64,000 nucleotides of DNA, from contig JAFDEE010000016.1 in assembly GCA_019310525.1 (NCBI GenBank), forward strand, positions 3,394-67,393. The letters are read 5' to 3'. Numbering within the stretch: the first letter of the stretch is position 1; every line of letters starts with the position of its first letter. The notes below the pieces were generated by a model, which was not told the origin of the DNA, made no database searches, and was given only the letters and a program-made list of their open reading frames with translations. The stretch comes from Deltaproteobacteria bacterium (GTDB taxonomy: Bacteria; Desulfobacterota; DSM-4660; Desulfatiglandales; HGW-15). The translations under genes were made by a program, and so were the position numbers. Positions 1 through 64,000 of the stretch are shown here, in pieces.

Positions 1-9
1 ATTAGAATT

Positions 10-264
10 ATGGCACATAAAAAAGCAGGGGGCAGCTCCCGAAACGGAAGGGACAGCGCCGGCCAACGGTACGGCGTGAAGAAATTCGGCGGCCAACGGG
101 TCAGGGCCGGTAACATCATTATCCGGCAGAAGGGAACCAAGATCCACCCGGGGACCAACGTGGGGATCGGAAAAGATTATACCCTTTATGCCAAGATCGA
201 CGGGTTCGTCGCCTTTGAACGAATGGGGAAAACGCGCAAAAAGGTCAGTGTTTACGCGGAATGA
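10..264 (+). CDS. rpmA: 50S ribosomal protein L27 (bL27)
   Basis: 84-aa ORF starting [16 protein letters not shown], the canonical bL27 N-terminus. It is followed by obg, as in many bacteria. Confidence 0.95.
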
Positions 265-345
265 GCCGATTTCTCCCCCCACACCCTCCTTTGCCCCGGG
301 GCGAGCAGGAGAGGGCCTTTTCAAGCGTAAGGCCCGAAAAATATC

Positions 346-1344
346 ATGCGATTTCTGGATGAAGCGGTCGTGACCGTAAGATCGGGCAACGGGGGAAGGG
401 GTTGTGTCAGTTTTCGAAAGGAGAAATACATCCCCCGGGGAGGTCCCGACGGAGGAGACGGGGGAGATGGCGGAAGCATTAAGGTAAGGGCATCCTCCAG
501 GCTCCGTACCCTTATACAGTACAACTCCAGAAAATTTTTTAAGGCCCCCAACGGCGCCCCCGGAAGGGGAAAAAACCAGACAGGTAAAAACGGCCGGGAC
601 ATCGTGCTGGAGGTCCCCACGGGAACCGTCGTGGCGGATCAGGAGACAGGAGAGGTGTTGGCCGACCTGGTTCGCGACGGAGAGGAATTTTTCGTTCTCC
701 CGGGCGGCAGGGGAGGGAAAGGAAACCAGCATTTCGCCACACCGACCCAGAGGGCGCCGCGGTTCGCACAACCTGGTGAACCGGGCCGGGAAATGCGGCT
801 CCGGTTTTCCCTGAAATCCCTGGCCGATATCGGCATCATCGGCCTGCCGAACGCCGGGAAATCCACCCTCCTCTCACGACTTACTACAGCCCATCCACGA
901 ATCGACGACTATCCCTTCTCAACCCTTGTTCCGAATCTCGGCGTATTGGAACTGGAAGACCACGCCCCGCTCACCATTGCCGACATTCCAGGCCTGATCG
1001 AGGGGGCCAGCCAAGGACGGGGGCTCGGCCACCGGTTTTTAAAACACATCGAGAGGACCCAGCTCCTTCTCCACGTGATCGACATCTCCGCCCATTCTCC
1101 TGACGGCATCCTGGAAAGTTTCATGATCTTGAAACATGAACTGGAAGCCTACGATCCGGCCTTACTCCGGAAGGCCCAGATGGTGTTGATCAACAAGATC
1201 GATCTCCTCGGATCCTGCCGCCGTGACCTCCTGGAAAGGACGGGGAAGGCCCTTTCCCGGGCGGGATTCGAATTCCTGGCGATCTCCGCCCTGACCGGAG
1301 AGGGTATCGATGCCCTCAAGGAAATTCTTTCGAAGAAATTCTGA
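346..1344 (+). CDS. obg: GTPase Obg/CgtA
   Basis: 332 aa. Obg-fold N-terminus MRFLDEAVVTVRSGNGGRGCVSFRKEKY, a glycine-rich GGPDGGDGGDGG segment, P-loop GLPNAGKST, DIPGLIEGA and NKID GTPase motifs. Confidence 0.95.
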   Translation: MRFLDEAVVTVRSGNGGRGCVSFRKEKYIPRGGPDGGDGGDGGSIKVRASSRLRTLIQYNSRKFFKAPNGAPGRGKNQTGKNGRDIVLEVPTGTVVADQETGEVLADLVRDGEEFFVLPGGRGGKGNQHFATPTQRAPRFAQPGEPGREMRLRFSLKSLADIGIIGLPNAGKSTLLSRLTTAHPRIDDYPFSTLVPNLGVLELEDHAPLTIADIPGLIEGASQGRGLGHRFLKHIERTQLLLHVIDISAHSPDGILESFMILKHELEAYDPALLRKAQMVLINKIDLLGSCRRDLLERTGKALSRAGFEFLAISALTGEGIDALKEILSKKF

Positions 1345-1433
1345 GGTGCAGAGGCCCAACAGGGAACCATGGGGGTTTAGGCCCGTACGAGGTAAGAAGT
1401 AGAAGGCTTCAGGCACCATCGGAATCAAAGGTA

Positions 1434-2114
1434 ATGTCTGAGAAGAAACAATTGAACTCTTCGAGGTACGGGATCCTGGGAGGAACCTTTGATCCCATAC
1501 ACTTGGGGCACTTGCGCCTGGCCGAGGAGGTGGCGGAAAACCTGACTCTGGAAAGGGTCTACCTGGTTCCTTCCGCGATTCCGCCGCACAAGTCCCGCAG
1601 ACCTATCACCTCCTTCGATGACCGGCTGGCCATGACGCGGATGGGGGCCGAGGCCTCACCCCTTCTGGAAGCTCTGGACCTGGAAAAACACCTTGAAGGA
1701 TACTCTTACTCGATTCACACCCTTAAGGCCTTCCACCGGATGTATCCTGGGCCCCTCGAACTGTTCTTCATCCTCGGGCTGGATGCCTTTCTGGAAATCA
1801 AAACCTGGAAAGAATATGATAGACTTTTCGAGTATGCCAACTTCGTGGTCATCCGGAGGCCGGGGACCTCTTCCTCCTCCCTTGACACCCTGCTCCCATC
1901 CCTTTCCATCACCTTTGAGCGGGAGGGGGAAACCGTGTTCCGGGCGCCCACGGGAAATCGCCTGATTTACATGGAAGTGACGCTTATGGATATCTCCAGC
2001 ACGGAGATCCGGGAAAGGGTTTCCAGGGGAAAATCCATCCGGTTCCTGGTTCCAAGTAAGGTCAGGGACTATATCTTGGCGAAGGGATTGTACGGCCACT
2101 ATGAAAACACTTGA
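1434..2114 (+). CDS. nadD: nicotinate-nucleotide adenylyltransferase
   Basis: 226 aa. GGTFDPIHLGHL (HxGH nucleotidyltransferase motif) and ISSTEIR near the C-terminus. The obg-nadD-rsfS order is conserved in many bacteria. Confidence 0.9.
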   Translation: MSEKKQLNSSRYGILGGTFDPIHLGHLRLAEEVAENLTLERVYLVPSAIPPHKSRRPITSFDDRLAMTRMGAEASPLLEALDLEKHLEGYSYSIHTLKAFHRMYPGPLELFFILGLDAFLEIKTWKEYDRLFEYANFVVIRRPGTSSSSLDTLLPSLSITFEREGETVFRAPTGNRLIYMEVTLMDISSTEIRERVSRGKSIRFLVPSKVRDYILAKGLYGHYENT

Positions 2115-2466
2115 TAAGGCATTCTTGTGCTTGAAAATCATCAGGGAGAGAAAGGCCATCGACCCGGTCCTGCTTGAAGTGGAGCAGCTGACTTCCCTAA
2201 CGGACTACTTCCTGATCACAAGCGGAAATTCCAGCAGGCAGGTCCAGGCCATTTATCGCCATCTGTTGCGCAAGATGCGGGAGGAAGGTTTCAAACCTTA
2301 CGGGGTGGAAGGCGAACAGGAAGGCCACTGGATCCTCATGGATTACGGGGACCTCGTGGTCCATATCTTTTACGAACCCGTAAGGGAGTTTTACGACCTT
2401 GAAGGCCTCTGGACCGAGGCCCCGAGGATCGACATCGGGATGGAGGGACCCTCAGGATCGCCTTAG
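2101..2466 (+). CDS. rsfS: ribosome silencing factor RsfS
   Basis: 121 aa with DYFLITSGNSSRQVQAI and HWILMDYGDLVVHIF segments typical of RsfS/IojAP. It overlaps the nadD stop by 14 nt. Confidence 0.9.
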   Translation: MKTLDKAFLCLKIIRERKAIDPVLLEVEQLTSLTDYFLITSGNSSRQVQAIYRHLLRKMREEGFKPYGVEGEQEGHWILMDYGDLVVHIFYEPVREFYDLEGLWTEAPRIDIGMEGPSGSP

Positions 2467-2582
2467 GGGCGACCGTTTTCATCCCGTAGACCCGTGTCTG
2501 GAAGCTGGAAAACCTGTCCGATGCGCCGCACTCCCCGAGGCCATGGAACACTTTGGGCGGCGGTGCGGGAAGGAGATCATTG

Positions 2583-4007
2583 ATGAAATCAAAAGGGAGG
2601 AAAAACCTTCGGCCTTTTTCCCGTTGTCTCCTCCCTCTATTTTTGGCCTTTTGTTTTCTCAGTGCCCCGTCCGCCTACCCGCTCTCAATCGAGAAGGAGC
2701 GCGCAGCGGGAGAGAAATTTCTACAGAATATCCGCAAACACTTTGAGATAGTAAAGGACCCTTATATCCAAGATTTCATCAACCAACTCGGCCGGTATCT
2801 TTCCTCTTCCCTTCAAACGAAGCCTTTTCCCTTTCACTTCTATGTGATCAACGCCCCCGCCCTGAACGCTTTTGCAGGACCCGGCGGACACATCTTCATC
2901 TTTTCGGGACTGATAAACATCTTGGAAGTGGATGAATTGGCCGCCGTGATCTGCCATGAAATCGGCCATGTATCCGCAAGGCACATCTCCCAGCGCATTG
3001 AAAAGAACAAGATGCTGGGAATAGCCACCATGGCCAGCGTGCTTGCTGCCGTTCTGATCGGAGGGAAGGCGGGGGGTGCCATCATCACGGGCTCCGTTGC
3101 CGCGGGAATGCAGGCCCAACTTCATTACAGCCGGGAGGACGAACGGCAGGCAGACCAGTTGGCCTTCAAGTACATGGACGCATCCGGTTTCTCTCCCTCT
3201 GCGATCATCAGGGTCCTGAAAAAACTCCAAAAAGAACGCTGGGTCGGGGGCGAGGAGATCCCTCCCTACCTCCTGACCCACCCAGGAGCCTCCGAGAGGA
3301 TCGCACGTATAGAGAGTATGCTTGCCGGGTACTCCAAAGGCTCTGTCAAGCCCGAGGCCGCCGAATTCAAGGCCCGGTATCCCATTTTCAAGACCGTTTT
3401 GACAGGCACCTGTCTTGATCCAGGGGAGGCGGAGCGGCGCTTCCAAGATCAGTTGGAACAGGATCCGGACGCTGGGCCGGCCCACCTGGGATTGGGAATC
3501 GCCCTGATGAGAAAGTCCGAATACGAGAGGGCGGCGAAACACCTCGAGCTTGCCCGAAAGGCCATGCCCCGGTCGGTTACCGTGCTTCGCTTTCTGGGAG
3601 AATCCTATCAGTTCCAGGGACGGGACGAGAAGGCTGTGAGGGTTCTGGAGGAGGCCCTTAGGCTGGAGAGAGGGAACCGATCGGTCCTGTACATCCTTGC
3701 GGGTTCTTACTTAAATCTTGAAAAATACCCACGGGCGATCCGCATTTACGAAAAGCTGAAGAACCTGAAGCCGGTGATGGAGGGAGTGTATTACCAGCTG
3801 GGGGTGGCCTATGGCAGGCAAAAGGAACTGGGCAGGGCACATTACAACTTCGGCCTGCATTTCGCCCGGATGAAGGACATGGAAAAGGCCCGGTTTCATT
3901 TCGAAAAGGCCCTCGCCTTCGCCCGCAACGACAGGACCATGGAAGAACGAATCAAAAAGGCTATGAGAAAACTACGGGCGTCCCCCGGTGGATCAAGACC
4001 GGATTAG
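2583..4007 (+). CDS. M48-family zinc metalloprotease with C-terminal TPR repeats (BepA/YfgC-like)
   Basis: HEIGH zinc motif (AAVICHEIGHVSARH), a hydrophobic signal-like N-terminus and TPR-like repeats in the C-terminal half. The ORF-track start is TTG at 2553. The ATG at 2583 follows AGGAG and is preferred. Confidence 0.8.
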   Translation: MKSKGRKNLRPFSRCLLPLFLAFCFLSAPSAYPLSIEKERAAGEKFLQNIRKHFEIVKDPYIQDFINQLGRYLSSSLQTKPFPFHFYVINAPALNAFAGPGGHIFIFSGLINILEVDELAAVICHEIGHVSARHISQRIEKNKMLGIATMASVLAAVLIGGKAGGAIITGSVAAGMQAQLHYSREDERQADQLAFKYMDASGFSPSAIIRVLKKLQKERWVGGEEIPPYLLTHPGASERIARIESMLAGYSKGSVKPEAAEFKARYPIFKTVLTGTCLDPGEAERRFQDQLEQDPDAGPAHLGLGIALMRKSEYERAAKHLELARKAMPRSVTVLRFLGESYQFQGRDEKAVRVLEEALRLERGNRSVLYILAGSYLNLEKYPRAIRIYEKLKNLKPVMEGVYYQLGVAYGRQKELGRAHYNFGLHFARMKDMEKARFHFEKALAFARNDRTMEERIKKAMRKLRASPGGSRPD

Positions 4008-4077
4008 TCTCCCCCCCCTTCTCTTCCGCCTGAAACCCCGCGCAGCCGCCGGCAAGGAGAGAACCGGCTCGCAGGGC

Positions 4078-5043
4078 CTAAGGGGTAAGCTGCGGATAGG
4101 ACTTGAGAGTCTTTTCGTGTTTCAGCCGGGCGGCTTTTATCAAGTCGGCCCGTGCCTTTTCCTCTTCGCCCATGGCTTCGTAGACCTTGGCCCTATTATA
4201 AAGGATATCTCCATCCCCGGGCGCCAATTCCAGGGCCTTGGTGTAGTCCTGAAGAGCGAGGTCTAGTTTCTTCATTTCGAAATAGGCGCTTCCCCGGTTG
4301 CAATACACGTCCGCGTTGCGAGGCATGAGCCTTGCGGCCTCCGTAAAATCCTTCACCGCCTGCTCGTGTTTTCCCAGCCTGGCTAATACCAATCCTCTGT
4401 TGAAGTAAGCGTCGGCAAAGTTCTTGTCCAACTCGATGGCCTTTGTGTAATCAGCCAAGGCCTCCTGAAAATTGCCTCGGTAGGCATTAAGCCACCCCCG
4501 GTCATAGTGGGCGTCGGCACGGTTGGGGTTCACCTTCAAAAGGCTTTCGACCTTTTTCATCTCAAAGAGGAAATCAATCTCTTTTTCCCCTTTTGAAGCC
4601 GCAGCCCCAGTTGAAACCTGAGGTCCGGCCGTTGCGGTTTGATCTTTCACCGTCCCCTGCTGAGGAGTTCCCTGCTTGGAGGGCGGTGGAAGGGGCCGGG
4701 GAGCCCTTTTCACTGACCTTTGCACCACCTTGGGCCCGCCGGGAGAAACGGCACCCGGGATAAGCCCGGCGATCCCACTGAAGGAGTGGCCGATAAAGAC
4801 AACCACTGCGGCCTGGAGGAGAAGCGAGAGCACGAATGACGCGGTCCAAACCGTCATGTACTTGGTCAGATTGTAACTGCGGTGTTTCTTCCACCCCCAG
4901 ACAAAGGTATAGATCCCGCAGATGATGCCGAAGATGCCCTTCAGTATCCCTTCGTTCTTGAAAAGCTTCACGAGCACGATGATAAACATGATAAAGCTCA
5001 CGAACGAAAGCAGTGCAAAGACCGAGGCCAGGATATTGAGCAT
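4078..5043 (-). CDS. membrane-anchored TPR-repeat protein
   Basis: Hydrophobic N-terminal helices (MLNILASVFALLSFVSFIMFIIVLV...), a Pro/Gln-rich linker, then several TPR units (AHYDRGWLNAYRGNFQEALADYTKAIELD...). The internal ATG at 5043 is preceded by GAGGAGG, so the long ORF-track N-terminal extension is rejected. Confidence 0.7.
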   Translation of the reverse strand: MLNILASVFALLSFVSFIMFIIVLVKLFKNEGILKGIFGIICGIYTFVWGWKKHRSYNLTKYMTVWTASFVLSLLLQAAVVVFIGHSFSGIAGLIPGAVSPGGPKVVQRSVKRAPRPLPPPSKQGTPQQGTVKDQTATAGPQVSTGAAASKGEKEIDFLFEMKKVESLLKVNPNRADAHYDRGWLNAYRGNFQEALADYTKAIELDKNFADAYFNRGLVLARLGKHEQAVKDFTEAARLMPRNADVYCNRGSAYFEMKKLDLALQDYTKALELAPGDGDILYNRAKVYEAMGEEEKARADLIKAARLKHEKTLKSYPQLTP

Positions 5044-5053
5044 GGCTTCCTCC

Positions 5054-5473
5054 TCAGAAATTGGATACTGCCGGAAACAAATGTGATTGGAGAAGGTCCG
5101 CCCGCAGACACTCCACCACCCTAAAACCCCAGTAGCAGAGAAGAGCGGAAAAAAACAGAAGGACGATTCCAGTCCGGCTTTCAAGGACTGCGACCCATCT
5201 CACCACCGAGGTGTAATGGGATCCGGGAACAAGACACAAGAGCCCTACGAGACAGCCCCCCGCCAGGAAAAGGGGAGAAAAGGCATGGCTTGATATTGCG
5301 GCCCCCCACTCCCCGTGGAGGAGATGTCCGATTCCCCGGGTCAGGCCGCATCCGGGGCAGGGGACCCCCAGGAAGGTCTTGACCGGGCAGGTCCACCCCG
5401 GGATCCCCAGGAAATGAAGCAAAACCTGGAAAACGCCAACGGCCAAAAACAGCACGGTGATTCGGCGGTCCAT
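5054..5473 (-). CDS. DUF2752-like small membrane protein
   Basis: The CPVKTFLGVPCPGCGLTRG motif followed by hydrophobic helices matches the DUF2752 pattern as I recall it. The start is uncertain (candidates 5473, 5557, 5590) and none has a clear SD. Confidence 0.55.
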   Translation of the reverse strand: MDRRITVLFLAVGVFQVLLHFLGIPGWTCPVKTFLGVPCPGCGLTRGIGHLLHGEWGAAISSHAFSPLFLAGGCLVGLLCLVPGSHYTSVVRWVAVLESRTGIVLLFFSALLCYWGFRVVECLRADLLQSHLFPAVSNF

Positions 5474-5909
5474 GAGGACCGGCGCCAGCAGGGGAGGGAA
5501 GGATCCCCTGGACGTCTGCTCAAGCCCCGCTGGATTCACCCGATAAAATCTTCTCATGCCCACATGATTCACGCCAGCCGTTGCCTCCACTACGGGAATC
5601 GGAATCGGGCCGGTTGCGACCGGGTGATCTTACAATATCAACTCTTTCGGGATATTGAAAGCTATATTTGTCCCGGGCCCAGGGGCCCGGGAGGAAAACC
5701 GGAATCCCATTCAGGAAGTAAAATGGAACCAGGTAGACACAAAATTTCCATTTTCCGGGGACTTGAAATAAAAACCATTTGGGTTTATATAGGGTCCGTC
5801 TTGACCTTTCATCTTCTATCCCGTTGAAGTACCTCTCGGAAACGAAAACGTACAACCAGCTTCACCAAAACATAACGGCAGTCTCTATTGGCAATGAAAG
5901 GAATCGTGC

Positions 5910-7934
5910 ATGACGCCTTCCACCCATCCGGCCGCCCTCACATACCTTGGTGTACCAGGGTATGCATATGGATGGGCCATGCTGGTCATCGGCCTTGGGC
6001 TCTTTGCCTGGATTCTCTCCCGCCGCTACCGGATCCTTTCGGCGGGCCAGTCTGATCCAAGATTCACCTCTATAGGGCAACGTTTAACCGGCCTTGTCAC
6101 TTACGGTCTGATCCAGAAGAGACAACCGAGGTTCCTCTGGGCCGGCATCATCCACATCCTGATCTTTTGGGGTTTCATGGTCCTTGGGATCCGCTCAATG
6201 GACCTGATCACCCAGTCCATCGGGCTGCCCCTGTTGCGCCCTATCCTGGAAGGGGCATTCGGCACATTTTACGGGGGCCTCAAGGATGTCTTCGAACTCC
6301 TGGTCCTCGGGGCCTGCCTTTGGGCCATCCTGAGGCGGGCCGTCCTGAAACCCGCCAGGTACAAAGGAAGCCATCAGTTCGAGGCCTTCCTGGTCCTCGG
6401 CCTGATCTCCTTCCTCATGGTCACGGACATGTTCTACGAGGGAAGCGGCTTGCTGCTTCTGGGCGGGGACGGGGGATGGCTTCCCGCCTCCAGGAGTGCG
6501 GCCTTCCTGCTCTCGGGCTCTTCCTCTCCTTTTTTGCGCTCCATTCACAATGGTTGTTTCTGGTTCCATCTCCTGGCCTTTTTCTTCTTCTTGAACTTCC
6601 TCCCCTTGGGAAAACATTTTCATATCATAACCGCCCTTCCCAACGTCTTTTTCAGGAGGTTGACCAAGGGCTCCCTGAAGCCAGCCCGGTGGGGCGTTGA
6701 GGATATCGAGGAACTGGAGAGCCTGGGAGTGGAAAAATTCGAGGACTTCACCTGGAAGCATATCCTGGACTTCTTTACCTGCACGGAATGCGGGCGTTGC
6801 TCCGACATGTGTCCTGCCAACGCCGTAGGCCGGCCACTGTCCCCCAAATTGCTCACCATGAAGCTGAGAGACCACGGCTACAGGAAATATCCGGTTTTCG
6901 GTTCGGGGAAAGAGAAGGAGGATGGGTCCGCCCTGGTTGGGGATCTCATCACCTTCGAGGAAATTTGGTCCTGTACCACCTGTGGGGCCTGCGAAGAAGA
7001 ATGCCCCGTTTTCATCGAATATATCGACAAGATCGTGGACATGCGCAGGAACCTGATCGAGACGTCCCGGAATCCCAAATCCTTCAACCAGGTGCTGATG
7101 CGCTTTGAAAAGACCGGAAATCCCTTTGGAAAGCCCCCGGCAAAGCGGGCCGAATGGACCGAGGAACTGAGGGAAGAGGTTCCCGTGAAGATCCTTGAAG
7201 AAGGGGACGAGGTGGATGTGCTCTTTTTCGTGGACAGTTACGGTTCCTTCGATCCGGCGGTCCAGGATATCGCCGCCAACATCGCCAGGGGCCTCCACCG
7301 GGCCGGTGTGGATTTCGGAATCCTGGGACCTCTCGAAACGGACACCGGGCACCAGGTCCGGCGCATGGGGGAGGAGGGTCTTTTCCAGTTCCTCGTGGAG
7401 ACAAACCTCGAAACCCTTAAGAGCATCCGGTTCAACCGCATCGTGACCCTGGATCCCCATGCATTCAATACCCTGCTGAAAGACTATCCCGCCCGCTGGG
7501 AAGTCCGGCATTACGTCCCCTTTTTCCTCTCACTCCTTGAAAGAGGCGCCATCAAGCCTATAAGACCCCTTGAGGGGAATAACACCTATACTTACCACGA
7601 TCCGTGCTACCTTGGGAGGCACAACGGGATCTACGATGAGCCCCGCCGTCTCTTGCAGGCACTGCCCGGTATGAATCTGGTGGAAATGGAGAGGAGGCGG
7701 GATCGGAGTTTCTGCTGCGGTGGCGGAGATATCATCCTCTGGCACGAGATCGAGCAGGAGGAGGAGAGGATGGCTTCAAGGAGAATCACGATGGCCAGGG
7801 AGGTCGGGGCGGATACCATCGTGACGGCATGCCCCTTCTGCCTGATTCATTTCGAAGATGCCATCAAGACGGGGGGACTCGAAGAACAGATGAGGGTGGT
7901 GGACCTCATGGCGTTGCTTCTCTCCACCCTTTAG
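5910..7934 (+). CDS. membrane-bound FeS oxidoreductase (HdrD/GlpC-like, CCG domains) associated with EtfAB
   Basis: 674 aa with a hydrophobic N-terminal third containing several predicted TM helices. Two ferredoxin-type motifs (CTECGRCSDMCP, CTTCGACEEECP) and two Cys-rich CCG-type regions (DPCYLGRH...FCCGGGD, TACPFCLIHF). It lies directly upstream of etfB-etfA. Confidence 0.85.
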   Translation: MTPSTHPAALTYLGVPGYAYGWAMLVIGLGLFAWILSRRYRILSAGQSDPRFTSIGQRLTGLVTYGLIQKRQPRFLWAGIIHILIFWGFMVLGIRSMDLITQSIGLPLLRPILEGAFGTFYGGLKDVFELLVLGACLWAILRRAVLKPARYKGSHQFEAFLVLGLISFLMVTDMFYEGSGLLLLGGDGGWLPASRSAAFLLSGSSSPFLRSIHNGCFWFHLLAFFFFLNFLPLGKHFHIITALPNVFFRRLTKGSLKPARWGVEDIEELESLGVEKFEDFTWKHILDFFTCTECGRCSDMCPANAVGRPLSPKLLTMKLRDHGYRKYPVFGSGKEKEDGSALVGDLITFEEIWSCTTCGACEEECPVFIEYIDKIVDMRRNLIETSRNPKSFNQVLMRFEKTGNPFGKPPAKRAEWTEELREEVPVKILEEGDEVDVLFFVDSYGSFDPAVQDIAANIARGLHRAGVDFGILGPLETDTGHQVRRMGEEGLFQFLVETNLETLKSIRFNRIVTLDPHAFNTLLKDYPARWEVRHYVPFFLSLLERGAIKPIRPLEGNNTYTYHDPCYLGRHNGIYDEPRRLLQALPGMNLVEMERRRDRSFCCGGGDIILWHEIEQEEERMASRRITMAREVGADTIVTACPFCLIHFEDAIKTGGLEEQMRVVDLMALLLSTL

Positions 7935-8053
7935 GGATGTTCCAAATGCCCCTATTCCGCCCGTGAAAACATGATTTCAATACATCCCAGTAGTCCCGGG
8001 ATTGGCTGGGATGAGAAGCAACAAACCGAATTCAGAAATCCGGAGGAGGAGGA

Positions 8054-8836
8054 ATGAATATCATCGTGTGCGTCAAAAGGGTCCCCCTGACCCAGGAGGT
8101 GGACCTCCAGATCGGGGCCGGTGGGAAGGATATCCGGAAAGACATGCTGGCTTACGTGATCAACGAGTGGGACAGTTACGCCATCGAGGAGGCGGTCCTC
8201 TTGAAGGAGCAGCACGGCGGTGAGGTCACGGCGGTCACCGTGGGAGGCGAGGAGGACGAGGAAGTGCTGAGACGATGTCTCGCCATGGGCGCGGACCGGG
8301 CCATCCGGATCGACCCCGAGGGGCGGGAGTTGGACGCCTTTTCGACATCGAAGATCCTCTCAGGGGTGATCCGGGACCTGGATTTCGATCTTGTGTTCAC
8401 CGGCGTGCAAGCCGACGACCTCAACGAGGGGGCCGTCGGGGTCATGCTCGCGGAGCACCTGGGCGTAGCCCATGCGGCCGTGGTGAGGGGTTTTGAGCTG
8501 AAGGAGGGGGGTGAAGCGACCCTCAAGGTGGAACTGGAAGGGGGGATCGATGAGGTCGTAAGTATTCCCTTTCCAGCGGTAGTGAGCATTCAGACGGGGA
8601 TCAACGAGCCGCGCTACGTCTCCATCATGGGGATCCGAAAGGCCGCAAAAAAGGAACTCAAGGTGATGAAGGTCGAAGATCTGGGCCTTTCGGATCAAGA
8701 CCTCACCCCAATGATCACGGTCGAGGAACTCTATTTGCCGCCTGAGACGGAGGGGGCGGAGATCCTGGAAGGGGATCCCGGCATGGTCGCGGAACAGATT
8801 CTTCAAATTCTGAAAGAGAAGGGGGTGGCGAAATAA
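8054..8836 (+). CDS. etfB: electron transfer flavoprotein, beta subunit
   Basis: 260 aa. MNIIVCVKRVP start and overall ETF-beta pattern. A GGAGGAGGAGG SD lies upstream, and its stop directly abuts the etfA start (no intergenic gap). Confidence 0.9.
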   Translation: MNIIVCVKRVPLTQEVDLQIGAGGKDIRKDMLAYVINEWDSYAIEEAVLLKEQHGGEVTAVTVGGEEDEEVLRRCLAMGADRAIRIDPEGRELDAFSTSKILSGVIRDLDFDLVFTGVQADDLNEGAVGVMLAEHLGVAHAAVVRGFELKEGGEATLKVELEGGIDEVVSIPFPAVVSIQTGINEPRYVSIMGIRKAAKKELKVMKVEDLGLSDQDLTPMITVEELYLPPETEGAEILEGDPGMVAEQILQILKEKGVAK

Positions 8837-9805
8837 ATGGGAGATATCTTCGTTGTTGTGGAACACAGGCAGGGAGTGATTCGGGAAATCACCCATGAGA
8901 TGCTCTGGAAGGCCGGGGAACTGGGTCGAGCACTCTCCCGGAAGGTGTCGGCCGTTTTGTTTTGCCATGATGGGGCCCGGATGATCGAGGAGATCAGGGA
9001 TCGGGCGGACCGGATTCTCCTGGTGGAAAGCGACGCTTTTAAAAATTTCAGCAGCGACCTTTACAAGGAACTCCTGGCACGTCTCATTGCCGAGCATGCC
9101 CCCTTTCTCACCCTGATGGGCCATACTGCCTGGGGCATGGATCTTGCCCCGGCCCTCAGCGTCAAGAGTGGACTCCCCCTTGCCACGGATTGCATGGATA
9201 TTCTCTGGGAGGGGGACCGTCTTAAGGCGGTCAGGCAGGTCTATTCCGGCAAGCTTTTCTCCAAGGTTTCTTTCAAGGAGGCCCCTGGATACCTTGCAAC
9301 CATAAGGGCGGGGGCCTTTCCACAGGAGAAGTCAGGGGAGCGTTCGGCCGAGGTACAGGAGATCGATCTTCCGGCCGACTTACCCGCTGAACGGAGGCGG
9401 TTCGTTGAATTCGTGGATACGGGCGCGGGAAAAGTGGATATCTCTCAGGCCGACCTCCTTATCTCCGTGGGCCGGGGGATTGGAGAAGAGGAAAACATCG
9501 GGAAGATCAAGGAACTGGCCGACCGCCTGGGAGGAGTGTTGGCCTGTTCCCGTCCTGTGGTGGACAAGAACTGGCTCCCCAAGTACCACCAGGTGGGGAC
9601 CTCCGGAAAATCCGTGAAGCCCAAGGTCTACCTCGCCCTCGGAATCAGCGGGGCCTTCCAGCATGTGGCGGGCATAAGCGGCGCCGGCACCGTGATCGCC
9701 GTAAACAAGGACAAAAAGGCCCCTATTTTCAGGGTCGCCCACTACGGGGTGGTGGACGACCTGTTCAAGGTGGCCGATGCCCTGATGGAAAAAATCGGAG
9801 GATAA
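8837..9805 (+). CDS. etfA: electron transfer flavoprotein, alpha subunit
   Basis: 322 aa. The C-terminal FAD-binding segment ACSRPVVDKNWLPKYHQVGTSGKSVKPKVYLALGISGAFQHVAGI is typical of ETF-alpha. Confidence 0.9.
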   Translation: MGDIFVVVEHRQGVIREITHEMLWKAGELGRALSRKVSAVLFCHDGARMIEEIRDRADRILLVESDAFKNFSSDLYKELLARLIAEHAPFLTLMGHTAWGMDLAPALSVKSGLPLATDCMDILWEGDRLKAVRQVYSGKLFSKVSFKEAPGYLATIRAGAFPQEKSGERSAEVQEIDLPADLPAERRRFVEFVDTGAGKVDISQADLLISVGRGIGEEENIGKIKELADRLGGVLACSRPVVDKNWLPKYHQVGTSGKSVKPKVYLALGISGAFQHVAGISGAGTVIAVNKDKKAPIFRVAHYGVVDDLFKVADALMEKIGG

Positions 9806-9822
9806 TAAGGTCCGATCTCCTC

Positions 9823-10863
9823 TCAGGAAAAGAGGATGATTTCTTTCAGGGAGCGTTTCGGGACGTGATGAATGCCTGAGGTGTCTCTCCAGTAACGGAT
9901 GTCTCCATCGGGCCCCAGGGGCTCGATCACCACGGTTTCCTTGGGTTTCCCGAGGGCAATGACGTGGAGGATCTCGTAGCGGTCAGGAATGGATAGCTCT
10001 CTTCGGAGGACTTTCCGCTCCACGGATCCCACGATACACCCCCCGAGACCCATGCTGGCTGCCCCCAGCAGGATGCTCTGGCTGGCGATCCCGTGGTCGC
10101 ACCCGAAGGTTGTTGTGATCTCCCTGTCCCCCAGCACGATGATGTAGGCTGCGGGCCTCTCCCCCTCGCCGGGGCCTTTCCAGTCCTCCAAATAGGCCGC
10201 CCAGGAGAGGGTCGAGAAGATCGTCTCGTTTTTGGTTTTTTCGTTGGAAAGGATATACTTGAGGGGCTGGAGATTCCCTGCGGAGGCCGAACAGCGTGCC
10301 AGGTCCACCAGGAACCTCAGGACATCCAGGGAGACCGGCGCTCCTTCCTCGTATCTCCTGATACTTCGCGTCTTTCGAACAAGGTCTTTGATTCGGTATT
10401 CATCCATATCTTTTCCTCCTTGCACTGCCTGCCGGCCACCTTTCCGGGTACATCCACCGGAATCCTTTTGAAGGGCCTCGATAACCGTCCGGTCAGGAGG
10501 CGGGAAGCGGTACAAAGGAAGGTCTTCCGGGAAAACCCACCTGAACTCCTGGCCCTCCCGGGAGACAGGACGTCCCTTCATACCGGTGCAATGAAAAACG
10601 TGGAGCGTAATCTTTCGGGTCTCGTATTCGTGCTCTACGGTCAGGAAATGGGCCCCCGGCTGGACCTCGATCCCCAACTCCTCCCGGATCTCCCGCTTGA
10701 GGCACTCGCGAAGCCCTTCTCCCGGCTCCTGCTTTCCCCCCGGAAATTCCCAGAATCCGGCCATATGAAAACCCGGGGGACGCCTGGCGATCAGGAGCCG
10801 CCCTTCCTTCCAAATCAGGCCGGCAGTGACGAATAAATGGGGTTTAGGGGTTCCGGGTTTCAT
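9823..10863 (-). CDS. NUDIX hydrolase (MutT-like) fused to a nitroreductase-family domain
   Basis: The N-terminal ~135 aa carry the Nudix box GGKQEPGEGLRECLKREIREELG. The C-terminal ~195 aa (from MDEYRIKDLVRKTRSIRRY...) resemble the NAD(P)H nitroreductase family. No stop codon separates the two parts. An internal ATG at 10407 has its own AAGGAGG SD. Confidence 0.75.
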   Translation of the reverse strand: MKPGTPKPHLFVTAGLIWKEGRLLIARRPPGFHMAGFWEFPGGKQEPGEGLRECLKREIREELGIEVQPGAHFLTVEHEYETRKITLHVFHCTGMKGRPVSREGQEFRWVFPEDLPLYRFPPPDRTVIEALQKDSGGCTRKGGRQAVQGGKDMDEYRIKDLVRKTRSIRRYEEGAPVSLDVLRFLVDLARCSASAGNLQPLKYILSNEKTKNETIFSTLSWAAYLEDWKGPGEGERPAAYIIVLGDREITTTFGCDHGIASQSILLGAASMGLGGCIVGSVERKVLRRELSIPDRYEILHVIALGKPKETVVIEPLGPDGDIRYWRDTSGIHHVPKRSLKEIILFS

Positions 10864-12790
10864 GGGGCAGGACTTTCAACCGGAGCCTGAGGTAGGCATC
10901 CTCGGCCTCCTCCATTGAGGGATCGATTTCCAGGACTTTCTTGTAGGCCTCCAGGGCGTCCCTCTCCCGGCCCTCGTTCTCCAAGATCCTGGCTTGTTCG
11001 AGGAGCAAGCGGATATAGGCCTTCCTGGCCTCTTCGTGTTGGGGGGAAATATCAAGGATACGCCTGTAAGTCTCCAGGGCCTCCTTCAACCTCCCCTTTT
11101 TGTCCTGGAGTCTCGCCACCTGCAGCAGGAGGGAAACATCACGGGGGCGGGACTTCACGAGCCTTTTAAGCTCCAAAAGGGCAGCCTCTTCGGCTCCCGT
11201 CTTGAGATAGGCGACGACCAGGTATTCCCGCAAGGACTCATTATGGGGGAGGGCCTGAAGCCCTTTTTCCAGAATGGGAATGAGCTTTTGATAGGCACCC
11301 CTTTTGTCTGCATATTCGAATATATAGACGTAGGGGGTCGGATCTTTCGGATTCAAACGGATCAGGGTCAGGGCCTCCTTGTAAGCCTGATCCGCCCTTT
11401 TTAATCGTCGGTAGATATCAAATAAGAGATTGTGGGTCTCCCTGTCGTTGGGATGGTTTTTCAAAAACCTCTCAAGATATTTGGCGCCCTTTTTCTGGTT
11501 CCCCATCTCGAATTCGAGGACCCCGATATTGTAAAGGAGGGTATCATTCTGGGGATTAAGGGCCAGGAGCTTCAGATAGAGATCCCGCAATGCCTTTTTG
11601 TCCTTCTTGGCCTCCGCCACGGATACCATGAGGGTCAAGGCCTCGATTGAATCGGGCCTCTCCTTGAGGACTTGGCGCAGATACTTTTCCGCCTTCCTGA
11701 GCTTCTTTTCTTTCAGATACCTTTCAGCCAGGCTGATGCGCCCATCAAGGTCGGCCTTGTTTAAATCGATCGCCTTTGAGAGATACTCGTCCGCCTTTTT
11801 TTTGTTTCCCTCCTTTTCATAGAGACTGGAGAGATTGTAATAGAGGTTGACATCCTTAGGATCTCTTTTGAGGGCCTCGAGGTAGGCATCGATCGCTTTT
11901 ACCGTCTGATTCGTCTTGGAATAGAGATAGCCCAAGGTTTTATATAGGGCGGCGCTCTGAGGGCCTTTCACACCTTTGAGGGCCGCCTCGTAGGACCTGA
12001 TGGCCTCTTGAATCTTTCCAGAGGCCTCCAACTCCTCGGCCAGGCGAAGATGAAGCGCACCGTTTTCAGGGTGAAGCCTGATCAGCCTTTCAAGCACAGA
12101 GATGATTCCCGCCCTGTCGGAAGCGGATTCATAGATCCCGAGCAACCTCGTAAGGATCTTTTCGTCCTGCTTGCCGGCGGCCTCTTTTTCCAGCATCCGC
12201 GCAGCATCCTTCCATTTTTCGGCCGCCGCATAGGCCTCTATGAGGGCCTTCCTCACTTCGGGATCCCCCGGTAGTTGTTCCAGCGCCTTTTCGAGAAATG
12301 CAACCTTGCGGGTCTTATCGATTATGCGATTTGCCCGCTCAAGCCAGTCCTCGACCTGGGGTTCGACACGCAAGGCCACTTCCCCCAGGGTCCTGTTCCG
12401 TTGCTTGACTGTGATTTTGATGGTCCGCCCTTCAAAGATATCCTTTTCGGGTATCAGTTGAGATATGCCCATTTCCTCGAAAAAAAGCGCATTGACATCG
12501 AAGTCCGGCGAATAAAGCCGGATCTCCCGGTTGAAGAGGCGGTTGGTGGAGATTTCAAGGATTCTGAGTCTGTCGCGGGGATGGAGATCCAGGATCTCAC
12601 CCTTGAGGAGTTTCAAGGGCTGACCGTTTTTTTCCACGACGAGATAATTGAAGAGAGGGGATTCAGGAAACAGATAAGGCCATGACCACCACAGTAGACC
12701 TGCTGCAGCGATGAGCAGGATCAATACAATCCACGGGGTGGTCCGTGGAGGGCGAGGTTTTTTTCTCTTCTTTTTTGTCGTTCTAGCCAA
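10844..12790 (-). CDS. membrane-anchored TPR-repeat protein
   Basis: 648 aa with a basic N-terminus plus one TM helix (PWIVLILLIAAAGLLWWSW), followed by many TPR-like repeats. The start abuts the secF stop, and the stop overlaps the next gene by 20 nt. Confidence 0.75.
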   Translation of the reverse strand: MARTTKKKRKKPRPPRTTPWIVLILLIAAAGLLWWSWPYLFPESPLFNYLVVEKNGQPLKLLKGEILDLHPRDRLRILEISTNRLFNREIRLYSPDFDVNALFFEEMGISQLIPEKDIFEGRTIKITVKQRNRTLGEVALRVEPQVEDWLERANRIIDKTRKVAFLEKALEQLPGDPEVRKALIEAYAAAEKWKDAARMLEKEAAGKQDEKILTRLLGIYESASDRAGIISVLERLIRLHPENGALHLRLAEELEASGKIQEAIRSYEAALKGVKGPQSAALYKTLGYLYSKTNQTVKAIDAYLEALKRDPKDVNLYYNLSSLYEKEGNKKKADEYLSKAIDLNKADLDGRISLAERYLKEKKLRKAEKYLRQVLKERPDSIEALTLMVSVAEAKKDKKALRDLYLKLLALNPQNDTLLYNIGVLEFEMGNQKKGAKYLERFLKNHPNDRETHNLLFDIYRRLKRADQAYKEALTLIRLNPKDPTPYVYIFEYADKRGAYQKLIPILEKGLQALPHNESLREYLVVAYLKTGAEEAALLELKRLVKSRPRDVSLLLQVARLQDKKGRLKEALETYRRILDISPQHEEARKAYIRLLLEQARILENEGRERDALEAYKKVLEIDPSMEEAEDAYLRLRLKVLPHETRNP

Positions 12791-13867
12791 TCAACGTCCT
12801 GTCCTGACCAGACCTTTTTTGATTTTCGAGCTTTCGGAAAAACGACCTTGCCACACGAGAAGGATCGGGCTCGCCACAAAGATGGAAGAATAGGTGCCGA
12901 TAACGATCCCGACCAGCAGGGCGAAGGCGAAATCATGGATTACGCCGCCCCCTAAGATAAAGAGGGCGATAACGACGACCAGGGTCGTGGATGATGTGAG
13001 GATGGTTCTGCTCAGGGTCTCGTTGATGCTGCTGTTCATGATCTCTTCAAAGCTTCTCCTCCGGTAGCGCCCCAGGTTTTCCCGGATCCGGTCGAACACC
13101 ACGATGGTGTCGTTAAGGGAGTACCCCACGATGGTGAGGAAGGCCGCAATGATGGAGAGGGATATTTCCCGGTCCGTGATGGCGAAGGCCCCGACCGTTA
13201 TGGTGACATCGTGGATCAGGGCGATGATAGCGCCTAGGGCGTACTTCAGCCTGAGGAACCAGCAAAGGCCCAGGGTCACCAAGAGGGCGAGCAGGATCAG
13301 CCAAGTTACACTTACCCCGAACCCGGAAGCCACATATACTACGATGGCCAGGGAGATGGCCATGATGATGCTCATCAGCCACTGATGTTCGAAGCGGCCG
13401 GATATGTAAATGGCGATGAACAGGATGGAGTAAAATATGGCGAAAAGGGCCTTTTGCCGTAAGTCCTTTCCCACTTTGGGGCCGACCATCTCCACCCGCC
13501 TGATATCCGCTTCTTTTCCGAAATGATCCTCAAGGGCCTTCTTGACTTTTTCATCGAGCCCGGAGAGTTCAATATCGGTCTTTCTTACCCGGATGAGGTA
13601 CTCGGCATGGCCCCTCTCTCCGAATTCCTGGATAATGCTGTCCTGGAGTTGGATAGGCTCCAGGGCCTTTCGGATATCGGCGGGAGACTCTTTTTCCGCC
13701 AGCTTGACCTGGATAAGCACCCCGCCTGTAAAATCGACACCATAATTGGGACCCTGCCGCCAGATGAGCAGGATGACCGTCAGGAAGATCAGCGTCAGCG
13801 AAAAGCAAAGAGCGATTTTCCTTTTCCCGATAAAGTCGATGTTGATCCCTGGTTTAATGAATTCCAT
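12791..13867 (-). CDS. secF: protein translocase subunit SecF
   Basis: 358 aa, polytopic, with the typical SecF N-terminus MEFIKPGINIDFIGKRK. It lies downstream of secD. Confidence 0.93.
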   Translation of the reverse strand: MEFIKPGINIDFIGKRKIALCFSLTLIFLTVILLIWRQGPNYGVDFTGGVLIQVKLAEKESPADIRKALEPIQLQDSIIQEFGERGHAEYLIRVRKTDIELSGLDEKVKKALEDHFGKEADIRRVEMVGPKVGKDLRQKALFAIFYSILFIAIYISGRFEHQWLMSIIMAISLAIVVYVASGFGVSVTWLILLALLVTLGLCWFLRLKYALGAIIALIHDVTITVGAFAITDREISLSIIAAFLTIVGYSLNDTIVVFDRIRENLGRYRRRSFEEIMNSSINETLSRTILTSSTTLVVVIALFILGGGVIHDFAFALLVGIVIGTYSSIFVASPILLVWQGRFSESSKIKKGLVRTGR

Positions 13868-13944
13868 AGAATGACCTGCCTTTTTTTATTTGTCCTCCAC
13901 CCGCCCCGGCTGGCCCGAGCGGGAAACCCATCAGCCTGTCGCGC

Positions 13945-15546
13945 TTAAATACTCAGCTTCGTCTGCCGTTTCACCGTGAAAAAGTAATCGAATACTATGC
14001 GGGTCATGAACACCGCTGTTACGAAACTTGCCACGATACCGATACTCAAGGTGACGGCGAATCCCCTGACCGGTCCGGTCCCGAACTGGAAGAGGACCAG
14101 AGCCGCGATGAAGGTCGTAACATTAGCGTCAAGGATGGTGACCAGGGCCTTTGCATACCCCGCGTCAATGGCTGCGCGCGGGGGTTTCCCGAGCCTCAAT
14201 TCTTCCCGGATACGCTCAAAGATAAGAACATTGGCGTCCACGGCCATGCCGATGGTCAGAATGATGCCCGCAATTCCGGGGAGGGTCAGGGTCGCCCCGA
14301 AAAAGGCCAGTCCCGCCATGATGAAGAGGATGTTCAAGAACAGGGCCATGTCGGCCACCAGTCCCGAGAGTCCATAGTAGAGCACCATGAAGAGTACCAC
14401 CGCGGCGCCCCCGATCACCATGGACTTGAGGCCCTTTTGAATGGAATCCTTCCCGAGGGACGGCCCAACGGTTCTCTCTTCCAGGATTTTCACAGGGGCG
14501 GGCAGTGCCCCTGCCCGGAGCACGATGGCCAGGTCCCTGGCCTCTTCCATGGTAAAATTGCCGGTGATCTGCGCCCTTCCGCCCGATATTTTGTCCCGAA
14601 TTACGGGTGCGGAATAGACATGGTTGTCGAGAACGATGGCCAACCTTTTTCCAATGTGTTCTCCAGTGATCCTCTCGAAGAGTTTAGCCCCCCGGGCGTC
14701 GAAGGCGATGGACACGTAAGGTTCGTTGTACTGGCTGTCGATCTGGACCCTGGCATCCGTCAGGTACTCGCCCGTCAGCAGGGTTCGCCTCTTAAGAAGA
14801 TAAGGGACCTCCTTTTTGATGCCGGTTTGGGGGTCAACGGTCACCTGTTTCAGGATTTCATCCCCGGGTGGGATGTTCCCCTTGAGTGCGTCTTCAAGGC
14901 TGTTTTCCTCGTCCAGGAGTTTGAATTCCAGCAGTGCCGTCTTTCCTATCAATTCAATGGCCCTCTTCGGGTCTTGGATCCCGGGGAGTTGAATCAGGAT
15001 CCTGTGATTTTCCTGGGGGCGGATGTCAGGTTCGCTCACACCGAACTGATCCACCCGGTTGCGGATGGTCTCAAGGGCCTGATCGGATGCCATCTTCATG
15101 ATGTGATTCCGGGCCTTTGGGCTCAGGTCCAACAGGAAGGCCACCCCGTTTTCAACCTTGGGCCCCCGCTTGATCTCGAAATCCGGATAGTTCCGGTCGA
15201 TGAGATCCTTCAGGTCGGAGGCGCTCTCTTCCCTGATCAGAGTGACCTGGATCCCCTCCGCTCCCCTGCGCTTAAGTTCCAGATACCGGATCTTTTTCTT
15301 CCGAAAATCGTGGCGCAACTCTTCTATGATTCTCTCAAGGCTGCTCTCCACCGCTTTCTCGGCATCAACCTCCAGGACCAAGTGCATCCCTCCCTGAAGA
15401 TCGAGTCCCAGGTGGATTTTATCCCTGGGAAAGATCCCCTTCCACCAGGGGGGAAGCTCTTTGCTCAAGGAAGGGACCAGATAAAGAAAGGCGATAAGTA
15501 TCAGGGCCCCCCCGATGGCACCCCGCCAGCTAAGATTCTTTGTCAC
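13945..15546 (-). CDS. secD: protein translocase subunit SecD
   Basis: 533 aa with a periplasmic domain followed by a 5-6 TM C-terminal half (…LSGLVADMALFLNILFIMAGLAFFGATLTLPGIAGIILTIGMAVDANVLIFERIREE). yajC-secD-secF synteny. Confidence 0.93.
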   Translation of the reverse strand: MTKNLSWRGAIGGALILIAFLYLVPSLSKELPPWWKGIFPRDKIHLGLDLQGGMHLVLEVDAEKAVESSLERIIEELRHDFRKKKIRYLELKRRGAEGIQVTLIREESASDLKDLIDRNYPDFEIKRGPKVENGVAFLLDLSPKARNHIMKMASDQALETIRNRVDQFGVSEPDIRPQENHRILIQLPGIQDPKRAIELIGKTALLEFKLLDEENSLEDALKGNIPPGDEILKQVTVDPQTGIKKEVPYLLKRRTLLTGEYLTDARVQIDSQYNEPYVSIAFDARGAKLFERITGEHIGKRLAIVLDNHVYSAPVIRDKISGGRAQITGNFTMEEARDLAIVLRAGALPAPVKILEERTVGPSLGKDSIQKGLKSMVIGGAAVVLFMVLYYGLSGLVADMALFLNILFIMAGLAFFGATLTLPGIAGIILTIGMAVDANVLIFERIREELRLGKPPRAAIDAGYAKALVTILDANVTTFIAALVLFQFGTGPVRGFAVTLSIGIVASFVTAVFMTRIVFDYFFTVKRQTKLSI

Positions 15547-15751
15547 GTCTCACTCCTTTGACGGTATTTGGAAAAAGTCCGCTCAACACGTTCGAACCCC
15601 GGCCAGCCCTCTCCTGACAACCCCGGCCGGTCGTCAGATTCTTTCAAGCCAATCCTTTCCATATCGAGGGGCGGCACCCGGACCCGTATCCTCGCCCGCC
15701 CGCAAAAAAGCAGGGGCCCGGGAACACCTTCTCTCCGGAGCTGTTCGTGAT

Positions 15752-16072
15752 CTAAGACTCCGTTTTCCTGATCACTCCTCCAATGGCCGATCTCGATATC
15801 TTGACCCTGACCTTCGGAGCGATCTCCACGGTCACGACATCGTCTGCGAGCCCGGTGACTACTCCGTGGAGCCCCCCGGAACTGACGACCCTGTCACCCT
15901 TTTTCAGGGCCGACAACATGGCCCGGTGTTCCTTGGCCTTTTTCTGTTGGGGCCGAATGAGCAGGAAGTAAAAGATTGCGAACATTATGAGAAGGGGAAC
16001 GATAGCCCCCATGCCAGACCCCTGGCCTCCGGCGCTTCCACCGGTTCCCATGGCATAAACGATAGATTCCAT
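15752..16072 (-). CDS. yajC: preprotein translocase subunit YajC
   Basis: Core IVPLLIMFAIFYFLLIRPQQKKAKEHRAMLSALKKGDRVVSSGGLHG is the YajC signature. The internal ATG at 16072 follows GGAGG. The ORF-track N-terminal extension overlaps the tgt end and is rejected. Confidence 0.85.
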   Translation of the reverse strand: MESIVYAMGTGGSAGGQGSGMGAIVPLLIMFAIFYFLLIRPQQKKAKEHRAMLSALKKGDRVVSSGGLHGVVTGLADDVVTVEIAPKVRVKISRSAIGGVIRKTES

Positions 16073-16206
16073 AACTGTAACCTCCATCCTTTTGGTCGGG
16101 TGGGGGCGAGGCGTGTTTTCCATGTGGGCGTCCCATTCCCGATCTCCAAGGCATTCCTTGAAATCCGCGGGAAGCGGCGCCTCGTTTTCATCCCACACGC
16201 GACGGT

Positions 16207-17337
<1,131 letters not shown>

Positions 17338-17405
17338 CTACTATAATCTCCACTCTTTTCCGGGGGGGTGCCCTTCCGCCCCTGCTTCTTCCCTTTCACA
17401 AGGCA

Positions 17406-18461
17406 TTACAAGATCACCATGGCGTCCCCATAGCTGTAAAACCGATATCTCTTTTCCATCGCCCATTGATAGGCCTCCTTGATCAGTTCGCGCCCGGCAA
17501 AGGCGGAGACCAGGAAGAGGAGAGAGGATTTGGGCAAGTGAAAATTGGTGATCAGTCCATCCACTGCCTTGAAACGGTATCCCGGGGTGATAAGAAGGTC
17601 CGTGGTTCCGTTTCCGTGGGTGATGTACCCTTCGGAATCGGCCAAGGTCTCCAGGGTCCGGACTACTGTCGTCCCAACGGCGATTACCCGTCGCCCCTCG
17701 GCTTTGCAGCGGTTGACCGCCTCGGCGGTTTCCTTGCCGACCCGGTAGGATTCCTTTCCCAGGTGGTGTTTCCTGATATCTTTCGTCCTTACCGGCCGGA
17801 AGGTTCCATGTCCTACATGAAGGGTCAGCTCGACCACTTCGATCCCGGCCTCTCGCAGGCTCTTGAGCACCGTCCCGGTAAAGTGAAGACCGGCAGTGGG
17901 AGCAGCCACAGCCCCCTTCTCTTTGGAAAAAACGGTCTGGTACCTCTCCCGGTCCACCGCCTCCATCCCGTCATCGGCCGATCTCCTGATATAGGGAGGC
18001 AAGGGCATGGTCCCCTTTTCCTCCAGGATTGTATCAAGGGGAACGGGGCCTTCGAAAGCGATCCGTACAAGCCCATCCTCTCCCAGATCCTTCACATGGC
18101 CTGTGATTTCTCCATCAAAGAACAGGCGGCTTCCCCGGCGGGGTCGCTTTGAAGATCTAAGAAGACACCACCGGATATCATTACCGCTCCTCCCCGGAGG
18201 AGCGTGGTCAAGGACCAGGATCTCGATCCGCCCGCCGCTCTCTTTACGCCCGAAAAGCCTGGCCGGGACGACCCGGGTATTGTTGACCACCAGAAGATCC
18301 CCTGATTTCAGCAACCGGGGCAAATCGCGAAAACGATGATTCGAGAAGAACCTTCGGGCACGATCCACCTTCATGAGCCGCGAATCGTCACGGCGCTCCA
18401 AGGGTGTCTGGGCGATATATTCTCCCGGCAGGTCGTAGTCGTAGTCTTCGAGGTTAAACAT
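17406..18461 (-). CDS. queA: S-adenosylmethionine:tRNA ribosyltransferase-isomerase
   Basis: 351 aa. N-terminus FNLEDYDYDLPGEYIAQTPLERRDDSRLM plus AAPTAGLHFT and RFYSYGDAMVI motifs. Confidence 0.95.
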   Translation of the reverse strand: MFNLEDYDYDLPGEYIAQTPLERRDDSRLMKVDRARRFFSNHRFRDLPRLLKSGDLLVVNNTRVVPARLFGRKESGGRIEILVLDHAPPGRSGNDIRWCLLRSSKRPRRGSRLFFDGEITGHVKDLGEDGLVRIAFEGPVPLDTILEEKGTMPLPPYIRRSADDGMEAVDRERYQTVFSKEKGAVAAPTAGLHFTGTVLKSLREAGIEVVELTLHVGHGTFRPVRTKDIRKHHLGKESYRVGKETAEAVNRCKAEGRRVIAVGTTVVRTLETLADSEGYITHGNGTTDLLITPGYRFKAVDGLITNFHLPKSSLLFLVSAFAGRELIKEAYQWAMEKRYRFYSYGDAMVIL

Positions 18462-18537
18462 TTAAAAATACTGACTTAAGGGGCGTAACTTAAATAATAT
18501 GGACGGTAAAGTCAAACCTTTTGTCCCGATTTCGGAA

Positions 18538-18723
18538 CTATCGCCTCGAAAGGTAGGCCAGGAGCAGACCTGCGCACATAGCAGCGAATCCCAGAGCCCG
18601 TAGTCGCCCGTCAGGGACCTCCTGAAGCGTTCGCATCCAGCGCTTCATCCTATCGGGAAAGACGAAGTAGGGAATGCCCTCCACGAGGAGTACCAAGCCG
18701 ATGAGACACAGTAATGACTTCAT
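18538..18723 (-). CDS. DUF2065-like small membrane protein
   Basis: 61 aa with two hydrophobic helices and EGIPYFVFPDRMKRWM between them, matching the DUF2065 pattern as I recall it. Confidence 0.55.
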   Translation of the reverse strand: MKSLLCLIGLVLLVEGIPYFVFPDRMKRWMRTLQEVPDGRLRALGFAAMCAGLLLAYLSRR

Positions 18724-18860
18724 AAGGACCTCAAGAGCCCGGTTCGCAATCGATCGTAGAAGGAGCCCGTTAAAATCGATCTATCATAAAGGCGGGAGGG
18801 TGGGAAGTCAAACGAGACAGGATGAAAAGGTTCCTTCGATGATGTGTTGGGCCCACCGGC

Positions 18861-19898
18861 TCATTGCGACGCTCTTTCCGCTTCATCCCTGTCTTCGAAG
18901 TACTGAAAGGCGTCGATGATGTCAAGATAGACCCCGTCGAAACCTGCATCAAGGATCTTTTTGAGATAAGACTTCTGATTGCCGAAAATGATTCCCTGCC
19001 ATTCCGGATCCCAATAACAGACCTTGTAGTTGCCGGGCCAGTCGGGATTCTCTTCCGCGAGCCACTCCGGTGGATGCTTCTTCCATTCCTCTTGCCAATA
19101 ATACCGGTACTCCTCCGCCTCCCCGATACTCATGTAGGCGATGACCAGCCGTTTCCCCCCACCGGATTTTCGTTTAAGGATGGTAAGATCACTGGGCGTC
19201 AGAGGTTTGTCGCCGAAAAAAAGATCCAGGATCACCAGATCATAGTCGGTAGCGGAGACGGCCGAAATGAATGCGTCTTTGCTCGAATACTCCCCCGGGT
19301 TGATCAGGTATAGGAAATTTTTCGCCTCCCCAAGGGAGCCGATCGGGGCGGAGTCGGCTTTGAACGGCGGTCGGGGATAGGAGGGAATCCGGTCCAGGTC
19401 CCGGCTTTCAGCCCCGAAGCTCAGGTATCCCATTTCAGCGTTTCGGGCGTAGGAATCCTCCATGAATTCAGGGGTCCGGCAGTAGTCCGTCACCAGGACG
19501 GCCAACCCCCTCTCCCTGGCCAGGTTCAGGAAGGGCAAAATGACCTTCCTTAAGGAATCCGGTGTGGCCTTGTCGTCTTTATCGTACCCGTAAAACAGGC
19601 TTTCCTGCCCGATTCCATCAATAGCATCCAAGTAGTTCCAGGCCGGCGGACCCGTTGCCTCACCATTCAATGTCAGGAGTTCAACGCCGTTTTGAGGGAT
19701 GACGGCGAAATCGGGACGGAGGTGTTTTGCATAGCGGCTGATGCTGATCACGAACCGGCGCATTTCCCCCCGATAATCCTTGGCCGGAGGATAATGGGCG
19801 CAGGCCCCGGAACAGGCGAGAACCAGGATGAGCCCAAAAATTATGAAGAGTCGGTATAGGAAATCTTTTTCTGAAGATCCGGGCCTCATATCACCCAT
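18861..19898 (-). CDS. secreted TIM-barrel glycoside hydrolase, GH114/GH166 (PelA hydrolase-domain)-like
   Basis: Signal or lipoprotein-like N-terminus (LFIIFGLILVLACSG). The C-terminal segment VIAYMSIGEAEEYRYYWQEEW...DWPGNYKVCYWDPEWQGII...AGFDGVYLDIIDAF is typical of the endo-alpha-1,4-polygalactosaminidase/PelA-h fold. The start is probably ATG 19898 or 19889, at the pelG stop, not 19979. It is the last gene of the pel-like operon. Confidence 0.6.
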   Translation of the reverse strand: MGDMRPGSSEKDFLYRLFIIFGLILVLACSGACAHYPPAKDYRGEMRRFVISISRYAKHLRPDFAVIPQNGVELLTLNGEATGPPAWNYLDAIDGIGQESLFYGYDKDDKATPDSLRKVILPFLNLARERGLAVLVTDYCRTPEFMEDSYARNAEMGYLSFGAESRDLDRIPSYPRPPFKADSAPIGSLGEAKNFLYLINPGEYSSKDAFISAVSATDYDLVILDLFFGDKPLTPSDLTILKRKSGGGKRLVIAYMSIGEAEEYRYYWQEEWKKHPPEWLAEENPDWPGNYKVCYWDPEWQGIIFGNQKSYLKKILDAGFDGVYLDIIDAFQYFEDRDEAERASQ

Positions 19899-21288
19899 TA
19901 CTCCCTTTCCCCTTTTCCTTCCTTTGTTCCTCAACGGCTTTCCTGAAAACCTCATACTCCAGTCCTCCCACCCTTCCATTCACCAGGAAAAAGGCCGTAA
20001 GGGCTGAAATCACCGATGCTGCCATGAATCCCGTTCCAAAGAACTTCCAGCCCAGTTTAATGGAGATGAAAGTAAATCCGGAGTTGGTAAAAAGAAACAG
20101 GGTGTTCAGAAGCACCAGCCCCTTGAAATCGTCCAGATATTGCAGGACGAGAAAATAGAAGAAATAAAGCGAAAAGAAAATCGATCCCAGGAGAAGATAG
20201 TGGAACACAAAGGGGTTCTTCCACGGGAACGGAATGGATCGGAAGTAAAGGAAGAAAAGCACGAGCAGGGACAGCCCTCCGTAAAAGAGGAGGATGGAGG
20301 ATGAAACCTGGCCGATCCCCTGAACAAGTCTGAATTTTTCAAGGGCCAGCTCACGAAAGGGAAAATTGTTGTAAAGTTTGTAGACAAAGGCTTCATAAGG
20401 ACCTGTGATGCGCCTTTTCATGCCCTTGTAAACGAGCAGGGATCCGATCATCATGAGGGTAATGGCGATGAAGAAAGGAAAATCGTATTCGGCAGAGTAA
20501 TGGAAGAAAGGGTCATAGGCATCACCCGTTCCCGGGAAAAACCAGAAAACCATCTTGTCGGCCCAGAACCCAAGGGTGAATGAAAAAAGGGAAAACCCCA
20601 GGCGGCCGGCCCCCTTTTTCCTCAAAAAGGCCCAGTTCAAAAAGAGTTTTTCCCTCATGTAAAGCTTCACGAGATACCCGTACCCCCCCGCCGTAGGCAC
20701 GAGCATTCCAATGGAAAATACCAGCAGGAGCCTTTCCGTACCCCGAGGTTTCATGAGGAGAAAGAGGCAAAGACCGAAGGAAACCCCCCCGATGAAAAGC
20801 TTGAACATCAACCGTTCTTTCTGGAGGGCGGAAAAAACACTGCTGATGCACCAGAGGAGAGAAAGGATGGTCGTGAGGGCCACAAAGCCGACCTTAAGGG
20901 CTGCAGAGATGGTCGAAAAGTAGAAGATCATCAGGGAGGAGAGGCCGAGGCTCAGACCGGCTACCAACACCGTCAGGGCCAGCATGCCGCTCGCAACCTC
21001 CTGGAGGTGTCCCAGGAAGATTTCGTCGGCAAGATACCGTGCGAACATGGAGTGCAGTGGGGAGGAGAGGATCAGGGAAAGGGCCGTTCCATAGGTTATC
21101 ATGAGGTAGAAGAGAAGAGGGGGTTTCCCGGTGATGATACTCACCCCAAGTCCCATGACCACCAGGGAAAAGACCGTGAGGAACCACGGGCCGATGGCCT
21201 CGAAGGAATCCCCGGCCTCCCTCACGGCTGAGAGGGTCAAAAGGGGCTTCTTGGTTCTTCTTTCAAGCAGAAAAATGGTGCCCGGCAT
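19891..21288 (-). CDS. pelG: PelG-like polytopic membrane protein (putative Pel export/polymer-handling component)
   Basis: 465 aa with about 12 hydrophobic segments, similar in size to PelG (~456 aa). It lies immediately downstream of, and overlapping, a PelF-type GT in pelD-E-F-G order. Confidence 0.6.
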   Translation of the reverse strand: MPGTIFLLERRTKKPLLTLSAVREAGDSFEAIGPWFLTVFSLVVMGLGVSIITGKPPLLFYLMITYGTALSLILSSPLHSMFARYLADEIFLGHLQEVASGMLALTVLVAGLSLGLSSLMIFYFSTISAALKVGFVALTTILSLLWCISSVFSALQKERLMFKLFIGGVSFGLCLFLLMKPRGTERLLLVFSIGMLVPTAGGYGYLVKLYMREKLFLNWAFLRKKGAGRLGFSLFSFTLGFWADKMVFWFFPGTGDAYDPFFHYSAEYDFPFFIAITLMMIGSLLVYKGMKRRITGPYEAFVYKLYNNFPFRELALEKFRLVQGIGQVSSSILLFYGGLSLLVLFFLYFRSIPFPWKNPFVFHYLLLGSIFFSLYFFYFLVLQYLDDFKGLVLLNTLFLFTNSGFTFISIKLGWKFFGTGFMAASVISALTAFFLVNGRVGGLEYEVFRKAVEEQRKEKGKGSNG

Positions 21289-22747
21289 GCCTCAACAACT
21301 CCCTGTAAATTTCTCTGTACTCTTCAGCAATCCGCTCTTCCCTGTAAAAGGCCTCGATCCGCCTGATTCCGCTTTCCGCCAGTCGGTCGGCCAACCGGGG
21401 ATCCCCGAGAATCCTGACCGTGGCCTCTGCAATCCCCTCTGCGTCCATGACGCCCCGCACCAGGCCGGCCTCTCCCATCTCGTCATCTTCCCGCCCGTAG
21501 AGAAGCTCCCGGCAGGCCCCCACGTCCGTGGCTACCACCGGGACGCCGCTGGCCATGGCCTCCATCACCACCAGGGGCATGGCCTCTTTGATGCTGGTAA
21601 GGACGAGGACATCCATTTTCCTGTAATAGTCAAGGACGTCGGCCCTTCCTGTGAAGGTGACGGTCTCTTCAAGGTCCAGCATTCTGATAAGGTCCCGGCA
21701 TTCCTGAAAATATCCCGGCTGATCGCTGGTGGGGCCGATCACCAGGGCCTGCATCTCGGGGAACTCCTTTCTGACCATGGCCATGGCCTGGATGAAGGTC
21801 TTGATATCCTTGACGCTGTCCACCCTGCCCACGAAGCCCACCGTCCGGGGTAAACTCCTGCACCGGGGGGAGCGGGCGGAGACAAAGCGCTCAACATCGA
21901 TCCCGTTCGGGATCACCTGGATTCGACCCTCCCGGGCGCCGTACTCCATTTCCAGCCTTTTGTTCCCCTCGTAGAGGGTGATGATCCTGTCACTGAATCC
22001 ATACTGCCAGTGACACAGGGCTGTGAAGGCCTCGATCCACATGTCCTTGAGATAAGGGTCATCCAGCCAGTCCGATTTCAGGAGTTCCATCTCTCTTTCC
22101 TGAAGATAGATTCCATGTTCGGTGATGATGGAAGGCGTCCCATATAGGGCCTTTCTCAAACAGGCGATGAATCCCGCGAAACCGGTCCCCGGCGCATGAT
22201 AGAGGGCCGAAGAAGGCAAACGGGGGATGAGGGTGAGAACGCGGAAGAAGATCAGATGGATATTCCTGAAGTTGTAAAAGTATTTCACAAAACCCGCATC
22301 TTCCCGGAATTCTCCATTCAGGCGGGTCAGTAAGGCGAAGGCACCTTCATCTTCGAGGAAGTTACGGAATATTCCCGTAGGGGCCTGAAGGACCACTTCC
22401 CTGAGAATTCCGATGCTCTCTTCCGATAGAACTCCACGCCGCCATTCCTTCATGAGGCGGTAGAGCCTCTCCTGGAGTTCCCGCCACCTTTGGCGGGAGA
22501 GGGTCAGGGGGACGCTGTCCTCGATTTCACTGTAATCAAAGAGGACGTACTCCTCATAGGCCACGAGGTTCGGAGGGAAAGGGTATTTCCGATCTTCCTC
22601 CCGTTTCTTTTCCGCGATCAGGGCCACCACGGAAAAGGTGAACTCTGGAAGATTCTCCATGAGCCACTGGAGCCAAGAAGCCACCCCTCCGGTAACATAG
22701 GGGTAACTGCCCTCTACAACCAGGCAGATGTCAGAACGGTTTTCCAA
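21263..22747 (-). CDS. pelF: PelF-like GT4 glycosyltransferase
   Basis: 494 aa. The N-terminus SDICLVVEGSYPYVTGGVASWLQWLMENLPEFTFSVVAL matches the DUF3492/PelF-specific N-domain I recall. The C-terminal GT4 core has the EAMPLVVMEAMASGVPVVATDVG motif. Confidence 0.8.
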   Translation of the reverse strand: MENRSDICLVVEGSYPYVTGGVASWLQWLMENLPEFTFSVVALIAEKKREEDRKYPFPPNLVAYEEYVLFDYSEIEDSVPLTLSRQRWRELQERLYRLMKEWRRGVLSEESIGILREVVLQAPTGIFRNFLEDEGAFALLTRLNGEFREDAGFVKYFYNFRNIHLIFFRVLTLIPRLPSSALYHAPGTGFAGFIACLRKALYGTPSIITEHGIYLQEREMELLKSDWLDDPYLKDMWIEAFTALCHWQYGFSDRIITLYEGNKRLEMEYGAREGRIQVIPNGIDVERFVSARSPRCRSLPRTVGFVGRVDSVKDIKTFIQAMAMVRKEFPEMQALVIGPTSDQPGYFQECRDLIRMLDLEETVTFTGRADVLDYYRKMDVLVLTSIKEAMPLVVMEAMASGVPVVATDVGACRELLYGREDDEMGEAGLVRGVMDAEGIAEATVRILGDPRLADRLAESGIRRIEAFYREERIAEEYREIYRELLRHAGHHFSA

Positions 22748-23727
22748 GCCCTTGCCGCCTCCTTAACCTTCTCCGGTATGAAAACCCCCCCGCCCGACTC
22801 GATAAGGAGGTACAGGTTGTCAAAGGTCTCCTGATCCCGGAGCCTGACCGCCAGCTCGAATTCATAGGTGATCCATTTCGGAAAGAAATAATCACCCTTC
22901 TCCCGAACGGTCTCGTACACCTCCCTGGCCTCCCGGACCCGGTCCGCTTCAAGCAGGTACTTTACGGACAGGAGGGCGTCATCCTCCGTGAACTCCTTTT
23001 GAAAGGCCGCGACTGCATAGTTGCAGGCCTTTTCCTGGTAAAATTGCTTCATAACCGGTTCGCAGAGATCGAGGTAACTGATTTCATGGTAGAGGTTAGC
23101 GAGCCGCTGAAGCTGGGTTCTGTCGGGATCCTCCAGGGCCTCGATGCGAGCGGCCTCTGCAAGGATTTCGTCCATCTTCTTTCGAAGCATGTCGATGGCC
23201 ATAAGCACCACGTTCTGGAAAGGGCTGAGCCGGATCATGTATCTGAGCAGCCCCGACTTGGTCGAGGACCATCCCATCTCTCCCACGACGGCAAGCATCT
23301 TCAGGGCGTCGGAACGGCTCAAACCACGGATGAGAAGGGCCTCCGTTATAGGGAGGGCGCGCGCTTCGATCTGCTTCTGGAACACCACCAGGTTTTCCCT
23401 CCTGACCTTCTCAAAGGCCTCGGAGCGAACCTGGTAAATGGGGTAGTACCGTAAGAAAAGCACCACGAAAAGGGCCAGGACCGGACCCGCCACGGGGACG
23501 GCTGAGAGGGAGGCCATGAACAGAAAAAAACCCTTTCCCCGGACCCTGCCCTTCAGGGTTTGGTCTGATCCCGAAAGGACAAGGAAGATGAGAAAGGTGA
23601 AGACCATGGCGGCCAGGTGGGAGCCTGTAAAGCCTGCCACATCGTTCCACCGGTGAAATCCCCTGAGGAGGAAAACCGTTGAAGCTGCCTCGCTCACGGC
23701 CCAGAAGAGATAAAGGATGATGTTCAT
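22714..23727 (-). CDS. pelE: PelE-like membrane protein with helical-repeat C-terminal domain
   Basis: The internal ATG at 23727 lies 4 nt after the pelD stop and gives 337 aa (PelE is ~329 aa). It has N-terminal TM helices followed by an all-helical soluble region. The call rests mainly on position between pelD and pelF. Confidence 0.45.
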   Translation of the reverse strand: MNIILYLFWAVSEAASTVFLLRGFHRWNDVAGFTGSHLAAMVFTFLIFLVLSGSDQTLKGRVRGKGFFLFMASLSAVPVAGPVLALFVVLFLRYYPIYQVRSEAFEKVRRENLVVFQKQIEARALPITEALLIRGLSRSDALKMLAVVGEMGWSSTKSGLLRYMIRLSPFQNVVLMAIDMLRKKMDEILAEAARIEALEDPDRTQLQRLANLYHEISYLDLCEPVMKQFYQEKACNYAVAAFQKEFTEDDALLSVKYLLEADRVREAREVYETVREKGDYFFPKWITYEFELAVRLRDQETFDNLYLLIESGGGVFIPEKVKEAARAWKTVLTSAWL

Positions 23728-23731
23728 GGTC

Positions 23732-24958
23732 TCAGGGTTCCTTTGCCGTTTCCATGGATAGCCCCGGATATTTTCCCGAGAGGCGGTTGAGCACAAGTTT
23801 TGCGCTGGTCTCGTCCGCCATGGAGAGGAATACCAGGAAGTGATTCTCCCCCAGCATGAAGATCTCATCGTAAAGCCTGAGGGAGGAAGAGAGCCCCCGG
23901 GCCTCCTCCTCACTCAGGGACCCACGGATCCGCAAAAGTGAAAAGGGCAACTGGTATCGCTTGTATCGGGAAATGCTGTCTTTGAGGATGCGTCGCGCGA
24001 CGTCTTCCCGGTACACGACCACCGTGGTGAATACACTCAGGGTAAGCAATTCGTCCCTGTACAGGCGTCCTTCGATCATGGACTTTATCCAAAAGGCGGC
24101 CACTTTGAGTAGACTGATCAGGTTCTCGGATAGATTGATGAAGCGGATTTCCTCCAGAATAATGATGTAAAGGAGCTTGTCGAAGGTTGAAAGAATCGGG
24201 ATGGCCATCACGAAGCGGTTGTCCATCTCCTTGGGGATGATCACCTCCCGTTCCGCCAGGGCCACCCTAAGGATTTCCGGAATCTCCTCATCCCTCCACT
24301 TCAGATCCCCGGGCAGACTGGAGGCCCCGAAAACAGTTACCCGTTTGAAACTCTTCCCGTCCAGAACCTGATAGATCCCGGATTTTTCCACGTGGCAATG
24401 GGTATAAAGGAGGTACAGGATCTCGTCGAAAAAGGATTTCAGGTCCCCCATGCTCTCAATTCTCCTGAGCCCCTGATACATGATCCTCGGGGTCTCCATG
24501 TCGGAGAGGACCTGATGGAAGGCCTCTTGGAGGGCCCGGTCCCTGGCGGAGAGTTCCACGGTCAGCTTTTCAACCCGCTGGTTCAGCACCAGGTTGGTCA
24601 ATTCCAGGCCCTTGTTCTGTCTTTCGGCGTTGGAACGCACGAAGCCCGTGATCAAAAGGACCCCGAGGTAAAATCCGGCCTTCAAGGAATGATGGGAAAG
24701 AAAAGGGATGAGGCTTCGGTGGGTGATCACCGTGATAAGAAGTGCAAAGGCCAGGAGGCCGGCCACCGCTCCTTTGAGGCCGTAATATAGGGCCAGAAGG
24801 AAACCTGTAGCGGTCAAACACAGGAAGAGCAGATCCAAGGGGAGGATCCCCTTGTTCCAGAGGAACCAAAGGCCTCCATAAAGGAACACGATCTCCAGGA
24901 GAAACACAAGGTGGGGGGTGTACCTGTTGTGGCCGTCAATGGTTTTGCCGAGCGGCAA
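23732..24958 (-). CDS. pelD: PelD-like c-di-GMP receptor (TM + GAF-like + degenerate GGDEF)
   Basis: 408 aa with 4 N-terminal TM helices. The C-terminus shows RLYD + 5 aa + GENHF, an I-site RxxD at canonical spacing from a degenerate GGDEF motif. TTG start with GGAGG upstream. First gene of the pel-like operon. Confidence 0.65.
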   Translation of the reverse strand: MPLGKTIDGHNRYTPHLVFLLEIVFLYGGLWFLWNKGILPLDLLFLCLTATGFLLALYYGLKGAVAGLLAFALLITVITHRSLIPFLSHHSLKAGFYLGVLLITGFVRSNAERQNKGLELTNLVLNQRVEKLTVELSARDRALQEAFHQVLSDMETPRIMYQGLRRIESMGDLKSFFDEILYLLYTHCHVEKSGIYQVLDGKSFKRVTVFGASSLPGDLKWRDEEIPEILRVALAEREVIIPKEMDNRFVMAIPILSTFDKLLYIIILEEIRFINLSENLISLLKVAAFWIKSMIEGRLYRDELLTLSVFTTVVVYREDVARRILKDSISRYKRYQLPFSLLRIRGSLSEEEARGLSSSLRLYDEIFMLGENHFLVFLSMADETSAKLVLNRLSGKYPGLSMETAKEP

Positions 24959-25047
24959 GGCCTGTTTTCCTCCCTCGAAGAAGCTCGATTTTTCAGGATT
25001 TCAGTATAAGCAATCAGCGTTTCCAGGGGTTGGAGAGTGAACCCGGC

Positions 25048-25386
25048 TCAGGACTCGAAGGCCTTGACGGCCTCTTCCTTGGTATCGAATATATCAAGGA
25101 TCTGGTCCAGGCGGATAATCTGGAACAGGGACCGGACCTGTTCCGAAAGCCCGAAGAGTTTCAAATCCCCTTCAGAGTTTTTCAATTTCCGCACGCAGGA
25201 AAGCAGGGCGCCGCATCCTGAGCTGTCTATGAAACGCATCGTCCTCATGTCAAAGACTACCTTTTTGTTCGATTCCAGGACGGATGCGATATCCTTCTTG
25301 AATTCCTGACTGTTGTCGGCATCCAGTACATCTCCCTGGAGCGACAGGACCACCACATCACCGTGCTTCTCCGTTGAAAAGTCCAT
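25048..25386 (-). CDS. STAS-domain anti-sigma-factor antagonist-like protein (SpoIIAA/RsbV family)
   Basis: 112 aa. VVVLSLQGDVLDADNSQEFKKDI...MRFIDSSGCGALL with the conserved DSSG phospho-serine motif. It starts 21 nt downstream of the PP2C/kinase fusion gene. Confidence 0.85.
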   Translation of the reverse strand: MDFSTEKHGDVVVLSLQGDVLDADNSQEFKKDIASVLESNKKVVFDMRTMRFIDSSGCGALLSCVRKLKNSEGDLKLFGLSEQVRSLFQIIRLDQILDIFDTKEEAVKAFES

Positions 25387-25406
25387 TGGACGAGAGGCCT
25401 CCCACG

Positions 25407-28400
25407 CTAAAGTTTTTTCCGTTTCTTGACAAGCATTACGGAGTTCATTCCATCGGGGCTTTTCGTGTAACTGACTTCATCGACATAGGTCTTAATGAGA
25501 TACAACCCGTACCCCCTTTCCGTCAATCCCTCCGAGGATGGGGGAGCGGACAAATCCGGCGGATCGAACCCCTCACCCCAATGATTGAGCCGGAGGAGGA
25601 TCCGGTCCACGTAAGCCTCCGCCACTATGTGGATTTTGCGGTCCTTCCGTCCCCGGTAGGCGTGCTTCATGATATTGGTGGCCGCCTCGTTGGCCGCAAG
25701 CCCCAGTTGCCATGTATTGTCCATGTCCATGGGAGGATTGATATTTCTCTGGCAGAGATCCTGGACAAAGTCCCTCAACCTGGCAAGCTGTCCGGTCTCG
25801 CTGGATATTTCCAGTTCCAGGCGGAGCAGGGGTGTGAGGTGGCTGTCGGCTTCTATCTTGACCACTATGCAAGTCAGGTCGTCCGTGAAGTTTTCAGAAC
25901 CCGAAAAGGTGATTACAGAAGAGCGGATCTCAGAGAGGAGGTCCTCCGGATCCAGAGAAGCATATTCCTTGACACATTCGGTAAGCCGTCCTTCACCGAA
26001 AAATCCACCGCTCCGGTTCCGGGCCTCCGTGATCCCGTCGGAGTAAAATACCAGAACGTCTCCGGGCTCTACAGGAAAGGAGAGAGGGCTGTAAGATTCA
26101 TCGGGGCTGAACCCCATGGGCATATTGTAACCCTTGACCGTACTGCAGGTCCCGGAAGCATGGTGGAAATGAACGGTGCGGGTGTGCCCGCAGTCCACCA
26201 TCTCAGCCCGCCCCCCCACGAGATCAAATCGTGCATAGCAAAGGGTGACAAAGGATTCGAGTTCCATGAGTTCGTTTACCATCCTCTGGTGTACCCGACG
26301 TACAATAGCCGACGGGGGAGGGAAGGACTCGGAGACGGGGATCAAATCGCTAAGGGCCCTGACGAAGCTGTTCTTGATGGCGGCGCCTAGTAGAGCGGCA
26401 GGGATTCCCTTTCCCATGACATCCCCGATCAAAACATCCATGCACTGATCCGACTGGGTGAAAAAATCGTAGAAATCACCGTCAATCCTCTGGGACGGGA
26501 CGGTCACAGCCGCCACCTTCAGGCCCGGCACCTTCTTCGGCGGGGTGCCGAGGAGCAAGGCCTGCTGGATCCGGGAGGCGATTTCCACTTCCCTCTCCCT
26601 CGCCATGGCCAGGGCCTCCCGGGCCCGCCCGTGCTCAATGGCCTTTCCCAGTTGTTCGGCCACCACATTGAGCAGGGTCTCATCCTCCCTGTTAATGGGA
26701 TCCCTTTCCTCCCCTGTGCCCCCCAGAAACACCTCCAGGGTGCCCACCTCCCGGTCCCCGGCCACTATGGGACGGGATCGCTTCCAGGGGCCTTCTTGAA
26801 AGCCCGGAGACAGATACACCTTGCCCTCGAGGGTAATACGGGCCGAGACTCCGCCAGGGCCCTCAAAGGAAACGGGCAAAAGCTCCACCACCCCCTCGAG
26901 AAAGGCATCCAGGGAGGAGGTCTGTTGCTCCCTGAGCCTTGAGATCCCGTAAAGGCATTTAAGCTGCCTGACCCTTGCGTCCAGGGCTTCTGTCCGCTCT
27001 TCCAGTTCCTTCTCGGCCCGCTTCCGCTCCGTGATGTCCCTCACGGTTCCCACGGCATGCCACCGGCCCTGGACCTTGGTGGAGGAAAGAGACAGCTCTA
27101 CTGGGAACTCGGTCCCATCCTTCTTGAGGGCGGTCGTTTCATAGGGCTTTCCCAGGACCGGCCCCTCCCCCGTCCTTTTCCATGTTTCAAAACCCCTTTT
27201 GACGGCCTCCCGGTACCTTTCAGGCACGAGAAAACCATGCAGCTCCTTGCCGAGCACCTCGTCCGCCCCGTACTGGAACATCTCTTCGGCCGCCTTGTTC
27301 CAGTAGGAGACCCTACCGTCACTGTCCAGGGTGATAAGGGCGTCCCGGGTCGAGGCCGCGATGTTCTTGAACCTTTCTTCGCTGAGTTGGAGGGCCTCTT
27401 CCACCCTCTTGCTCTTGGTTACGTCCCGCAGGATGGCCCTGGTGGAGACCGGCTCACCACTCCGAAAACTTCCGTTGATGTTTCCTTCCACCAGGATCCG
27501 GGCGCCGCCTTTACTCAAGAAGACCGCCTCGATATATCCCGGGCCCTTGCCCGAAAGGACATCCTCTACCACCTTTCGACATTGATCCCTGCACTCCGGC
27601 GCCATGACATCGAACATGGAGAGGTTGGAAACCTCTTCGGGAGTGTATTCCAGGGTCTCCATCCAGGCCCGGTTGACATACAGGAGCCGGCCGTCAGGCG
27701 CTGCCGCCTGAATAAGATCATGGGCATTTTCAAAAAGATCCCGGTATTTCTCCTCGCTCTCCTTGAGGGCCTTTTCAGAACGCTTTCGCTCGTTCACCTC
27801 GCGGGCGAGTCTTTCGTTGGCCTGGACCAATTCCCGGGTGCGTTCTTCCACCCGTTTTTCCAATTCATCCCGTGCCTTTCGAAGGGCTTCCCCGGCCCGC
27901 CTGGCCTCTAAATAGAGCCTGGCGTTTTCCAGGGCCACGGCCGCGGGGCTGCTGAGGGCGGCAAAAAGGGCCAGATCCTTTTTCTGGAAACCCTGTGGAA
28001 CCCCCACGGAGTGGACATAAAGGATCCCCCGGACCTTGGAGCGGACCACCAGGGGCACACACATTATGGAACGGATAAGATCCGAGCTACGGGTCTTCGT
28101 CCCTTCTTCAAGGGCCTGGCCCCGGGTATCGGAAATCATGACGGCCTTTCCATCCTTGAGGACCTTGTCGATCACACTCTTGCTGTACTTTGTCTTCGGG
28201 GAGGTTTCGGCATCCCTGGCCCGGGAGAAGACTTCCCGTAGTTTCCCCGTCTCCGGATCCACCAGCAGGATAAAGCCCGCGTCGATCCTCCTGAAATGAA
28301 AGAAGAGGGCCTTCATGATCTTTTCGCAGATCTCACGGAGATCCAAGGACCGCATAAGGGCGGCAGAGACCTCATAGATGAGTTCCAGGTGTTTCCTGTC

Positions 28401-28787
28401 CGTGACCAGGGTTTGATCCAAGGCCCGGGTCTTTTCATCCTTGACGCCATCGGCCTCGACGGCTTGCTCGGCCGCCCGGCCCTTTTCAATCGCCCCTTCG
28501 CCAAGGATAAAAAGGATGTTGCCCATGGCGATGGAGATTCCCCGTTTCAGCTCTACACTCTCAAAAGGGGTGATGGGCCGGCCGTTGATCAGGGTCCCGT
28601 TTTGGCTCTGGAGGTCTTCGATGTAAAGCTTCTCCCCTTCCCGGAATATCTTGGCATGTTTCCTCGAAACGGAAGGGTCGTCGAGCTGGATATCATTATC
28701 TAAGGCCCTTCCGATGGAGGTGATCTCATCATTGAGATCAAAGGCACGCCCCTGCATGGGGCCTTTGATCATAAATAGTCTCGTCAT
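25407..28787 (-). CDS. multidomain partner-switching regulator: FHA - GAF - PAS x2 - GAF-like - PP2C (SpoIIE-type) phosphatase - RsbW-type serine kinase (HATPase_c)
   Basis: N-terminal FHA (ITSIGRALDNDIQLDDPSVSRKHAKIF...NGTLINGRPI). GAF (…MCVPLVVRSKVRGILYVHS…). Two PAS units (RDLFENAHDLI..., FKNIAASTRDALITLD...). PP2C core (IDGDFYDFF...LIGDVMGKGIPAALL...FYSDGITEA...FTDDLTCIVVK). C-terminal ATPase (ANEAATNIMKHAY...ERGYGLYLIKTYVDEVSY). The ATG at 28787 is preceded by GGAGG. Confidence 0.85.
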   Translation of the reverse strand: MTRLFMIKGPMQGRAFDLNDEITSIGRALDNDIQLDDPSVSRKHAKIFREGEKLYIEDLQSQNGTLINGRPITPFESVELKRGISIAMGNILFILGEGAIEKGRAAEQAVEADGVKDEKTRALDQTLVTDRKHLELIYEVSAALMRSLDLREICEKIMKALFFHFRRIDAGFILLVDPETGKLREVFSRARDAETSPKTKYSKSVIDKVLKDGKAVMISDTRGQALEEGTKTRSSDLIRSIMCVPLVVRSKVRGILYVHSVGVPQGFQKKDLALFAALSSPAAVALENARLYLEARRAGEALRKARDELEKRVEERTRELVQANERLAREVNERKRSEKALKESEEKYRDLFENAHDLIQAAAPDGRLLYVNRAWMETLEYTPEEVSNLSMFDVMAPECRDQCRKVVEDVLSGKGPGYIEAVFLSKGGARILVEGNINGSFRSGEPVSTRAILRDVTKSKRVEEALQLSEERFKNIAASTRDALITLDSDGRVSYWNKAAEEMFQYGADEVLGKELHGFLVPERYREAVKRGFETWKRTGEGPVLGKPYETTALKKDGTEFPVELSLSSTKVQGRWHAVGTVRDITERKRAEKELEERTEALDARVRQLKCLYGISRLREQQTSSLDAFLEGVVELLPVSFEGPGGVSARITLEGKVYLSPGFQEGPWKRSRPIVAGDREVGTLEVFLGGTGEERDPINREDETLLNVVAEQLGKAIEHGRAREALAMAREREVEIASRIQQALLLGTPPKKVPGLKVAAVTVPSQRIDGDFYDFFTQSDQCMDVLIGDVMGKGIPAALLGAAIKNSFVRALSDLIPVSESFPPPSAIVRRVHQRMVNELMELESFVTLCYARFDLVGGRAEMVDCGHTRTVHFHHASGTCSTVKGYNMPMGFSPDESYSPLSFPVEPGDVLVFYSDGITEARNRSGGFFGEGRLTECVKEYASLDPEDLLSEIRSSVITFSGSENFTDDLTCIVVKIEADSHLTPLLRLELEISSETGQLARLRDFVQDLCQRNINPPMDMDNTWQLGLAANEAATNIMKHAYRGRKDRKIHIVAEAYVDRILLRLNHWGEGFDPPDLSAPPSSEGLTERGYGLYLIKTYVDEVSYTKSPDGMNSVMLVKKRKKL

Positions 28788-29212
28788 GGCCGCCTCCAGT
28801 AGTCTGACCCACCAGGGGTTTTCAGCCGGAAACCTGGTAGGAGACGGGGGGACTCTTTCGACCCTCGAGAACAAGGAAGGCCGTCAGGGGAGTGAAAACA
28901 CAATTGATACAACCCCAAAATCACATTTTTTCAAGGAGTTACGATATCAAAAGGGAGCCCGGTTTTCAAGGTTTTCTCCTGTTCCCCCAACCAAATCCCG
29001 ATTACAGGCTTAAGAAGGGAGGCAGGATCTCTCCCAAAAGCACTTGCTATTGAAGAATTCAGGGTCTCCCGCCGATTCTTTCCTTTATATCGGATTTTTG
29101 TTGAGGTATGTTTAGTTTTCAGGGTTTTAAACCGGAAATTTTAGTTCCCAATACCCGAAAATAACCGGTCATCCATCTACTGGATATGGAAAATGATAGA
29201 AAAGGAGGGCCC

Positions 29213-30172
29213 ATGACAACATGCCTGATCACCGGGGGCGCGGGATTCATCGGCTCACACCTGGTTGAACTCTGCCTTGGAAGAGGATATCGAACCCTGG
29301 TGCTCGACGACCTTTCGACGGGGAAAAAAGAGAATCTTCCCCTGGGTCACCCGGACCTCACCCTTATTGAAGGGGATATCAGGGACAGGGTACTTCTCCG
29401 TGAAATCCGGGAGGCCAATCCCGATCTGACCTATCTGTTTCATCTGGCCGCCATTGCCTCTGTCACTAAATCCATGGAAGACCCCATCCTTACCCATGAA
29501 GTCAATTTCCAAGGAACCCTTTTTCTTCTGGACACATTCCGGAAGTCTCTTCTCAAAAAAATCGTTTATGCGAGCTCGGCAGCCGTTTACGGCGCCAATC
29601 CCAATCTGCCCCTTCAGGAGGAATCTCTCCCCAAGCCTCAAAGTCTTTACGGTGTGGACAAGCTGGGGGGAGAACACCTTTTAAAGGTGTTCAACGATTC
29701 CTTTCACCTGCCCACGGTCTCCTGCCGTTTTTTCAACGTGTTCGGCGAAAGGCAGGATCCCTCCTCCCCTTATTCCGGAGTCATCTCCCTCTTTTTCGCC
29801 CGGGCCGTTGAACGCAAAAAGGGAAGTGATTCCCGAATCACCATTTTCGGCGACGGAAAACAGACAAGGGATTTCATCTATGTGAAAGACGTCGCCTCCG
29901 CCCTCCTCTTTCTGGCTGAGTCGAAAAACATCAGGGGCGATGTTTTCAATATCGGGTACGGGCGGAAGATCACCATCCTGGACCTTGCCCGGAAGGTCCA
30001 AGAAACCCTTGGAGTCGACATTGATATCAGGTTCGAGGCCCCGAGGGAGGGGGATGTTCGCCATTCCCTCGCGGATGTCCGGAAGTTGGAAGGCGCCGGA
30101 TTCACCTTCTCCCACGATTTTGAAACGGGACTAAGGCGACTGGCGGAGTTCCTTGTCGCCAAGGCCGATTAA
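29213..30172 (+). CDS. NAD-dependent nucleotide-sugar epimerase/dehydratase (extended SDR)
   Basis: ITGGAGFIGSHL Rossmann motif and YGVDK (YxxxK) catalytic motif, ~320 aa. The ATG at 29213 follows AGGAGG. Substrate specificity cannot be read from the sequence. Confidence 0.85.
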   Translation: MTTCLITGGAGFIGSHLVELCLGRGYRTLVLDDLSTGKKENLPLGHPDLTLIEGDIRDRVLLREIREANPDLTYLFHLAAIASVTKSMEDPILTHEVNFQGTLFLLDTFRKSLLKKIVYASSAAVYGANPNLPLQEESLPKPQSLYGVDKLGGEHLLKVFNDSFHLPTVSCRFFNVFGERQDPSSPYSGVISLFFARAVERKKGSDSRITIFGDGKQTRDFIYVKDVASALLFLAESKNIRGDVFNIGYGRKITILDLARKVQETLGVDIDIRFEAPREGDVRHSLADVRKLEGAGFTFSHDFETGLRRLAEFLVAKAD

Positions 30173-30282
30173 AAATCATTCCTTTGCGAGTAAAAATCCG
30201 GGTTTTTCAGTCCGAATCTAAGGCCTTGACCCCATTGACCGCGATGAAGGGTGAGGGCAGACTTGGAATATGATAACATAAT

Positions 30283-30310
30283 ATAAACCCAAATTATGCG
30301 TGAACGCCTG
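30283..30310 (+). repeat. 28-nt direct repeat, copy A (ATAAACCCAAATTATGCGTGAACGCCTG)
   Basis: 25/28 identical to copy B, 182 bp downstream. Its core CCCAAATTATGC (30288-30299) is also the exact reverse complement of 30453-30464. Confidence 0.8.
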
Positions 30311-30348
30311 TCCAAGAAAGGGTAAAAGGATTTTCCCGGAGCGGCCTA

Positions 30349-30384
30349 TTTTGGCTCTGGAGCAGGAGAGCGGAAGAGCCAAAA
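30349..30384. other. 10-bp perfect stem hairpin (TTTTGGCTCT - 16 nt - AGAGCCAAAA)
   Basis: Read directly from the sequence. It lies between repeat copies A and B in the epimerase-asmA intergenic region. Confidence 0.7.
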
Positions 30385-30464
30385 TCGGCAGTGAGCGGAG
30401 CCATGGACGGCGTAGCGAACGTAGCGGAATAAAGACCAATTTTATCATTAATGCATAATTTGGG

Positions 30465-30492
30465 ATAAACTCAAATCATGCGTGAACGCTTG
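30465..30492 (+). repeat. 28-nt direct repeat, copy B (ATAAACTCAAATCATGCGTGAACGCTTG)
   Basis: 25/28 identical to copy A. It is immediately preceded by GCATAATTTGGG (30453-30464), the inverted copy of the repeat core. Confidence 0.8.
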
Positions 30493-30631
30493 CCTGCCTC
30501 GGGCAGGTCTCCAGAAAACTCGGAAATCGCTCAATTTAGGCCCTGGAAAGAAGGTCGGAACGGTCGGTCGGCTTAAACGATGTGAAAAATAAACCATTAA
30601 AAAGGGTATCCCCGCCCCATGGAGACTGACA

Positions 30632-32638
30632 ATGATTAAGACATTGAAACGGATGGGAATAATTATTGGGGGGCTGATCGTCCTGCTGATCCTGATTCTG
30701 CTCGTAGCTCCCGTTTTTATCGATATACAAAAGTACAAGCCCCGGATCGAGCAGGGAGTGGCCAAGGCCACGGGACGTTCCTTTTCTATTGGAGGAGATC
30801 TGGATCTTTCCCTTTTTCCGTGGGCGGGCATTTCATTGACGGATCTTCGCATGGGGAATCCTGAAGGATTCAAGGAAGGGGATTTTCTTACGATAAAGTC
30901 CTTCGACATTCGTGTAAAACTTCTTCCTCTTCTCTTCAAGGACATCCAGATCAAGCGTTTCATCATAAACGGCCCGAAACTTTTCTTGGAACGACGGAAG
31001 GATGGACGCGCCAATTGGGAAGGCATTGGCAAGGGAAAGGGAACGCCTTCCCCGGGCGGGGAAGAAAGACAAAAAAAGGGGCCTGAAGGGCCAGTGGAAG
31101 GACTTCCCATCAAAGGCCTGGCCGTTGGGAAATTTTCCGTTTCCGACGGTGAACTCCTGTGGGTGGATCGGGCCTCAGGAGGCCTTCACGAAATCAAGGA
31201 GCTTGCCCTTGAACTCAAGGATGTCTCCCTGGACCGTCCCCTTGGATTGTCCTTTTCGGCTATTGCGGACGGTAAACCCATCTCGATCAAAGGTAAATTG
31301 GGCCCTTTGGGGAAAGAACCCGGGAAGGGCCTCCTGTCCCTTGACCTCGTGGTTCAGGCCCTGGAGGAGCTGGATATGACCCTTAAGGGAACGGTCAGGG
31401 ATGCAGTCGCCGAACGGCCCCAACTGGACCTTGCCCTTCAGATCCGGCCCTTTTCACCCAGGAAGCTGGCGGCTGCCCTGGGAGAGGCCTTCCCCGTCAA
31501 TACGAGGGACCCAGAGGCCCTGAACTCCATCGGTCTATCCATGCTTGTCAAGGGCGACCCTCGAAATCTGTCGATATCCGATGGAAACCTTTCCCTGGAT
31601 CAATCCAAGATCGTTTTTTCGGCCAACGTCCGGGACCTATCAAGACCGGACCTGCAGTTCACGGTCAGTATAGACAAGATCGACGTTGACCGATACCTCC
31701 CCTCTCAAGGGGATGGAACAGGGGGGGGCGAGAAAAAAGCGCTTCCACAGGGGAAGGGCCGAGAAAAAACCGATTATGGACCTTTGAGAAGGCTGGTACT
31801 CGATGGGGAGATCCGGATCGGTGAACTTAAAATAAAGGGTGCGACCCTCAAGAACGTCCGGATCAAGGTGAAAGGCCGAAATGGACTATATACCGTTGAT
31901 CCTTTCACCTTCAAGGCCTATCAGGGTAACATGGTCAGCAAGGCCTCCTTGGACGTGCGAGGCGATGTTCCAAGGACCCGCCTGAAACTGGAGGGCCGGG
32001 ATTTCCAGGTCAGGCCGCTCCTCTCCGATGTCCTTGGAAAGGATTTCCTCGAAGGAACCACCCATGCCGTCCTGGACCTGAGCATGGTGGGTGACAAGGC
32101 GGACCAGATCAAGCGTACCCTGAAGGGTAAAGGAAATCTCCGGTTTATGAACGGGGCTATTGTAGGTGTGGACCTGAGCGGAATGGTCCAGAACATAAAG
32201 GCCGCCTTTGGACTTGCCAAGAGGGACCGAAATACACCTAGAACCGATTTCTCCGAGCTCGAGATCCCCTTTGAGATGAACGGAGGCGTGGCGAAGACCC
32301 CGCGGGCACGCCTTGTCTCTCCCCTGCTCCGGGTGCTTGCAATTGGAAAGGCCGATCTTGTCAGGGAAACCCTGGATTTCCGGGTGGAACCCAAAGTGGT
32401 CGCGACCATTAAGGGCCAGGGTGATACCCGGAAGCGAAGCGGTATCATGGTTCCCATACGTATCAAGGGCTCATTTTCAAAGCCGTCTTTCGTACCGGAT
32501 CTCGGAGGAAGCCTCAAGAAAACCCTGGAAGGGGGAATTCAACAGATGCTTGAAGGAAAGGGCCAAGAAGGCAAACAAGCGGAATCACCCGAGGAGACCA
32601 TCAAGGGGATCTTCAAGAGTTTCGGGATCCAGCAATAG
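30632..32638 (+). CDS. AsmA-family outer-membrane biogenesis protein
   Basis: 668 aa. N-terminal anchor MIKTLKRMGIIIGGLIVLLILILLVAPVFIDIQKYKPRIE is typical of AsmA-like proteins, and the rest is a long beta-rich repeat-like body. Confidence 0.8.
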   Translation: MIKTLKRMGIIIGGLIVLLILILLVAPVFIDIQKYKPRIEQGVAKATGRSFSIGGDLDLSLFPWAGISLTDLRMGNPEGFKEGDFLTIKSFDIRVKLLPLLFKDIQIKRFIINGPKLFLERRKDGRANWEGIGKGKGTPSPGGEERQKKGPEGPVEGLPIKGLAVGKFSVSDGELLWVDRASGGLHEIKELALELKDVSLDRPLGLSFSAIADGKPISIKGKLGPLGKEPGKGLLSLDLVVQALEELDMTLKGTVRDAVAERPQLDLALQIRPFSPRKLAAALGEAFPVNTRDPEALNSIGLSMLVKGDPRNLSISDGNLSLDQSKIVFSANVRDLSRPDLQFTVSIDKIDVDRYLPSQGDGTGGGEKKALPQGKGREKTDYGPLRRLVLDGEIRIGELKIKGATLKNVRIKVKGRNGLYTVDPFTFKAYQGNMVSKASLDVRGDVPRTRLKLEGRDFQVRPLLSDVLGKDFLEGTTHAVLDLSMVGDKADQIKRTLKGKGNLRFMNGAIVGVDLSGMVQNIKAAFGLAKRDRNTPRTDFSELEIPFEMNGGVAKTPRARLVSPLLRVLAIGKADLVRETLDFRVEPKVVATIKGQGDTRKRSGIMVPIRIKGSFSKPSFVPDLGGSLKKTLEGGIQQMLEGKGQEGKQAESPEETIKGIFKSFGIQQ

Positions 32639-32876
32639 ATCCTCCGCAGGCCTTTCTCCTCCAGACTTTCTTTCCTTTCAAGGATCCTCGGGGAGGTCCC
32701 TGAGGGGGAAGATTAACCTTGCCCCTATACTCCAAGCCGTGCTAGTAGGGGTAAAGTACATCTATACCCCATTCCATACCCTGAGACATCGCGAAGTTTC
32801 GGTAACAATGAGCGGAGGCGCATCATGAAAACGGAACTTTTGCGAAGCCTCATATCAATCGGAAAGGAGATCTTCG

Positions 32877-33866
32877 ATGGCCTACGGCCGAAAAAAACGG
32901 ATTCAGGCGGTTTTTCTGGCAGCCTTTTTGCCGCTTATCCTAGGTACCCTGTGCTGGGGGGAAGAAAAAACCCTTGGGGGGGAAGAGCAAGTCGCCCGGG
33001 TAAACGGAACTGTCATCACCCGAAAGGCCTTGGATCGGGAAATGGCGCGGGTACAACGTTCCATCGTCACCAGTGGGAGAAAACTCTCTGCCGCCGACTT
33101 GCCGAGACTGCAGCAAAGGGTCCTGGAAAGTCTCATCGATCGCGAGATCCTCTATCAAGAGGGCCGTAAGAAGGGATTTCGAGCGGAAGAGGCCGAAGTA
33201 AACGACCAGATCGCCTCCCTGAAGAAAAAGTACTCTACCGAGACCGAATACCAGGCTGCTTTGAAAAGGGTGGGTCTCAATGAGGGGAGTCTTCGAAAGG
33301 AAATAGAAAAAGGACTGGTGGTCAAGGCATTTCTCATCAAGGAATTCAAAAAAAAGATCACCGTCTCGGACGAGGAAACAAAGGCCTTCTACGACGCCAA
33401 TCCCCGATCCTTTACCAGGCCTGAACAGGTTCGTGCGAGCCATATACTCGTAAAGGTCGGACAAGGGGCGACCGAAGCTCAGCGGGCCGAAGCCCAAAAG
33501 AAGATTGAGGAGATTCGACAGCGGATCAAGAAGGGAGAAGACTTCGCTTCTCTGGCAAGGGAATATTCGGACTGCCCGAGCAAGGTCAAAGGGGGCGATT
33601 TGAGTTATTTTGCCAGAGGACAAATGGTTAAACCCTTTGAAGATGCGGCCTTTTCTCTCAAGGTGGGCCAGGTGAGCGGAGTCGTTGAAACCCGGTTTGG
33701 GTACCATTTGATCAAGGTGACGGACCGCAGGCCCGAACTCAAGCTGCCTTATGAAAAGGTAAAGGAGAAGGTCAGGAACTACCTGGCTTCACGGAAAATG
33801 ACCAAGGAAGTTCAGGCTTATGTAAACGGCCTTAAAAAACACGCCAAGGTCGAAAGGAATCTCTAG
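32877..33866 (+). CDS. periplasmic peptidyl-prolyl isomerase (SurA/PrsA-like, parvulin domain)
   Basis: 329 aa with a signal-like N-terminus and a SurA-N-like helical region. Parvulin core RASHILVKV...[38 protein letters not shown]...FGYHLIKV. Confidence 0.85.
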
Positions 33867-33904
33867 GGGAATTCACTGGACTTAGGTGGAAGTCAAGTCG
33901 CCGG

Positions 33905-34020
33905 GAACCCTTTGGAAAGTCTCTGATTTTACGCAAGATCAAAGAGAACGAAACTTTTAACCGCTAAGTATGCCGGAGGGGACAGGCATCCATACATTGA
34001 AGTATTTCGAAAAAGGGGAC
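33905..34020 (+). repeat. AT-rich dispersed repeat, copy S (homologous to 59455-59595)
   Basis: Shares GAACCCTTTGGAAA, CAAGATCAAAGA/CAAGGTCAAGGA, ACGAAACTTTTAACC/ACGAAAATTTTAACC and ATACATTGAAGTATTTCGA/ATACATTGAGTATTTCGA blocks, in the same order and orientation, with the element nested in riboswitch 1. It ends at the CBS gene RBS. Confidence 0.65.
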
Positions 34021-34028
34021 AAGGTGAT

Positions 34029-34502
34029 ATGGCAATGGTAAAAGACATTATGACCCGGGACGTGGTTACCCTTTCACCTGAGGATGAAATCACCCATGCC
34101 GCCAAGGTCTTGCTTGAGAAGGGAATCAACGGGGCGCCCGTGGTGGACGACTCGGGCAAATTGGTGGGTATCCTTTGCCAGAGTGATTTGATCAGCCTGC
34201 AAAAGCGGCTTCCCATTCCCTCCCTTTTCACGCTCTTGGACGGATTTTTCCCCCTCACCTCCATGAAACACGTTGAAAGGGAGATCCAAAAAATATCTGC
34301 AACCACTGTTGTGGAAGCCATGACCCCCAACCCCCTGACCGTGACTCCGGACATGGCGGTCGAGGAAGTGGCTACTATTATGGTGGAAAAAAATTTTCAT
34401 ACCCTCCCAGTCCTGGAGGAGGGGCGGCTCGTGGGAATAGTGGGAAAACAGGATGTCCTGAAGACACTTATTAGATTCGAAGGACAGGAGGCTCCCGGAT
34501 GA
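34029..34502 (+). CDS. CBS-domain pair protein
   Basis: 157 aa with two CBS units (VKDIMTRDVVTLSPEDEITHAAKVLLEKGINGAPVVD... and VVEAMTPNPLTVTPDMAVEEVATIMVEKNFHTLPVLE...). Confidence 0.85.
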   Translation: MAMVKDIMTRDVVTLSPEDEITHAAKVLLEKGINGAPVVDDSGKLVGILCQSDLISLQKRLPIPSLFTLLDGFFPLTSMKHVEREIQKISATTVVEAMTPNPLTVTPDMAVEEVATIMVEKNFHTLPVLEEGRLVGIVGKQDVLKTLIRFEGQEAPG

Positions 34503-34814
34503 TCAAAAAGAAAATGTCGAATCCTATGGATGCGCCCCCCTTTACGGCGGAGAAGGCGAAGGAAACATTGACCTCGTGGGAAGAGGAAGGGGCGATATGG
34601 TCAGGAGCCGGGTGAGCCTTTCCTTAAAGAACAATCCTGAAAGACCTCTTCGGCACGACCGCGTGGGGCTGGGGGATACCCCCATGACAAAATCCATGGG
34701 ATACGCTTGACGGAGGGAAAATTATCGTATATCCATTGCCGTGGGATTCCCGGGACTTCGCAAAATTGAATCTTAGCTGGGGGTCTCAAACCCGGTACGG
34801 GAGAGTGACGAAAC

Positions 34815-35123
34815 ATGGCATCAGAAAGAAGCGGCAGGAACGGTTTCCCCACAGGTATTTTTTACCGGCTCGTGGATAATGCAAGACTCGCTTATTCCAT
34901 GATCAGGGATTACTGGGAGGGTGCCTACCACAAAATGCCCTTCTGGACTTTCGCTTCCATATTGTTGGGCGTTGTCTATACCCTTAGTCCCTTGGATGCC
35001 GTTCCCGATTATATCCCAGGATTGGGCCAGATTGATGATGCCCTGGTGCTGGGGTTCTGCCTTTTGCTTTTGGAAAAGGACCTATCGGCCTATAGGCGGT
35101 GGAAAATGGGCCGTTCCGCATAA
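34815..35123 (+). CDS. DUF1232 (YkvA-like) membrane protein
   Basis: 102 aa. The LSPLDAVPDYIPGLGQIDDALVL motif is characteristic of DUF1232. Confidence 0.75.
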   Translation: MASERSGRNGFPTGIFYRLVDNARLAYSMIRDYWEGAYHKMPFWTFASILLGVVYTLSPLDAVPDYIPGLGQIDDALVLGFCLLLLEKDLSAYRRWKMGRSA

Positions 35124-35935
35124 AAATTATCAACTGCATCCAACCCAACCTTGCTATCCTTTTTTTGAATATGCAAAAAGACTCCGATTGAAATAACCGG
35201 CCTTTCCGGGTAGTTGGTTTTGATCTCCAGGAGCCCGCTTGTATTTATGGGGGGGCCTGGAATGTTGGTAAATCGGAGCTTGTACCGCCGGCCCTTTTCC
35301 AGTTCCCTAAGTGAATATTCCACCTTGCCCTCAAGGTCGAAACGCCCCGGGGTGAGCACCAGTTCTGAAGGAAGCTGGCCCCTGATCTCGATCTCTTCGC
35401 TGGCCCGCTCTCCCTCCAGGGCCCTCAGAAAGACCCTGTGGGAAGAGAGGTAGATCGGTCTCTTTACACGGGCCTTGACCGAGACACGGGCCATCCTTAA
35501 AGTGGGATCGTTAGTGTAGATCCTGGCTCCCCAAGTGTGGGATCCGCTGTATCCGGTGGTACGTATCTTCAGGGTGATCTTCCCCTTCCCTCCGGGTGGG
35601 ATGACCTCGTCATAGGAGGCCACGGAGCAACCTCACCCGGGGGCCACCCTACTGATTTCAAGGGGGGCATTACCTGTGTTGGAAACGGTGAAGCTGTAAG
35701 TAATCGTGCTCCCTTCCTCCACTTCGCCGTAATCGAAGATTGTCTGATCAAGGACCATCTTCGGGGCCGATGATACCCTCGGTGTCAAATCCTTCTTCGG
35801 CGTCGGCTTAACCTCCGGCATCGGGGCCTTTATCAGGGATGGATCCTCCACTCCCTTTTCCTGCCTCGGCTCCGGATGACCAGCGAATACGAGAAAAGGA
35901 AGCAAAAGTACTCCTGCGATAAGCCATTTTTTCAA
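35090..35935 (-). CDS. DUF1573-type secreted protein with in-frame TGA (candidate selenocysteine) at 35633-35635
   Basis: TTG start at 35935 follows GGAGG, and a signal peptide MKKWLIAGVLLLPFLVFA is present. The two ORF-track ORFs (35633-35935, 35090-35623) are in one frame, separated only by TGA plus 3 codons. The joined sequence FDYGEVEEGSTITYSFTVSNTGNAPLEISRVAPG[TGA]GCSVASYDEVIPPGGKGKITLKI follows the DUF1573 core, with TGA at the first Cys of SCGCT. Confidence 0.55.
35601..35623 (-). promoter_or_regulatory. SECIS-like hairpin downstream of the in-frame UGA
   Basis: mRNA GUGGCCUC-CUAUGAC-GAGGUCAU: an 8-bp stem (two G-U pairs) and a 7-nt loop containing UG. It starts 10 nt after the UGA. 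Confidence 0.35.
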
Positions 35936-35959
35936 CGTGAAACCTCCACGGATTCCCTA

Positions 35960-35965
35960 ATTATA
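35960..35965 (-). promoter_or_regulatory. possible -10 box (TATAAT) for the DUF1573 gene
   Basis: A perfect TATAAT on the minus strand about 25 nt upstream of the TTG start. No convincing -35 was seen. Confidence 0.25.
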
Positions 35966-36052
35966 ATATTTCGATGCGAGGCCCCAAAAAGGTATCTATC
36001 CTCCCTTCGAAAGAACGATTTTCATCGCCTTAGAACATCCATCCGTGAATTC

Positions 36053-38281
36053 TCATGAGGAGCCTGCTTTTTGCAGAAGGACCTTGATCTCCCTCAGAAT
36101 GGTTTCGAATCGGTAAGGTTTGGCCACATAGGCCGAGGCCCCTGCCTTGAGCAATTCCTCTTTCTGTCCGTCCTGAAGGTACCCGGTGGCTATGATGACC
36201 TTGAGGCCGGGATTGATACGGAGAAGTTCTTCCAAACACTTGGCCCCACCCATACCCGGCATATTCAGGTCTAGAATTACAAGATCAATGATATCCATGT
36301 GTTTTTGATAGACCTCGAGGCCTTCTTCCCCGGTTTCCGCGCTGATAGCCTTGTAATTATAGGTCTCCAGCATTTCCCTGGTGAGTTCGAGAAGATCTTT
36401 GTCGTCATCCACGAAGAGGATGGTCTCCCCGTTTCCCTGAAAGGTCCCGTCCCCCATCCCTGGTTCGCTTGGCGCCACCCTTTCATCCAGGGCCGCTGGA
36501 AGGTAAATGTGAAAAGTCGTCCCGTGACCGGGCTTACTTTGACAGGTGACGGCTCCTCTGTGGTTCTTAATGATGCTGTAAACAATGGCAAGTCCGAGTC
36601 CTGTCCCTTTGCCTTTTTCCTTGGTCGTGTAAAAGGGGTCGAATATACGTTCGAGAACATCACGGGACATGCCGGAGCCCGTGTCTGAGAGGGTGAGGAG
36701 GACGTAAGGCCCCGGGGTGACACCGGCATGTTTTCGGCAGAATTCCTTGTCCATAGTGAAGTTTTTCGTTTCGATGGTGATCCTTCCCCCCTCACTCATG
36801 GCATCCCTGGCATTGACAACGAGATTCATGATGACCTGCTCGATCTGCATCGGATCCGCGCTGATCTTCATGAGATCCGCGGCAAGGCGCATTTCCATGC
36901 GGATCATCTTGGGAATGACCCGTTCCAGGAGGGAAGATACCCTCAACACGAGATCGTTGAGGTCGATAGGCTTGAGTTCGCTTTCCACTCTTCGGCCGTA
37001 GAGAAGGAGTTGCCGGGTGAGTTCAGCAGCCCTCTGGGCCGATTTTTCGATCTGGCTGAGGGGATGGTAATCCGGATGGTCGGAGGACTTGTTCATCAGG
37101 ACGATCTGAAGATAGCCCGAGATCACCTGAAGGAGATTGTTGAAATCGTGGGCGATCCCACCGGCCAGGGTCCCGACGGCCTCCATCTTCTGGGCCTGGA
37201 AAAGTTCGATCTCCAACTTCTTTCGTTCAGTGACATCCCTGAGAAAATGGATGGAGGCCTTTTGTCCCATCCACCGGATGGGAACCGAGTTCATGTCCAC
37301 CCAAAGTACATCCCCATTTTTGTTGACCGCCCGGAAGGATTCCATGGAGGGAGAGTCTCCCTGTTCCATCATGCTCTGGCACTTGGCCATGACCCAGGCA
37401 CGGTCTTCCGGGAAGACAAGATCCGAAAGGGAGAGGTCAAGCAGTTCTTTTTCGGAATAGCCGAAGAGTTCCAAGGCCTTGGGATTGGGAAAAGTGATGC
37501 CTTGTTCCTGCAGGATGAAGATGGCGTCATTGGCATGATCTACCACCAGCCTGTACTTCTCTTCGGATTCTTCTACCGTACTCTCCAGGCTTTTGGAATA
37601 GGCCTCGAGTTTCCTGCGGGTCGATTCCAGTTCCTCCAGGAGCAGATGTTCGCTGAACCGGAGCCTGTGGTTTACTACAGAGGCTACGAGGGCGATGGCC
37701 AAGGTTGAGAACACGAACATGTTGTTTCCGAGGAAAAGGGAAATCCGGTCCGAAGGACAGATCAGGACAACCGAGAAAATGTAAGCTAGATAGAGAAGAA
37801 TACAGTGAAAGGTCAGGATCTTGGGATGGAGAGGAAGGACCGAGCAAAAACCCAGGAATACCAGGTTTAGGCCGGCATAATAAGAAGTATCATAACCGCC
37901 CGTGTCGGCGATCATCTTGATGATGATCAGGCCCACCAGGTAGAAGGCCGAGATGCCGAGGTAGGAACTTTTATATCCCAGGTTCCAATTTTTATTTGCA
38001 AGATAGAGAAGCAGGCAGCAGAGGGACGCGACTAGCCTGTAAGCCATGAAACGATTGAAAAGGGCTGGGTAGAGCAAGTAATCCAACCACCCGAAAAGGG
38101 GCACCAGCAGGCATCCGAGCAATAGAATAAGGCTGACCCGCTCCCTTATGAGGGGCTCTTGTGCCGCGTTGAAACGGAAAATTTGTTCAGGATCGAATGA
38201 ACGCACCGGCCAATCCCGTAATTCCTGGTGCCCCACGAAACACATTGCCGCGCCCGGTTTTCTTTCATGCAAGAGGCGCAA
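36053..38281 (-). CDS. hybrid sensor histidine kinase (multi-TM sensor - PAS - HisKA - HATPase_c - REC)
   Basis: 742 aa with ~6-7 N-terminal TM helices and a PAS unit (EEKYRLVVDHANDAIFIL...). H-box AHDFNNLLQVISG, N/G boxes (NLVVNARDAM, GTGLGLAIV) and a C-terminal receiver (ILFVDDD...LVILDLNMPGMGG...KP). Confidence 0.85.
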   Translation of the reverse strand: MRLLHERKPGAAMCFVGHQELRDWPVRSFDPEQIFRFNAAQEPLIRERVSLILLLGCLLVPLFGWLDYLLYPALFNRFMAYRLVASLCCLLLYLANKNWNLGYKSSYLGISAFYLVGLIIIKMIADTGGYDTSYYAGLNLVFLGFCSVLPLHPKILTFHCILLYLAYIFSVVLICPSDRISLFLGNNMFVFSTLAIALVASVVNHRLRFSEHLLLEELESTRRKLEAYSKSLESTVEESEEKYRLVVDHANDAIFILQEQGITFPNPKALELFGYSEKELLDLSLSDLVFPEDRAWVMAKCQSMMEQGDSPSMESFRAVNKNGDVLWVDMNSVPIRWMGQKASIHFLRDVTERKKLEIELFQAQKMEAVGTLAGGIAHDFNNLLQVISGYLQIVLMNKSSDHPDYHPLSQIEKSAQRAAELTRQLLLYGRRVESELKPIDLNDLVLRVSSLLERVIPKMIRMEMRLAADLMKISADPMQIEQVIMNLVVNARDAMSEGGRITIETKNFTMDKEFCRKHAGVTPGPYVLLTLSDTGSGMSRDVLERIFDPFYTTKEKGKGTGLGLAIVYSIIKNHRGAVTCQSKPGHGTTFHIYLPAALDERVAPSEPGMGDGTFQGNGETILFVDDDKDLLELTREMLETYNYKAISAETGEEGLEVYQKHMDIIDLVILDLNMPGMGGAKCLEELLRINPGLKVIIATGYLQDGQKEELLKAGASAYVAKPYRFETILREIKVLLQKAGSS

Positions 38282-38356
38282 ACCTTTAAATAAAAGGCCC
38301 TCGGGGACGGCACACGGCGTCGAGGCAGGATCCGTGCGTGGTTTGGATTATCAACC

Positions 38357-38385
38357 ATCATACCATGTTGCGTTTCACCGGTAAA
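38357..38385 (-). promoter_or_regulatory. candidate sigma70-type promoter (TTTACC - 17 nt - TATGAT) upstream of the hybrid kinase
   Basis: Read on the minus strand: -35 at 38385-38380, -10 at 38362-38357, about 75 nt upstream of the ORF start at 38281. Confidence 0.3.
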
Positions 38386-38411
38386 GTGGTTTGCCTCCCT
38401 GGCAGTTCCAC

Positions 38412-39938
38412 TCAAATCTTTTCTTTCCTTGCTACCGCGAAAAGATTCAGCCCCTGCTCCTCTTTCAACAATTCAATGCCTGCCCCGAAGGGGCTTTGAG
38501 CGAAAAGTTCCCTTAGCTCTTTTTCGGACCTGTAGAGCAGCCGCCAATGAAGAATGTGGTCCATGAAGGCCCGGTTGGGGTTCCGGGGGCCGAAATTTCC
38601 GATGATCAGGGTGCCGCCCGGCTTTAACTGGTGATAACAACGGGTGATAAGGGCCACGAACAGCCTCGGTTCAAGGTAGTCCGCAAGTCCCGCACAGTAA
38701 ATGATGTCCTGGGGACCGTAGTCGTGTCGGACCCTGCCCAGGGACCACCTGATGACGTTGTCGTTCATAAGGCGGATGGAGGCCTTGTGGGGGAAGGCGT
38801 CCACATGCCGGGATGTATACTCAAGGGCCTGGGGGTCGGCGTCTATACAGGTGGCTTCAATGTATTCAGAATCTTCATGATGGTGGCGGAGGAAATCAAA
38901 AAGTTCCCGGTTGGATCCGCAGGCAAGATTCATGACCTTCACCGGACGGCCGAGGGTGGCCGATCCGTGGCAAAGATCAGAGAGCAGGGTGCAGAGAAGT
39001 TTGCGTCGACCCCGGACGGCTCTGGCCGCGGCACTCTGAAGACACCAATCGTCCACAAGGACACCCAACTTGCCGTCCCCTTCAGGTTTATTTCTGTAAA
39101 TCCTCTCCATCATCTCAAAATCACCGGCATATCCCCTGGGTTTGAAGTAGGCCCTTTCGGCGAAACGGCTTCGCATGAAGTAGGGAAAGATTTCCTTGAA
39201 GATGTATCCCCATCCGTATTCGGAAATGCGGGGACCGTCCCACCGATCCATGGCGGCCTGGATTTGCTCGTTGAAACGATCAAGGACTCCGAAACATTCA
39301 TCCCGTAAAGGAGTGGGAATCCGCCCCCCCGAGTCTTCCTGGAGCCGATAGGATAGATCGTAGAAACGGGCCTTGAATTTTTCCACGACCCTGTTGACAA
39401 AGGGCCACTCGGGGCTCTGGAAAAAGGAATGTGGGATAGGGGTCGACTGTTGGAAATTTTTTCCCCCGGATGTCAGGGAGGCGGCATAAGCGGTCAGGGG
39501 TTCCCTCTCAGCCAGTATCCTCCGGAATTTCCCGCAGATATTTTGAGCAAGAAGGCCCAGAAAGTCACCGTAAAGGATCGGATCATTCCGCTGGATTTTG
39601 AGCAGGGTCCCTTGATCAAAGATTCGAATCAAGGATGGCTCAATGGCCCTTATATCCCTTACCCTGGAGGCCCCTTCGAAGAAGCCGATCTCACCGAAAA
39701 AATCACCCGCACCGATAAGGGCCACTACGATTTTGGTATCGCCGAGGGTATGGGAGACTTCCACAGACCCTTCCTGTACATAATAGAGGGAGTGGGATTG
39801 TTCCCCGCCTACGGTGATCTCATCGTCCTTGCCGTACCACGCCTCCGCGGCGTATGGCAGCAAGTTTTCGATAATATCGTTTCGGTTAGCCAGGCCCCAA
39901 CCCGCAGAAAGAGGAACGGCCGTTTCTACGCTGATCAT
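38412..39938 (-). CDS. cyclic-nucleotide-binding domain fused to class I SAM-dependent methyltransferase
   Basis: 508 aa. The N-terminal cNMP-binding fold has GDFFGEIGFFEGASRVRDIRA. The C-terminal half has a Rossmann MTase pattern (VMNLACGSNRELFDFL...DADPQALE...IYCAGLADYL...LKPGGTLIIGNF). Confidence 0.8.
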   Translation of the reverse strand: MISVETAVPLSAGWGLANRNDIIENLLPYAAEAWYGKDDEITVGGEQSHSLYYVQEGSVEVSHTLGDTKIVVALIGAGDFFGEIGFFEGASRVRDIRAIEPSLIRIFDQGTLLKIQRNDPILYGDFLGLLAQNICGKFRRILAEREPLTAYAASLTSGGKNFQQSTPIPHSFFQSPEWPFVNRVVEKFKARFYDLSYRLQEDSGGRIPTPLRDECFGVLDRFNEQIQAAMDRWDGPRISEYGWGYIFKEIFPYFMRSRFAERAYFKPRGYAGDFEMMERIYRNKPEGDGKLGVLVDDWCLQSAAARAVRGRRKLLCTLLSDLCHGSATLGRPVKVMNLACGSNRELFDFLRHHHEDSEYIEATCIDADPQALEYTSRHVDAFPHKASIRLMNDNVIRWSLGRVRHDYGPQDIIYCAGLADYLEPRLFVALITRCYHQLKPGGTLIIGNFGPRNPNRAFMDHILHWRLLYRSEKELRELFAQSPFGAGIELLKEEQGLNLFAVARKEKI

Positions 39939-40292
39939 TCCAATCTCCTTGCCCTGTTGGAGGATCCCAGTGACCGGAAGCGGTCTTTTTCAGGGATCTT
40001 CCCTTTTTATCGTGCCAGGTCCATCTCATTGATTTTTTGAGCAATTATCGTACCAAACCAGAAAAGGGGCAGGTTTTATCCCTATTTCTTCAAAAAAGAC
40101 AGGGGCGAGAGGCGAAAGAGGCTGCGGGGGTGGGGAATTTACGGCTGTAAGGACCGAAAAGATGCGTATTTTCCGTTGGTTGGTAAAAACAAGTAGACAC
40201 CGGAGTGGTCACAAAACCGTACACTTTGAAAACGGTTTATCTTCTTGTGGGACGGACCTAAGGAGGAATTCCTCAATAAAGGGAGACCTGTT

Positions 40293-41246
40293 TCATCCCC
40301 CGCCCATGCCTCTGGCTGGTGGGAAGGTGCTGTACCCCTTGGATTCGGGAATCCTGCAGTATGGGCGGGTCTTCCATCGCCGGTGAAACCAGAACCAGTG
40401 GTCGGGGTGCTTGCGGATATAATTTTCGATTACCTTGGTGAAACGGATGGTGGCCTCCTCCACGTCCCTGGTCTTGTCCCCGCTCTTGATCGGGGTGAGC
40501 TCGGGCTCGAATATGATTTTTATTCGTCCGTCACCCTGCCTCACGGAAAAGACCGGCACGACGGGGGCGCCGGTTTTTAGTGCCAAGCGGGCCAGTCCCT
40601 TGTTGGTGCAAGCCCTTCGGCCGAGAAAATCCACGAAGACACCTTCATACCAGTCCACGTTTTGGTCCAGGAGAATCCCTACGTTTTTTTTCTCCTTGAT
40701 GGCCTTAAGCACCTGCCTCATGGCCTTTCGTTTGGGGATGATCTCGGTCCCGAAGCGGGTCCGGATCTCACTGATCAGGCGGTCAAGAGGAGCGAAGTCG
40801 ATGGGCCTGACCACGATGGCGAGACGGGGGAAGAGAAGGGTGACGGCCGCCGACATCATTTCCCAATTTCCGAAATGGGCTGTGAGGAGGAAACATCCTT
40901 TTCCTTTGGCAAGCACCCTTTCAAGAATCTCCTTTCCCTCGAAAAGCACGTAGCGATCCATGTTGGCGGGATTCATCCTGAGAATGTGGGGTACTTCGAA
41001 CAACATCTGCCCGAAATGGAGATAGACTTTTCGCAGGAGTTTTTTGGGGTTTTTCGCCCATTCGGTCCCGGGAAAGGCCCGGCGGATGTTTTCCAGGACG
41101 ATGGAGGTCCTGGATGTAGGCAGAATCGGGAAGAGGCGGCCCAATCCCTTGCCCAGCACCCTGCCGACGGGCAGGGGAATAAGGGCCATCCCATGGATCA
41201 ATATGGAGAGAAGCCTGTAAACTATCATCGTGGTTTTTCCCGGCAC
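40293..41246 (-). CDS. lipid A biosynthesis (Kdo2-lipid IVA) late acyltransferase, LpxL/HtrB family
   Basis: 317 aa. The GKGCFLLTAHFGNWEMM (HX4E-type acyltransferase) motif is typical of LpxL/LpxM-family enzymes. It is downstream of lpxK and waaA. The start may be GTG 41246 or ATG 41228. Confidence 0.8.
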   Translation of the reverse strand: MPGKTTMIVYRLLSILIHGMALIPLPVGRVLGKGLGRLFPILPTSRTSIVLENIRRAFPGTEWAKNPKKLLRKVYLHFGQMLFEVPHILRMNPANMDRYVLFEGKEILERVLAKGKGCFLLTAHFGNWEMMSAAVTLLFPRLAIVVRPIDFAPLDRLISEIRTRFGTEIIPKRKAMRQVLKAIKEKKNVGILLDQNVDWYEGVFVDFLGRRACTNKGLARLALKTGAPVVPVFSVRQGDGRIKIIFEPELTPIKSGDKTRDVEEATIRFTKVIENYIRKHPDHWFWFHRRWKTRPYCRIPESKGYSTFPPARGMGGG

Positions 41247-41277
41247 GCAGGATATTTAATCAATATGAGAGATTTGA

Positions 41278-42378
41278 TCAAGAGGATGTCTCGGCCCGGG
41301 CACTTTTTTCAACGGCCTCTTCCATCATGTGGAAGAAGTCCTGAGTGGGAGATAGGTCAAAGGCGATCCTCAGGAATGCAAGATCCGGGATCCCGGAAAC
41401 GATGTCCTTGATCCTTACCCAGTCCTTTTCGGTGGTTACGAGGTATTGCGCCCCGGATTCTTCCTTTAGACGGAGGAGGTGCCGGATCTCCCCAGGGTTG
41501 AATGGATGATGATCCGCGAATACGCTGAAGGAGACCGGTATAGCCCCCAGACCTGAGAGGGTATCAAGGAAAGTCTCGGGACGGGCGATACCCGCGAATG
41601 CGGCGATTCGTTTGCCCTTGAGAAAATCCAGCCCGCAGGTCCTCCCCTCACGCGGAAAGTGGATGGCCTCTGGCACATGGCGGCCCTTGAAAAGAGGAAT
41701 GCGGGGAAATCGGGAGTTAAAGAAATTTTCGATGGGAGATAAATCTTTCACCCGGTCTGAACGGGTCAGGATGAAGGCATCCGCCCTTTCCAGGTGCCCG
41801 ACGGGTTCCCTCAAGGGTCCCCGGGGAAGAAGATGGCCGTTTCCGAAAGGGTGCTCCGCATCGAGCAATACCAGGTCCAGGTCACGGTGAAGGTTAAGGT
41901 GCTGGAACCCGTCGTCCAGGAGAAAGAAATCAGTGCCGAATTTTTCGTGGGCGAGCATCCCTGCCCGGAATCGATCCTTTGAAACGATTACGGGGATCCC
42001 CTTGAGGCGGCTGGCAAGGAGAAAGGGCTCGTCTCCGGATTCCCGGGGATCCGCCAGGAGGCCTTTTCCAGGGTCTGATACTACCAAGACCCCGTTTTGA
42101 TATCGACCCCCGTATCCCCTGGATAGAACAGCAACCCGGTGACCACGTGCGGCCGCCCACCGGGCAAGCATGAGCACGGCGGGCGTCTTGCCCGTCCCCC
42201 CGGTGGTGAGATTGCCTACGCTCGCCACGAATCCTGGAAGAATCTTTTTCTTTTTCCTCCCTATGGCCCCCATGTGGATTTTCGCCCCAAGTCCGTAGAT
42301 CATGGACAGGGGAGCCAGGACCAGGTTCCAGGTGGGGGGGGGTGATGTCCCGTGGATTTTGGACCAGTTCCATTTCAT
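41278..42378 (-). CDS. lpxK: tetraacyldisaccharide 4'-kinase
   Basis: P-loop VGNLTTGGTGKTP is typical of LpxK. The ATG at 42378 forms an ATGA overlap with the waaA stop. Confidence 0.9.
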   Translation of the reverse strand: MKWNWSKIHGTSPPPTWNLVLAPLSMIYGLGAKIHMGAIGRKKKKILPGFVASVGNLTTGGTGKTPAVLMLARWAAARGHRVAVLSRGYGGRYQNGVLVVSDPGKGLLADPRESGDEPFLLASRLKGIPVIVSKDRFRAGMLAHEKFGTDFFLLDDGFQHLNLHRDLDLVLLDAEHPFGNGHLLPRGPLREPVGHLERADAFILTRSDRVKDLSPIENFFNSRFPRIPLFKGRHVPEAIHFPREGRTCGLDFLKGKRIAAFAGIARPETFLDTLSGLGAIPVSFSVFADHHPFNPGEIRHLLRLKEESGAQYLVTTEKDWVRIKDIVSGIPDLAFLRIAFDLSPTQDFFHMMEEAVEKSARAETSS

Positions 42379-43631
42379 GACAGGCAACGATCCACATGTT
42401 TAAGCACCCGAGAGAGGGCGCCCTGGTTTGCAACGACGAACTTTTTCGCCTTTCTCCCCATGGCATCCCGTTTCGCGGGATCGCCCAGGAGGGTCCGCAG
42501 GGCGTCGGAGAGGCCTTGTTGCTCCCCAACCCTTATGCCCCCTCCTGCCTCCACCAGGTTCCTGGACATGAGGTCGAAATTGAAGGTGTGGGGCCCGAAA
42601 AGGACAGGTGTCCCGAAGCTTGCAGGCTCAAGGAGATTGTGTCCCCCGATGGGAACCAGGCTCCCTCCCACGAAGCTGACCGATCCGATCCCGTATATCC
42701 TTCCGAGTTCACCGAGGGTGTCGAGAATCATCACGTCATAGGAGGACCCTCCCTTTGATTCGCATCGGCTTCTCAGGACCGCCGAGAGTCCCATCTCGAG
42801 CGCTCCTTGATAAACTTCGCCGCTCCGCTCGATTCTCCGGGGGGCGAGGACCATCTTGAGTCCCGGGAAGTCGGATCGGATTTCCAGGAAAACCCGGAAA
42901 AGGATCTCCTCTTCTCCCTCGTGGGTGCTGCCCGCCACCCACACCCTCTCACCCGCCTCGAGTCCCAGGAGGTTGCGCCAGTGTTCCATTTCTTCTTTTT
43001 CCATGGGTTTCCAGTCCCGGTCGAACTTGATGTTCCCCGCCGTGAACACCTTGTCGGGCCTCACGCCGATCTCCAGGAGTCTTCTGGTGTCCAGATCCGT
43101 CTGCATGAGACACCCGTCCAGGGTGTTTAGAAGAGAACAAGCGAGGTGGCGGAACCTCTTGTATCCGTGGAAGGTCCGGGGGGAAATTCGGCCGTTTACG
43201 AGAAGGCTCGGGACCCCCCTTTTTTTGAGGGCGCGGAGGAGTCCGGGCCAGAGATCGGTCTCAACGAGAAGAAAGAGGGCCGGCTGGAGGATGTGGATCA
43301 CCCGCCTCATGGACCACCAGAAATCCAGGGGCATGAAAAAAAGGGTGTTCACCTTCCCCGCCAAAGATTCCCGGGCGATCTCCATCCCCTGGCGGGTGGA
43401 TACGGAGAAGGCGATAGGCCGGTTGGGATATGCCCGAACCAGGGCCTTTACAAGGGGCTGGGCGGAGATGACTTCTCCTACGGAGAGGGCGTGGATCCAA
43501 AGGGTCCCTTCTCGCGGGAGACAAGGTGTCGGGTTGGGAAGCAGCCTTTCCCTGAGTCGCGAATCCCCCTTGAACAGGAGGGGGGAGGCGGGAAGCAGCA
43601 GTAAGGTCCAGAGGAGATGATAAAAAAACAA
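42375..43631 (-). CDS. waaA: 3-deoxy-D-manno-octulosonic acid (Kdo) transferase
   Basis: 418 aa. N-terminal WIHALSVGEV and C-terminal FVGGSLVPIGGHNLLEPA motifs are typical of WaaA/KdtA. Confidence 0.9.
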   Translation of the reverse strand: MFFYHLLWTLLLLPASPLLFKGDSRLRERLLPNPTPCLPREGTLWIHALSVGEVISAQPLVKALVRAYPNRPIAFSVSTRQGMEIARESLAGKVNTLFFMPLDFWWSMRRVIHILQPALFLLVETDLWPGLLRALKKRGVPSLLVNGRISPRTFHGYKRFRHLACSLLNTLDGCLMQTDLDTRRLLEIGVRPDKVFTAGNIKFDRDWKPMEKEEMEHWRNLLGLEAGERVWVAGSTHEGEEEILFRVFLEIRSDFPGLKMVLAPRRIERSGEVYQGALEMGLSAVLRSRCESKGGSSYDVMILDTLGELGRIYGIGSVSFVGGSLVPIGGHNLLEPASFGTPVLFGPHTFNFDLMSRNLVEAGGGIRVGEQQGLSDALRTLLGDPAKRDAMGRKAKKFVVANQGALSRVLKHVDRCLS

Positions 43632-43655
43632 GCCTATACCCTCCCAAATTCCGTA

Positions 43656-45887
43656 CTAGGTCTTTACAGGGAGTTCGATTATGAACCGTGTACCCCGCGG
43701 CGTGTTGCCCTGGACCCGGATCGAACCCCCGTGGTCGCTGATGATGGTGTTGATGATGGTCAGCCCCAGGCCGGTGCCGTGCCGTTTGGTGGAAAAGTAA
43801 GGTTCGAAGAGCCTGATCTTGTGCTCGGGAGAGATCCCCCGGCCGTTGTCTGCCACCACGAGCCTGACCACCCCCTGTTCTTCCTCGTATGCGAGTTCCA
43901 CGGTGATTTCTCCTCCCCCGTCTATGGCGTCCAAGGCGTTGTCCAGCAGGTTGATCATGACCCTCTTCATTTGTTCCTTGTCCAGCTTGAACTCGGGAAC
44001 TTCAGGACACTCGGTGAAGCGGATCGTGACATCCCGCTGGACATCCTTGTAAAGTCCCACGGCTTCACGAATGACGCTGTTGAGATTGTTGGGGGTGGGA
44101 TGGGATGCCGGCATCCGGGCGAAACTTGAAAATTCGTTCACCAGTCTTTTGAGTTCTTCCACCTGGTTGATGATCATGCTGGTGCACTCCTCGAAGATCT
44201 TGCTCTCTTCAGGGCCCACCTTATCGCCATAACGTCTCTTGAGCCTCTGGGCCGAGAGCTGGATCGGGGTAAGGGGATTCTTGACCTCGTGGGCGATGCG
44301 TCTGGCCACCTCACGCCAGGCCGCCATCCGATGGGCCCTTTCGATCTCGGTAAGGTCTTCGAAGACGGCCACCAGTCCCAGGTATCTGCCCTGATCGTCC
44401 CGGAGGACGTTAAGGGAGACAAGAAGGATGAGGGTCTTTTCTCCAACGGTGATCCGGGCTTGCCGTTCCACGGATCCTTTTCGGAAAAGACGCTTGTCGG
44501 TCAAAAATTCCTCGATGATCCTGAACTGATCTAACGGCAACACATCCCTGTAATTTTTGCCGATGATCTCATTGGCCCGGATGTTCAGCATCCGCTCGGC
44601 GGACTTGTTGATGGTGAGGATATTACCCTGGGCGTCGGCCGATATGACACCTGCAGCCACGTTGGCCAGGACGATCTCCATATAGAGGCGCCGCTGCTCG
44701 AGTTGGATGTTGCTCCTGACCAGCTCCGCGTTTGCCTCCTCAAGTTGCTGCTTGCTGTTTTTGAGGTCCTGGGTCATTCGGTTGAAGGAGTTGACAAGGA
44801 TCCCGATCTCATCTCCGGACTCCAAATCGATGTAAAAATCGTAGTCCCCGGAGGCGATACGATTCGTCCCCTCTGCCAACTCCTGTATGGGAACGATGAT
44901 GCCCTTGGATAGAAAGAAGCCGAACCAGATTGAGGAGAAGATGATGAGCAGGGTGACGATGGTCAGAAGGATCATGTGGGTGACCTTGACCGGGGTCTTG
45001 AGCATCTTGAACTGTTTGTATTCTTCCAGGCCCTTGGCGATGGCATCCAGACGATTGGCGAAGGATCGGGGAATGAATTTTTCAAGGACCACCAAGCCAA
45101 CAACGGCCTTTGACTCTGTCCGGGAAAAGACGGGGACGATGCCGCTGATCAGTACGCCATGGGTGGAGGATTGAAAATCATGTCTTTCGGAGCCCGAGTT
45201 GAAGGCCTCTCTCAAGATATCCATCCCCGGATCCTTGAAAGAACCCAGGTTGATCCTCTCATCTATCGCCTGGGCCCGGAGTTTCATTTTCATGGAGTAG
45301 ACCTTGATCGCCGTCAGGCGGTATTCCAGACGTTTTTCCGCGATGAATTTTTTGAGTTCTTCCTTGCGTGAAATCAGCATGTAGCCGTGGTAGGTGATGA
45401 GTCGGCCGAGGTTGTTGCCGTATGAGAGAATCTCGTCAGTGACCTGGTCGTAATACTCCTGGCCTACTTCGAGGGAGATCTTGAGGGAACGCTCGATGGG
45501 AAGGTTGAACCAGTACTCGATGGAAGCGGAAATGAACTGAACCGAGACGAAAAAGAGAATAATGGTGGGCAGGAGGGAGAGGCTGACGAAGGCCATCACC
45601 AGCTTGGTCCGGAGCTTTGCCCCCATGATCCCCTTTTTTCTCTCAAAGAGGAGTTTTACGAGGTTCCTCGTGGTCAGGAACAGGAGCAGGAGAAGCAGGA
45701 TGACGTTGATGTCGATCAGGGCGAATATGAGGATGCTGTTGGGGATAGGGAGATCCAGCCCTAAGTCGAAAACGTTCCTCCCCAGATAGGTCAGGAGGAT
45801 GATGAGGACGGCAAGGGAGAGGATGATGTACCTTTCCCTGCGTCTTCTCCTGCGATCCTGTTTTTCAGCTTCTTGGTATGGTTTCAT
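43656..45887 (-). CDS. NtrY-like sensor histidine kinase (TM - HAMP - PAS - HisKA - HATPase_c)
   Basis: 743 aa with several N-terminal TM helices, HAMP (IVPIQELAEGTNRIASGDYDF), PAS, H-box RIAHEVKNPLTPIQLSAQRL and ATPase boxes. A DUF4390 gene is directly upstream, as is common for ntrY. No ntrX-like regulator is adjacent. Confidence 0.75.
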   Translation of the reverse strand: MKPYQEAEKQDRRRRRRERYIILSLAVLIILLTYLGRNVFDLGLDLPIPNSILIFALIDINVILLLLLLFLTTRNLVKLLFERKKGIMGAKLRTKLVMAFVSLSLLPTIILFFVSVQFISASIEYWFNLPIERSLKISLEVGQEYYDQVTDEILSYGNNLGRLITYHGYMLISRKEELKKFIAEKRLEYRLTAIKVYSMKMKLRAQAIDERINLGSFKDPGMDILREAFNSGSERHDFQSSTHGVLISGIVPVFSRTESKAVVGLVVLEKFIPRSFANRLDAIAKGLEEYKQFKMLKTPVKVTHMILLTIVTLLIIFSSIWFGFFLSKGIIVPIQELAEGTNRIASGDYDFYIDLESGDEIGILVNSFNRMTQDLKNSKQQLEEANAELVRSNIQLEQRRLYMEIVLANVAAGVISADAQGNILTINKSAERMLNIRANEIIGKNYRDVLPLDQFRIIEEFLTDKRLFRKGSVERQARITVGEKTLILLVSLNVLRDDQGRYLGLVAVFEDLTEIERAHRMAAWREVARRIAHEVKNPLTPIQLSAQRLKRRYGDKVGPEESKIFEECTSMIINQVEELKRLVNEFSSFARMPASHPTPNNLNSVIREAVGLYKDVQRDVTIRFTECPEVPEFKLDKEQMKRVMINLLDNALDAIDGGGEITVELAYEEEQGVVRLVVADNGRGISPEHKIRLFEPYFSTKRHGTGLGLTIINTIISDHGGSIRVQGNTPRGTRFIIELPVKT

Positions 45888-45892
45888 GGGAT

Positions 45893-46462
45893 TTAATACT
45901 GGAAGTCAATTTCATGCCAGTCGGTTTCGAAGTCCCAAAGAGAAAGGAAGAAAAGGAGATGGTGGAGGTAGAGGGGGAGTTTTATCCTGTCAAGCTGGGC
46001 CATCATCTTCAGCTTGTATTGCCTCCCCTTTTGCAATTGCTTCAAGGGGATCACTTTTAAGGCAACGACTTCTGCCATGAGTTTCTTCGCTTTGTCCCAA
46101 TCCCTGACGGTGAGGGTTCGGTCGCCCTGCTCTGCAAGCCTGATGGTGTAAACTTTTTTGATATTGTCGTATTTTACGGTGTGGTTGATTTCCAGGTCGA
46201 TGATTTTTCTGTCCCAGGCCCATTCTTTCTCTTCGTAGAGCCGGATATAAAAAGTGAAGGTCGTTTGGATCCCGTTTTCAATGGCCTGTTCCATTTCGGG
46301 AGTAAAGCATCCCTCCACCGCGAAGTAGACCAGGAGGTGATCCCGGGTATTGGTCAGCACGATATCTGAGAGGCGTGCCTCCTGTGCCTGGGACGGTGCC
46401 GGGAAGAAACACAGGAGGGCCAGGATTGCGAGGAGTTTGAAGACCGTTCTCGTCTTTTTCAT
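45893..46462 (-). CDS. DUF4390-like periplasmic protein
   Basis: Signal peptide MKKTRTVFKLLAILALLCFFPAPSQA (start 46462). The call rests on pattern and on position immediately upstream of the NtrY-like kinase. Confidence 0.55.
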   Translation of the reverse strand: MKKTRTVFKLLAILALLCFFPAPSQAQEARLSDIVLTNTRDHLLVYFAVEGCFTPEMEQAIENGIQTTFTFYIRLYEEKEWAWDRKIIDLEINHTVKYDNIKKVYTIRLAEQGDRTLTVRDWDKAKKLMAEVVALKVIPLKQLQKGRQYKLKMMAQLDRIKLPLYLHHLLFFLSLWDFETDWHEIDFQY

Positions 46463-46711
46463 GGTTTCAACGGTTATAAACGCTCCATGGAAGGGGGCCG
46501 GCGGCGGAAGCGTTTTATTATTTTGCACTTGAGGAATGGGCGAGGCGCCCTTGCCCGGTTGAATCCTTGAACCCTCAAGCTGTTTCGAAATTGAAATGGC
46601 CGATGATCTTATTCAGAAATTAAGATTGAGAAGTGATCATAGCGAAGAGAGGGGTGAAATGCAACACCCCTGGACCAGGGGGAGCGGCCGGTGTGAGTAG
46701 AAGAAATGATC

Positions 46712-47647
46712 TTAGGCAGGGACGGGTTCCGATGTGCCGAAAGCCGGAAGTTTCAACCTTTTCTGGACGTAAACACGGGGGTCTTCAAAAGCCATTTCTT
46801 CCCAGTATTTGCCCCGTTTGACAAGTTTCCTGATCAGGGCGTGATTGAGGGAATGGCCGGACCTTTCGATCACGAAGTGACCGATGACGGGAAAGCCGAG
46901 GATGGCGAGATCTCCAATGAAATCCAGGATTTTGTGCCTCACGAACTCGTCCTTGTACCTCAGGCCGTCCTCATTAAGGATTCTGAATTCATCAATGACG
47001 ATGGCATTGTCCAGTGAACCGCCCATGGCGAGTCCGTTTTCCCTCAGGACATTGATATCCTTTAAAAAACCGAAGGTCCTCGCACGGCTGATCTCCTGGA
47101 TGAAGTCCTTACCGGAAAAGGAGAGTTCGTAACTCTGGTTTCTCAGGAGAGGATGTTGAAAATCGATAGTATAGGATATCTTGAGTTCTTTGGAGGGGTG
47201 GATGGATACGTACTTTTTGCCATCCGAAAGGTGAAAGGGCTTCTTGATGACAAAGAAGCGTTTGGGTTTTTTTTGTTCCTTGATCCCTGCGCTCTTTAAA
47301 AGAAATACGAAGGGGGCGGCGCTTCCGTCCATAATAGGGACTTCAGGGCCTTCGACCTCCACCCTTGCGTTGTCGATACCGAGTCCGAAGAAGGCGGCCA
47401 TCAGGTGTTCAACGGTCGAAACCGTGAATCCATTGTTCCCGATGGTGGTGGAGAGGTTGGTGTCAACGACGTTTTGAAAGCGGGCTGGAATCTCGGGGTT
47501 CCCATCAAGATCCTTGCGGATGAAGGATATCCCGCTGTCCGGGGGGGCGGGCTTGATTGTCAAGCTGACCTTTTCGCCGGAGTGCAATCCGATCCCTTCA
47601 CAACTGGCTTCCTCTCTTAACGTCCGCTGCCTGTAATCCACGCTCAT
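46712..47647 (-). CDS. lpxC: UDP-3-O-acyl-N-acetylglucosamine deacetylase
   Basis: 311 aa. RQRTLREEASCEGIGLHSGEKVSLTIKPAPPDSGI, TVEHLMAA and HALI motifs are typical of LpxC. Confidence 0.93.
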   Translation of the reverse strand: MSVDYRQRTLREEASCEGIGLHSGEKVSLTIKPAPPDSGISFIRKDLDGNPEIPARFQNVVDTNLSTTIGNNGFTVSTVEHLMAAFFGLGIDNARVEVEGPEVPIMDGSAAPFVFLLKSAGIKEQKKPKRFFVIKKPFHLSDGKKYVSIHPSKELKISYTIDFQHPLLRNQSYELSFSGKDFIQEISRARTFGFLKDINVLRENGLAMGGSLDNAIVIDEFRILNEDGLRYKDEFVRHKILDFIGDLAILGFPVIGHFVIERSGHSLNHALIRKLVKRGKYWEEMAFEDPRVYVQKRLKLPAFGTSEPVPA

Positions 47648-47823
47648 CTCCTATCTTTGAAAAGGGTTCCCCTCATGGACAGCCTCCTGGAGAGCAAGGA
47701 ATATGCCAGGAACCAAAGGAATTACGAAAAGATAACGACTTGATAGAACTGATTGATTATAAAATAGAAATACGTTCTGATTCTTTTTTTGGTCCGTTGT
47801 GGAGGATGCGGCAGCCCGAGATG

Positions 47824-47841
47824 TGTGGTAAATTTACCACA
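47824..47841. promoter_or_regulatory. 18-bp perfect palindrome TGTGGTAAATTTACCACA (candidate operator)
   Basis: Read directly from the sequence. It lies in the lpxC / CMD-family divergent intergenic region, 160 bp upstream of the preferred CMD start. Confidence 0.3.
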
Positions 47842-48000
47842 GTGCTGAGGTAAGAATACAACAACTCTCCTCTGCTCCGGAGGGAAAAGGGATAGGCCCG
47901 GTCGTACCCCTTGACAAAGGTTTTTGGATCGGCCAAAAGACTGGCATGGGTATGGCGTTACCTGCAAGAGATCGGCCCTGTGAATAGGAGGAAATCGCCC

Positions 48001-48402
48001 GTGAAAGAAGAGGAAGCGAAAAAAAGGACACGGGAGACCGCGAAAAAACTTTTTTCCGGAGGCATCGAGATGTCGCCTCCTTACCACCTGTGGAAGGCCT
48101 TCGACCGTGATTTGGCCAATGATTTCTCCATGTTCATCACGGGGAATCTCTATTCGAGAGAGATTCTCACCTTGCCGGAGCGCCAGATGGCGGCCTGCGC
48201 CATGCTGGCGGCCTTGAGGGCCCACGATGAACTGAGGCTCCATGTCAATGCGGCCCTGAATGTGGGCTGTGATCCCAGGAAGCTTGCAGAGATTTTTTTC
48301 CAGCTCGCCACCTATGGCGGGATGCCGGCCGTCAATGAGGCCTTGGGCGTTTTGAAGGGTGTCCTGGAAGAACGAGGCGAGTGGCCCATCCAGGAAGGAT
48401 GA
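48001..48402 (+). CDS. carboxymuconolactone decarboxylase (AhpD-like) family protein
   Basis: The segment LTLPERQMAACAMLAALRAHDELRLHVNAALNVGCDPRKLAEIFFQLATYGGMPA is typical of the CMD family. GTG at 48001 follows AGGAGG. The ORF-track TTG at 47911 is less likely. Confidence 0.7.
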   Translation: MKEEEAKKRTRETAKKLFSGGIEMSPPYHLWKAFDRDLANDFSMFITGNLYSREILTLPERQMAACAMLAALRAHDELRLHVNAALNVGCDPRKLAEIFFQLATYGGMPAVNEALGVLKGVLEERGEWPIQEG

Positions 48403-48467
48403 TCCGGGAATCTCCAGCGGGCGGCCCACCCGGATGGAAGGGGCGCCCACAGGGAGGAGGTTCAAAG

Positions 48468-49706
48468 ATGTCATGCTCCAATCAGAAGGCCCCAAGGGCC
48501 GTTTCATGGATAAGAACGCTTCTCGCCCTGTCGGCCCTCGGCTCCATTCTTGTCTGCTTCGGGTGTTATCCCACCCTGAAGCAGGAGGTGCAGTCTCCTG
48601 AGAAGGCCCTCAAACCCGTGCGTTTTTTCCTCCCTTCCTTCCGTGACGACCTCGACCTTTCTTCCCTTGAACAGGCCATCCGGCTGAACCTCGAATACCT
48701 CGACCGACTCCCCCCGGACCGTGTCTTTCGTTACGGCCCCGATGAGTTCACGTGCTCGCAGGTTCGCGAAAGCCAGAAGAAATTCCTCCGCCTCATTGCC
48801 AAGGGCCTGGATCCTGAGACATTGAAGAAGCGGATCAAGAAAGAGTTTCGGGTCTATAAAGCCGTGGGCCGGGCCGGGAACCGACATGTTCTTTTCACCG
48901 GGTATTTCGAACCGATCTACGAGGGAAGCCTGGAGCCCGATGAGACCTTCCGATATCCTCTTTATAGGCCTCCGCCCGACCTCCTCACCATTGATTTGGG
49001 CCTTTTCAGAAAAGCCTACCAGGGGATCCGCCTCATGGCGCGGATAGAGGATGGAAGAATCCTCCCCTATTACACTCGAAAGGAAATCGAGGAGGAAGGG
49101 GTTTTGTCAGGGAAGGGGCTGGAACTGGCCTGGCTCAAGGATCCCGTCGAGGTCGCCTTCCTGCAGATCCAAGGATCCGGGCGTCTGAAGTTGAAACAGG
49201 GGGGAAGCCTTTGCGTAGGTTACGCCGCCAAGAACGGCCACCCTTTCAGATCCATCGGACGCTATCTTGTCGAGCGGGGATTCCTGAAAAGGGAGGAGCT
49301 GTCCATGCAGCGGATCCAGGAATTTCTCGCCTCTCATCCCGAGTCGAGGGATGAAGTCTTGAACCATAATCCATCCTACGTCTTTTTCCGATCCCTGGGC
49401 CAAGGATCGGTCGTGGGCAATATCAACGTTCCCCTGACCCCGGGCCGATCCCTGGCCCTGGATTCCAGGCTTTTCCCAAAAGGGGCCCTGGCCTTCATTT
49501 CGACGCAGAAACCCGTACTGGACGAGAAGGGTAAGATCCGCGGATGGAAGCCCTTTTCCCGTTTTGTGTTGAACCAGGATACCGGGGGTGCCATCCGGGG
49601 AGCGGGCAGGGCGGATCTTTTTTGCGGGAGCGGTCCCTATGCCGAGGTTGTGGCCGGGCACCTGAAGCACGACGGTGATCTTTATATTCTTATCGGAAAA
49701 CCCTGA
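48468..49706 (+). CDS. mltA: murein transglycosylase A (MltA family)
   Basis: ATG at 48468 follows GGGAGGAGG, and the N-terminus is signal/anchor-like. MltA-domain motifs TGYFEP, AFLQIQGSGRL, and the 3D domain DTGGAIRGAGRADLFCG. Confidence 0.85.
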   Translation: MSCSNQKAPRAVSWIRTLLALSALGSILVCFGCYPTLKQEVQSPEKALKPVRFFLPSFRDDLDLSSLEQAIRLNLEYLDRLPPDRVFRYGPDEFTCSQVRESQKKFLRLIAKGLDPETLKKRIKKEFRVYKAVGRAGNRHVLFTGYFEPIYEGSLEPDETFRYPLYRPPPDLLTIDLGLFRKAYQGIRLMARIEDGRILPYYTRKEIEEEGVLSGKGLELAWLKDPVEVAFLQIQGSGRLKLKQGGSLCVGYAAKNGHPFRSIGRYLVERGFLKREELSMQRIQEFLASHPESRDEVLNHNPSYVFFRSLGQGSVVGNINVPLTPGRSLALDSRLFPKGALAFISTQKPVLDEKGKIRGWKPFSRFVLNQDTGGAIRGAGRADLFCGSGPYAEVVAGHLKHDGDLYILIGKP

Positions 49707-49780
49707 AAGGCGGGGAAATCGGCCTTGCACCGGGCCTGCTCCACGAAAAGAGATCCTTCCAGGGAGAACCTTGTGACGGG

Positions 49781-51856
49781 CTAAATCCCAAACTTTGAAA
49801 AATCGGCCATCCTGGAGAAAAACCGGGACAGTTCCTGCAAGAGCCCAACCCGGTTGTTTCGAAGCCGGGGCTCTTCGCCGGTCAGGATCTCCACACCTTC
49901 AAAGAGGTCATCGACCGGTTTTCTCAACCCCGCCATGAGATTCAGCGCTTCGAAGTAGTTTTTTCCCTCCATGTTCCGGAGGACGTCGTCCTTTACCGAT
50001 TGATAAGCATCCCAAAGCGCGGTTTCACACTTTTCCTTGAAGAGGGCGGGGTCCACGGGATGAATCTCGGACTCTTTCTTCAGGATATTGGTCACCCTTT
50101 TGACCGTGAGGACCAGGGACTCGAATTCCCCGGATTGGGAGACAAAGCGATCGAGTTGCTCGATCCTGGCCCGGAGTTGAGAGATGATGTCGAAGTCCGC
50201 CGAAATGACGGCCTCGACCAGATCCGTCTTGAAATCCGAGCGAAGCATCATCTGCCTGTACCGCTCCCGGAAGAAGTCCGTCACCTTGGCTGATACAGCC
50301 CCTTCATCGAAATCGATTTCTTCCTTGAGAAGGGCGGTGGAACGGGTGATGAAATCCGTGAGGGAAAGCTCCCAGCCGAATTTCTCCAGGATTCGGATAA
50401 TGGCCAGGGCATGCCTTCGAAGGGCGAAGGGGTCTGCCGCTCCCGTGGGTTCGAGCCCCACGGCGAAACAGCCCGTTATGGTGTCCATGCGGTCAGCCGT
50501 GCCGACGGCCGCTCCGACGGCCGTGGTCGGAAGATCTCCGCCCGCCCGGTCCGGGAGGTAGTGTTCGTGGATTGCGGTACAGATCTCCTCGGGGTAACCC
50601 TCGAGCCTGGCGTATTCTTTGCCCATCACTCCTTGGAGGGATGTGAATTCCATGACCATTTCGGTTTCCAGGTCGCACTTGCACAGCTTGGCGGCAGTCC
50701 GAATTTCATCGATTTTGTCCGGGACGAATCTTTGGGCCAGGTATTCGGCCAGGCGGGTGAAACGCTGAATCTTGGCGTAAGAGGTCCCGAGGTCGGCCTG
50801 ATAGATGACCTGCTTCAGGTCTTCAAGCCGGGAGATCAGGGGGCGTTTCCTGTCTTCCTTGAAAAAGAAATCCGCGTCGGCCAGACGGGCCCGAAGGACC
50901 CTTTCGAGCCCCTTGCGTACCACCTTTTCGTCCCGCACCCGGGTGTTGTTCACGGCAACAAAGTTGGGCAACAGCCGTCCTTCCGGGTCGCGGACCGAAA
51001 AATACTTCTGATGCTTCTTCATGGCCGTGATGAGGACCGGCTCGGGGAGGCTGAGAAAGGACCTGTCGAAACCGCCGCATATCGCCGTGGGCCACTCCAC
51101 CATGTTGGTGACGGTGGCGAGTAGTTCCGGGTCCTCGCCGGGGATGCCGGAAACGGTCCCCGCAGCGGAGGCTACGGCTTCCCTTATGATCCTGGAGCGC
51201 TCCCCGGGATCGATGAGAACGTACCGTTCCCTGGTCTTTTGGAAATAGTCTTCAAGGCCGCTCACCTCGACGGCTTCAGGCGACATGAAACGGTGTCCCC
51301 TGGTCCTGTTTCCGCTCTGGACCCCGGCCGTCTCGAAAGGGATCACCTTCCCTTCGAAGAGGGCAAGTATCCAGTGAACCGGGCGAACGAAGGAAAAACC
51401 CAGGCTCCCCCACCGCATGGACTTGGGCCAGGGGATTTCCGCCACCAGGGAGGGGAGGATCTCAGGGAGTACATCGAGGGTCGGCTTCCCCTCGATCCGC
51501 CGTCTCACGAAGAGATACTCCCCTTTGGGGGTTTCCCTGCACTCCAATTCCTCAATGGGAACCCCCTGTTTTTTGGCGAATCCCAGGGCCGCCTTGGTGG
51601 GGTTCCCCTCTTCGTCATAGGCCGCCCTTTTCGGAGGACCCGTGATCTCCTGGACCGCGTCTTCCTGCTTGGCCGCCACGTTCCGGCCGATCAACACCAG
51701 ACGGCGCGGGGTCCCGTAAGTCTCAAACCCTTCCCCGATACCGATCCGCTGCTCCTTGAAGCGGGATTCGGCCAGGCGCTTGAATTCCCTGAGGGCCTCC
51801 TCCTGGTAATCCGAGGGGATCTCTTCAGTGCCGATTTCGAATAGCAATTCACCCAT
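49781..51856 (-). CDS. glyS: glycine--tRNA ligase beta subunit
   Basis: The true start [14 protein letters not shown] at 51856 overlaps the glyQ stop by 8 nt. Length is ~691 aa, typical for GlyS. Confidence 0.93.
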
Positions 51857-52787
51857 CGTTGCTCCTCTCTCGTCCATCCCCTTTCCTGTTGAGCAAGGGG
51901 TACCCCATTTCCTCTCTCTGGGCCAAGTAGTTTTTGGCCACCTTCCGGGCCAGGTTTCTGATCCGATCGATGAAGTGGGTCCTCTCCGTGACGCTGATGG
52001 CGCCCCTGGCTTCCAGCAGGTTGAAAAGATGGGAACATTTGAGACAGTAATCATAGGCGGGCAGCACGAGACCCTCCTTGCTTACCCTGAGGGATTCCTG
52101 TTCACAGCGGTCGAACATCTCCTGGAGCATCTCGATGTCCGCGAGTTCAAAGCTGTATACCGACAGCTCCCATTCACCCTTCTTATGAATGTCTCCATAG
52201 GTGATGGTCTCGTTCCACATGAGATCGTAAACGCTTTCTTTTTCCTGGAGGTACATGGCGATTCTTTCCAGCCCGTAAGTGATTTCAACGGAAATGGGAT
52301 CCAGGCGGATGCTGCCCGCCTGCTGAAAGTAAGTAAACTGGGTGATCTCCATTCCATCCAGCCATACCTCCCACCCCAGACCGGAGGCCCCCAGGGTCGG
52401 CGATTCCCAGTCATCTTCCACGAACCGGATGTCATGGTCCAGCGGGTCGATGCCCAGGGCCTTGAGGCTGTCCAGGTAGATGTCCTGGATATCAAGGGGA
52501 GAGGGCTTGATGATCACCTGGTACTGGTAATAGTGCCCCAAACGGTTGGGATTCTCCCCGTAGCGGCCGTCGGTGGGGCGTCTGGAGGGTTCCACATAGG
52601 CCACGGACCATGGTTCGGGGCCGAGGGCTCTGAGGAGCGTGGCCGGGTTGAAGGTTCCGGCCCCTACCTCCAGGTCGTAGGGTTGCTGAATCACGCATCC
52701 CCGCTCCCCCCAGAATTTTTCCAATGTCAGGATGAGTTCTTGAAAGGTCATGGGTATACCCCGCCAATAGAGTTCGTCTTTTTTCAC
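51849..52787 (-). CDS. glyQ: glycine--tRNA ligase alpha subunit
   Basis: 312 aa. [48 protein letters not shown] is the highly conserved GlyQ N-terminus. Confidence 0.95.
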
Positions 52788-53033
52788 CAGGCCATACTCT
52801 TAAAGTCTGAAAACCTAACACCCGCCAGTGTCGATGTCAATGAGATCTCGACTGAGGAAAGAAGAGAGCAGAGGATGCGAAATGGGCGTTGTGATTTGTC
52901 CTGATCTTTACTATGATTCACCGGTGTTTTCCCGGTCCCCTCCGGAAGGGGGTGTCCGAAGGTGCGGGATCTGGTGCCCGGTTGAACACCGTTTTCCGCC
53001 GTTTCGGCGCTGACGGACCAAAGGAGCTTAGAA

Positions 53034-53939
53034 ATGAAAGGCATAATCTTGGCCGGGGGTTCAGGGACCCGGCTTTTCCCCATCACTCGTGTGGTGAGCA
53101 AGCAGCTCATGCCGGTCTACGATAAACCCATGGTCTACTATCCCCTATCGGTTCTGATGCTCGCCGGTATCAGGGAGATCCTGGTCATTTCCACCCCCTG
53201 GGATCTTCCACGGTTCCGGGAACTTCTCGGTGACGGTTCCCGTTACGGCCTAACCCTTTCCTACGAGGAGCAGCCGAGGCCTGAGGGGTTGGCCCAGGCC
53301 TTTCTGATCGGAAAGGATTTCATCGGCAAGGATCCGGTCTGCCTGGTCCTGGGGGACAACATTTTTTACGGGCACGGGTTGCCGCGGCGGCTTAGGGCCT
53401 GTGCCCGGCTGGAGAAGGGCGGAATCATTTTCGGTTATCCGGTAAAAGAGCCCCAGCGATACGGCGTGGTCAGGTTCGATTCTAAGGGACGGGTGACGGA
53501 TATCGAGGAAAAACCTGAAAAACCTGCATCCCGCTGGGCCGTCCCCGGACTCTATTTTTACGATAACAGGGTCGTGCGTATTGCTGAGGAGTTGAAACCC
53601 TCGGCCCGGGGGGAACTGGAGATCACCGATGTCAACCTTGCCTATCTTCGAAGAGGGGAACTGCGGGTGGAGCTCCTGGGAAGGGGGTTCGCCTGGCTGG
53701 ATACAGGGACCCATGAATCTCTCCAGCAGGCGGCGAATTTTGTTCAGGCGATACAGGATCGACAGGGCCTCAAGATCTCCAGTATCGAGGAAATCGCTTT
53801 TCGACTGGGCTATATCGACCTTGAGCAACTGGAGGAACTGGCCCGGGAGATGATACAGAACGAATACGGCCGCTACCTCATGGAAATCGTGGAAGAGGAA
53901 AAGAGGGGACTTGAAGACCATGCTCGTCAGGAACCTTGA
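53034..53939 (+). CDS. rfbA: glucose-1-phosphate thymidylyltransferase
   Basis: 301 aa. [39 protein letters not shown] is the RmlA signature. Confidence 0.93.
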
Positions 53940-54483
53940 TGAATCCATTCCCGGACTTCTTCTTGTTGAACCGCAGGTTTTCCGGGACCGCCGGGGCTTC
54001 TTCCTCGAAACCTTTCACCGGGACAAGTATAGGGCCGCAGGAATCAGGGGGCCGTTCCTCCAGGACAACCATTCCCACTCTGTGCACGGCACCCTCCGGG
54101 GTCTTCATTATCAGCTCCGGCATCCCCAGGGAAAACTGATATATGTGGTGAAGGGCGAGATCTTCGATGTGGCCGTGGATATCCGCAGGGGATCTCCCAC
54201 CTTTGGGCGGTGGGCCGCCACCATCCTTTCTTCTGAAAATAAGTGTCAGCTTTATATCCCGGAAGGATTCGCCCACGGGTTTTCTGTATTGAGCGAATCG
54301 GCCGACATAATCTATAAGTGCACGGATCTTTATGATCCGGAAGATGAATACGGTATCCTGTGGTCCGACCCGTCGATCGGGATAGATTGGCCCCTAAGGG
54401 ATCCGATTCTCTCCGACAAGGACCGCCGGAATCCAGAGTTGAAGGATGTCCCTGTCACCTTCCTGCCGGTTCTCAGGCCCTGA
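53911..54483 (+). CDS. rfbC: dTDP-4-dehydrorhamnose 3,5-epimerase
   Basis: 190 aa. [10 protein letters not shown]...RGLHYQ...[19 protein letters not shown]...GFAHGF is typical RmlC. It overlaps the rfbA end. Confidence 0.9.
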
Positions 54484-54803
54484 AACTCCACGGAGGGGCC
54501 TCCCCCGCCCCCATAACAGACCCTCAATACCCTTGCCAGCCAACAAAACCGCATTCCCAGCGCTTTTCCATCTAAAAGGCGGGAGAAATAGCTGCAGGGA
54601 AAGGGAAGGGGAGGTGCAGGAGGCTGAAACCATCGCCGGTACTGCCCTGTCGGCGCCATGGAAGTCTTAACTTCGAGTCTGTATCTGCCGATAGACACTA
54701 AAAGGAGGCCATTCCGGAAGAGTTGGGTTAAAGAGGCGCTCAACACTTCCCCATGGTAAATCATAGTTTAATTTAATTAAAAACTATTTAACGCAAATAA
54801 AGC

Positions 54804-54832
54804 TTGAAATTTAAAATGGATTATGATATAGA
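54804..54832 (+). promoter_or_regulatory. candidate sigma70-type promoter (TTGAAA - 17 nt - TATAGA) in an AT-rich island
   Basis: Read directly from the sequence. It lies within the markedly AT-rich stretch ~54765-54930, upstream of the HDOD kinase gene. Confidence 0.3.
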
Positions 54833-54993
54833 AAATTTTCTTGCCTGATTCTTGCTCAACGAAAGGCTGTTTTACGTCTCTTTCGCGATGAAACTGGTAT
54901 GAATGAATACTTTTTATCACAGCAAACGATATGGGCTCCCTGCGGCAGGCAAACAGGGGAGTCCCTGTGTGTTTCCCGGTGGGTGTGTTAAAG

Positions 54994-57150
54994 ATGAATG
55001 TTCAAAGCCCTCTTTTTGAGCAGATTTCCACCCTGAAAAATCTCCCTTCCCTTCCCCATATCCTCTTGAAGCTTTTTGAGGCCTGCAACCGGGAAGACAG
55101 CAGCCTCAAGGAGATCTCGGGAATCGTCGGCAAGGACCCATCCCTGAGCGCAAGAATGCTCAGGTTGGTCAATTCCGCCTATTTCGGATTGTCGCAAAAA
55201 ATAGACGATATCGGGCAGGCCGTCGTTCTCGTGGGGATCAGGGGCGTGAAAAATATGGCCGTCTGCGCTTGCGTCTACGAGGCCTTCAGGGGAACCCGGG
55301 GAAACGGAATCTTCAATCTCAAACGGTTCTGGTGGCACTCCCTGAGATGCGCTTTCCTGGCCAGGGAGATTTCCGAAAGAGTGCATTACGGCCATCCTGA
55401 CGAAGCCTTTATGTCAGGCCTGCTCCATGACATGGGCAAGCTGGTCCTATGGGTCAATTTCAGGGAAGCATACGAGGATCTCCTGAAAAGGTCCAGCGGC
55501 CGGCTCAATCTCCTACTGGAAGGGGAAGCCCGCTTGGGGGCGACCCATTGTGAAGTCGGGGCCTGGCTTCTCCACAAGTGGAATCTTCAATCTCTCGTCT
55601 CTGACCCTGTGCTTTACCACCACGAGAGTCCGGGGCGGATCATGCATTCCCTTCCCCTGGTTCAGATTGTCTATGTGGCCAATGCTCTGTGCCAGGAGTC
55701 CGGATCAGTGTCGGCGGAAGGTGAAAAGATGGCGCGGATGATCCTGGGTTTGAGTGGAGAAGAAATCGGGGAATTTCTCGCCCATTCGGACCGGGAGGCC
55801 CTGGACGTGGCCCGTTCCCTCGAGATAGAGATCGACACTTCGGAGGATCCGGGGACGGAATCCGGAGAGAAAGACCTGAAGGTGCGTAAGGCCCTTGTCC
55901 AGGAAGTCAAAAATGTTTCTCTTCTCGTCGGCACTCTCCAGGCTTACCTGGAAGTCGATGATCTGAGTGGCATCCTGGATGTGGCATCACAGGGATTGGA
56001 AATCCTTTTTGACGTGAAAAGTGCGCTGTTTTTCCTCCTGGATCCTGAAAAGGATTTCCTCATCGGGTATCTTCGCAGCAGCGAGGGCGGGTTCGTTTCA
56101 AGCCATGACCTCTCGGTTTCGTTGAAGATGAAGGACAGCCTGCCGGTGAAGAGCCTGGAAGAAGGTCGGGCGATGGATTCTTTCAGCGCACAGGTGCACT
56201 CCCCTCCCATGATCCTGGACGAGCAAGTGGTTCGGCTGCTGGGAAAGGAGGGGATCTTCTGCCATCCCATGGTGGTCCAGGGAGAATCCGTGGGGGTTCT
56301 GGTCCTGGGAGTGGATCGAAGTGAATTATCCCGGCTTACCAGTCAAACCGATCTTTTGAACGTATTCGTGCAAAAGGGAGCCCTTGCCCTCAGGCTGGAG
56401 TACTTGAGACGCAGCCGCCTGAAGACCATCCAGCGCGAGCGTATCGATGCTTCGACTGACCTGGCGCGCAAGATCATCCATGAAGTGAACAACCCCCTTG
56501 GCATTATCAAGAATTATCTCAAGATCCTGGGAATCAAGCTGGCCGAGCAGGATATAGCCCAGGAGGAGATCCGGATCATCAACGAGGAGATCGATCGGGT
56601 ATCCCAGCTTCTCCAGGAACTCTCCGGACTCACCCGGGAGAAGCCCCACCAGAGGGAAAATGTGGAGATCAACGCTTTGCTTCTGGATATTCTCAAGCTC
56701 GCGAGGGAATCCCTCCTGAAAAATTCCAAGATTGAGCTCCAACTCGACCTGGAGCGGTCCCTGCCTAAGGTCGTGGCCGAAAAGAACGGACTCAAGCAGG
56801 TTTTCATCAACCTGATCAAGAACGCAGCCGAGGCCATGAAGGATGGAGGAAACCTTCGCATACAGACCCGGCATATACAGGGAGCCGGCGGAGGGCCTGG
56901 ATCAGGGAAAGGAGCTGCCGACAAGGGATGCGTGGAGGTGACCTTCCGGGACAACGGCCCCGGCATACCCGAGGAGATCCGGGAAAAGCTGTTTGATCCT
57001 TATGTCGGAACCAAGGGCGAGGGGCATTCGGGTCTGGGTCTTTCCGTTGCCCACAACATCATTAAGTCCTTCAGGGGCAGCATCACTTGCGAGAGTGAAA
57101 CGGGTGCCGGAACAGTATTCCGAATCGAGTTGCCCGTTTCGAGTGATTAG
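54994..57150 (+). CDS. HDOD - GAF - histidine kinase
   Basis: N-terminal HDOD pattern (LPSLPHILLKLFEAC...SPSLSARMLRLVNSAYFGL...HDMGKLV). A GAF-like middle region. H-box IIHEVNNPLGIIKNY and ATPase boxes (INLIKNAAEAM, GLGLSVA). The start could be 54931 or 54994. Confidence 0.8.
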   Translation: MNVQSPLFEQISTLKNLPSLPHILLKLFEACNREDSSLKEISGIVGKDPSLSARMLRLVNSAYFGLSQKIDDIGQAVVLVGIRGVKNMAVCACVYEAFRGTRGNGIFNLKRFWWHSLRCAFLAREISERVHYGHPDEAFMSGLLHDMGKLVLWVNFREAYEDLLKRSSGRLNLLLEGEARLGATHCEVGAWLLHKWNLQSLVSDPVLYHHESPGRIMHSLPLVQIVYVANALCQESGSVSAEGEKMARMILGLSGEEIGEFLAHSDREALDVARSLEIEIDTSEDPGTESGEKDLKVRKALVQEVKNVSLLVGTLQAYLEVDDLSGILDVASQGLEILFDVKSALFFLLDPEKDFLIGYLRSSEGGFVSSHDLSVSLKMKDSLPVKSLEEGRAMDSFSAQVHSPPMILDEQVVRLLGKEGIFCHPMVVQGESVGVLVLGVDRSELSRLTSQTDLLNVFVQKGALALRLEYLRRSRLKTIQRERIDASTDLARKIIHEVNNPLGIIKNYLKILGIKLAEQDIAQEEIRIINEEIDRVSQLLQELSGLTREKPHQRENVEINALLLDILKLARESLLKNSKIELQLDLERSLPKVVAEKNGLKQVFINLIKNAAEAMKDGGNLRIQTRHIQGAGGGPGSGKGAADKGCVEVTFRDNGPGIPEEIREKLFDPYVGTKGEGHSGLGLSVAHNIIKSFRGSITCESETGAGTVFRIELPVSSD

Positions 57151-57176
57151 TACAACCTTTGTGTAGGGAGTCCCAA

Positions 57177-59240
57177 ATGTCACGAGCACCTGATATCCTG
57201 GTGGTTGATGACGAACCCCGGATGTGCGAGAGTCTGGCCTATCTCCTCAATACCCGGGAGTACCGTGTTTCCACGGCCCATTGCGGCCGCGATGCTATCG
57301 ATCTCTTGTCCAGGGGCGAGTTTGACCTGGCCCTCCTGGATATCCACTTGCCGGACATGATGGGCCATGAAATCATGGACCACATCAATGCCCATTGTCC
57401 TGAAACCGTGGTTATCGTCATAACGGGAAATGCCAATCTGGATTCGGCTGTGGCGGCATTAAGAAGAGGAGCCTATGATTACCTCCGCAAGCCCTTTGAA
57501 TTCGACGAGCTTCTCAGGACGGTCGAAAACGCCCTCAATCAAAAACGCCTGAAACGCGAGAAGGACAGCATCCACAAGCGGCTGAATATCTCCGAGGAAC
57601 GGTATCGTTACCTCGTGCAGAATTCCCCCGACATCATTTATACCCTGGATCCCCGGGGGAACTTCACCTTTGTAAGTGATGCCGTGGAGCGTCTCCTCGG
57701 ATTCAAGAGCGATCAACTGGTAGGCAAACATTACAGCACCATTGTATACGAAGAGGACCTGGACAAGGCGAAGTGGTTTTTCAATGAGAGGAGAACGGGT
57801 CCTCGGGCTTCCAGCGGAATCGAGTTGAGGTTAAAGGTCGCGGAAAGCGAGGATTCCAGAGATTGCGAGATCCGGCACCTCACCGTCGAGCTGAAATCAA
57901 CGGGGATCTATGACCGTCCGCCCAAGGAGGAAGGCAAACGGTATCTCGGAACCCACGGGGTCATACGCGACATCAGTGAGCGGAAGAGACTTCAGGCCCA
58001 GCTCCAACACGCCGAGCGGATGAAGGCCCTGGGGACTCTCTCGGGGGGAATCGCTCATGACTTCAACAACCTGCTCATGGGTATCCAGGGAAACATATCC
58101 TTGATGTTGATGGATACCGATGCGGAGCATCCCCATTACGTGCGCCTGCGAAACATCGAGGAATATGTGAAGAGCGGCGCCGACCTGACGAGACAACTCC
58201 TCGGGTTCGCAAGGGGGGGGAAGTATCAGGTCAAGGCCGCGAACCTCAACGAATTGATCCGGAAGAGTTCAGAGATGTTCGGCAGGACCAGGAAAGAGAT
58301 CCGGATCCACAGGGAACTGCAGGAGGACCTCTGGCCGGTGGAGATCGATGAGGGTCAGATCGAACAGGTGCTTCTGAATCTGTATGTCAATGCCTGGCAC
58401 GCCATGCCCCAAGGGGGGGATCTCTATCTGGAGACCCGAAACCAGAGAATCACGGAGGATGAGGCCCTGACGCACATGCTGGAAAAAGGCCCCTATGTCA
58501 GGGTTTCCGTTCGGGATACGGGCGTGGGGATGGACGAGGCCACCCAGAAGAGGATCTTTGAACCCTTTTTCACCACCAAAGAGATGGGGCGGGGCTCGGG
58601 ACTCGGTCTTGCTTCCGCCTACGGAATCATCCAGAACCACGACGGGATTATCGGTGTCCAGAGTGAAAAAGGCAAGGGTTCGGAGTTCTACATCTTTCTC
58701 CCGGCGTCGAAAAAGGCCGTTATGGAAGAAGAAGAACCCGAGAAAAGGGTGTTGAATGGAACGGAGACGGTTCTCCTTGTGGACGATGAGGAAATGATCC
58801 TCGAGGTAGGACAGGCGATGCTGGAAAAACTCGGCTACAGGGTCATAACGGCGCGAAGCGGAATGGAGGCGGTCGAGATCCTGAAGGGTGCGGATTCGTC
58901 AGGCGATATGGCGGTGGGAAGCAGGGGAGCTTCCGGCTCCAGTCGGGGCGGCGTTTCCCCGGACCTGGTCATCCTGGACATGATCATGCCTGGAATGGGG
59001 GGAGGAGAGACCTTTGATCGCCTGAAGGCCATTAATCCGGACATCAAGGTGCTCCTTTCAAGCGGCTACAGCGTGGACGGCCAGGCGAGCAAAATCCTTG
59101 AACGGGGCTGTAACGGCTTTATCCAGAAACCTTTCAATATAAATGAGCTTTCTGAAAAGATGAGAGAAATCCTGAAAGAAGACAATCCCCTCCCAAGGGC
59201 CCGTAGGGGTGAGGAGACCATGGGCTTTCATATGAATTGA
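57177..59240 (+). CDS. hybrid kinase: REC - PAS - HisKA - HATPase_c - REC
   Basis: ATG at 57177 follows AGGGAG. N-terminal receiver (ILVVDDEP...LALLDIHLPDMMG...KP) and PAS (EERYRYLVQNSPDIIYTLD). H-box AHDFNNLLMGIQG and G-box GSGLGLASA. The C-terminal receiver has a Gly/Ser-rich insertion. Confidence 0.85.
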   Translation: MSRAPDILVVDDEPRMCESLAYLLNTREYRVSTAHCGRDAIDLLSRGEFDLALLDIHLPDMMGHEIMDHINAHCPETVVIVITGNANLDSAVAALRRGAYDYLRKPFEFDELLRTVENALNQKRLKREKDSIHKRLNISEERYRYLVQNSPDIIYTLDPRGNFTFVSDAVERLLGFKSDQLVGKHYSTIVYEEDLDKAKWFFNERRTGPRASSGIELRLKVAESEDSRDCEIRHLTVELKSTGIYDRPPKEEGKRYLGTHGVIRDISERKRLQAQLQHAERMKALGTLSGGIAHDFNNLLMGIQGNISLMLMDTDAEHPHYVRLRNIEEYVKSGADLTRQLLGFARGGKYQVKAANLNELIRKSSEMFGRTRKEIRIHRELQEDLWPVEIDEGQIEQVLLNLYVNAWHAMPQGGDLYLETRNQRITEDEALTHMLEKGPYVRVSVRDTGVGMDEATQKRIFEPFFTTKEMGRGSGLGLASAYGIIQNHDGIIGVQSEKGKGSEFYIFLPASKKAVMEEEEPEKRVLNGTETVLLVDDEEMILEVGQAMLEKLGYRVITARSGMEAVEILKGADSSGDMAVGSRGASGSSRGGVSPDLVILDMIMPGMGGGETFDRLKAINPDIKVLLSSGYSVDGQASKILERGCNGFIQKPFNINELSEKMREILKEDNPLPRARRGEETMGFHMN

Positions 59241-59289
59241 ACCCTGCAACCGTATTGACTTGCCTCGGATTTTGTATAATATGGTATCA

Positions 59290-59655
59290 ACATACTTCCA
59301 GGTGCCCCACTGGGGGCTTAATAGGGAACCCCGTTAGAATCGGGGACGGGCCCGCCGCTGTGATCGGGGACGAAAACCGCGGTCCGCATTTCACAGGTTC
59401 TCCGGAACCGCTGAAATGAGGACAAAAGCCACTGTCCGGAATGCACACACGGATGAACCCTTTGAAAACGTTCAATTTTGTTCAAGGTCAAGGAAGACGA
59501 AAATTTTAACCACAGGAATACATTGAGTATTTCGAGGATTAAAATTTGAGTCTGACGCAGAAATTGGGCAAAAGGGGGCGTTTTCCAAAGGGTTCGAGGA
59601 TGGGAAGGCGCGGGGAGTAGGAAGAACCGTAAGTCAGAAGACCTGCCTGGAAGAA
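59290..59655 (+). promoter_or_regulatory. cobalamin (B12) riboswitch 1, unusually long
   Basis: Conserved elements in the correct order: GGUGCC, AAUAGGGAA (59320-59328), GUUAGAAUC, CGGGCCCGCCGCUGU, GCCACUG (59428-59434), GGGAAGGC (59601-59608), and the B12 box AGUCAGAAGACCUGCC (59632-59647). A 141-nt element is nested between GCCACUG and GGGAAGGC. Confidence 0.75.
59455..59595 (+). repeat. AT-rich 141-nt element with 16/17-nt terminal inverted repeats, copy R (nested in riboswitch 1)
   Basis: GAACCCTTTGAAAACG (59455-59470) is the reverse complement of CGTTTTCCAAAGGGTTC (59579-59595), apart from one extra C. The interior is AT-rich, and its left ~80 nt are homologous to 33905-34010. Confidence 0.7.
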
Positions 59656-59715
59656 AAGAGGTAGCCCTCGCGGAACAGGGCTTGCCGACCAAGATCTCGA
59701 GGATAAAAACGGGAT

Positions 59716-59756
59716 ATCCCCGGATCGATGCCTATGTCGATCCGGGGATTTTTTTT
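59716..59756 (+). terminator. rho-independent terminator (expression platform of riboswitch 1)
   Basis: A 13-bp perfect stem ATCCCCGGATCGA / TCGATCCGGGGAT with an 8-nt loop, followed by a run of about 8 T. Confidence 0.85.
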
Positions 59757-59917
59757 CTACACGGGTTGCGTCTCATCAAGTCCCTTCTTTCCAGCCCTGT
59801 TCCGACCTGGGAGCCCTCTGCCCCGAAATGGCATTTGATTTTGCCGGTTTCGGAAAACTGACTTATATTTATTTATAACTAAGTGATTTTATTCGATTAA
59901 TTGGGAGGGGATGATCG

Positions 59918-60331
59918 ATGGCCTGCCATGAAGGAATCAAGAAGGCGGTACGTTTTATAAGGAATCATTTCAGGGAGCCGTTGACCCTTGATCAGGTGGC
60001 GATGGAGAGCGGCATGAGCAAATATCACTTTGCAAGGGTCTTCAAGGTTTCTACAGGCATGACTTTCAAGGAATACCACAACCGGAGACGGATCGAGGAG
60101 GCGAAGGCCCTGTTGTGTAATCGTACGATGCGGGTGACTGACGTGTGTTATGAGGTGGGATTCAATGACATCTCTTATTTTGACCGGGTTTTCAGGCGTC
60201 TGGTAGGCGTCAACCCCACTTCATATAAGAGGCGTCCGGAAACAACATCATCCGATTTTTCTTCTCCCGCAAAGGAAAAAGGCAATTTTGTGCAAATAAA
60301 AGGCAATATCATCCAAGCATTTCAAAAATAA
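59918..60331 (+). CDS. stand-alone AraC/XylS-type HTH DNA-binding protein (MarA/SoxS-sized)
   Basis: 137 aa comprising only the dual-HTH AraC C-terminal module (LTLDQVAMESGMSKYHFARVFKVSTGMTFKEYHNRRRIEEAKALL...VTDVCYEVGFNDISYFDRVFRRLVGVNPTSYKRR). There is no ligand or dimerisation domain. GGGAGGGG SD. Confidence 0.8.
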   Translation: MACHEGIKKAVRFIRNHFREPLTLDQVAMESGMSKYHFARVFKVSTGMTFKEYHNRRRIEEAKALLCNRTMRVTDVCYEVGFNDISYFDRVFRRLVGVNPTSYKRRPETTSSDFSSPAKEKGNFVQIKGNIIQAFQK

Positions 60332-60344
60332 AATTCGATATAGT

Positions 60345-60525
60345 CCACGCAATTCTTCAGAGCAGGAGAAAGGGAAAGCGGTGAGAGGCCGCTGCTGCCC
60401 CGCAACTGTATTCCCGATTCTCGAACAATGAGAATCCGTGTCCAGGCCATTAGAGCCACTGTTCCGTAAAGGTTGGAATGGGAAGGCGGTCGGGACCGGG
60501 AAAGCCAGGAAACCTTGCCTGTTCT
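60345..60525 (+). promoter_or_regulatory. cobalamin (B12) riboswitch 2, canonical size
   Basis: AAAGGGAAAGCGGUGAGAGGCCGCUGCUGCCCCGCAACUGU, GCCACUG (60455-60461), GGGAAGGC (60480-60487), and B12 box AGCCAGGAAACCUUGCC (60503-60519). Confidence 0.85.
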
Positions 60526-60542
60526 TCTTTTGCCGAGGCCCA

Positions 60543-60589
60543 GCGAGGGAGGGGACGACGGCACGGGTCGTTTCAGTGGTCGCTTTTTT
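60543..60589 (+). terminator. possible terminator/attenuator after riboswitch 2
   Basis: Composite hairpin: an outer GCGA/TCGC stem and an inner 8-bp GGGACGAC/GUCGUUUC stem with a 7-nt loop, followed by TTTTTT (60584-60589). The stem is imperfect. Confidence 0.4.
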
Positions 60590-60740
60590 GAAGCCGCCAC
60601 TCCCGCCGTGTTTTTCCCTTACCGCACCCTCCGCTTCGCTGACCCTTGGAAAATCCAGAGTCGTTCCGGTTCCTCTGGAATAAGAAGAGAAGTCACCAGT
60701 CGATTAAGCCATGAACAAAAAAAGAGAGAGGAGAAATGTC

Positions 60741-61541
60741 ATGCCAAGAAAGATCTGTTTAATGCTCTTTTTATGGATGTTAGCCATGTTGAGTAGCTTG
60801 CCTTCAACCGTCGTCCTGGCAGGGCCCTATGCCCCCGCCGCCGGCCAGCCCGGATCCACGGCCATTCACATGGACAGTTCGGACTTCGTGGGTTGGGCAA
60901 CGGGCTGGATTGATTACTTACCGGGAGAAGAGGTGGATTCGAAATGGCAGACTCCAGAGAAGGCCCTGGGGAAGGCTGTGGGCACCTCCTATGATATCGT
61001 AACCCTCGGGCGGGGTGGGCGGATCACAATGACCTTCGATACCCCCATTGCAGACGGGGAGGGTTGGGATTTCGCAGTTTTCGAGAATTCCTTCAACGAT
61101 ACCTTCCTGGAATTGGGTTACGTGGAGGTTTCCTCGAACGGCGTGGATTTCTTCCGGTTCCCGAACGATTCCCTCACGCCTGACCCGGTTGGAGGGTTCG
61201 GGGCGCTGGACCCCACGAATATCACCGGGTTGGCCGGCAAGTACCGCCAGGGCTACGGAACACCGTTTGACCTCGGAGTCCTTGATGGTGTGGATCCCCT
61301 GCTTGATGTCCACAATGTGGGCTGGGTACGGATCATCGATATCATAGGGGATGGGACATACCTGGATACATCAGGGGATATCATCTACGACCCTTATCCT
61401 ACAGTGGGAAGCGCTGGTTTTGATCTGGATGCCGTGGGAGTGATAAACGCCGCCCCCGTGCCTCTCCCCGGGACCGCCTTTTTGCTGGGAAGCGGCTTGT
61501 TCGGTCTCCTGGGAATGAGAAGAAGGTTTCGTTCTCGATGA
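60741..61541 (+). CDS. PEP-CTERM-anchored secreted protein of unknown function
   Basis: ATG at 60741 follows GAGGAG, and a signal peptide is present ([23 protein letters not shown]). The C-terminal sorting signal [27 protein letters not shown] has the PEP-CTERM architecture (P-rich motif, TM helix, Arg cluster). Confidence 0.75.
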
Positions 61542-61593
61542 TCAAATACTACTGCTGTTTTTATCAAAACAACTTGTAAGGGGAGGAAGATCC

Positions 61594-62472
61594 ATGAGAA
61601 GACTTGTCTTTTATTTATTCATGTTATCCATGTTATCCATTTTACTGCCGTTTCAGACCCATGCGGCCGTGGCTACTTTTGACGACAATCCGCTTGCCCC
61701 CAACAGCCATTGGGGAGGTGCCGGTTCCACAGAGACCGGCTTTGTCAGCGGAGATGCCTACTTCCCGCACCATGCTGACACATACTCCTGGCACGGCTTC
61801 GTCTATTCCAACGAGACCGATACCACGACACCGGGATACACCAACCAGTTCAGCGCCATTACCGGTGGAGGAGTATACGGTTCTTCCAATTACGGAGTGG
61901 GCTACATCCCCCTGGACTGGCAGAATGGAACCTATGACCCGGTTCCACAGACCCTGAGCTTCGGCGCCTCCTCGGGGGAGGACTACAACACCGTCATTTC
62001 AGGGGCCTACTTCACCAATACCACCTATGCATATCTTTCCATGAGGGACGGGGATTCCTTTGCAAAGAAATTCGGTGGATCCACAGGGGATGATCCTGAC
62101 TGGTTCAAGCTGATCATTAAAGGGATCGACGAAAACGGGGACTATACCGGAACCTTGGAGTTTTATCTTGCGGATTTCCGGTTTGAAGACGACTCCCAGG
62201 ATTACATCGTGGATGACTGGACCTGGGTGGACCTCTCCGGCCTGGGTGCTGTTATCGGGCTGGAATTCAGCATCGATTCTTCGGACAAAGGACAGTGGGG
62301 AATAAACACACCCGCCTACTTTGCAATAGACGATCTTAACGGCGTACCTCCTTCTCCTGTCCCCCTGCCTGCTTCTCTGTGGTTGCTGGGCTCCGGTCTC
62401 CTTGGCTTGATCGGTGTAAGGAGACGCAGCCTGAAAGAGCCCGGAAAAACCGGCAACCCGTTGAACCGGTAA
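61594..62472 (+). CDS. DUF4465-like secreted protein with PEP-CTERM anchor
   Basis: Signal peptide. ATFDDNPLAPNSHWGG...SWHGFVYSNETDTTTPGYTNQFSAITGGGVYGSSNYGVGY matches the DUF4465 pattern I recall. The C-terminal VPLPASLWLLGSGLLGLIGVRRR is a PEP-CTERM signal. Confidence 0.7.
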   Translation: MRRLVFYLFMLSMLSILLPFQTHAAVATFDDNPLAPNSHWGGAGSTETGFVSGDAYFPHHADTYSWHGFVYSNETDTTTPGYTNQFSAITGGGVYGSSNYGVGYIPLDWQNGTYDPVPQTLSFGASSGEDYNTVISGAYFTNTTYAYLSMRDGDSFAKKFGGSTGDDPDWFKLIIKGIDENGDYTGTLEFYLADFRFEDDSQDYIVDDWTWVDLSGLGAVIGLEFSIDSSDKGQWGINTPAYFAIDDLNGVPPSPVPLPASLWLLGSGLLGLIGVRRRSLKEPGKTGNPLNR

Positions 62473-62555
62473 CGCCGGTACAACAGGCAGAACCTGCAGT
62501 CCCGGCCCTGGTCTTGATCAGGGTGCGGCAATCGAAATTGCCGCAGGGGAGGAAA

Positions 62556-62600
62556 GGTATCCCGGGCTTCTTTTAAGACCCCGGGATACCTCTTTTCTCC
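62556..62600 (+). terminator. rho-independent terminator-like hairpin between the DUF4465 gene and the TonB-dependent receptor
   Basis: An 11-bp perfect stem GGTATCCCGGG / CCCGGGATACC with a 13-nt loop, then TCTTTTCTCC. It is preceded by a second hairpin TGCGGCAAT-CGAA-ATTGCCGCA (62524-62545). Confidence 0.55.
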
Positions 62601-62676
62601 CTGGGGGTGGGGTGTAATCTGCAAATCTCCAATAAACCGAATCATCAGGAACAGGAACCGAAAAAGGTAATCTGGA

Positions 62677-64000
62677 ATGAAGCACTCTCGAAACCTCTGT
62701 GTAATTCTGGCGTGCCTTTTTTCTTTTTTCCTCATGCAGGCACTTGATACTCCACTGGTATCTTTTGCACATGCTGAAGAAGAGACACCGGATTCGAAGG
62801 AGGTTCAGGCCGTCGATCCCCATCCCCGCCCCCGTTTTGAACTGGAGGAAGTCATCGTCATGGCGGCGGGTTTGGAGGAGGAAATCAAGAAGATCCCTAA
62901 GAATGTCACCGTCATCACAGAGGAAGATATCGCCCAGGCTCCCAGTAATAATCTGGTGGATCTGCTCGCAAGGGAAGCAGGCGTCGTGATCCGAAGTTCC
63001 TTCGGGCATGATAAGATAGCCGGTGTTGACATCCGTGGTATGGGGGACACCTATGTCAGCAACGTTATCGTCATGGTGGACGGATACAGGCTGAACCCCC
63101 CTGACCTAGCGGGCCCAGACTTCTCTTCCATCTCTCTCGATCAGGTGGAAAAGATCGAGATCATCAGGGGGGCTGGGTCTGTGGTATACGGGGACGGCGC
63201 CGTCGGGGGAGTAATAAACATCATCACAAAAAAAGGGAAGAAAAAACCTCAACTCCGCTTATATTCTTCTTATGGAAGTTACGATACCTTTGACGGAAGA
63301 GCATCCTGGAGGGGAATGTTCAAAAGCGTTTACTTCAATGTGAATGCCAATTACTACGGTTCGGATGGATACAGGGACAACGGGTTCTTCCGGAAAAAAG
63401 GGGGAGGCATGAACCTGGACTACGATTTGGGAGAGAGAATAACACTTTCCCTTCGTGCCTCAACACACCGTGACTCTTACGGCCTTCCCGCATACGTGAA
63501 CAAGGATGACATCGATTCCAGGGAGAAGAGGACCCTCACCTTTCGGCCCGACGATTCGGGTGATACGAGGGATGACCGTCTCATGGCGGGGTTTGAGATC
63601 GATCTCGGTGACTGGGGGACCCTGGAGATCCACAGGGGATATCGGTTCCGGGATAACTTCTATCTAATGGGGTATACACCGCTTCTGAGCAGGGCGGAAC
63701 AGACGGACCATATAAATGAAAATACCAGGCTTTTTGACCTGGGGTATTCAAAGGAATATGAGCTTTTCAAGAGGTCGAACACTCTTCGTGTCGGGCTCGA
63801 TCATTTCAAGACAGAGTATTTCAGGGAAGAGAATTCAAGGAATCAGAGAAAGAACAGTGAGGTGAAAACCCTCGGGTTCTTTATCACCAATCGGATGGAC
63901 CTCTCCCATGGTCTAAGCCTGCATTTGGGTTGCCGGCGCAACACTTTTAAGGGCGTGTTCCGAAACGACCAACATGTCAATTTCGGGGGGAAGCGGATCT
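62677..64000 (+). CDS. TonB-dependent receptor (5' partial; runs off the window), BtuB-like by context
   Basis: This ORF is not in the track because it is open to the window end. Signal peptide MKHSRNLCVILACLFSFFLMQALD. Plug-domain motifs EEVIVMAAG, VTVITEEDIAQAPSNNLVDLL, DIRGMG and IEIIRGAGSVVYGDGAVGGVINIITKKG. No stop codon occurs in 441 codons. Confidence 0.85.
   Translation, partial: MKHSRNLCVILACLFSFFLMQALDTPLVSFAHAEEETPDSKEVQAVDPHPRPRFELEEVIVMAAGLEEEIKKIPKNVTVITEEDIAQAPSNNLVDLLAREAGVVIRSSFGHDKIAGVDIRGMGDTYVSNVIVMVDGYRLNPPDLAGPDFSSISLDQVEKIEIIRGAGSVVYGDGAVGGVINIITKKGKKKPQLRLYSSYGSYDTFDGRASWRGMFKSVYFNVNANYYGSDGYRDNGFFRKKGGGMNLDYDLGERITLSLRASTHRDSYGLPAYVNKDDIDSREKRTLTFRPDDSGDTRDDRLMAGFEIDLGDWGTLEIHRGYRFRDNFYLMGYTPLLSRAEQTDHINENTRLFDLGYSKEYELFKRSNTLRVGLDHFKTEYFREENSRNQRKNSEVKTLGFFITNRMDLSHGLSLHLGCRRNTFKGVFRNDQHVNFGGKRI

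Follow-up and report, generated by a model that had tools for sequence, protein, structure and literature searches.

An in-frame UGA inside the DUF1573 domain of a deltaproteobacterial OS_HP2 family gene is predicted to encode selenocysteine

Does the TGA codon at 35635..35633, on the minus strand of a contig assigned to a Deltaproteobacteria bacterium, end a short gene, or is it translated as selenocysteine (Sec) within a longer one? The window, by which we mean the whole stretch of DNA analyzed here, is 64,000 nucleotides long (GCA_019310525.1 JAFDEE010000016.1:3394-67393), and its minus strand carries a single reading frame from 35935 to 35090 whose sole interruption is this TGA. The upstream open reading frame (ORF; 35935..35633) encodes 100 aa from a TTG start with GGAGG 7 nt upstream, the downstream ORF (35623..35090) encodes 177 aa in the same frame, and only the TGA and three sense codons (GGT TGC TCC) lie between them. 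An earlier, sequence-only reading had described this pair of minus-strand ORFs, and the coordinates and sequence are indeed as it gave them. When the TGA is read through, the surrounding peptide is ...ISRVAPG-U-GCSVASYDEVIPPGGKGK..., or, over a longer stretch, ...NAPLEISRVAPG-U-GCSVASYDEVIPPGGKGKITL.... From the comparative evidence set out below, we assign a probability of about 0.9 to the reading that 35935..35090 is one gene for a predicted exported, two-domain OS_HP2/DUF1573 protein in which the UGA would be recoded to Sec. The elements that define the gene and its reading frame are:

35090..35935, minus strand: predicted OS_HP2/DUF1573 selenoprotein gene, complete, with a TTG start (35935..35933), the Sec-UGA (35635..35633) and a TAG stop (35092..35090); 281 residues including Sec101, in a single frame, with a domain that spans the TGA and an architecture common to the orthologs
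35943..35947, minus strand: Shine-Dalgarno-like GGAGG, 7 nt upstream of the TTG start, read from the sequence
35633..35635, minus strand: in-frame TGA, the predicted Sec codon, at residue 101 and the first position of U-G-C; TGA in 167/168 loci and TGC in one, with TGA also in two further assemblies
35627..35629, minus strand: TGC encoding Cys103, the partner of Sec in the U-G-C motif; TGT or TGC in 129/129 pattern-matched loci, with U-G invariant at these columns

The geometry of the ORF pair alone amounts to no more than chance, given that 74 TGAs of the 64-kb window lie in frame with 60 or more open codons on either side. Scanning these 74 candidates revealed none resembling a second selenoprotein, and the long ones among them are adjacent genes that lie in a common frame. 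It is domain continuity that singles out the TGA at 35635..35633, and this continuity, together with the family-level conservation of the TGA and of RNA structure, lies far beyond chance. Promoter and terminator scans around the gene, meanwhile, returned matches at chance level only.

The protein features that bear on domain continuity and on the predicted location of the product are:

35474..35752, minus strand: DUF1573 (PF07610)/OS_HP2 (NF041425) beta-sandwich domain, residues 62-154 (Pfam E=5.8e-18; NF041425 97.7 bits over residues 63-158)
35876..35935, minus strand: signal-peptide-like N-terminal segment (MKKWLIAGVLLLPFLVFAG...), which implies export; its hydrophobic 10-mer is common to the family N-termini
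35162..35464, minus strand: conserved C-terminal domain, residues ~158-258, ending in a KTNYPERP motif and predicted to be a second beta-sandwich from the ortholog alignment and from the tandem beta-sandwiches in the structure model of a Cys-form homolog (P0010)

When the joined product is compared with Pfam, Cys being substituted for Sec, DUF1573 (PF07610) aligns to residues 62-154 with 65.2 bits (gathering score 26.1; E=5.8e-18); this single domain runs through the TGA and takes in positions 3-95 of the 98 in the profile. Because the alignment runs from residue 62 to residue 154, the TGA at residue 101 falls in the middle of one domain. This agrees with the sequence-only reading, which had recognized a DUF1573 core with the TGA at the first Cys of its C-G-C motif and had argued that a stop at this position would halve a single beta-sandwich domain. 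By far the top match of the protein is NF041425, the curated NCBIfam model 'OS_HP2 family (seleno)protein' (97.7 bits, E=3.7e-28, residues 63-158). The score, obtained on the Cys-for-Sec sequence, is 2.3 bits under the curated cutoff of 100, which is an operational naming threshold and not a biological criterion. The same model matches 6/6 aligned orthologs, with a best E-value of 1.6e-34.

The identity of the family settles one point against the earlier interpretation, which had proposed a candidate new selenoprotein and knew of no established selenoprotein family with DUF1573. The claim of novelty fails because a DUF1573 family with a U-x-C motif, OS_HP2, has been described since 2007: OS_HP2 was among six new selenoprotein families found in the Olavius symbiont metagenome (Zhang & Gladyshev 2007, PMC1976440), and the 2008 GOS paper lists 'OS_HP2 / pfam07610 / UxC' with 354 Cys homologs (Zhang & Gladyshev, PMC2398784). 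Reviews likewise tabulate a 'DUF1573 domain-containing protein, UGC' (2022, PMC9312934; 2026, PMC13188914). A literature search found no 75Se labelling or mass spectrometry for any OS_HP2 member. The window gene is a somewhat divergent, mis-annotated member of this known, computationally predicted selenoprotein family. It shares with OS_HP2 the PF07610 domain across the UGA, an in-frame UGA in place of the first Cys of C-x-C, the existence of Cys-form homologs, a stem-loop downstream and a deltaproteobacterial host lineage. Its divergence shows in a Pro/Lys-rich linker of ~30 residues that follows the signal peptide and is lacking in the orthologs; in a Lys in place of Glu in the PPGG-K/E-GK segment, a replacement that weakens hairpin 2 (see below); and in the NF041425 score of 97.7 bits, where the curated cutoff is 100.

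Orthologs were assembled from the best 80 matches each in genome and metagenome collections, together with directly fetched loci, and the KTNYPERP motif was used as a search pattern for related loci. Among the closest homologs in the databases, nearly all (P0001-P0009, P0012) are apparently truncated and start at the same V/M-A-x-[FY]-D. In the fetched loci of these truncated homologs, the upstream ORF always ends 9 nt before the called start and a TGA occupies the same column, the motif across the fetched loci being G-U-G-C-[S/A]-V-A. The 160 further loci come nearly all from Desulfobacterota metagenome-assembled genomes (Desulfobacteraceae, Desulfatiglandales, Syntrophales), in addition to the isolate NaphS2. 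Over the 168 loci in which the site was located, whose products share 37-52% identity with the window protein, the Sec column holds TGA in 167 and TGC in one (L105). Upstream and downstream of the TGA alike, variation in the family DNA consensus falls in frame on every third base, and the more distant homologs P0010, P0011 and P0013 carry C-G-C at the Sec column. The sequence-only reading had left it to the orthologs to tell Cys from TGA at this column, and these counts supply the answer. Strain NaphS2 is a cultured isolate with an ortholog (locus L084, ADZZ01000271.1), in which the peptide across the UGA reads ...VRPG-U-GCTVASFDTAVPPGGEGK.

For the RNA, columns are numbered with the U of the UGA as 1, so that a window coordinate equals 35636 minus n. 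Two hairpins lie immediately 3' of the codon:

35601..35623, minus strand: hairpin 1, the one proposed in the sequence-only reading, an 8-bp stem GUGGCCUC/GAGGUCAU with a 7-nt loop CUAUGAC (columns 13-20 with 28-35); it begins at the 10th nt past the UGA, with 9 nt between, and has -10.5 kcal/mol alone
35583..35600, minus strand: hairpin 2, new here, spanning the Ile-Pro-Pro-Gly-Gly-Lys/Glu codons, its apical loop containing GG; the window copy is weakened, with 5 bp, an internal loop and -8.2 kcal/mol

The single-sequence fold of the window is uninformative alone, its stability (-25.8 kcal/mol for the post-UGA segment) being no greater than that of dinucleotide shuffles (z=-0.45). A long lower stem in the minimum free energy (MFE) fold of the window, in which the UGA-containing CCGGGUG pairs with CACCCGG, was examined and rejected as a Pro/Gly codon artefact: across the family it is 72% paired, equal to shuffles and to slid registers, with zero compensatory changes. 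For hairpin 1, in contrast to its own slid registers, 85.9% of family cells are paired (28-48% in slid registers) and 49 cells are doubly changed (7-26 in slid registers), and 0/500 shuffles match the observed covariation. Among 139 unique sequences, synonymous third positions in the stem of this hairpin are nearly frozen (C in 127/139 at column 18, G in 131/139 at column 30, C in 118/139 at column 33), whereas the four-fold sites adjoining the stem vary freely. Lys codons show the same dependence on position: at columns 28-30 AAG is used in 52/139 sequences and AAA is outside the four commonest codons, whereas at columns 55-57 AAA is preferred.

Hairpin 2 pairs columns 36 and 38-41 with columns 46-49 and 51 around a loop N-G-G-N, and 95.8% of its family cells are paired. 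The pair 36-51 occurs as C-G (73), U-A (32) and U-G (28) with 6 mismatches, and the pair 39-48 as C-G (94), U-A (19) and U-G (5). Since these columns are all third-codon positions, drift in GC content at third positions (GC3) is an obvious confounder; the GC/AU correlations of the pairs 36-51 and 39-48 nevertheless rank 1st and 2nd of 210 third-position pairs (phi 0.60 and 0.55, against a background mean of 0.02 and SD of 0.16). A further control permuted synonymous codons within each gene, holding protein sequence and codon usage fixed. Relative to such permutations, the mean z over 154 unique genes is -1.18 (SEM 0.06) for the 54 nt that follow the UGA, compared with -0.34 to +0.39 for nine control segments of the same genes; the window itself has a z of -0.98. 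Pairing in the combined structure of both hairpins reaches 90%, compared with 49-59% in slid registers, 0/500 shuffles match its covariation, and each hairpin separately lies above its controls. RNAalifold, run on the 139 sequences, recovers only a 4-bp C/G core of hairpin 2, and an Rfam search returned no SECIS or other relevant match, either at the gathering threshold or at E<=10. The Cys-form DNA controls are few and mixed: L105 and a P0013 paralog keep the hairpins, while pairing is weaker in P0010 and P0011. Lying within the Sec clade and retaining both hairpins, the Cys form L105 looks like a recent Sec-to-Cys conversion. On this comparative evidence, selection acts on both hairpins at the RNA level.

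How these hairpins relate to the bacterial SECIS model depends on which of them is considered. The published criteria comprise a loop of 3-9 nt on a stem of 4-16 bp, a G in the first two loop positions, a UGA-to-loop distance of 16-37 nt and an MFE of -7.5 kcal/mol or lower (PMC13188914, Fig. 2 legend). Loop and stem sizes lie within these ranges for hairpin 1 of the window (8 bp, 7-nt loop) and for its hairpin 2 (a 3-4-nt loop on 5 bp with an internal loop; family loops of 3-6 nt). With respect to the loop G, hairpin 1 of the window opens with CU, and a G is found in 16/139 family sequences, whereas hairpin 2 has the loop GGA(G) in the window and a G in 138/139 family sequences. The distance from the UGA to the loop is 17 nt for hairpin 1 (15-19 nt in the family) and 39 nt for hairpin 2 (37-39 nt in the family), the latter at or just past the limit. 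The energy threshold is reached by hairpin 1 in 58% and by hairpin 2 in 98.6% of the family, the window values being -10.5 and -8.2 kcal/mol. All four properties coincide for hairpin 1 in 2/139 sequences, hairpin 2 is limited by spacing, and neither hairpin of the window, where hairpin 2 is weakened by a Lys codon (AAG) in place of Glu, has all four together. Hairpin 2 therefore fits the published criteria better than hairpin 1. The earlier proposal of a SECIS-like hairpin stands in part: the 8-bp hairpin is present and conserved, with canonical spacing, stem length and loop size, but the loop guanosine of the bacterial model is missing from it. The element resembles that model in being a stem-loop within the coding region directly 3' of the Sec-UGA, and in the small loop, early G-G and sufficient MFE of hairpin 2; it differs in being a conserved tandem pair of hairpins, where the model has a single stem-loop. 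A tentative and rather doubtful extension is that the OS_HP2 Sec-insertion signal might be a tandem element outside the single-stem model, in which hairpin 1 would act as a structured spacer that presents the GG-loop hairpin 2, at 37-39 nt, to SelB.

These observations have to be weighed against explanations that dispense with Sec. If the locus comprised two separate genes, the 100-aa ORF would stop at the TGA and the 177-aa ORF would start independently at GTG 35623 by means of a GAGG. Gene callers do split the locus in this way, P0001-P0009 and P0012 all beginning here and P0003 being deposited as a 'conserved hypothetical protein', and the window does present GAGG, then 7 nt, then GTG, with GTG at this position in 107/168 loci. 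In 61/168 loci, however, the GTG position is occupied by a codon that cannot serve as a start (ACG, GCG, GTC and others), the split halves one DUF1573 beta-sandwich, and the C-terminal part is without a signal peptide; an independent GTG start was rejected on these grounds as the family-wide explanation. The apparent initiation signals also have another origin, as the GAGG is a by-product of UGA-GGN, invariant because UGA-GGN encodes Sec-Gly, and the GUG is part of the hairpin 1 stem, where it is preferred over other Val codons because of stem pairing. Independent translation from GTG 35623 was one of the outcomes that the sequence-only reading had named as fatal to its own proposal; we consider it very improbable. 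A pseudogene, or a sequencing or assembly error in a Cys codon, is of negligible probability. While TGC or TGT becomes TGA by a single-base change and the relative L105 has TGC, two assemblies of near-identical strains (L004, a JGI metagenome, and L170, NCBI GCA_019306415.1) carry the same TGA yet differ at other positions of the gene, which excludes an assembly error for practical purposes, and the TGA recurs in 167/168 divergent relatives with coding constraint on both sides.

A small chance remains with the view that the UGA is read through or reassigned without Sec, either by an alternative code (Trp or Gly) or by near-cognate insertion of Trp or Cys. In its favor are the near-cognate suppression of Sec-UGA known from selenium-limited bacteria and the lack of visible Sec machinery in the window: within its 64 kb, no selA, selB, selD or tRNA-Sec was found (Pfam map of ~40 window genes; ARAGORN, no tRNA). 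The terminal stops of the family genes speak against an alternative code, since TGA is the ordinary terminator of 76 of the 168 (TAA of 49, TAG of 35) and also ends adjacent window genes, for example the Tgt ORF at 16207; the code is thus standard. Moreover, the aligned residue in homologs is Cys, which makes this column a hallmark Sec/Cys pair, a conserved and covarying structure lies immediately 3' of the UGA, and the family is curated as a selenoprotein. These comparisons, all of them computational, lend strong support to the prediction that a single protein is made, in which the UGA is read as Sec where the DUF1573 C-G-C motif has its first Cys.

On the model of the established bacterial pathway, Sec-tRNA(Sec) would be delivered by SelB-GTP, itself recruited by the mRNA structure just downstream of the UGA, and the recruiting structure would consist of the two adjacent conserved hairpins, both located within 52 nt of the UGA. 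As no sel gene lies in the 64-kb window, the capacity of the host for Sec decoding is deduced from relatives and lineage; the host would probably possess it, judging by the Desulfobacterota orthologs, the selenoprotein-rich lineage and the family-level evidence. Deltaproteobacteria are described as selenoprotein-rich in a 2022 review (PMC9312934). In the mature protein, Sec101-Gly-Cys103 would lie in a short turn that is exposed and links two strands of the first Ig-like domain. This U-G-C turn would most likely be extracytoplasmic and may serve as a selenenylsulfide redox centre or as a soft-metal/metalloid-binding centre, a role proposed because of C-x-C chemistry and the exposed position of the motif in the P0010 model. 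The single frame, the domain across the UGA, the TGA kept among relatives, the Cys of homologs in its column and the conserved, covarying RNA structure are observed here; the dependence on SelB, the SelB-binding hairpin, export and the chemistry of U-G-C are inferred.

The OS_HP2 family is probably exported, because each of the 139 unique complete N-termini includes a hydrophobic stretch of the signal-peptide type, defined as a hydrophobic 10-mer with a Kyte-Doolittle mean of at least 2.0 inside the first 35 residues (139/139). The structural setting of the motif comes from the model of the Cys-form homolog P0010 (mean pLDDT 88.9), which shows tandem beta-sandwiches with C-G-C (residues 81-83) in a short turn, outside any strand, that follows strand 72-79 and precedes strand 84-88. 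Foldseek comparison of this model with the PDB retrieved nothing beyond Ig/ASH/HYDIN-type repeats of a generic kind and 2qsv, whose function in Porphyromonas is unknown, and gave no functional lead; a PDB sequence search returned nothing significant, and a literature search on DUF1573 function nothing mechanistic. The window protein resembles the Cys-form DUF1573 proteins (P0010, P0011 and P0013; PDB 2qsv, from Porphyromonas gingivalis) in its Ig-like (HYDIN/ASH/PapD-like) beta-sandwich, its signal peptide and a C-G-C turn followed by ..V-A-x-F-D-x-x-I-P-P-G-G... Unlike it, the Cys forms have Cys in place of Sec and often three or more tandem domains, and P0010 and P0011 adjoin TonB-dependent receptor genes. 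Within the clade sampled by the related loci, Sec is used nearly exclusively (167/168) in a predicted exported Ig-fold protein.

The gene neighborhood is partly shared among relatives. In about a third of loci the gene lies between a Rex-like redox-sensing repressor (48 loci) and RNase H (52 loci) on the same strand. In the window this Rex/RNase H context is absent, and the gene has as neighbors a convergent DUF1232 gene and, at 36053..38281 on the minus strand, a hybrid histidine kinase/response regulator. Elsewhere, the window also encodes Obg, SecDF, Tgt/QueA, Pel and Lpx genes, GlyS, sensor kinases, EtfAB and an HdrD-like protein.

The addition to the family itself is small, a DUF1573 U-x-C selenoprotein having been known since 2007-2008; what is added here is the scale of Sec use, the two-hairpin RNA evidence and the predicted export. 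In terms of scale, about 170 loci across the Desulfobacterota carry Sec, as predicted, nearly without exception. In the databases, this gene and its relatives appear as hypothetical ORFs that are truncated or split in two (for example P0003 from Desulfatiglans and the gene calls of L001-L009, L004 and L170), and such records should be joined into a single entry with the annotation OS_HP2 selenoprotein. With regard to the RNA, the addition is comparative evidence for a two-hairpin element in which the best SECIS fit is the less obvious hairpin; if the tandem reading were true, the element would represent a distinct class of bacterial SECIS.

Cysteine-containing and selenocysteine-containing forms of the DUF1573 protein occur side by side in one metagenomic locus, L173 (JGI Ga0451493_0109587), where a Cys-form gene (P0013, with C-G-C at the Sec column) is followed directly by a Sec-form paralog carrying U-G-C encoded with TGA.
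L173, nt 731 and nt 1846: tandem Cys/Sec paralog pair
A sequence resembling hairpin 1, the first of the two adjacent conserved RNA hairpins 3′ of the UGA, is present in both paralogs. Among the 168 close relatives in which the Sec site was located, the sole TGC (Cys) variant is found at nt 649 of locus L105 (Ga0209705_10079953), which keeps both post-UGA hairpins, with 6/7 and 5/5 pairs; this looks like a Sec-to-Cys conversion of recent date in which the SECIS has been left as a fossil.

A same-strand gene order recurs among the orthologs, in L001-L003 and about 50 other loci: upstream, 48 loci have a gene for a Rex-like redox-sensing repressor, and downstream, 52 loci have an RNase H gene. 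Genes for a flavin reductase and for a rhodanese-like protein frequently lie close by, in 29 and 27 loci, respectively. This context is absent around the selenoprotein gene of the window. The nearest full-length Cys-form homologs, P0010 and P0011 (loci L171/L172 and L175), also differ from the Sec-form context, their genes being flanked by those for a Mur ligase and a TonB-dependent receptor (Plug/beta-barrel).

The window selenoprotein is further distinguished by a linker of about 30 residues, HPEPRQEKGVEDPSLIKAPMPEVKPTPKKDLTPRVSSAP, that connects its signal peptide to its DUF1573 domain.
35762-35872, minus strand: Pro/Lys/Glu-rich linker, selenoprotein residues ~22-58
The aligned orthologs lack this linker, and the C-terminal tail of the window protein is likewise divergent.

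At another locus, L007, an in-frame TAG (1030-1032; ..RFKID*ETISELNPKIIY..) breaks a family III CoA-transferase reading frame at nt 700-1908, with CoA-transferase homology both upstream and downstream of the stop; the gene may be a pseudogene, the stop may be erroneous, or the TAG may be recoded.

Elsewhere in the window, a tandem pair of cobalamin riboswitch aptamers (Rfam RF00174) was observed, downstream of which lie an ORF without a Pfam match (60711-61541) and a DUF4465 gene.
59283-59453, plus strand: cobalamin aptamer 1, 37.7 bits
60336-60530, plus strand: cobalamin aptamer 2, 73.8 bits
61594-62472: DUF4465 gene
Together, these elements probably constitute a B12-regulated operon for uptake or binding. 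The window also encodes three consecutive electron-transfer proteins.
5910-7934, plus strand: HdrD-like protein with CCG domain and 4Fe-4S clusters
8054-8836, plus strand: EtfB
8837-9805, plus strand: EtfA
This gene order (5910-9805) is typical of an electron-transfer module of anaerobic deltaproteobacteria, and is consistent with the inferred lineage of the window.

Follow-up and report, generated by a model that had tools for sequence, protein, structure and literature searches.

A class-I (AdoCbl-type) cobalamin riboswitch probably gates, through an intrinsic terminator, the synthesis of a small AraC regulator resembling MarA and SoxS, with the RNA rather than the protein acting as the sensor. 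The two elements occupy positions 59255–60331 of the 64-kb stretch of Desulfobacterota DNA analysed here (the window; all coordinates refer to its plus strand unless stated otherwise), immediately ahead of a second cobalamin riboswitch and a predicted B12-uptake operon. Loci and contigs compared with the window carry L numbers.

The pairing of riboswitch and regulator recurs among relatives. Of 19 distinct loci of Desulfobacterota type, about 15 have a riboswitch or its expression platform 5′ of an HTH-only homolog (45–67% identical) and on the same strand, a count that includes characteristic GAGGAU–terminator platforms cut by a contig end. The family loci without an upstream riboswitch were L015, L094, and L097. 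No cobalamin aptamer or platform was present upstream of more distant AraC proteins in any of 26 control loci. The adjacency, whose conservation the first-pass annotation of this DNA had proposed to check, is conserved in the family. In five relatives (L005, L008, L012, L016, and L017), about 10–35 nt separate the terminator from the start codon that follows it. An independent promoter would not fit there, and read-through is left as the sole route by which the HTH gene can be transcribed in these loci. Long spacers after a strong terminator were found in the window, L004, L013, L095, and L096. The arrangement in the window is identical in contigs from three samples. Taken together, the conserved adjacency and the tight spacing between terminator and gene support the earlier proposal that the riboswitch serves as the ligand sensor of the regulator. 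Within the literature covered, which left many subscription papers outside, we found neither a cobalamin riboswitch directly 5′ of an AraC-type or HTH-only regulator nor a link between cobalamin riboswitches and Tad pili.

Riboswitch 1 and its expression platform

A search with Rfam RF00174, the test suggested in the first-pass annotation, returned a significant match to riboswitch 1 at 59283–59453 (37.7 bits, gathering score 31.5; E = 5.5e-06). This alignment misplaces the 3′ half of the model. The true 3′ half lies further downstream and comprises GGGAAGGC (59602–59609), the B12 box AGUCAGAAGACCUGCC (59632–59647), and the 3′ strand of helix P1; the low score is explained by insertions that split the alignment. 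A second local match (59468–59664, 17 bits) was considered as a separate tandem aptamer and rejected, since it covers the insert together with the 3′ half of riboswitch 1. On the combined evidence of RF00174, the minimum free energy (MFE) fold, and the orthologs, the aptamer spans 59295–59653 and is expanded to about 360 nt. Its MFE fold adopts the canonical P1/P2/P5/GCCACUG–GGGAAGGC architecture, with 59295–59303 pairing with 59645–59653 to form helix P1. The cobalamin core is present as AGGGAA, GCCCGCCGCUGU, GCCACUG, GGGAAGGC, the B12 box, and the closing helix P1, and every core element reported earlier, including the box, was located at the coordinates assigned to it. The B12 box, read from the sequence, is invariant among orthologs and, in the second local alignment, agrees with the consensus of the model. 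All columns invariant in the 10–11 orthologous aptamers compared are kept in riboswitch 1, with helix P1 and the B12 box intact. Judged by these sequence features, riboswitch 1 is a genuine aptamer of the cobalamin class, predicted to bind its ligand.

The expansion of the aptamer is due to two lineage-specific insertions, which the first-pass annotation did not mention: a 42-nt hairpin and a block of about 150 nt containing a 141-nt palindromic element. The hairpin, an inverted repeat (I3) in the aptamer periphery at 59381–59423, is absent from 10/10 orthologous aptamers. The palindromic element (59455–59595) sits in the loop at the end of the GCCACUG/GGGAAGGC helix and is a candidate MITE-like element by its fold and by the existence of a second copy. 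Its GC content is 0.39 against 0.58 in the remaining aptamer, and folded alone it reaches −60.6 kcal/mol (z = −10.7). The second copy, the one homologous copy among the loci compared and about 81% identical over about 130 nt, lies at an unrelated position in L017, from another Desulfobacterales MAG. The element is missing from the orthologous aptamers compared, and no further copies were found in the 64-kb window at ≤3 mismatches. Its flanks, GGATG...GAGGATG, are no more than suggestive of a target-site duplication.

Transcription of riboswitch 1 is predicted to start near 59288, from promoter P1 (59255–59282), identified by consensus scan as a TTGACT −35 element with a TATAAT/TAATAT −10 element. 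A TTGACt/a −35 element is kept 5′ of the orthologous riboswitches in L004, L005, L006, L012, L013, L095, and L096. Downstream of the aptamer, alignment and folds delineate a conserved platform hairpin H1 (AGCCCU-CGCGGAAC-AGGGCU, 59663–59682) with the loop consensus CGYGGA. A kissing loop of the L5–L13 type between the aptamer and the H1 loop was rejected: comparison by eye of the candidates L5, GCCACUG, and CCCGCCGC across orthologs gave no consistent or covarying partner.

The 13-bp-stem terminator with a U-tract described in the first-pass annotation at 59716–59756 was recovered by inverted-repeat search and covaries across orthologs. Its arms (59716–59728 and 59737–59749) form 13 perfect pairs followed by eight T, and in the orthologous platforms 88% of cells are paired, with a covariation of 0.418 against 0.209 in shuffled alignments (0/500 shuffles as high). 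A candidate antiterminator 5′ arm, GAUCUCGAGGAU (59693–59704), can pair with the terminator 5′ arm at 59716–59726. This pairing appeared in the decision-point folds of 7/8 loci tested, the exception being L095; 72% of cells are paired, and covariation is 0.231 against 0.167 in shuffles, 7/500 of which scored as high. The antiterminator helix carries one invariant A·C mismatch. A naive helix-chain reading sets H1 or the 3′ strand of helix P1 against CGAGG, CGAGG against AUCCCC, and AUCCCC against the terminator, and as a model it could allow ON logic.

Between the terminator and the HTH gene lies a lineage-specific 160-nt spacer (59757–59917), similar among the loci compared only to contigs L001–L003 of the window's own population; the corresponding distance in relatives is 10–50 nt. 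The spacer contains an inverted copy of half of H1 (59793–59804), a ribosome-binding site GGGAGGGG (59903–59910), and the candidate internal promoter TTGCCG-17-TATATT (59841–59869), which matches the consensus at 9/12 positions. The first-pass annotation had drawn attention to this promoter; the sequence is present, but the match is no better than chance, promoter-like matches in the region numbering 3 against 1.6 ± 1.2 in shuffles. The spacer possibly has its own promoter, giving B12-independent transcription of the HTH gene in this window. Because the 160-nt spacer may hold a promoter and the aptamer contains a mobile-element insertion, the coupling of riboswitch and HTH gene is predicted to be less tight in the window than in relatives.

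The HTH-only regulator and its predicted targets

The gene at 59918–60331 encodes a stand-alone AraC-type dual-HTH protein of 137 aa, MarA/SoxS-sized. Pfam assigned HTH_18 (8.7e-24, residues 28–106) and HTH_AraC (9.2e-20, in two stretches) and no other domain, in agreement with the first-pass description of a dual-HTH module with a short tail. The module begins at about residue 7, and the N-terminal ligand-binding or dimerisation domain of full-length AraC/XylS members is missing. Members of the family range from 106 to 169 aa and are HTH-only; a relative in L018 has a cNMP-binding domain. The top PDB sequence matches were Rob (6e-13), SoxS (1e-12), RamA (1e-11), and MarA (9e-9). The NCBIfam equivalog models scored far below their cutoffs (SoxS 61.8/174; RamA 58.2/180; MarA 41–42/202–250), showing that the protein is not an ortholog of SoxS, RamA, or MarA; on sequence grounds, it is MarA/SoxS/RamA-like in architecture and not a member of the subfamily. 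The best named HMM was PocR, matched through its DNA-binding domain (profile positions 190–290 of 296) with 81.2 bits against a cutoff of 500; the protein is not a PocR, and the PocR sensory domain is missing.

PWM scans identified two direct-repeat predicted operator boxes with the consensus aaAGCAAtATaGTCCAA at 60279–60316, where the HTH open reading frame ends in a 3′ tail that is not conserved. The boxes are 17-bp repeats (60279–60295 and 60300–60316) with 21-bp phasing, and they form the sole box pair in the 64-kb window. A pair or triplet with exact 21-bp phasing is found at the HTH stop codon in 12/19 family loci, 8 of which lie outside the set used to construct the PWM, and box pairs were found in 0/146 control loci (686 kb). 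The family loci without a pair are L011, which has one strong single box, and L017, L018, L095, L096, L097, and L098. A further pair on the minus strand of L004 (2829/2850) was not counted, having no −10 element at the expected distance. Autoregulation by the HTH protein was also considered and set aside, with no box-like site of ≥6 bits in 59100–59930.

Just past the boxes lies TATAGT (60339–60344), the predicted −10 element of a box-dependent promoter, P2, whose start is expected near 60351. A TA-rich −10-like hexamer occurs 21–22 nt past the proximal box in 13/13 loci, and none of the 13 has a −35 element at P2, whereas the P1 promoters keep TTGACt/a. The lack of a −35 element is what would be expected of activator dependence, and we infer from these sequence patterns that the HTH protein binds the boxes and activates rather than represses P2.

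Cobalamin riboswitch 2 (60336–60530) scored 73.8 bits with Rfam; in its fold, the real helix P1 pairs approximately 60359–60366 with 60519–60526, just 3′ of the predicted P2 start. Three genes follow. The first (60711–61541) encodes a PEP-CTERM surface protein whose family is unnamed and accompanies DUF4465; Pfam and NCBIfam models match only its tail, and it is 39% identical to L018 3623–4423. The second (61594–62472) encodes a DUF4465 protein (Pfam 5.2e-60), predicted to be a BtuJ-type B12-binding β-jelly-roll with a VPLPA/PEP-CTERM anchor recognised by the VPLPA-CTERM model. B12 binding by the DUF4465 domain has been reported (PMC13398666). The third is an open frame of 441 codons (62677–64000) that runs off the window and encodes a BtuB-like TonB-dependent receptor; its best NCBIfam model is TonB-B12 (TIGR01779; 2.8e-31, partial), and both plug and barrel domains were found on L001.

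The box cassette heads riboswitch 2 and a B12-uptake operon in the window, and in relatives it heads a Flp/Tad pilus operon. Tad-type loci include L004 and L011. A second riboswitch follows the HTH gene in most uptake-type loci; the Flp/Tad operons behind the cassette have none. The best-supported predicted target of the HTH protein is the neighbouring B12-uptake operon and, in relatives, the Flp/Tad operons. The first-pass annotation had proposed that B12 level is coupled to a transcriptional regulon rather than directly to transport; gating of the regulator is supported, but transport falls within the regulon predicted here.

Proposed circuit and competing explanations

In the circuit we propose, transcripts from promoter P1 would pass the terminator when B12 is scarce, with GAUCUCGAGGAU probably serving as antiterminator by pairing with the 5′ arm of the terminator, and the HTH protein would be made. 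The protein, probably as monomers, would bind the two 17-bp repeats abutting the −35 position of P2 and so turn on riboswitch 2 and the B12-scavenging operon (PEP-CTERM protein, DUF4465 B12 binder, and BtuB-like receptor). Riboswitch 2 would then sense B12 again, giving a coherent feed-forward double lock, and in related genomes the same riboswitch–HTH–box cassette would drive the Flp/Tad operons. Cobalamin riboswitches are found on both the regulator and the target arm, with a near-identical pair in L006; the arm from transcription factor to target is predicted. The B12-OFF sign of riboswitch 1 is argued from L006, where a near-identical aptamer and platform lies directly 5′ of a TonB-dependent, BtuB-like receptor. 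A wider generalisation can be offered only tentatively: in this Desulfobacterota lineage, the riboswitch may act as a detachable sensing 'domain' of a MarA-like activator, and the B12-starvation regulon may include scavenging operons, Flp/Tad operons of sister genomes, and possibly thyX.

The state of riboswitch 1 itself bears on this circuit. If the MITE-like insertion had inactivated the aptamer, the terminator would be constitutive or leaky and the HTH gene would depend on a B12-independent promoter in the spacer, a reading to which the low Rfam score and split alignment, the mobile-type element within the aptamer, and the lineage-specific spacer with its 9/12 promoter match all lend weight. 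We consider it unlikely, since the insert folds on itself within a terminal peripheral loop and leaves the GCCACUG/GGGAAGGC helix closed, the invariant core positions, helix P1, and platform are intact, the arrangement is unchanged across the three samples, and the spacer match does not exceed chance. The aptamer probably keeps its function despite the insertion. The direction of the response could also be the reverse, with an ON riboswitch or repression of P2 by the HTH protein, such that an excess of B12 would lead to a repressor turning off the promoters for uptake and pili. In the helix-chain analysis, the GAGGAU–AUCCCC antiterminator can still form when H1 and helix P1 are locked, and in L004-type leaders the free 3′ strand of helix P1 can sequester GAGGAU; an operator overlapping the −35 position could, moreover, occlude RNA polymerase. 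The platform of L006 nevertheless precedes a BtuB-like receptor, and for that reason the ON-switch reading was ranked as having low probability. Every known cobalamin riboswitch is, to our knowledge, an OFF switch, P2 has no −35 element in all 13 loci, and the proteins of known structure closest to the HTH protein (Rob, SoxS, and RamA) act as activators; a reversed sign is accordingly decidedly unlikely.

No terminator was found between the HTH stop codon (60331) and riboswitch 2, and simple co-transcription could therefore explain part of the linkage. Taken to its end, this would place riboswitches 1 and 2 in series on one promoter P1 transcript, with the HTH gene as a passenger and the repeats unrelated to its product, as the second riboswitch in most uptake-type loci might also suggest. 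Such a reading is very unlikely: the HTH–box cassette also stands ahead of Flp/Tad operons lacking a second riboswitch, the 21-bp phasing and the distance to the −10 element are fixed in 13 loci, the repeats are specific to loci with the HTH gene, and a DNA-binding protein would be left, oddly, without a predicted target. It is more improbable still that riboswitch and terminator constitute a trans-acting sRNA of the EutX/Rli55 type, with short and long forms, next to the HTH gene by accident. The long spacer behind a strong terminator, as seen in the window, L004, L013, L095, and L096, would suit such an RNA, but in several relatives the HTH start codon lies 10–35 nt past the terminator on the same strand, and the adjacency is kept across 45–67% protein identity. 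The preferred reading remains that riboswitch 1 gates an activator acting in turn on P2.

Relation to known systems and biological meaning

The 137-aa protein resembles MarA, SoxS, and RamA of Enterobacteria in consisting only of the dual-HTH module (about 110–130 aa in those proteins, which together with Rob provide its nearest solved structures) and in a shared logic whereby activity is set by abundance and not by a ligand-binding domain. In Enterobacteria, abundance is controlled by the MarR repressor or the SoxR redox sensor, whereas here a cobalamin riboswitch would take that role. MarA/SoxS/RamA sites are asymmetric, about 20 bp long, with GCA and YYAA separated by about 10 bp, and adjoin or overlap the −35 element. 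The boxes and the geometry of P2 would suit monomer binding and activation of this kind, but the sites described here are tandem direct repeats with 21-bp phasing. The inferred targets also differ, being B12 uptake and Tad pili rather than efflux and oxidative stress. XylS/AraC-type promoters resemble the boxes and P2 in geometry: they have no −35 consensus, and their half-operators come as a pair of direct repeats spaced by about 21 bp, of which the proximal repeat adjoins or overlaps the −35 position. XylS/AraC-type proteins dimerise through an N-terminal domain, unlike the 137-aa protein, which has no such domain.

Indirect routes from B12 to a regulon are known: in Listeria, a B12 riboswitch acts through AspocR on PocR, and EutX and Rli55 are riboswitch-controlled sRNA sponges. 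As proposed here, a cobalamin riboswitch sets the level or activity of a regulator in these systems, and B12 reaches the regulon indirectly; PocR is, moreover, an AraC-family protein, and among the named HMMs its DNA-binding domain fits the 137-aa protein best. The riboswitches of those systems control an antisense or sponge RNA in trans, whereas riboswitch 1 is a cis element within the regulator mRNA itself, in its 5′ leader. The Vc2 c-di-GMP riboswitch, upstream of tfoY, shares with riboswitch 1 a cis position ahead of a regulator gene, in its leader; the two differ in ligand, in riboswitch class, and in the family of the protein encoded, and we know of no operator-plus-second-riboswitch architecture at that locus. 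The PocR link of the Listeria B12 riboswitch is mentioned in PMC11124144.

The feed-forward design has protein-based counterparts in Fur-controlled AraC-type activators of TonB-dependent uptake, such as FoxR, PchR, YbtA, and AlcR (PMC545781). In these systems, a starvation sensor de-represses the activator of a receptor operon that is itself under the sensor, a coherent feed-forward arrangement matching the one proposed here; the differences are that the sensor is an RNA, the activator has no effector domain, and the nutrient is cobalamin. Riboswitch 2 with its DUF4465/TonB-receptor operon is an ordinary example of the BtuB/BtuG/BtuH/BtuJ loci (PMC13398666). Riboswitch 1 has the aptamer class and terminator platform of canonical btuB-type riboswitches and departs from them in that the gene it is predicted to control encodes a transcription factor and not a transport or metabolic protein, and in the 141-nt insertion in its aptamer.

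Riboswitch 1 offers a natural test of how far cobalamin aptamers tolerate peripheral insertions. The usual account of riboswitches has them control genes for transport or metabolism directly downstream. A conserved riboswitch gating a transcription factor that has no sensor of its own, but has an operator that can be identified, would extend RNA sensing to distant promoters and to functions that, like Tad pili, have no evident connection with the ligand. The whole circuit is made up of a small activator, a box-dependent promoter, and two riboswitches, which suits it to the study of feed-forward control shared between RNA and protein. In anaerobic communities dependent on cobamide cross-feeding, B12 limitation may regulate adhesion; if this is true, attachment to surfaces, for instance to partners that make B12, would come under the control of vitamin starvation.

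Riboswitch 1, its expression platform and the HTH gene

An Rfam search of the window identified two + strand cobalamin riboswitches, namely riboswitch 1, ahead of the HTH gene (59283-59453, 37.7 bits; gathering score of the cobalamin model RF00174, 31.5), and riboswitch 2, downstream of that gene (60336-60530, 73.8 bits). In the weaker alignment the model's 3' half is pushed into 59374-59453. With permissive local scanning, the well-matched 3' half of riboswitch 1, including the B12 box AGUCAGAAGACCUGCC, fell at ~59596-59664, in agreement with sequence reading and with the box at 59632-59647 proposed in the first-pass annotation. Folding of 59290-59760 produced a canonical aptamer with a closing helix P1 (59295-59303 with 59645-59653), helices P2 and P5, and a GCCACUG/GGGAAGGC helix, from whose terminal loop 59455-59595 branches as an independent long hairpin. 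Alignment with 10 orthologous aptamers demonstrated that all invariant core positions are kept and that the window aptamer carries two lineage-specific insertions, a 42-nt hairpin (59381-59423) and a ~150-nt block after GCCACUG. The above-threshold match and the intact core bear out the earlier call of a cobalamin riboswitch with its core elements.

The insert at 59455-59595 is AT-rich (GC 0.39 versus 0.58 in the remaining aptamer) and, folded alone, reached -60.6 kcal/mol (z = -10.7); in silico removal of 59455-59602 gave the compact GCCACUG-UCCGG...CCGGAUGG-AAGGC hairpin again. It is present in contigs of three samples of the window's own population (L001-L003), has no Rfam match and no further copy in the 64-kb window, and is ~81% identical over ~130 nt to ~885-1015 (minus strand) of comparison locus L017, at an unrelated position in a different Desulfobacterales MAG. 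We read it as a probable palindromic element, MITE- or REP-like, inserted at a peripheral loop of the aptamer; by sequence, the ~140-nt palindrome common to two Desulfobacterales genomes looks like an undescribed repeat of this kind.

The terminator was found as previously described, with arms at 59716-59728 and 59737-59749 forming 13 perfect pairs followed by U8. The platform is homologous across loci: the conserved hairpin H1, between aptamer and terminator, is followed by GAGGAUAAAAA and then AUCCCCGG...CCGGGGAU with a U-run. Pairing holds in 88% of terminator-stem cells across loci, with covariation of 0.418 versus 0.209 in shuffles (0/500 as high); the stem is evidently maintained through compensatory changes. 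A candidate antiterminator (59693-59704 with 59716-59726) forms in decision-point folds at seven of the eight loci tested, L095 being the exception; its covariation is modest (0.231 versus 0.167 in shuffles, 7/500 as high), and the pairing carries an invariant A.C mismatch. The lineage-specific spacer beyond the terminator holds 12 nt that repeat half of H1 perfectly in inverted orientation (59793-59804 versus 59671-59682), and an adjoining C/U-rich stretch (59779-59788) pairs with the HTH ribosome-binding site (59903-59912) in the MFE fold; these could form an extra translational layer or be a mere rearrangement scar.

The ORF at 59918-60331 encodes 137 aa, and Pfam detected the dual-HTH AraC module alone (HTH_18, 8.7e-24; HTH_AraC, 9.2e-20), as had been annotated. 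Its best solved relatives are Rob, SoxS and RamA. Architecturally, the protein is similar to MarA, SoxS and RamA, but it falls below their ortholog cutoffs, and its best named HMM match, PocR, covers the DNA-binding domain only.

Conservation of the riboswitch-HTH pairing

The family comprises HTH-only proteins of 106-169 aa, 47-60% identical over the aligned region, and close members occur solely in Desulfobacterota-type MAGs and metagenome contigs. L004, L005 (=L093), L006/7, L012, L013, L016, L017, L018, L095 and L096 each have a complete RF00174 match upstream of the HTH gene, on the gene's own strand, and the upstream riboswitch of L008 is cut by the contig end. Short upstream stretches in L011, L098 and L092 (the closest relative of the window protein, 67% identity) retain the aptamer 3' end, the same platform and terminator, or both, and in L014 a remnant of the 5' part of the aptamer is fused ahead of the HTH gene; no upstream riboswitch or platform was seen in L015, L094 or L097. 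Riboswitch or platform thus precedes the gene at ~15 of 19 distinct loci, versus a cobalamin riboswitch at none of 26 loci whose AraC proteins are more distantly related. In L005, L008, L012, L016 and L017 the start codon lies ~10-35 nt past the U-tract, so the HTH gene can there be transcribed solely via terminator read-through. Conserved cis-coupling of the riboswitch to the HTH gene across the family is very probable.

The first-pass annotation had staked its proposal on a significant RF00174 match and a conserved adjacency, and both came out in its favor. What it had observed, from aptamer and terminator to HTH-only ORF and promoter match, is all present, and its reading of a riboswitch coupled to an HTH regulator is supported and extended.

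Several local arrangements accompany these loci. L006/L007 holds four cobalamin aptamers inside 6 kb (4228-5780 and 9675-9864), one of them partial (copy b, 4709-4835); copy a, ahead of the HTH gene, and copy c, ahead of a TonB receptor, are near-identical, platform included, which points to recent riboswitch duplication around the HTH gene. In L018, a cobalamin riboswitch (1699-1890) precedes a 265-aa family member in which the AraC HTH module is fused to a cNMP-binding domain (2015-2812). Directly upstream in the window (54931-59240) lie an HDOD-HD histidine kinase and a hybrid receiver-PAS-kinase-receiver protein, and similar HDOD and PAS signaling genes lie upstream in L005 on the opposite strand.

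Direct-repeat boxes and the predicted promoter P2

Two direct repeats, AAGGCAATTTTGTGCAA at 60279 and AAGGCAATATCATCCAA at 60300, lie exactly 21 bp apart at the 3' end of the HTH gene; corresponding pairs are found in L004, L005 and L006. A PWM built from these eight sites found 21-bp-phased pairs or triplets at or just past the HTH stop codon in the non-training loci L008, L012, L013, L014, L015, L016, L092 and L094, and a single strong box in L011. Box pairs occurred at 12/19 family loci versus 0/146 control loci (686 kb, both strands), and no other pair was found within the 64-kb window. In the window the boxes fall within the ORF's C-terminal tail, which is not conserved, and in relatives they come past the stop codon, so their conservation operates at the DNA level.

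Within each box, the conserved positions form two blocks separated by about one helical turn (GCAA ... GTCCAA), as would be expected if one dual-HTH monomer occupied each box. At 13/13 loci the proximal box is followed 21-22 nt on by a TA-rich -10-like hexamer, and none of these loci has a -35 hexamer, in contrast to the promoters upstream of riboswitch 1, which retain TTGACt/a. This arrangement of tandem direct repeats on one helix face, with the proximal repeat abutting the -35 position, is typical of AraC/XylS/MarA-type activator-dependent promoters. Co-localization and promoter geometry suggest that the HTH protein binds the boxes and activates, rather than represses, this box-dependent promoter, P2, whose predicted start (~60351) lies just upstream of the real P1 helix of riboswitch 2.

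On the minus strand of L004 (4452-4510), three 21-bp-phased boxes followed ~20 nt downstream by a -10-like TAGAAT face thyX and a formate/nitrite-transporter gene. The thyX-side leader (to ~4330) has no aptamer; its GGAGAUGAAAAACGGCAUCUC hairpin resembles the GAGGAU...AUCCCC helix of the riboswitch platform.

Proposed circuit and target genes

Taken together, the data make the following model reasonably probable: promoter P1 would drive riboswitch 1, which would gate the HTH activator through terminator read-through; the activator would act at P2, and P2 would drive riboswitch 2 and uptake genes, or Tad pili in relatives. We infer that riboswitch 1 is B12-OFF, since to our knowledge all cobalamin riboswitches are OFF and since in L006 an aptamer and platform near-identical to the HTH-gene copy lie directly ahead of a TonB-dependent receptor. 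Read literally, the chain of helices could even yield ON logic, and helix-chain analysis identified no mechanism by which ligand disables the candidate antiterminator. In the window itself, the 160-nt spacer and the aptamer insertion make B12-independent HTH expression a real possibility, albeit an unlikely one; the internal promoter annotated at 59841-59869 is present and agrees with the consensus at 9/12 positions, but the region is not enriched for matches of this quality (3 observed versus 1.6 +/- 1.2 expected).

In the window, P2 is followed by riboswitch 2 and then by genes for an unnamed-family PEP-CTERM protein, a DUF4465 protein anchored by VPLPA/PEP-CTERM and a BtuB-like TonB-dependent receptor; L005, L006/7, L013, L014, L015, L092 and L094 share this uptake-type layout. 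B12 binding by DUF4465 domains has been demonstrated experimentally (PMC13398666). The products of window 60711-61541 and L018 3623-4423 are ~270-aa surface proteins, 39% identical, with a PEP-CTERM tail as sole Pfam domain; because this family adjoins DUF4465 in riboswitch-controlled loci, it is a candidate new B12-scavenging component. ORFs of comparable size and without a Pfam domain fill the corresponding position in L005 (6809-7636) and L014 (1998-2900).

Cobalamin riboswitches followed within ~100-200 nt by a c-di-GMP-I-type riboswitch (RF03167 or RF01051) occur in L005 5449-5882 (=L093 2931-3364), L013 2910-3408 and L018 2986-3411, a recurring two-ligand arrangement ahead of DUF4465/PEP-CTERM surface-protein operons; the window has no c-di-GMP riboswitch match. 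The window receptor (62677-64000) is open throughout all 441 available codons, and on L001 (8760-10739) it is three separate ORFs (Plug, 109 aa, barrel), which may reflect a frameshift or an assembly difference between samples.

Indirect routes from B12 riboswitches to regulators are known, via the AspocR antisense RNA acting on PocR and via the EutX/Rli55 sponge RNAs; here, in contrast, the riboswitch is a cis element of the regulator's own mRNA. PMC11124144 mentions PocR, and the AraC-family protein GadX of E. coli binds the btuB promoter region (PMC3050690). The proposed circuit parallels the logic of FoxR, PchR, YbtA and AlcR, Fur-controlled AraC-type activators of TonB-dependent uptake (PMC545781). 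A full-text literature search of incomplete coverage returned no description of this riboswitch-HTH pairing or of a B12-Tad link. The components are all of known kinds, and the wiring, with a riboswitch as sensor of a stand-alone activator, a conserved predicted operator and a second riboswitch downstream, appears new. In L004, L008-L010 and L011 the cassette lies, without a second riboswitch, directly upstream of a Flp/Tad operon (flp-tadE-rcpC-secretin-ATPase), and the L098 HTH locus adjoins prepilin peptidase and TadE genes; the position of the riboswitch-HTH-box cassette directly upstream of Tad operons would imply B12-dependent control of Tad pili.

Follow-up and report, generated by a model that had tools for sequence, protein, structure and literature searches.

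The 64,000-nt stretch of DNA analysed here (the window), from a deltaproteobacterial metagenome-assembled genome (MAG), carries on its plus strand a locus in which one cobalamin riboswitch precedes the gene of a small AraC-type regulator and a second follows it. A predicted sigma-70-like promoter (TTGACT ... TATAAT/TAATAT; 59255-59282), placed by consensus scan and from the sequence, precedes riboswitch 1. The aptamer of riboswitch 1, including its insert, spans 59295-59653, as delimited by a match of Rfam RF00174 to its 5' part, by the minimum free energy (MFE) fold and by alignment after excision. In its P1 helix, the 5' strand CTTCCAGG (59295-59302, also written CUUCCAGG) pairs with the 3' strand CCTGGAAG (59646-59653, also written CCUGGAAG). 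The expression platform is an intrinsic terminator at 59716-59759, with a 15-pair stem (59716-59749; inverted repeat I5, perfect over 13 nt) and a T run after it. The downstream gene, at 59918-60331, encodes a 137-aa AraC-type HTH regulator (Pfam HTH_18, 8.7e-24; HTH_AraC); ahead of its start, and 3' of the terminator, is a second promoter-like site (59841-59869). Riboswitch 2 (60336-60530; Rfam, 73.8 bits) is compact, with an 18-nt spacer, and is followed on its 3' side by a 276-aa ORF, DUF4465/PEP-CTERM protein and TonB-receptor genes.

The core of riboswitch 1 comprises the GGGAA...GGUG hairpin, the GCCACUG/GGGAAGGC stem, the AGNCAGAAGACCUGCC B12 box and P1, all of which are present. It thereby shares with RF00174 the core motifs, P1 and a terminator-type platform, but differs in the terminal-loop spacer between GCCACUG and GGGAAGGC, which measures 167 nt rather than 17-18 nt. 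The conserved 5' strand of this stem, GCCACUGUCC (59428-59437, identified from the sequence, the alignment and the spacer table), is followed by a remnant of the original terminal loop (59438-59450) and a first GGATG direct repeat (59451-59455), which at the RNA level is predicted to act as a decoy for the 3' strand. Then comes an AT-rich palindromic element of 141 nt (59455-59595). A second GGATG (59598-59602) lies within GGAUGG, the canonical 3' strand of the stem, and leads directly into GGGAAGGC (59602-59609), AGUCAGAAGACCUGCC and the 3' strand of P1. Outside the insert, the variable region of the peripheral arm forms a lineage-specific hairpin (59382-59423; inverted repeat I3, 19-nt arms, 84% complementary), at the same position as the Rfam variable inserts of relatives. 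The RF00174 match to riboswitch 1 scores 37.7 bits against a cut-off of 31.5 and covers only the 5' 171 nt (59283-59453), in a shifted and visibly forced alignment that places the true GCCACUG on the 3' B12-box region, because the model cannot span the insert.

The first-pass annotation had described a 141-nt AT-rich segment with inverted ends between the two conserved motifs of a cobalamin aptamer, and the sequence bears this out. Positions 59455-59470 (GAACCCTTTGAAAACG) and 59579-59595 (CGTTTTCCAAAGGGTTC) are reverse complements of each other but for one extra C, with 16 of 17 positions complementary, and the GC content of the segment is 39%, against 55% for the whole window and 58% for the flanking aptamer. 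Pairing extends from the termini (GAACCCTTTG and CAAAGGGTTC) over the full length: the predicted fold is a single hairpin of 54 pairs at -60.6 kcal/mol, and none of 200 dinucleotide shuffles folded as well (-27.3 ± 3.1 kcal/mol; z -10.7). The long closing helix proposed for the terminal repeats is accordingly seen in the prediction as part of a hairpin that takes in all 141 nt. The element is of MITE size, bears terminal inverted repeats and is non-coding, the sole ORF across it being a spurious 124-aa TTG ORF on the minus strand that also spans the riboswitch. A search of the insert itself against Rfam at permissive thresholds gave noise below threshold (best in the window, 15.9 bits, E 4.3).

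For comparison, homologues of the AraC protein were collected and their contigs retrieved. A cobalamin riboswitch lies directly upstream of the AraC gene at six loci (L058, L061, L064, L069, L070 and L071), and four of these (L058, L069, L070 and L071) carry a second riboswitch downstream, as in the window. The setting of the orthologues is the same, a cobalamin riboswitch upstream of a small AraC regulator and then a second one and B12-uptake-type genes. All six orthologous copies of riboswitch 1 are without the insert; they score 61.5-110.6 bits, the lowest value belonging to the 5'-truncated L061 copy, and are 186-216 nt long where complete. In a motif-anchored spacer table, the segment between GCCACUG and GGGAAGGC is 17-18 nt long in 12 related Cbl aptamers, where it ends in ...G(G/A/C/U)AU, against 167 nt (20 + 147) in riboswitch 1. 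The short segment that the first-pass annotation had ascribed to a canonical cobalamin riboswitch is therefore what relatives have, and the presence/absence comparison that it had proposed gives an occupied site here and empty sites in six orthologues, as for a MITE.

The annotation had also held that deleting 59455-59595 leaves a compact aptamer. A compact aptamer is recovered, but by excising 147 nt (59456-59602); the 141-nt deletion leaves a surplus GAGGAU, whereas the 147-nt excision yields ...CACACGGAUGGGAAGGC, that is, GCCACUG-UCCGGAAUGCACACACGGAU-GGGAAGGC, and restores the ...GGAU/GGGAAGGC junction of all relatives. With its GGAUG duplicated, the stem regains its 3' strand, and the correct excision is therefore 147 nt. 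The excised sequence aligned with five relatives with columns matching throughout, including the invariant GGAUGGGAAGGC, and an RNAalifold consensus of the excised sequence and the five relatives recovered the canonical helices with 22 covarying pairs.

These comparisons bear on a reading in which an ordinary variable loop simply grew by vertical descent to give the segment, with no mobile element involved. The Rfam model allows inserts of 4-5 nt at the terminal loop in relatives, and the same aptamer has a lineage-specific hairpin at 59382-59423, both in keeping with such an expansion. We nevertheless consider it highly improbable, given the step from a spacer of 17-18 nt in 12 relatives to one of 167 nt, an AT-rich segment unlike its surroundings, homologous copies at an unrelated locus of the window and in other phyla (see below), and an ancestral junction that is restored exactly when the insert is removed with its flanking direct repeat. 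The segment is an insertion and not an ordinary variable loop of homologous riboswitches, which was the counter-case that the first-pass annotation had named.

GGATG occurs on both sides of the insert, at 59451-59455 and 59598-59602. With the boundaries that the repeat family suggests, however, the window copy is flanked by CGGAT on the left and GAGGA on the right, which is not a clean 5-bp duplication; the GGATG repeat requires boundaries moved by 1-3 nt, or alternative boundaries AACCC...GGGTTCGA. In one strain variant (L002), the flanks read AGGAT-element-G-AGGAT. Relative to the window, this variant has the only two SNPs found in the aptamer, A->G in a GGAAUG stretch and C->A in a CACACGG stretch, both within the loop remnant at 59438-59450. 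The aptamer is otherwise invariant among four strain-level sequences, a divergence too low to prove constraint, and among these near-identical strains we found no presence/absence polymorphism of the insert.

The strain variants also speak to whether the insert is an assembly or chimera artefact. In one contig (L003), Ns replace the first three bases of the element, precisely at the left junction, which might be taken as a sign of misassembly, although it is also what a scaffolding gap induced by a repeat would look like, and the element in this contig is otherwise identical. The window and two gap-free contigs from different samples (L001 and L002) have the identical insert and junctions. With the insert present in three independent metagenome assemblies (L001-L003), an artefact is therefore extremely improbable.

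A second, degenerate copy of the element lies in the window at 33905-34012 on the plus strand, flanked by genes for a SurA-like PPIase and a CBS-domain protein. This relic retains the central ATACATTGA(A/G)GTATTTCGA block and a left arm that is 76% identical over 58 nt; its right arm is missing, and about 29 nt separate AACC from ATACATTGA where the full copy has 6 nt. By blastn, the two copies match with an E of 1.3e-5, plus a 19-nt block, and the alignment is collinear. By nhmmer, the relic was recovered with the single element (9.8e-4) and with an arm profile (1.9e-14), the latter value not being independent, as that profile includes the relic's own left arm; a family profile built without the relic gave an E of 2.7e-5. 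In three further contigs the spacing of the flanking genes at the relic locus is the same, with no polymorphism between strains. A family covariance model, run on the 64-kb window with filters off, gave no hairpin copies beyond these, so that 64 kb of the source organism contain a single full copy and a single relic. A weaker nhmmer match at 9010-9058 (E 0.0075) falls in coding sequence and was judged to be due to chance.

Copies outside the source organism were sought by scanning genome and metagenome contigs, neither of which contain the source genome, for the terminal pattern GAACCCTTTG N105-135 CAAAGGGTTC, corresponding to elements of 125-155 nt. The 54 matches (21 + 33) are near chance expectation, and only four of them (L008, L021, L022 and L023) proved to be related to the window element. 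L008 and L023 belong to the Bacteroidota MAG P01_C01_bin.28, which has three copies in 12 kb (L008 twice, and L023), the second L008 copy being at a contig edge and outside the search pattern. L021 comes from a Bacteroidales UBA5342 MAG and L022 from Kingella kingae ATCC 23330. Although the pattern permitted 125-155 nt, the relatives are 140-141 nt long, and with the seeded termini removed they are identical to the window element at 78-84 of 121 interior positions. Against dinucleotide shuffles, this interior similarity has z scores of 4.3-9.6 (about 4-10), with at most 1 in 1000 shuffles reaching the observed score; the other 49 scan matches scored far lower. An interior-only profile built from the relatives without the window sequence ranked the window element first in the 64 kb (E 1.2e-3) and the relic second. 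Many of the remaining matches to the termini are unrelated palindromes or belong to other repeat families; L016, although flanked by a 5-bp repeat, was rejected, as it sits within a coding ORF and its interior shows no similarity (z 0.1). The same pattern gave one match in viral contigs (L065). By blastn, neither the window element nor a Bacteroidota copy matched any plasmid, and no autonomous IS bearing these termini came to light in the searches made.

The related copies share a common architecture with the window element. A 10-bp terminal stem is followed by a one-base bulge and an A/U-rich stem facing a G-rich 3' arm; further in are an asymmetric loop with ACGNAGA on its 3' side, a second loop with CAG/GAGG, and a covarying apical stem. 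All four related loci (L008, L021, L022 and L023) are intergenic. Perfect 5-bp target duplications flank L008 (TAGCA) and L021 (TTTTA), and those of L022 and L023 are imperfect. The insert belongs to a dispersed repeat family, and in size, terminal inverted repeats and presence against empty orthologous sites it is a MITE-like palindromic repeat in an unusual location. Of the two options left by the first-pass annotation, a MITE-like insertion or an accessory RNA domain, the former is the one favoured by the orthologues without the segment, the relic, the related elements and the GGATG flanks. The further copies and target-site duplications that it expected of a mobile element were found in part: there is a relic in 64 kb, and L008 and L021 have perfect duplications, but the window copy's own GGATG needs shifted boundaries.

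Several well-described bacterial repeats resemble this family. The transcripts of ERIC and Correia elements fold into hairpins that affect mRNA processing, and the target duplication of both is TA. The ERIC/IRU elements of enterobacteria, the Rickettsia palindromic elements (RPEs) and the Correia/nemis elements of Neisseria are, like the present family, non-coding and about 100-170 nt long; they also share with it an imperfect palindrome that extends from terminal inverted repeats over the whole length, and dispersed, mostly intergenic copies that are co-transcribed with their neighbours and have short target duplications. It has no recognisable sequence similarity to any of the three, with termini GAACCCTTTG, and its relatives have 5-bp duplications in place of the TA of ERIC and Correia. 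Unlike the three known families, it is spread over Bacteroidota, a betaproteobacterium and a deltaproteobacterial MAG, and the window copy is nested inside a riboswitch aptamer. RPEs, for their part, can insert inside functional genes without destroying them (review, PMC10969869).

Integron attC sites are comparable with the window element too: they are imperfect palindromes that reach about 141 bp, contain bulged bases and fold in a strand-specific manner. The attC consensus RYYYAAC ... GTTRRRY (R''/R') is, however, absent, the ends here being GATGAAC ... GTTCGAG, and an attC identity was rejected on this ground; there are no cassette arrays, and copies of the family have 5-bp target duplications. 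The Chunjie MITE of Geobacter measures 178-235 bp and so represents a different family, and no likeness to other named MITEs was recognised. The present palindromic repeat family of about 140 nt, shared between distant phyla, has apparently not been described so far.

Folding of the family is biased towards one strand. In five of six copies, the same strand folds better by 15-21 kcal/mol (for example, -60.6 vs -39.5, -56.9 vs -40.8 and -54.5 vs -37.2 kcal/mol) and has 5-8 G.U pairs, against 0-2 for the opposite strand. In the window it is this more stable strand that is transcribed, and the same apparently holds for most other copies, where it is sense to the flanking ORFs. The stems covary, with G.U pairs at different positions in L008 and L021 and one terminal-stem pair changed on both sides in L008b, and copies from different phyla have kept the internal-loop motifs ACGNAGA and CAG/GAGG. 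A one-strand folding advantage together with conserved internal loops is not expected of a purely DNA-level parasite, and in these six sequences the predicted folds are suggestive of selection on the family at the level of the single strand, probably as RNA.

The hairpin could on this account be a mobile structured-RNA module of about 140 nt, spreading horizontally under selection on one strand and acting at the RNA level as an RNase III or protein-binding site or as an mRNA-stability element; the copy in riboswitch 1 would then exemplify RNA domain accretion in nature, with a newly gained peripheral domain altering B12-dependent control of AraC. Wherever its sequence is determined, the element is identical in the three other assemblies, and the only two aptamer SNPs sit in the adjoining loop remnant, which fits such a role. 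We regard this as unlikely. The copies number only six, and the strand bias may therefore be partly inherited rather than independently selected. Rfam has no matching family; on the loci of the relatives it returned only MIR7807, at 34 bits against a 90-bit cut-off (L008). Perfect 5-bp duplications and a multi-copy intergenic scatter are classic traits of a selfish MITE, the orthologous riboswitches work without such a domain, and the loss of the hairpin from the relic at 33905 shows that not every copy is maintained by the host. Were the module reading true, a mobile hairpin would have been captured as a peripheral arm, through which a riboswitch in control of a transcription factor has its folding, its processing by RNase or its recruitment of proteins tuned. 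We infer instead that the element in riboswitch 1 is selfish or neutral rather than an adapted domain.

The predicted secondary structure of the interrupted aptamer indicates how the insertion could be accommodated. In the MFE fold of 59283-59665, every aptamer helix is kept and the element forms a separate hairpin; the fold with and without the insert, as the first-pass annotation had suggested comparing, has the same helices, the full sequence differing from the excised construct only by the element hairpin, which springs from what was the terminal loop. In this structure the right-hand duplicate closes the stem GCC-A-CUGUCC / GGAUGG-GAA-GGC. In these predicted folds, then, the element is autonomous as a hairpin and the remaining aptamer is intact. 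Across the ensemble, the closing pairs of the element have p > 0.98. The 5' strand of the stem is predicted to be shared between two partners, with p of about 0.32 for the canonical stem and about 0.35-0.41 for the left duplicate CGGAUG, and the constrained minima are -152.1 kcal/mol with the canonical stem and -148.3 kcal/mol with the left-duplicate pairing. The distance from the 3' end of the aptamer to the terminator is unchanged, so a kinetic (transcriptional) switch would still be feasible. The riboswitch may thus tolerate the insert functionally, as the first-pass annotation had proposed for a helix extension, but the left duplicate is a predicted competitor for the stem, and for this reason we put the chances that riboswitch 1 still binds B12 and terminates transcription at about even.

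The competing pairing raises the question of whether the insertion inactivated riboswitch 1, leaving a decaying pseudo-riboswitch and an AraC gene that is unregulated or expressed from its own promoter. By prediction, the left CGGAUG and the right copy pair with the 5' strand at similar frequency (~0.40 vs 0.32), and the left one would be made some 147 nt earlier during transcription. The promoter-like site at 59841-59869, 3' of the terminator and 5' of the AraC start, could be such a promoter. The Rfam score, 37.7 bits against 61.5-110.6 in orthologues, would also fit decay, although it reflects a model unable to span the insert and not loss of the core. None of the conserved core elements is damaged, and P1, the promoter and the terminator are likewise intact. 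The four strain-level aptamers, invariant but for the two SNPs in the loop remnant, point in the same direction as the intact core, at a divergence too low to prove constraint. On balance, inactivation is a possible but doubtful outcome.

The reading that we prefer, with a probability of about 0.78, is that a MITE-like palindromic repeat inserted in the terminal loop of riboswitch 1, that the duplicate it generated restores the stem, and that the hairpin branches from the old loop. A non-coding repeat, palindromic over its whole length, would have transposed into the DNA encoding the terminal loop and the 3' strand of the GCCACUG...GGGAAGGC stem, in a cobalamin riboswitch that presumably controls a small AraC-type regulator through its intrinsic terminator. 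DDE-type transposition with a 5-bp target duplication, clean only in the relatives, is the probable mode of arrival. The insertion would have left a short flanking duplication, GGATG (AGGAT...G-AGGAT in one strain), and since one duplicate still adjoins GGGAAGGC, the canonical CUGUCC/GGAUGG stem can form. The element itself would stand as a self-contained hairpin of 54 pairs off the former 20-nt loop. The duplication may have had two effects: it would supply an intact 3' strand next to GGGAAGGC, rescuing the aptamer, and it would place a decoy that is transcribed about 147 nt earlier.

If this account holds, riboswitch 1 is a natural example of a structured regulatory RNA taking up a 147-nt mobile insertion at a solvent-exposed terminal loop, and a target duplication that regenerates the broken helix would offer a concrete route to new peripheral RNA domains. 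Selfish DNA, it would follow, can sit inside structured RNA or add to it. The closest precedent known to us is a pneumococcal BOX element between two T-box riboswitches upstream of a trp operon, where regulation apparently survives (Croucher et al. 2011, PMC3049150). Both BOX and the window element are small, highly structured dispersed repeats that are co-transcribed within a riboswitch leader. BOX, however, lies between two complete riboswitches, whereas the window element splits a single aptamer between its core motifs, the stem being rebuilt by the target duplication. In full-text literature searches, BOX was the nearest case, and no published example of a MITE inside one individual aptamer turned up.

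The locus also exposes a blind spot of annotation: Rfam truncates and misaligns a riboswitch of this kind (37.7 vs ~60-110 bits), so interrupted riboswitches are probably under-counted. The family of about 140 nt, with its strand-biased folding, deserves a proper survey in its own right. Finally, the host locus has a noteworthy order, a B12 riboswitch followed by a small AraC-type regulator and then a second B12 riboswitch, and this arrangement recurs at several other loci.

The element family comprises the 141-nt palindromic, MITE-like hairpin inside the cobalamin riboswitch 1 aptamer (window 59455-59595, + strand) and copies at L008 3615-3754 (-) and 2-141 (+) and L023 3632-3772 (-), both loci belonging to one Bacteroidota MAG, at L021 644-783 (-) in a Bacteroidales MAG, and at L022 6315-6454 (+) in Kingella kingae. 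The copies show a consistent strand asymmetry: RNA folding of the aligned strand was 15-21 kcal/mol better than that of the complement in five of the six. The better-folding strand carries 5-8 G.U pairs, versus 0-2 on the complement. Two motifs in the internal loops, ACGNAGA and CAG/GAGG, are conserved across phyla.

Recurrent segments of ~129-144 nt elsewhere have the GAACCCTTTG...CAAAGGGTTC termini in common with the element, enclosing unrelated interiors, for example GAACCCTTTGTCCTGGCGCC...GGCACCAAGACAAAGGGTTC. These segments were found in Candidatus Uhrbacteria and related metagenome contigs (L011, L018, L028, L030 and L032), a Flavobacteriales MAG (L007/L009) and Poribacteria (L015/L019), repeatedly within one genome or related genomes, and may be either additional repeat families or palindromic sites that have been conserved.

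Short repeats occur in and around the element. The sequence TTCGAGGAT is present twice, at the element center (59531-59539) and at its right junction (59593-59601), while CTCGAGGAT lies in the expression platform just 5' of the terminator (59696-59704); the 16-mers ATTTCGAGGATTAAAA and ATCTCGAGGATAAAAA are identical at 14 of 16 positions. These similarities may be due to chance, or may mark a pairing or recognition site. At the left junction, a single metagenome scaffold with the same insert, L003, has a run of Ns (438-453) that aligns to window ~59440-59457, exactly on the junction, as would be expected from repeat-induced assembly ambiguity or population heterogeneity there. An additional lineage-specific hairpin of ~42 nt (59382-59423; 19-nt arms, 84% complementarity) lies in that part of the peripheral arm of riboswitch 1 which commonly varies, and is absent from the riboswitches of the related loci L064 and L071.

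In the window (59255-62472), the gene order runs from a cobalamin riboswitch through a small AraC-type HTH gene and a second cobalamin riboswitch to DUF4465 and TonB-receptor genes. The riboswitch-AraC arrangement is conserved in L058, L061, L064, L069, L070 and L071, with stand-alone HTH genes of ~110-170 aa, and the second cobalamin riboswitch is shared by L058, L069, L070 and L071. A B12 riboswitch thus seems to control a transcription factor. The AraC homologue is preceded by a B12 riboswitch in L061 and L064 and directly followed by a Flp/Tad pilus operon in L061-L064; L070 and L071 additionally contain a c-di-GMP-I-GGC riboswitch after the second cobalamin riboswitch. Lastly, a second sigma-70-like promoter match (TTGCCG-17-TATATT, 59841-59869), predicted downstream of the terminator of riboswitch 1 and ahead of the start codon of the AraC gene, could allow AraC expression independent of riboswitch 1.

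What the first reader, a model, noticed from the sequence alone, without database searches (positions are those of the whole stretch)
60345..64000. Second B12 riboswitch controlling PEP-CTERM-anchored surface proteins (one DUF4465-like) and a TonB-dependent receptor
A canonical cobalamin riboswitch (60345-60525) precedes two secreted proteins that both end in a PEP-CTERM sorting signal (VPLP + TM helix + RRR). One shows the DUF4465 pattern. A BtuB-like TonB-dependent receptor follows. As I recall, DUF4465-type domains were reported as surface B12-binding proteins (BtuH) in Bacteroides, where they are lipoproteins. Here the same putative corrinoid-capture module would instead be attached by the exosortase/PEP-CTERM route, together with a second uncharacterised protein (60741-61541). 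This suggests a differently anchored extracellular B12-scavenging system.
Basis: partly seen in the sequence, partly recalled or inferred. Interest (0 to 1): 0.55.

Follow-up and report, generated by a model that had tools for sequence, protein, structure and literature searches.

The report
Riboswitch-controlled surface vitamin B12 capture operon
A vitamin B12-sensing RNA switch controls two secreted surface proteins and an outer-membrane importer; one protein belongs to a known B12-binding family, and the unnamed one is a distant relative of a second B12-binding domain so far studied mainly in gut Bacteroides.

Summary
A strong cobalamin riboswitch lies at 60336-60530 (73.8 bits). It precedes ORF-A (60741-61541), ORF-B (61594-62472) and a TonB-dependent receptor that starts at 62677 and runs off the window.

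ORF-B is a clear DUF4465 protein (E 5e-60). It matches solved B12-bound structures and carries a PEP-CTERM/VPLPA-CTERM tail above threshold.

The interpretation needs two corrections.
- DUF4465 is BtuJ, not BtuH.
- PEP-CTERM-tagged DUF4465 proteins have already been counted in print (88 of 824).

The more novel part is ORF-A.
- It has no Pfam, NCBIfam or PDB sequence match.
- It represents at least 1,281 clusters (50% identity) across many phyla.
- It is almost always found in cobalamin-riboswitch, DUF4465 and TonB-receptor loci, and is often fused to DUF4465.
- Profile-profile comparison gives probability 91-96% (E 1e-7 to 1e-8; controls 0.3% or less). A high-confidence model has as its best PDB match the B. 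thetaiotaomicron BtuG1/BtuGH chain. Both point to a remote homologue of the BtuH B12-binding domain, and the phosphate-contacting Asn is invariant.

The locus is therefore best read as a B12-repressed BtuH-like + BtuJ-like + BtuB-like capture system, probably anchored by the exosortase route. B12 binding, B12 repression and anchoring are all untested.

The parts
60336..60530 (+). Cobalamin riboswitch aptamer (the second in this region)
   Evidence: Rfam RF00174, 73.8 bits against a gathering score of 31.5, E 2.7e-16, full-length match with B12 box AGCCAGGAAACC.
60558..60615 (+). Terminator-like hairpin (60558-60609) followed by UUUUU (60611-60615); the likely expression platform (inferred)
   Evidence: RNA fold of 60545-60625: -34.5 kcal/mol, z -2.6, 1 of 200 shuffles as stable. 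The simple terminator scan missed it because the loop is long.
60741..61541 (+). ORF-A, 266 aa: signal peptide (60741-60821), BtuH-like 'A-domain' (60822-61454), PEP-CTERM/VPLPA-type tail (61455-61538)
   Evidence: No Pfam, NCBIfam or PDB sequence hit to the body. AF2 model of the domain has pLDDT 94.4. The top Foldseek PDB hit is 8blw_B, the BtuG1/BtuGH chain (E 2.1e-4, TMq 0.48). hhalign against BtuH gives Prob 67-96%, E 5e-5 to 1e-8, with controls at 0.3% or less. More than 7,000 clusters at 90% identity pass E<=1e-3, and 1,281 representatives at 50% identity pass E<=1e-30.
61594..62472 (+). ORF-B, 292 aa: signal peptide (61594-61665), DUF4465/BtuJ-type B12-binding jelly roll (about 61783-62337), VPLPA/PEP-CTERM tail (62356-62427)
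   Evidence: PF14717 E 5.2e-60; PF07589 and TIGR03370 above cut-off. PDB sequence matches: 9HMU E 6.9e-27, 9FCT (BtuJ1) 2.2e-22, 9I2L (BtuJ2) 4.5e-9. The HI-loop motif GINTPAYF and the DE-helix motif TNTTYAY are present (PMC13398666).
62505..62601 (+). Highly structured intergenic region: three hairpins, the last (62556-62590) followed by UCUUUUCU. Possibly an internal attenuator or mRNA-stabilising element between the binding-protein genes and the receptor gene
   Evidence: RNA fold of 62490-62620: -73.6 kcal/mol against a shuffle mean of -49.3, z -6.15, 0 of 200 shuffles as stable.
62677..64000 (+). TonB-dependent receptor, N-terminal 441 aa (Plug 62884-63213); runs off the window
   Evidence: Open frame. 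Plug E 1.1e-24. Best NCBIfam match is TonB-B12 TIGR01779 (108.7 bits, below cut-off). The barrel continues on the sister contig L082 (PF00593 E 1.5e-40).
59283..59453 (+). Upstream first cobalamin riboswitch (context only, not part of the finding's coordinates)
   Evidence: RF00174, 37.7 bits. It is followed by a weak third match at 59468-59664 carrying a good B12 box, then a strong terminator at 59716-59749.
59918..60331 (+). AraC-type HTH-only regulator gene lying between the two riboswitches (context)
   Evidence: PF12833 E 8.7e-24. The same arrangement, riboswitch - AraC regulator - riboswitch - J - A, occurs in L002.

Best explanation
This is a B12-repressed operon for capturing corrinoids at the cell surface and importing them across the outer membrane.

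Proposed mechanism:
1. When cobalamin is plentiful it binds the leader aptamer, and transcription probably stops at the hairpin and U-tract at 60558-60615.
2. When B12 is scarce the operon is expressed. It encodes ORF-A (a remote homologue of the BtuH B12-binding domain), ORF-B (a BtuJ/DUF4465 B12-binding jelly roll) and a BtuB-like TonB-dependent transporter. On the sister contig a second, larger BtuH-like protein follows.
3. Both small proteins are exported by Sec and carry PEP-CTERM/VPLPA-CTERM tails. They are presumably processed by an exosortase and displayed on or released from the cell surface, rather than lipid-anchored as in Bacteroides.
4. By analogy with the B. thetaiotaomicron relay (BtuJ passes B12 to BtuH or BtuG, then to BtuB), ORF-B captures corrinoid and passes it, directly or through ORF-A, to the transporter.

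Shown here: the riboswitch, the domain identities, the tails, and the cross-phylum linkage and fusion of the two domains.
Inferred: B12 binding by either protein, the order of hand-off, exosortase processing, and the termination mechanism.
For: Riboswitch: 73.8 bits, with a terminator-like platform.

ORF-B: DUF4465 E 5e-60. It is homologous to three B12-bound crystal structures and keeps the HI-loop Tyr motif. Eight divergent DUF4465 proteins bind B12 experimentally (PMC13398666).

ORF-A context:
- Of 42 well-flanked genomic loci from Desulfobacterota, Planctomycetota, Verrucomicrobiota, Beta- and Gammaproteobacteria, Myxococcota, Spirochaetota and others, 35 have a cobalamin-riboswitch hit upstream on the same strand and one more has an AdoCbl-II riboswitch. 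31 have DUF4465 and 30 have a TonB-dependent receptor in the same gene run. 41 of 42 have at least one of the three.
- The two domains are fused in one ORF in 12 loci, in either order, up to A-J-J-J proteins of about 2,000 aa.
- In the reverse direction, 19 of 23 well-flanked DUF4465-centred metagenomic loci contain an A-domain (8 fused), and 30 of 33 long ones have a riboswitch-like hit.

ORF-A relation to BtuH:
- hhalign of a diverse A-domain profile against a 7-sequence BtuH profile gives Prob 95.6%, E 1.1e-8 (local) and 90.8%, E 1.4e-7 (global). Reversed-sequence and DUF4465 controls give 0.3% or less.
- The tool-made comparisons give 67% and 81%.
- The AF2 model (pLDDT 94.4) has 8blw_B (BtuG1/BtuGH) as its best PDB match and its only hit at E<1e-3.
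- BtuH2 Asn399, which contacts the B12 phosphate (PMC8941943), aligns with N116 of ORF-A, invariant in 96 diverse members. BtuH2 Gln333 lies in the shared Y-x-PA-x-GQ motif.
- Architectures mirror BtuH: there are fusions to beta-propellers and to PKD/Ig domains.

Locus content: BtuC, BtuD, BtuF and a cob(I)alamin adenosyltransferase-like gene (assigned by sequence inspection) recur in the loci.
Against: - No experiment exists on any member of the ORF-A family.
- The A-domain/BtuH alignment is confident only over the N-terminal half to two-thirds. The corrin-contacting residues of BtuH2 (His476, Tyr510, Trp511, Trp577) could not be placed, and Gln333's equivalent is only 40% conserved.
- Foldseek TM of 0.48 is borderline. 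7BIZ itself was not in the top 50 with the better model, and generic discoidin/CBM32 sandwiches score similarly.
- ORF-A's PEP-CTERM tail is below the curated thresholds.
- No exosortase was found among the window ORFs scanned.
- The receptor is not a BtuB equivalog by NCBIfam score.
- The leader fold as a whole is not more stable than shuffles.
Confidence: 0.7

Rival explanations
1. ORF-A does not bind corrinoids. It is a lectin- or adhesin-like beta-sandwich that tethers the real binder (DUF4465) to exopolysaccharide, the cell surface or the receptor.
For: Apart from 8blw_B, the closest folds are discoidin, F5/8-C and CBM32 carbohydrate-binding modules (TMt 0.5-0.58). 77 of 98 members weakly match NF033170, the LIC_13355 family lipoprotein (best E 8.5e-5). 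A member of that family was reported to bind laminin and plasminogen in vitro (PMC11891782). PEP-CTERM proteins are classically linked to exopolysaccharide.
Against: The family is tied to cobalamin riboswitches and TonB receptors whatever the anchor type, and also in loci that lack DUF4465 (11 of 42). It shows specific profile similarity to BtuH, including the invariant Asn that contacts B12 in BtuH2. BtuH itself has only 'modest' similarity to CBM32-type domains (PMC8941943), so a CBM32-like fold does not argue against B12 binding.
Confidence: 0.2
2. The C-terminal tails act as plain membrane anchors, or are not processed by an exosortase. In that case both proteins face the periplasm and act as periplasmic B12 chaperones rather than surface scavengers.
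For: None of the window ORFs scanned is an exosortase. ORF-A's tail is below threshold. The published DUF4465 survey% of members periplasmic (PMC12751083).
Against: Across genomes, the A and J proteins carry whatever C-terminal sorting signal the host lineage uses: VPEP or VPLP PEP-CTERM, a G-C-F-I-x-T tail preceded by a choice-of-anchor U domain, or a Verrucomicrobial F-[WY]-R tail. This is the pattern expected of surface-sorted cargo. DUF4465 homologues in Bacteroides are surface or vesicle proteins. The genes sit next to the outer-membrane receptor gene more often than next to btuF/btuCD.
Confidence: 0.12
3. The operon handles a different ligand, such as incomplete corrinoids (cobinamide), another tetrapyrrole or a metal, and is only co-regulated by B12.
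For: The receptor scores about as well against siderophore and haem receptor models as against BtuB. BtuH2 contacts the parts of the molecule shared by all cobamides, not the lower ligand.
Against: Cobalamin-riboswitch control is conserved across phyla. DUF4465 proteins from eight lineages bind cobalamin itself. btuFCD and adenosyltransferase-like genes recur nearby.
Confidence: 0.05

Closest known systems
BtuJ1/BtuJ2 of Bacteroides thetaiotaomicron and the wider DUF4465 family (PF14717/IPR027828; PDB 9FCT, 9I2L, 9HMU)
   Same: ORF-B is a full-length DUF4465 jelly roll with the conserved NTPAY loop. It has a signal peptide, lies in a cobalamin-riboswitch locus and sits next to a TonB-dependent receptor.
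   Different: It has no lipobox. Instead it ends in a VPLPA/PEP-CTERM tail, an architecture already counted (88 of 824) but never studied. The organism is an uncultured Deltaproteobacteria/Desulfobacterota MAG, not a gut Bacteroides.
BtuH (BtuH1/BtuH2 and the BtuH domain of BtuGH/BtuG1; PDB 7BIZ, 8BLW chain B)
   Same: The ORF-A body shares these motifs:
- Y-x-PA-x-GQ at the N-terminus.
- LG-x-GG-x-IT-x-x-F...I-x-[ND]-x-x-G-x-DF-x-[VI]-x-x-N.
- VxVSxD/NG.
Its best PDB structural match is a BtuH-containing chain. The B12-phosphate-contacting Asn is invariant. It lies in btuB-type loci and occurs alone or fused to beta-propellers, PKD/Ig domains or other B12 binders.
   Different: Similarity is only at the profile level (about 13% identity in the Foldseek match to 8blw_B; 27% over the hhalign-aligned columns). 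The domain is shorter (about 210 vs 270 aa). The corrin-contacting residues are not identifiable. It is found outside Bacteroidota, carries PEP-CTERM or other C-terminal sorting tails instead of lipidation, and is frequently fused to DUF4465.
E. coli-type btuB controlled by a cobalamin riboswitch
   Same: A riboswitch leader precedes a TonB-dependent receptor with Plug and barrel domains.
   Different: Two surface binding-protein genes lie between the riboswitch and the receptor gene. The receptor is not a BtuB equivalog by score.
PEP-CTERM/exosortase cargo (Haft 2006); VPLPA-CTERM subclass (TIGR03370)
   Same: The C-terminal motif is VPLP, then a hydrophobic helix, then RRR at the end of Sec-exported proteins.
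   Different: The cargo here is a nutrient-capture module under a vitamin riboswitch, not an EPS or floc-associated protein. The cognate exosortase has not been located.
LIC_13355 family lipoprotein (NF033170, Leptospira)
   Same: It gives a weak local profile match to the FAVFEN...VEVSS core in 77 of 98 A-domain proteins.
   Different: The match is far below the family cut-off (120 bits). That family is lipoprotein-anchored, has no reported B12 context and has been described as an adhesin in vitro.

Membership tests
Cobalamin riboswitch (RF00174) | Covariance-model score at or above the gathering threshold over the full aptamer, including the B12 box | tested here: met
   73.8 bits against 31.5, model positions 1-189, E 2.7e-16.
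Cobalamin riboswitch (RF00174) | Ligand-dependent control of the downstream genes | not testable with these tools
   Only a terminator-like hairpin with a U5 tract was found, at 60558-60615.
DUF4465 / BtuJ (PF14717) | Pfam model above the gathering score across the whole domain | tested here: met
   203.2 bits against 25, profile positions 4-176 of 176.
DUF4465 / BtuJ (PF14717) | HI-loop NTPAY/GTPAYF motif with the B12-binding Tyr, and the DE-helix Tyr | tested here: met
   GINTPAYF and TNTTYAY align with 9HMU and 9FCT. T239 and P240 are invariant and Y242 is at least 90% conserved in the 40-sequence alignment of its clade. The motif is defined in PMC13398666.
DUF4465 / BtuJ (PF14717) | Binds cobalamin | not testable with these tools
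   Shown for eight other family members, including 9HMU, which matches ORF-B at E 6.9e-27.
PEP-CTERM / VPLPA-CTERM sorting signal | C-terminal motif plus TM helix plus basic cluster scoring above the curated cut-off | tested here: met
   For ORF-B: PF07589 22.9 against 20.7; TIGR03370 29.8 against 25.35.
PEP-CTERM / VPLPA-CTERM sorting signal | The same criterion applied to ORF-A | tested here: inconclusive
   PF07589 18.1 against 20.7; TIGR02595 13.2 against 16. The pattern is visible by eye, and 52 of 98 homologues match VPLPA-CTERM at E<=0.1.
PEP-CTERM / VPLPA-CTERM sorting signal | A cognate exosortase encoded in the genome | tested here: inconclusive
   None among about 30 larger window ORFs scanned with Pfam.
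BtuH B12-binding domain (no curated model; PDB 7BIZ, 8BLW_B) | Detectable sequence homology to BtuH1, BtuH2 or BtuGH | tested here: met
   Not detectable with HMMER against PDB. hhalign gives Prob 95.6%, E 1.1e-8 (local) and 90.8%, E 1.4e-7 (global), with reversed and DUF4465 controls at 0.3% or less. The tool-made comparisons give 67% and 81%. This is remote homology only.
BtuH B12-binding domain (no curated model; PDB 7BIZ, 8BLW_B) | Same fold as the BtuH C-terminal domain | tested here: inconclusive
   The best PDB hit is 8blw_B (E 2.1e-4, TMq 0.48). 7biz appeared only with the first, poorer model (TMq 0.39-0.40). Generic discoidin folds score close behind.
BtuH B12-binding domain (no curated model; PDB 7BIZ, 8BLW_B) | Conservation of the B12-contacting residues of BtuH2 (Gln333, Asn399, Phe401; His476, Tyr510, Trp511, Trp577) | tested here: inconclusive
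   Asn399 corresponds to N116, conserved in 100% of 96 members. Phe401 corresponds to F118 (65%). Gln333 corresponds to Q36 (40%). The four corrin-contacting residues lie in the part that does not align.
BtuH B12-binding domain (no curated model; PDB 7BIZ, 8BLW_B) | Encoded in a btuB-containing, B12-regulated operon | tested here: met
   This holds in the window and in 36 of 42 (riboswitch) and 30 of 42 (receptor) well-flanked loci.
BtuB (TIGR01779 / NF007926) | Equivalog-level score | tested here: not met
   108.7 bits against 599.7 for the 441-aa fragment. It is the best hit among TonB-receptor models, but siderophore-type models score close behind. It is therefore filed as a 'BtuB-like TonB-dependent receptor by context'.

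The most novel reading that the evidence does not exclude
ORF-A defines a large, unnamed, cross-phylum family of remote BtuH homologues: a second extracellular corrinoid-binding domain. Together with DUF4465/BtuJ it would form the general two-domain capture module of TonB-dependent B12 uptake outside Bacteroidota. The two occur adjacent, or fused in either order, up to roughly 2,000-aa A-J-J-J proteins. The module would be displayed through interchangeable C-terminal sorting signals rather than lipidation, and would operate without a BtuG lid.
Probability: 0.45. Interest if true: 0.7.

Novelty: new variant of a known kind. Interest (0 to 1): 0.58.

Why it matters
Competition for B12 shapes microbial communities, but the accessory capture proteins (BtuG, H, J, K) have been worked out almost entirely in gut Bacteroides.

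BtuH was described as having no known structural homologues. Outside Bacteroidetes, only three Firmicutes species were found with predicted homologues, in a survey of 313 gut species.

If the ORF-A family is a BtuH-type binder, a BtuH-like + BtuJ + BtuB relay is widespread in sediment, soil, freshwater and marine bacteria: Desulfobacterota, Planctomycetota, Verrucomicrobiota, methylotrophs and others.

This would have several consequences:
- It would give function to thousands of 'PEP-CTERM domain-containing' or hypothetical proteins.
- It would supply a rare example of a defined physiological cargo for exosortase sorting.
- It would offer new compact scaffolds for B12 capture.

The prediction is directly testable with two small soluble domains.

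Tried and rejected
- **Pfam and NCBIfam on ORF-A.** Only C-terminal tail models hit. The A1 profile against PDB sequences gave nothing relevant.
- **First full-length AF2 model.** pLDDT was 78.5 and the Foldseek hits were diffuse. It was replaced by a domain-only model with 98 sequences.
- **ORF-A as a divergent DUF4465.** Rejected. The hhalign match is confined to the PEP-CTERM tail, and the body-only control gave 0.1% probability.
- **Own covariance model R1.** It ended up with only 3 base pairs, so it was used only as a sequence-level detector and cross-checked with Rfam on 18 loci.
- **Bacteroidetes DUF4465 locus L085.** No transport context, so not useful.
- **Lipoprotein family (about 400-450 aa) that follows the receptor in Myxococcota and Gammaproteobacteria loci.** Only faint beta-propeller hints and no Pfam or PDB match, so a BtuG relationship could not be shown.
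- **N-terminal parts of larger A-domain proteins.** No BtuG homology by sequence.
- **Exosortase in the window.** None found among the ORFs scanned.
- **Literature search.** No paper links PEP-CTERM with B12 or cobalamin uptake beyond the one counting sentence.
- **LIC_13355.** A distant named relative with no B12 context in the papers read.

Full report
**Observation**

Rfam places a full-length cobalamin riboswitch aptamer at 60336-60530 on the + strand (73.8 bits; gathering score 31.5; E 2.7e-16). A weaker one lies at 59283-59453 (37.7 bits).

Three collinear ORFs lie downstream of the strong aptamer.
- ORF-A is 60741-61541 (266 aa). GGAG sits 9 nt before the ATG.
- ORF-B is 61594-62472 (292 aa).
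- A third ORF starts at 62677 and stays open for 441 codons to the window end.

ORF-B is an unambiguous DUF4465 protein (PF14717, 203 bits, E 5.2e-60). Its C-terminus passes the curated cut-offs of both PF07589 (PEP-CTERM) and TIGR03370 (VPLPA-CTERM).

ORF-A ends in a very similar tail ([29 protein letters not shown]) that falls just below the cut-offs (18.1 vs 20.7 bits). At the family level the signal is clear: 52 of 98 homologues match VPLPA-CTERM and 38 of 98 match PEP_CTERM at E<=0.1, and the sources' own names say so.

Both proteins start with Sec-type signal peptides and have no lipobox cysteine. This was judged by inspection.

The third ORF has a TonB-receptor Plug domain (E 1.1e-24). 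Its best NCBIfam match is the B12 receptor model, far below the equivalog cut-off. Its beta-barrel is seen on a sister contig.

**Regulatory anatomy**

A hairpin lies 28 nt after the aptamer (60558-60609) and is followed by UUUUU (60611-60615). Its fold has z -2.6. This is the likely transcription-termination platform, but that is an inference.

The 205-nt spacer between ORF-B and the receptor gene is unusually structured (z -6.15, 0 of 200 shuffles as stable). It ends in a GC-rich hairpin followed by UCUUUUCU. This could lower receptor expression relative to the binding proteins, or stabilise the upstream mRNA.

**What ORF-B is**

The literature says otherwise: DUF4465 is BtuJ (BtuJ1 = BT1491, BtuJ2 = BT1957), while BtuH is a different domain.

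ORF-B matches the solved B12 complexes 9HMU (E 6.9e-27), 9FCT/BtuJ1 (2.2e-22) and 9I2L/BtuJ2 (4.5e-9). It keeps the diagnostic HI-loop motif (GINTPAYF) and the DE-helix motif (TNTTYAY) (motif definition in PMC13398666). Eight divergent family members have been shown to bind B12.

The PEP-CTERM decoration is common among ORF-B's relatives. It has been counted in print: 88 of 824 DUF4465 sequences carry IPR013424 (PMC12751083), and IPR013424 is the PEP-CTERM domain.

ORF-B is therefore a new member of a known kind, with an anchor type that is recorded but unstudied.

**What ORF-A is**

The body of ORF-A has no Pfam, NCBIfam or PDB sequence match. Even so, it belongs to a very large and unusually conserved family.
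- More than 7,000 clusters at 90% identity pass E<=1e-3, with 60-78% identity across phyla among the listed top hits.
- In a library clustered at 50% identity, 1,281 representatives pass E<=1e-30. Their lengths range from 171 to about 2,570 aa.

I fetched 80 genomic loci from Desulfobacterota, Planctomycetota, Verrucomicrobiota, Kiritimatiellia, Beta- and Gammaproteobacteria, Myxococcota, Spirochaetota, Gemmatimonadales and Armatimonadota.

Rfam found a cobalamin riboswitch upstream on the same strand in 8 of 9 diverse loci. A sequence-level model extended this to all loci.

Among the 42 loci with enough flanking DNA:
- 35 have a cobalamin-riboswitch-like hit upstream and one more has an AdoCbl-II riboswitch, giving 36 in total.
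- 31 have DUF4465 in the same gene run.
- 30 have a TonB-dependent receptor in the same gene run.
- 41 have at least one of the three.

The gene order varies by lineage: riboswitch-A-J-receptor, riboswitch-J-receptor-A, or riboswitch-receptor-A-J. BtuC, BtuD, BtuF and an adenosyltransferase-like gene recur nearby. These were assigned by inspecting the cluster representatives.

In 12 loci the A-domain and DUF4465 are fused in one ORF, in either order. Planctomycete proteins reach A-J-J-J arrangements of about 2,000 aa.

The link also holds in the other direction. Of 23 well-flanked metagenomic loci fetched with DUF4465, 19 contain an A-domain, 8 of them fused. Of 33 long ones, 30 have a riboswitch-like hit upstream.

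On the sister contig of this very locus, a second A-domain protein (585 aa) follows the receptor gene.

**Relationship to BtuH**

A domain-only AlphaFold2 model built with 98 sequences is confident (pLDDT 94.4, pTM 0.92). Its best PDB match, and the only one at E<1e-3, is 8blw chain B (E 2.1e-4, TMq 0.48). That chain is B. thetaiotaomicron BtuG1/BtuGH, which carries a fused BtuH domain. Generic discoidin and CBM32 sandwiches follow. The earlier full-length model also hit 7BIZ (BtuH2).

To test homology by sequence I recovered BtuH sequences indirectly.
1. A BtuJ1 fragment read from the PDB alignment led to Bacteroides BtuJ1 homologues.
2. Their contigs reproduce B. thetaiotaomicron operon 1.
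3. The 282-aa gene there matches 7BIZ at E 3.5e-65 and 8BLW_B at E 2.7e-55, confirming it as BtuH1.

hhalign of the A-domain alignment against this sequence gave 67% probability (E 5e-5). Against five BtuH domains it gave 81% (E 1.2e-5).

With a more diverse A-domain profile (96 sequences at 62% identity or less) and seven BtuH domains, the results were:
- Local mode: 95.6% probability, E 1.1e-8.
- Global mode: 90.8% probability, E 1.4e-7.
- Reversed-sequence controls and a DUF4465-body control: 0.3% or less.

The shared features are:
- The N-terminal Y-x-PA-x-GQ motif (BtuH: EYxPAPGQFIN; ORF-A: [12 protein letters not shown]).
- The block SLGxFGGyITVxFxxxIxNxxGxYDFxIxGN in BtuH against [29 protein letters not shown] in ORF-A.
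- The following V-x-V-S strand.

Putnam et al. list the BtuH2 residues that contact B12. Mapping them with the chain offset of 100:
- Asn399 (phosphate contact) is the N of ...QGN... and aligns with ORF-A N116. N116 is conserved in 96 of 96 diverse members.
- Phe401 aligns with F118 (65% conserved).
- Gln333 is the Q of PAPGQ, and its equivalent is only 40% conserved.
- The four corrin-contacting residues lie in the C-terminal part that does not align.

The architectures also run parallel. A-domains occur fused to beta-propellers, as in BtuGH, and to PKD/Ig domains, as in BtuH2.

I conclude that ORF-A is most likely a remote homologue of the BtuH domain. I rate direct corrinoid binding at roughly even odds. 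The sequence, structure and context evidence point the same way, but each line is individually modest.

**Anchoring**

Across lineages the A and J proteins of one locus carry the same kind of C-terminal signal:
- VPEP- or VPLP-type PEP-CTERM in Proteobacteria, Planctomycetota and this MAG.
- A G-C-F-[IV]-x-[ST] tail in several Desulfobacterota. In this MAG's second A-protein it is preceded by a choice-of-anchor U domain (NF041766, 89.6 bits).
- An F-[WY]-R-[ILV] tail on A proteins of Verrucomicrobiota and Kiritimatiellia.

This interchangeability is what one expects of surface-sorted cargo. No exosortase gene is present among the window ORFs scanned, and the genome as a whole could not be searched.

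**Comparison and novelty**

The system works like the B. thetaiotaomicron extracellular relay, in which BtuJ passes B12 to BtuH or BtuG and then to BtuB (PMC13616437). It differs in several respects:
- the phylum;
- the anchoring chemistry;
- the apparent absence of a BtuG lid in this locus;
- the tight A-J coupling, including fusions.

The held literature contains nothing that links PEP-CTERM cargo to B12 uptake beyond one counting sentence. BtuH homologues outside Bacteroidetes were reported only for three Firmicutes species.

I therefore classify the finding as a new variant of a known kind. The riboswitch, DUF4465 and receptor are ordinary. The ORF-A family, and the module it forms with DUF4465, are the part worth following up.

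Noticed in passing
window 59283-60331: The first cobalamin riboswitch (59283-59453, 37.7 bits) has a poor B12 box. A weak third match (59468-59664; Rfam 17.2 bits, E 0.11) carries a canonical B12 box (AGUCAGAAGACCUGCC). A strong terminator follows at 59716-59749, then a promoter-like site at 59841-59869, and then a 137-aa AraC-type HTH-only gene that ends 5 nt before riboswitch 2. L002 shows the same pattern: riboswitch, cNMP-binding AraC regulator, riboswitch, J, A. This may be a B12-riboswitch-controlled transcription factor, or one transcript with two riboswitch checkpoints, as in B. thetaiotaomicron operon 1.
   Followed up: partly
L082 13911-15668 (same contig as the window, beyond its end); also L010, L012, L014, L018, L021, L033: Right after the receptor gene lies a second A-domain protein (585 aa). 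It has an Ig-like region, a choice-of-anchor U domain, a Gly/Asp-rich linker and the C-terminus GGGGGCFISTIEGGE. The same G-C-F-[IV]-x-[ST] ending occurs on both the A and J proteins of several Desulfobacterota loci. It looks like an unnamed C-terminal sorting or lipidation signal.
   Followed up: partly
L027, L032, L034, L038, L041, L042, L050, L052, L053, L056, L058, L061, L063, L068, L070, L073, L076, L078 (A-domain proteins): A-domain proteins of Verrucomicrobiota and Kiritimatiellia end in a conserved ...F[WY]R[ILV]xxxx C-terminus instead of PEP-CTERM, while their DUF4465 partners keep VPEP tails. This may be another lineage-specific C-terminal signal.
   Followed up: no
L003 794-877: A c-di-GMP-I-GGC riboswitch (RF03167, 64 bits) sits directly upstream of a PEP-CTERM DUF4465 gene and a weak A-like gene in a Desulfobacula MAG. 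Here the same kind of gene pair is under a different riboswitch.
   Followed up: no
L076 5014-5086: An AdoCbl-II riboswitch (RF01689, 41.5 bits) replaces the classical cobalamin riboswitch upstream of DUF4465. Four Opitutales-type loci (L063, L070, L074, L078) have the J-receptor-A or receptor-A cluster but no Rfam riboswitch hit.
   Followed up: partly
L019, L044, L059, L065, L069, L079 (genes just after the TonB receptor): A conserved family of lipoproteins of about 370-460 aa follows the receptor gene in Myxococcota and Gammaproteobacteria loci. It shows only a faint beta-propeller hint and has no Pfam or PDB match. It may be a BtuG- or BtuK-like partner.
   Followed up: partly
L082 11916-13895 compared with window 62677-64000: The receptor gene is split into three ORFs on the sister contigs (L001, L082) by small deletions, but it reads open in the window. 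These are assembly errors or strain variants.
   Followed up: partly
window 18861-22747: Pel-type exopolysaccharide genes are present on the minus strand: a GH114 PelA-like gene, PelG and a PelF-like glycosyltransferase. No exosortase was found among the window ORFs scanned.
   Followed up: partly
L005, L007, L008, L027, L031, L039, L048, L060, L075: Genes with a prepilin-type N-terminus (judged by inspecting one representative sequence; from my own knowledge they resemble DUF1559-type proteins) recur next to the A/J genes in Planctomycetota-type loci that lack an adjacent TonB receptor.
   Followed up: no
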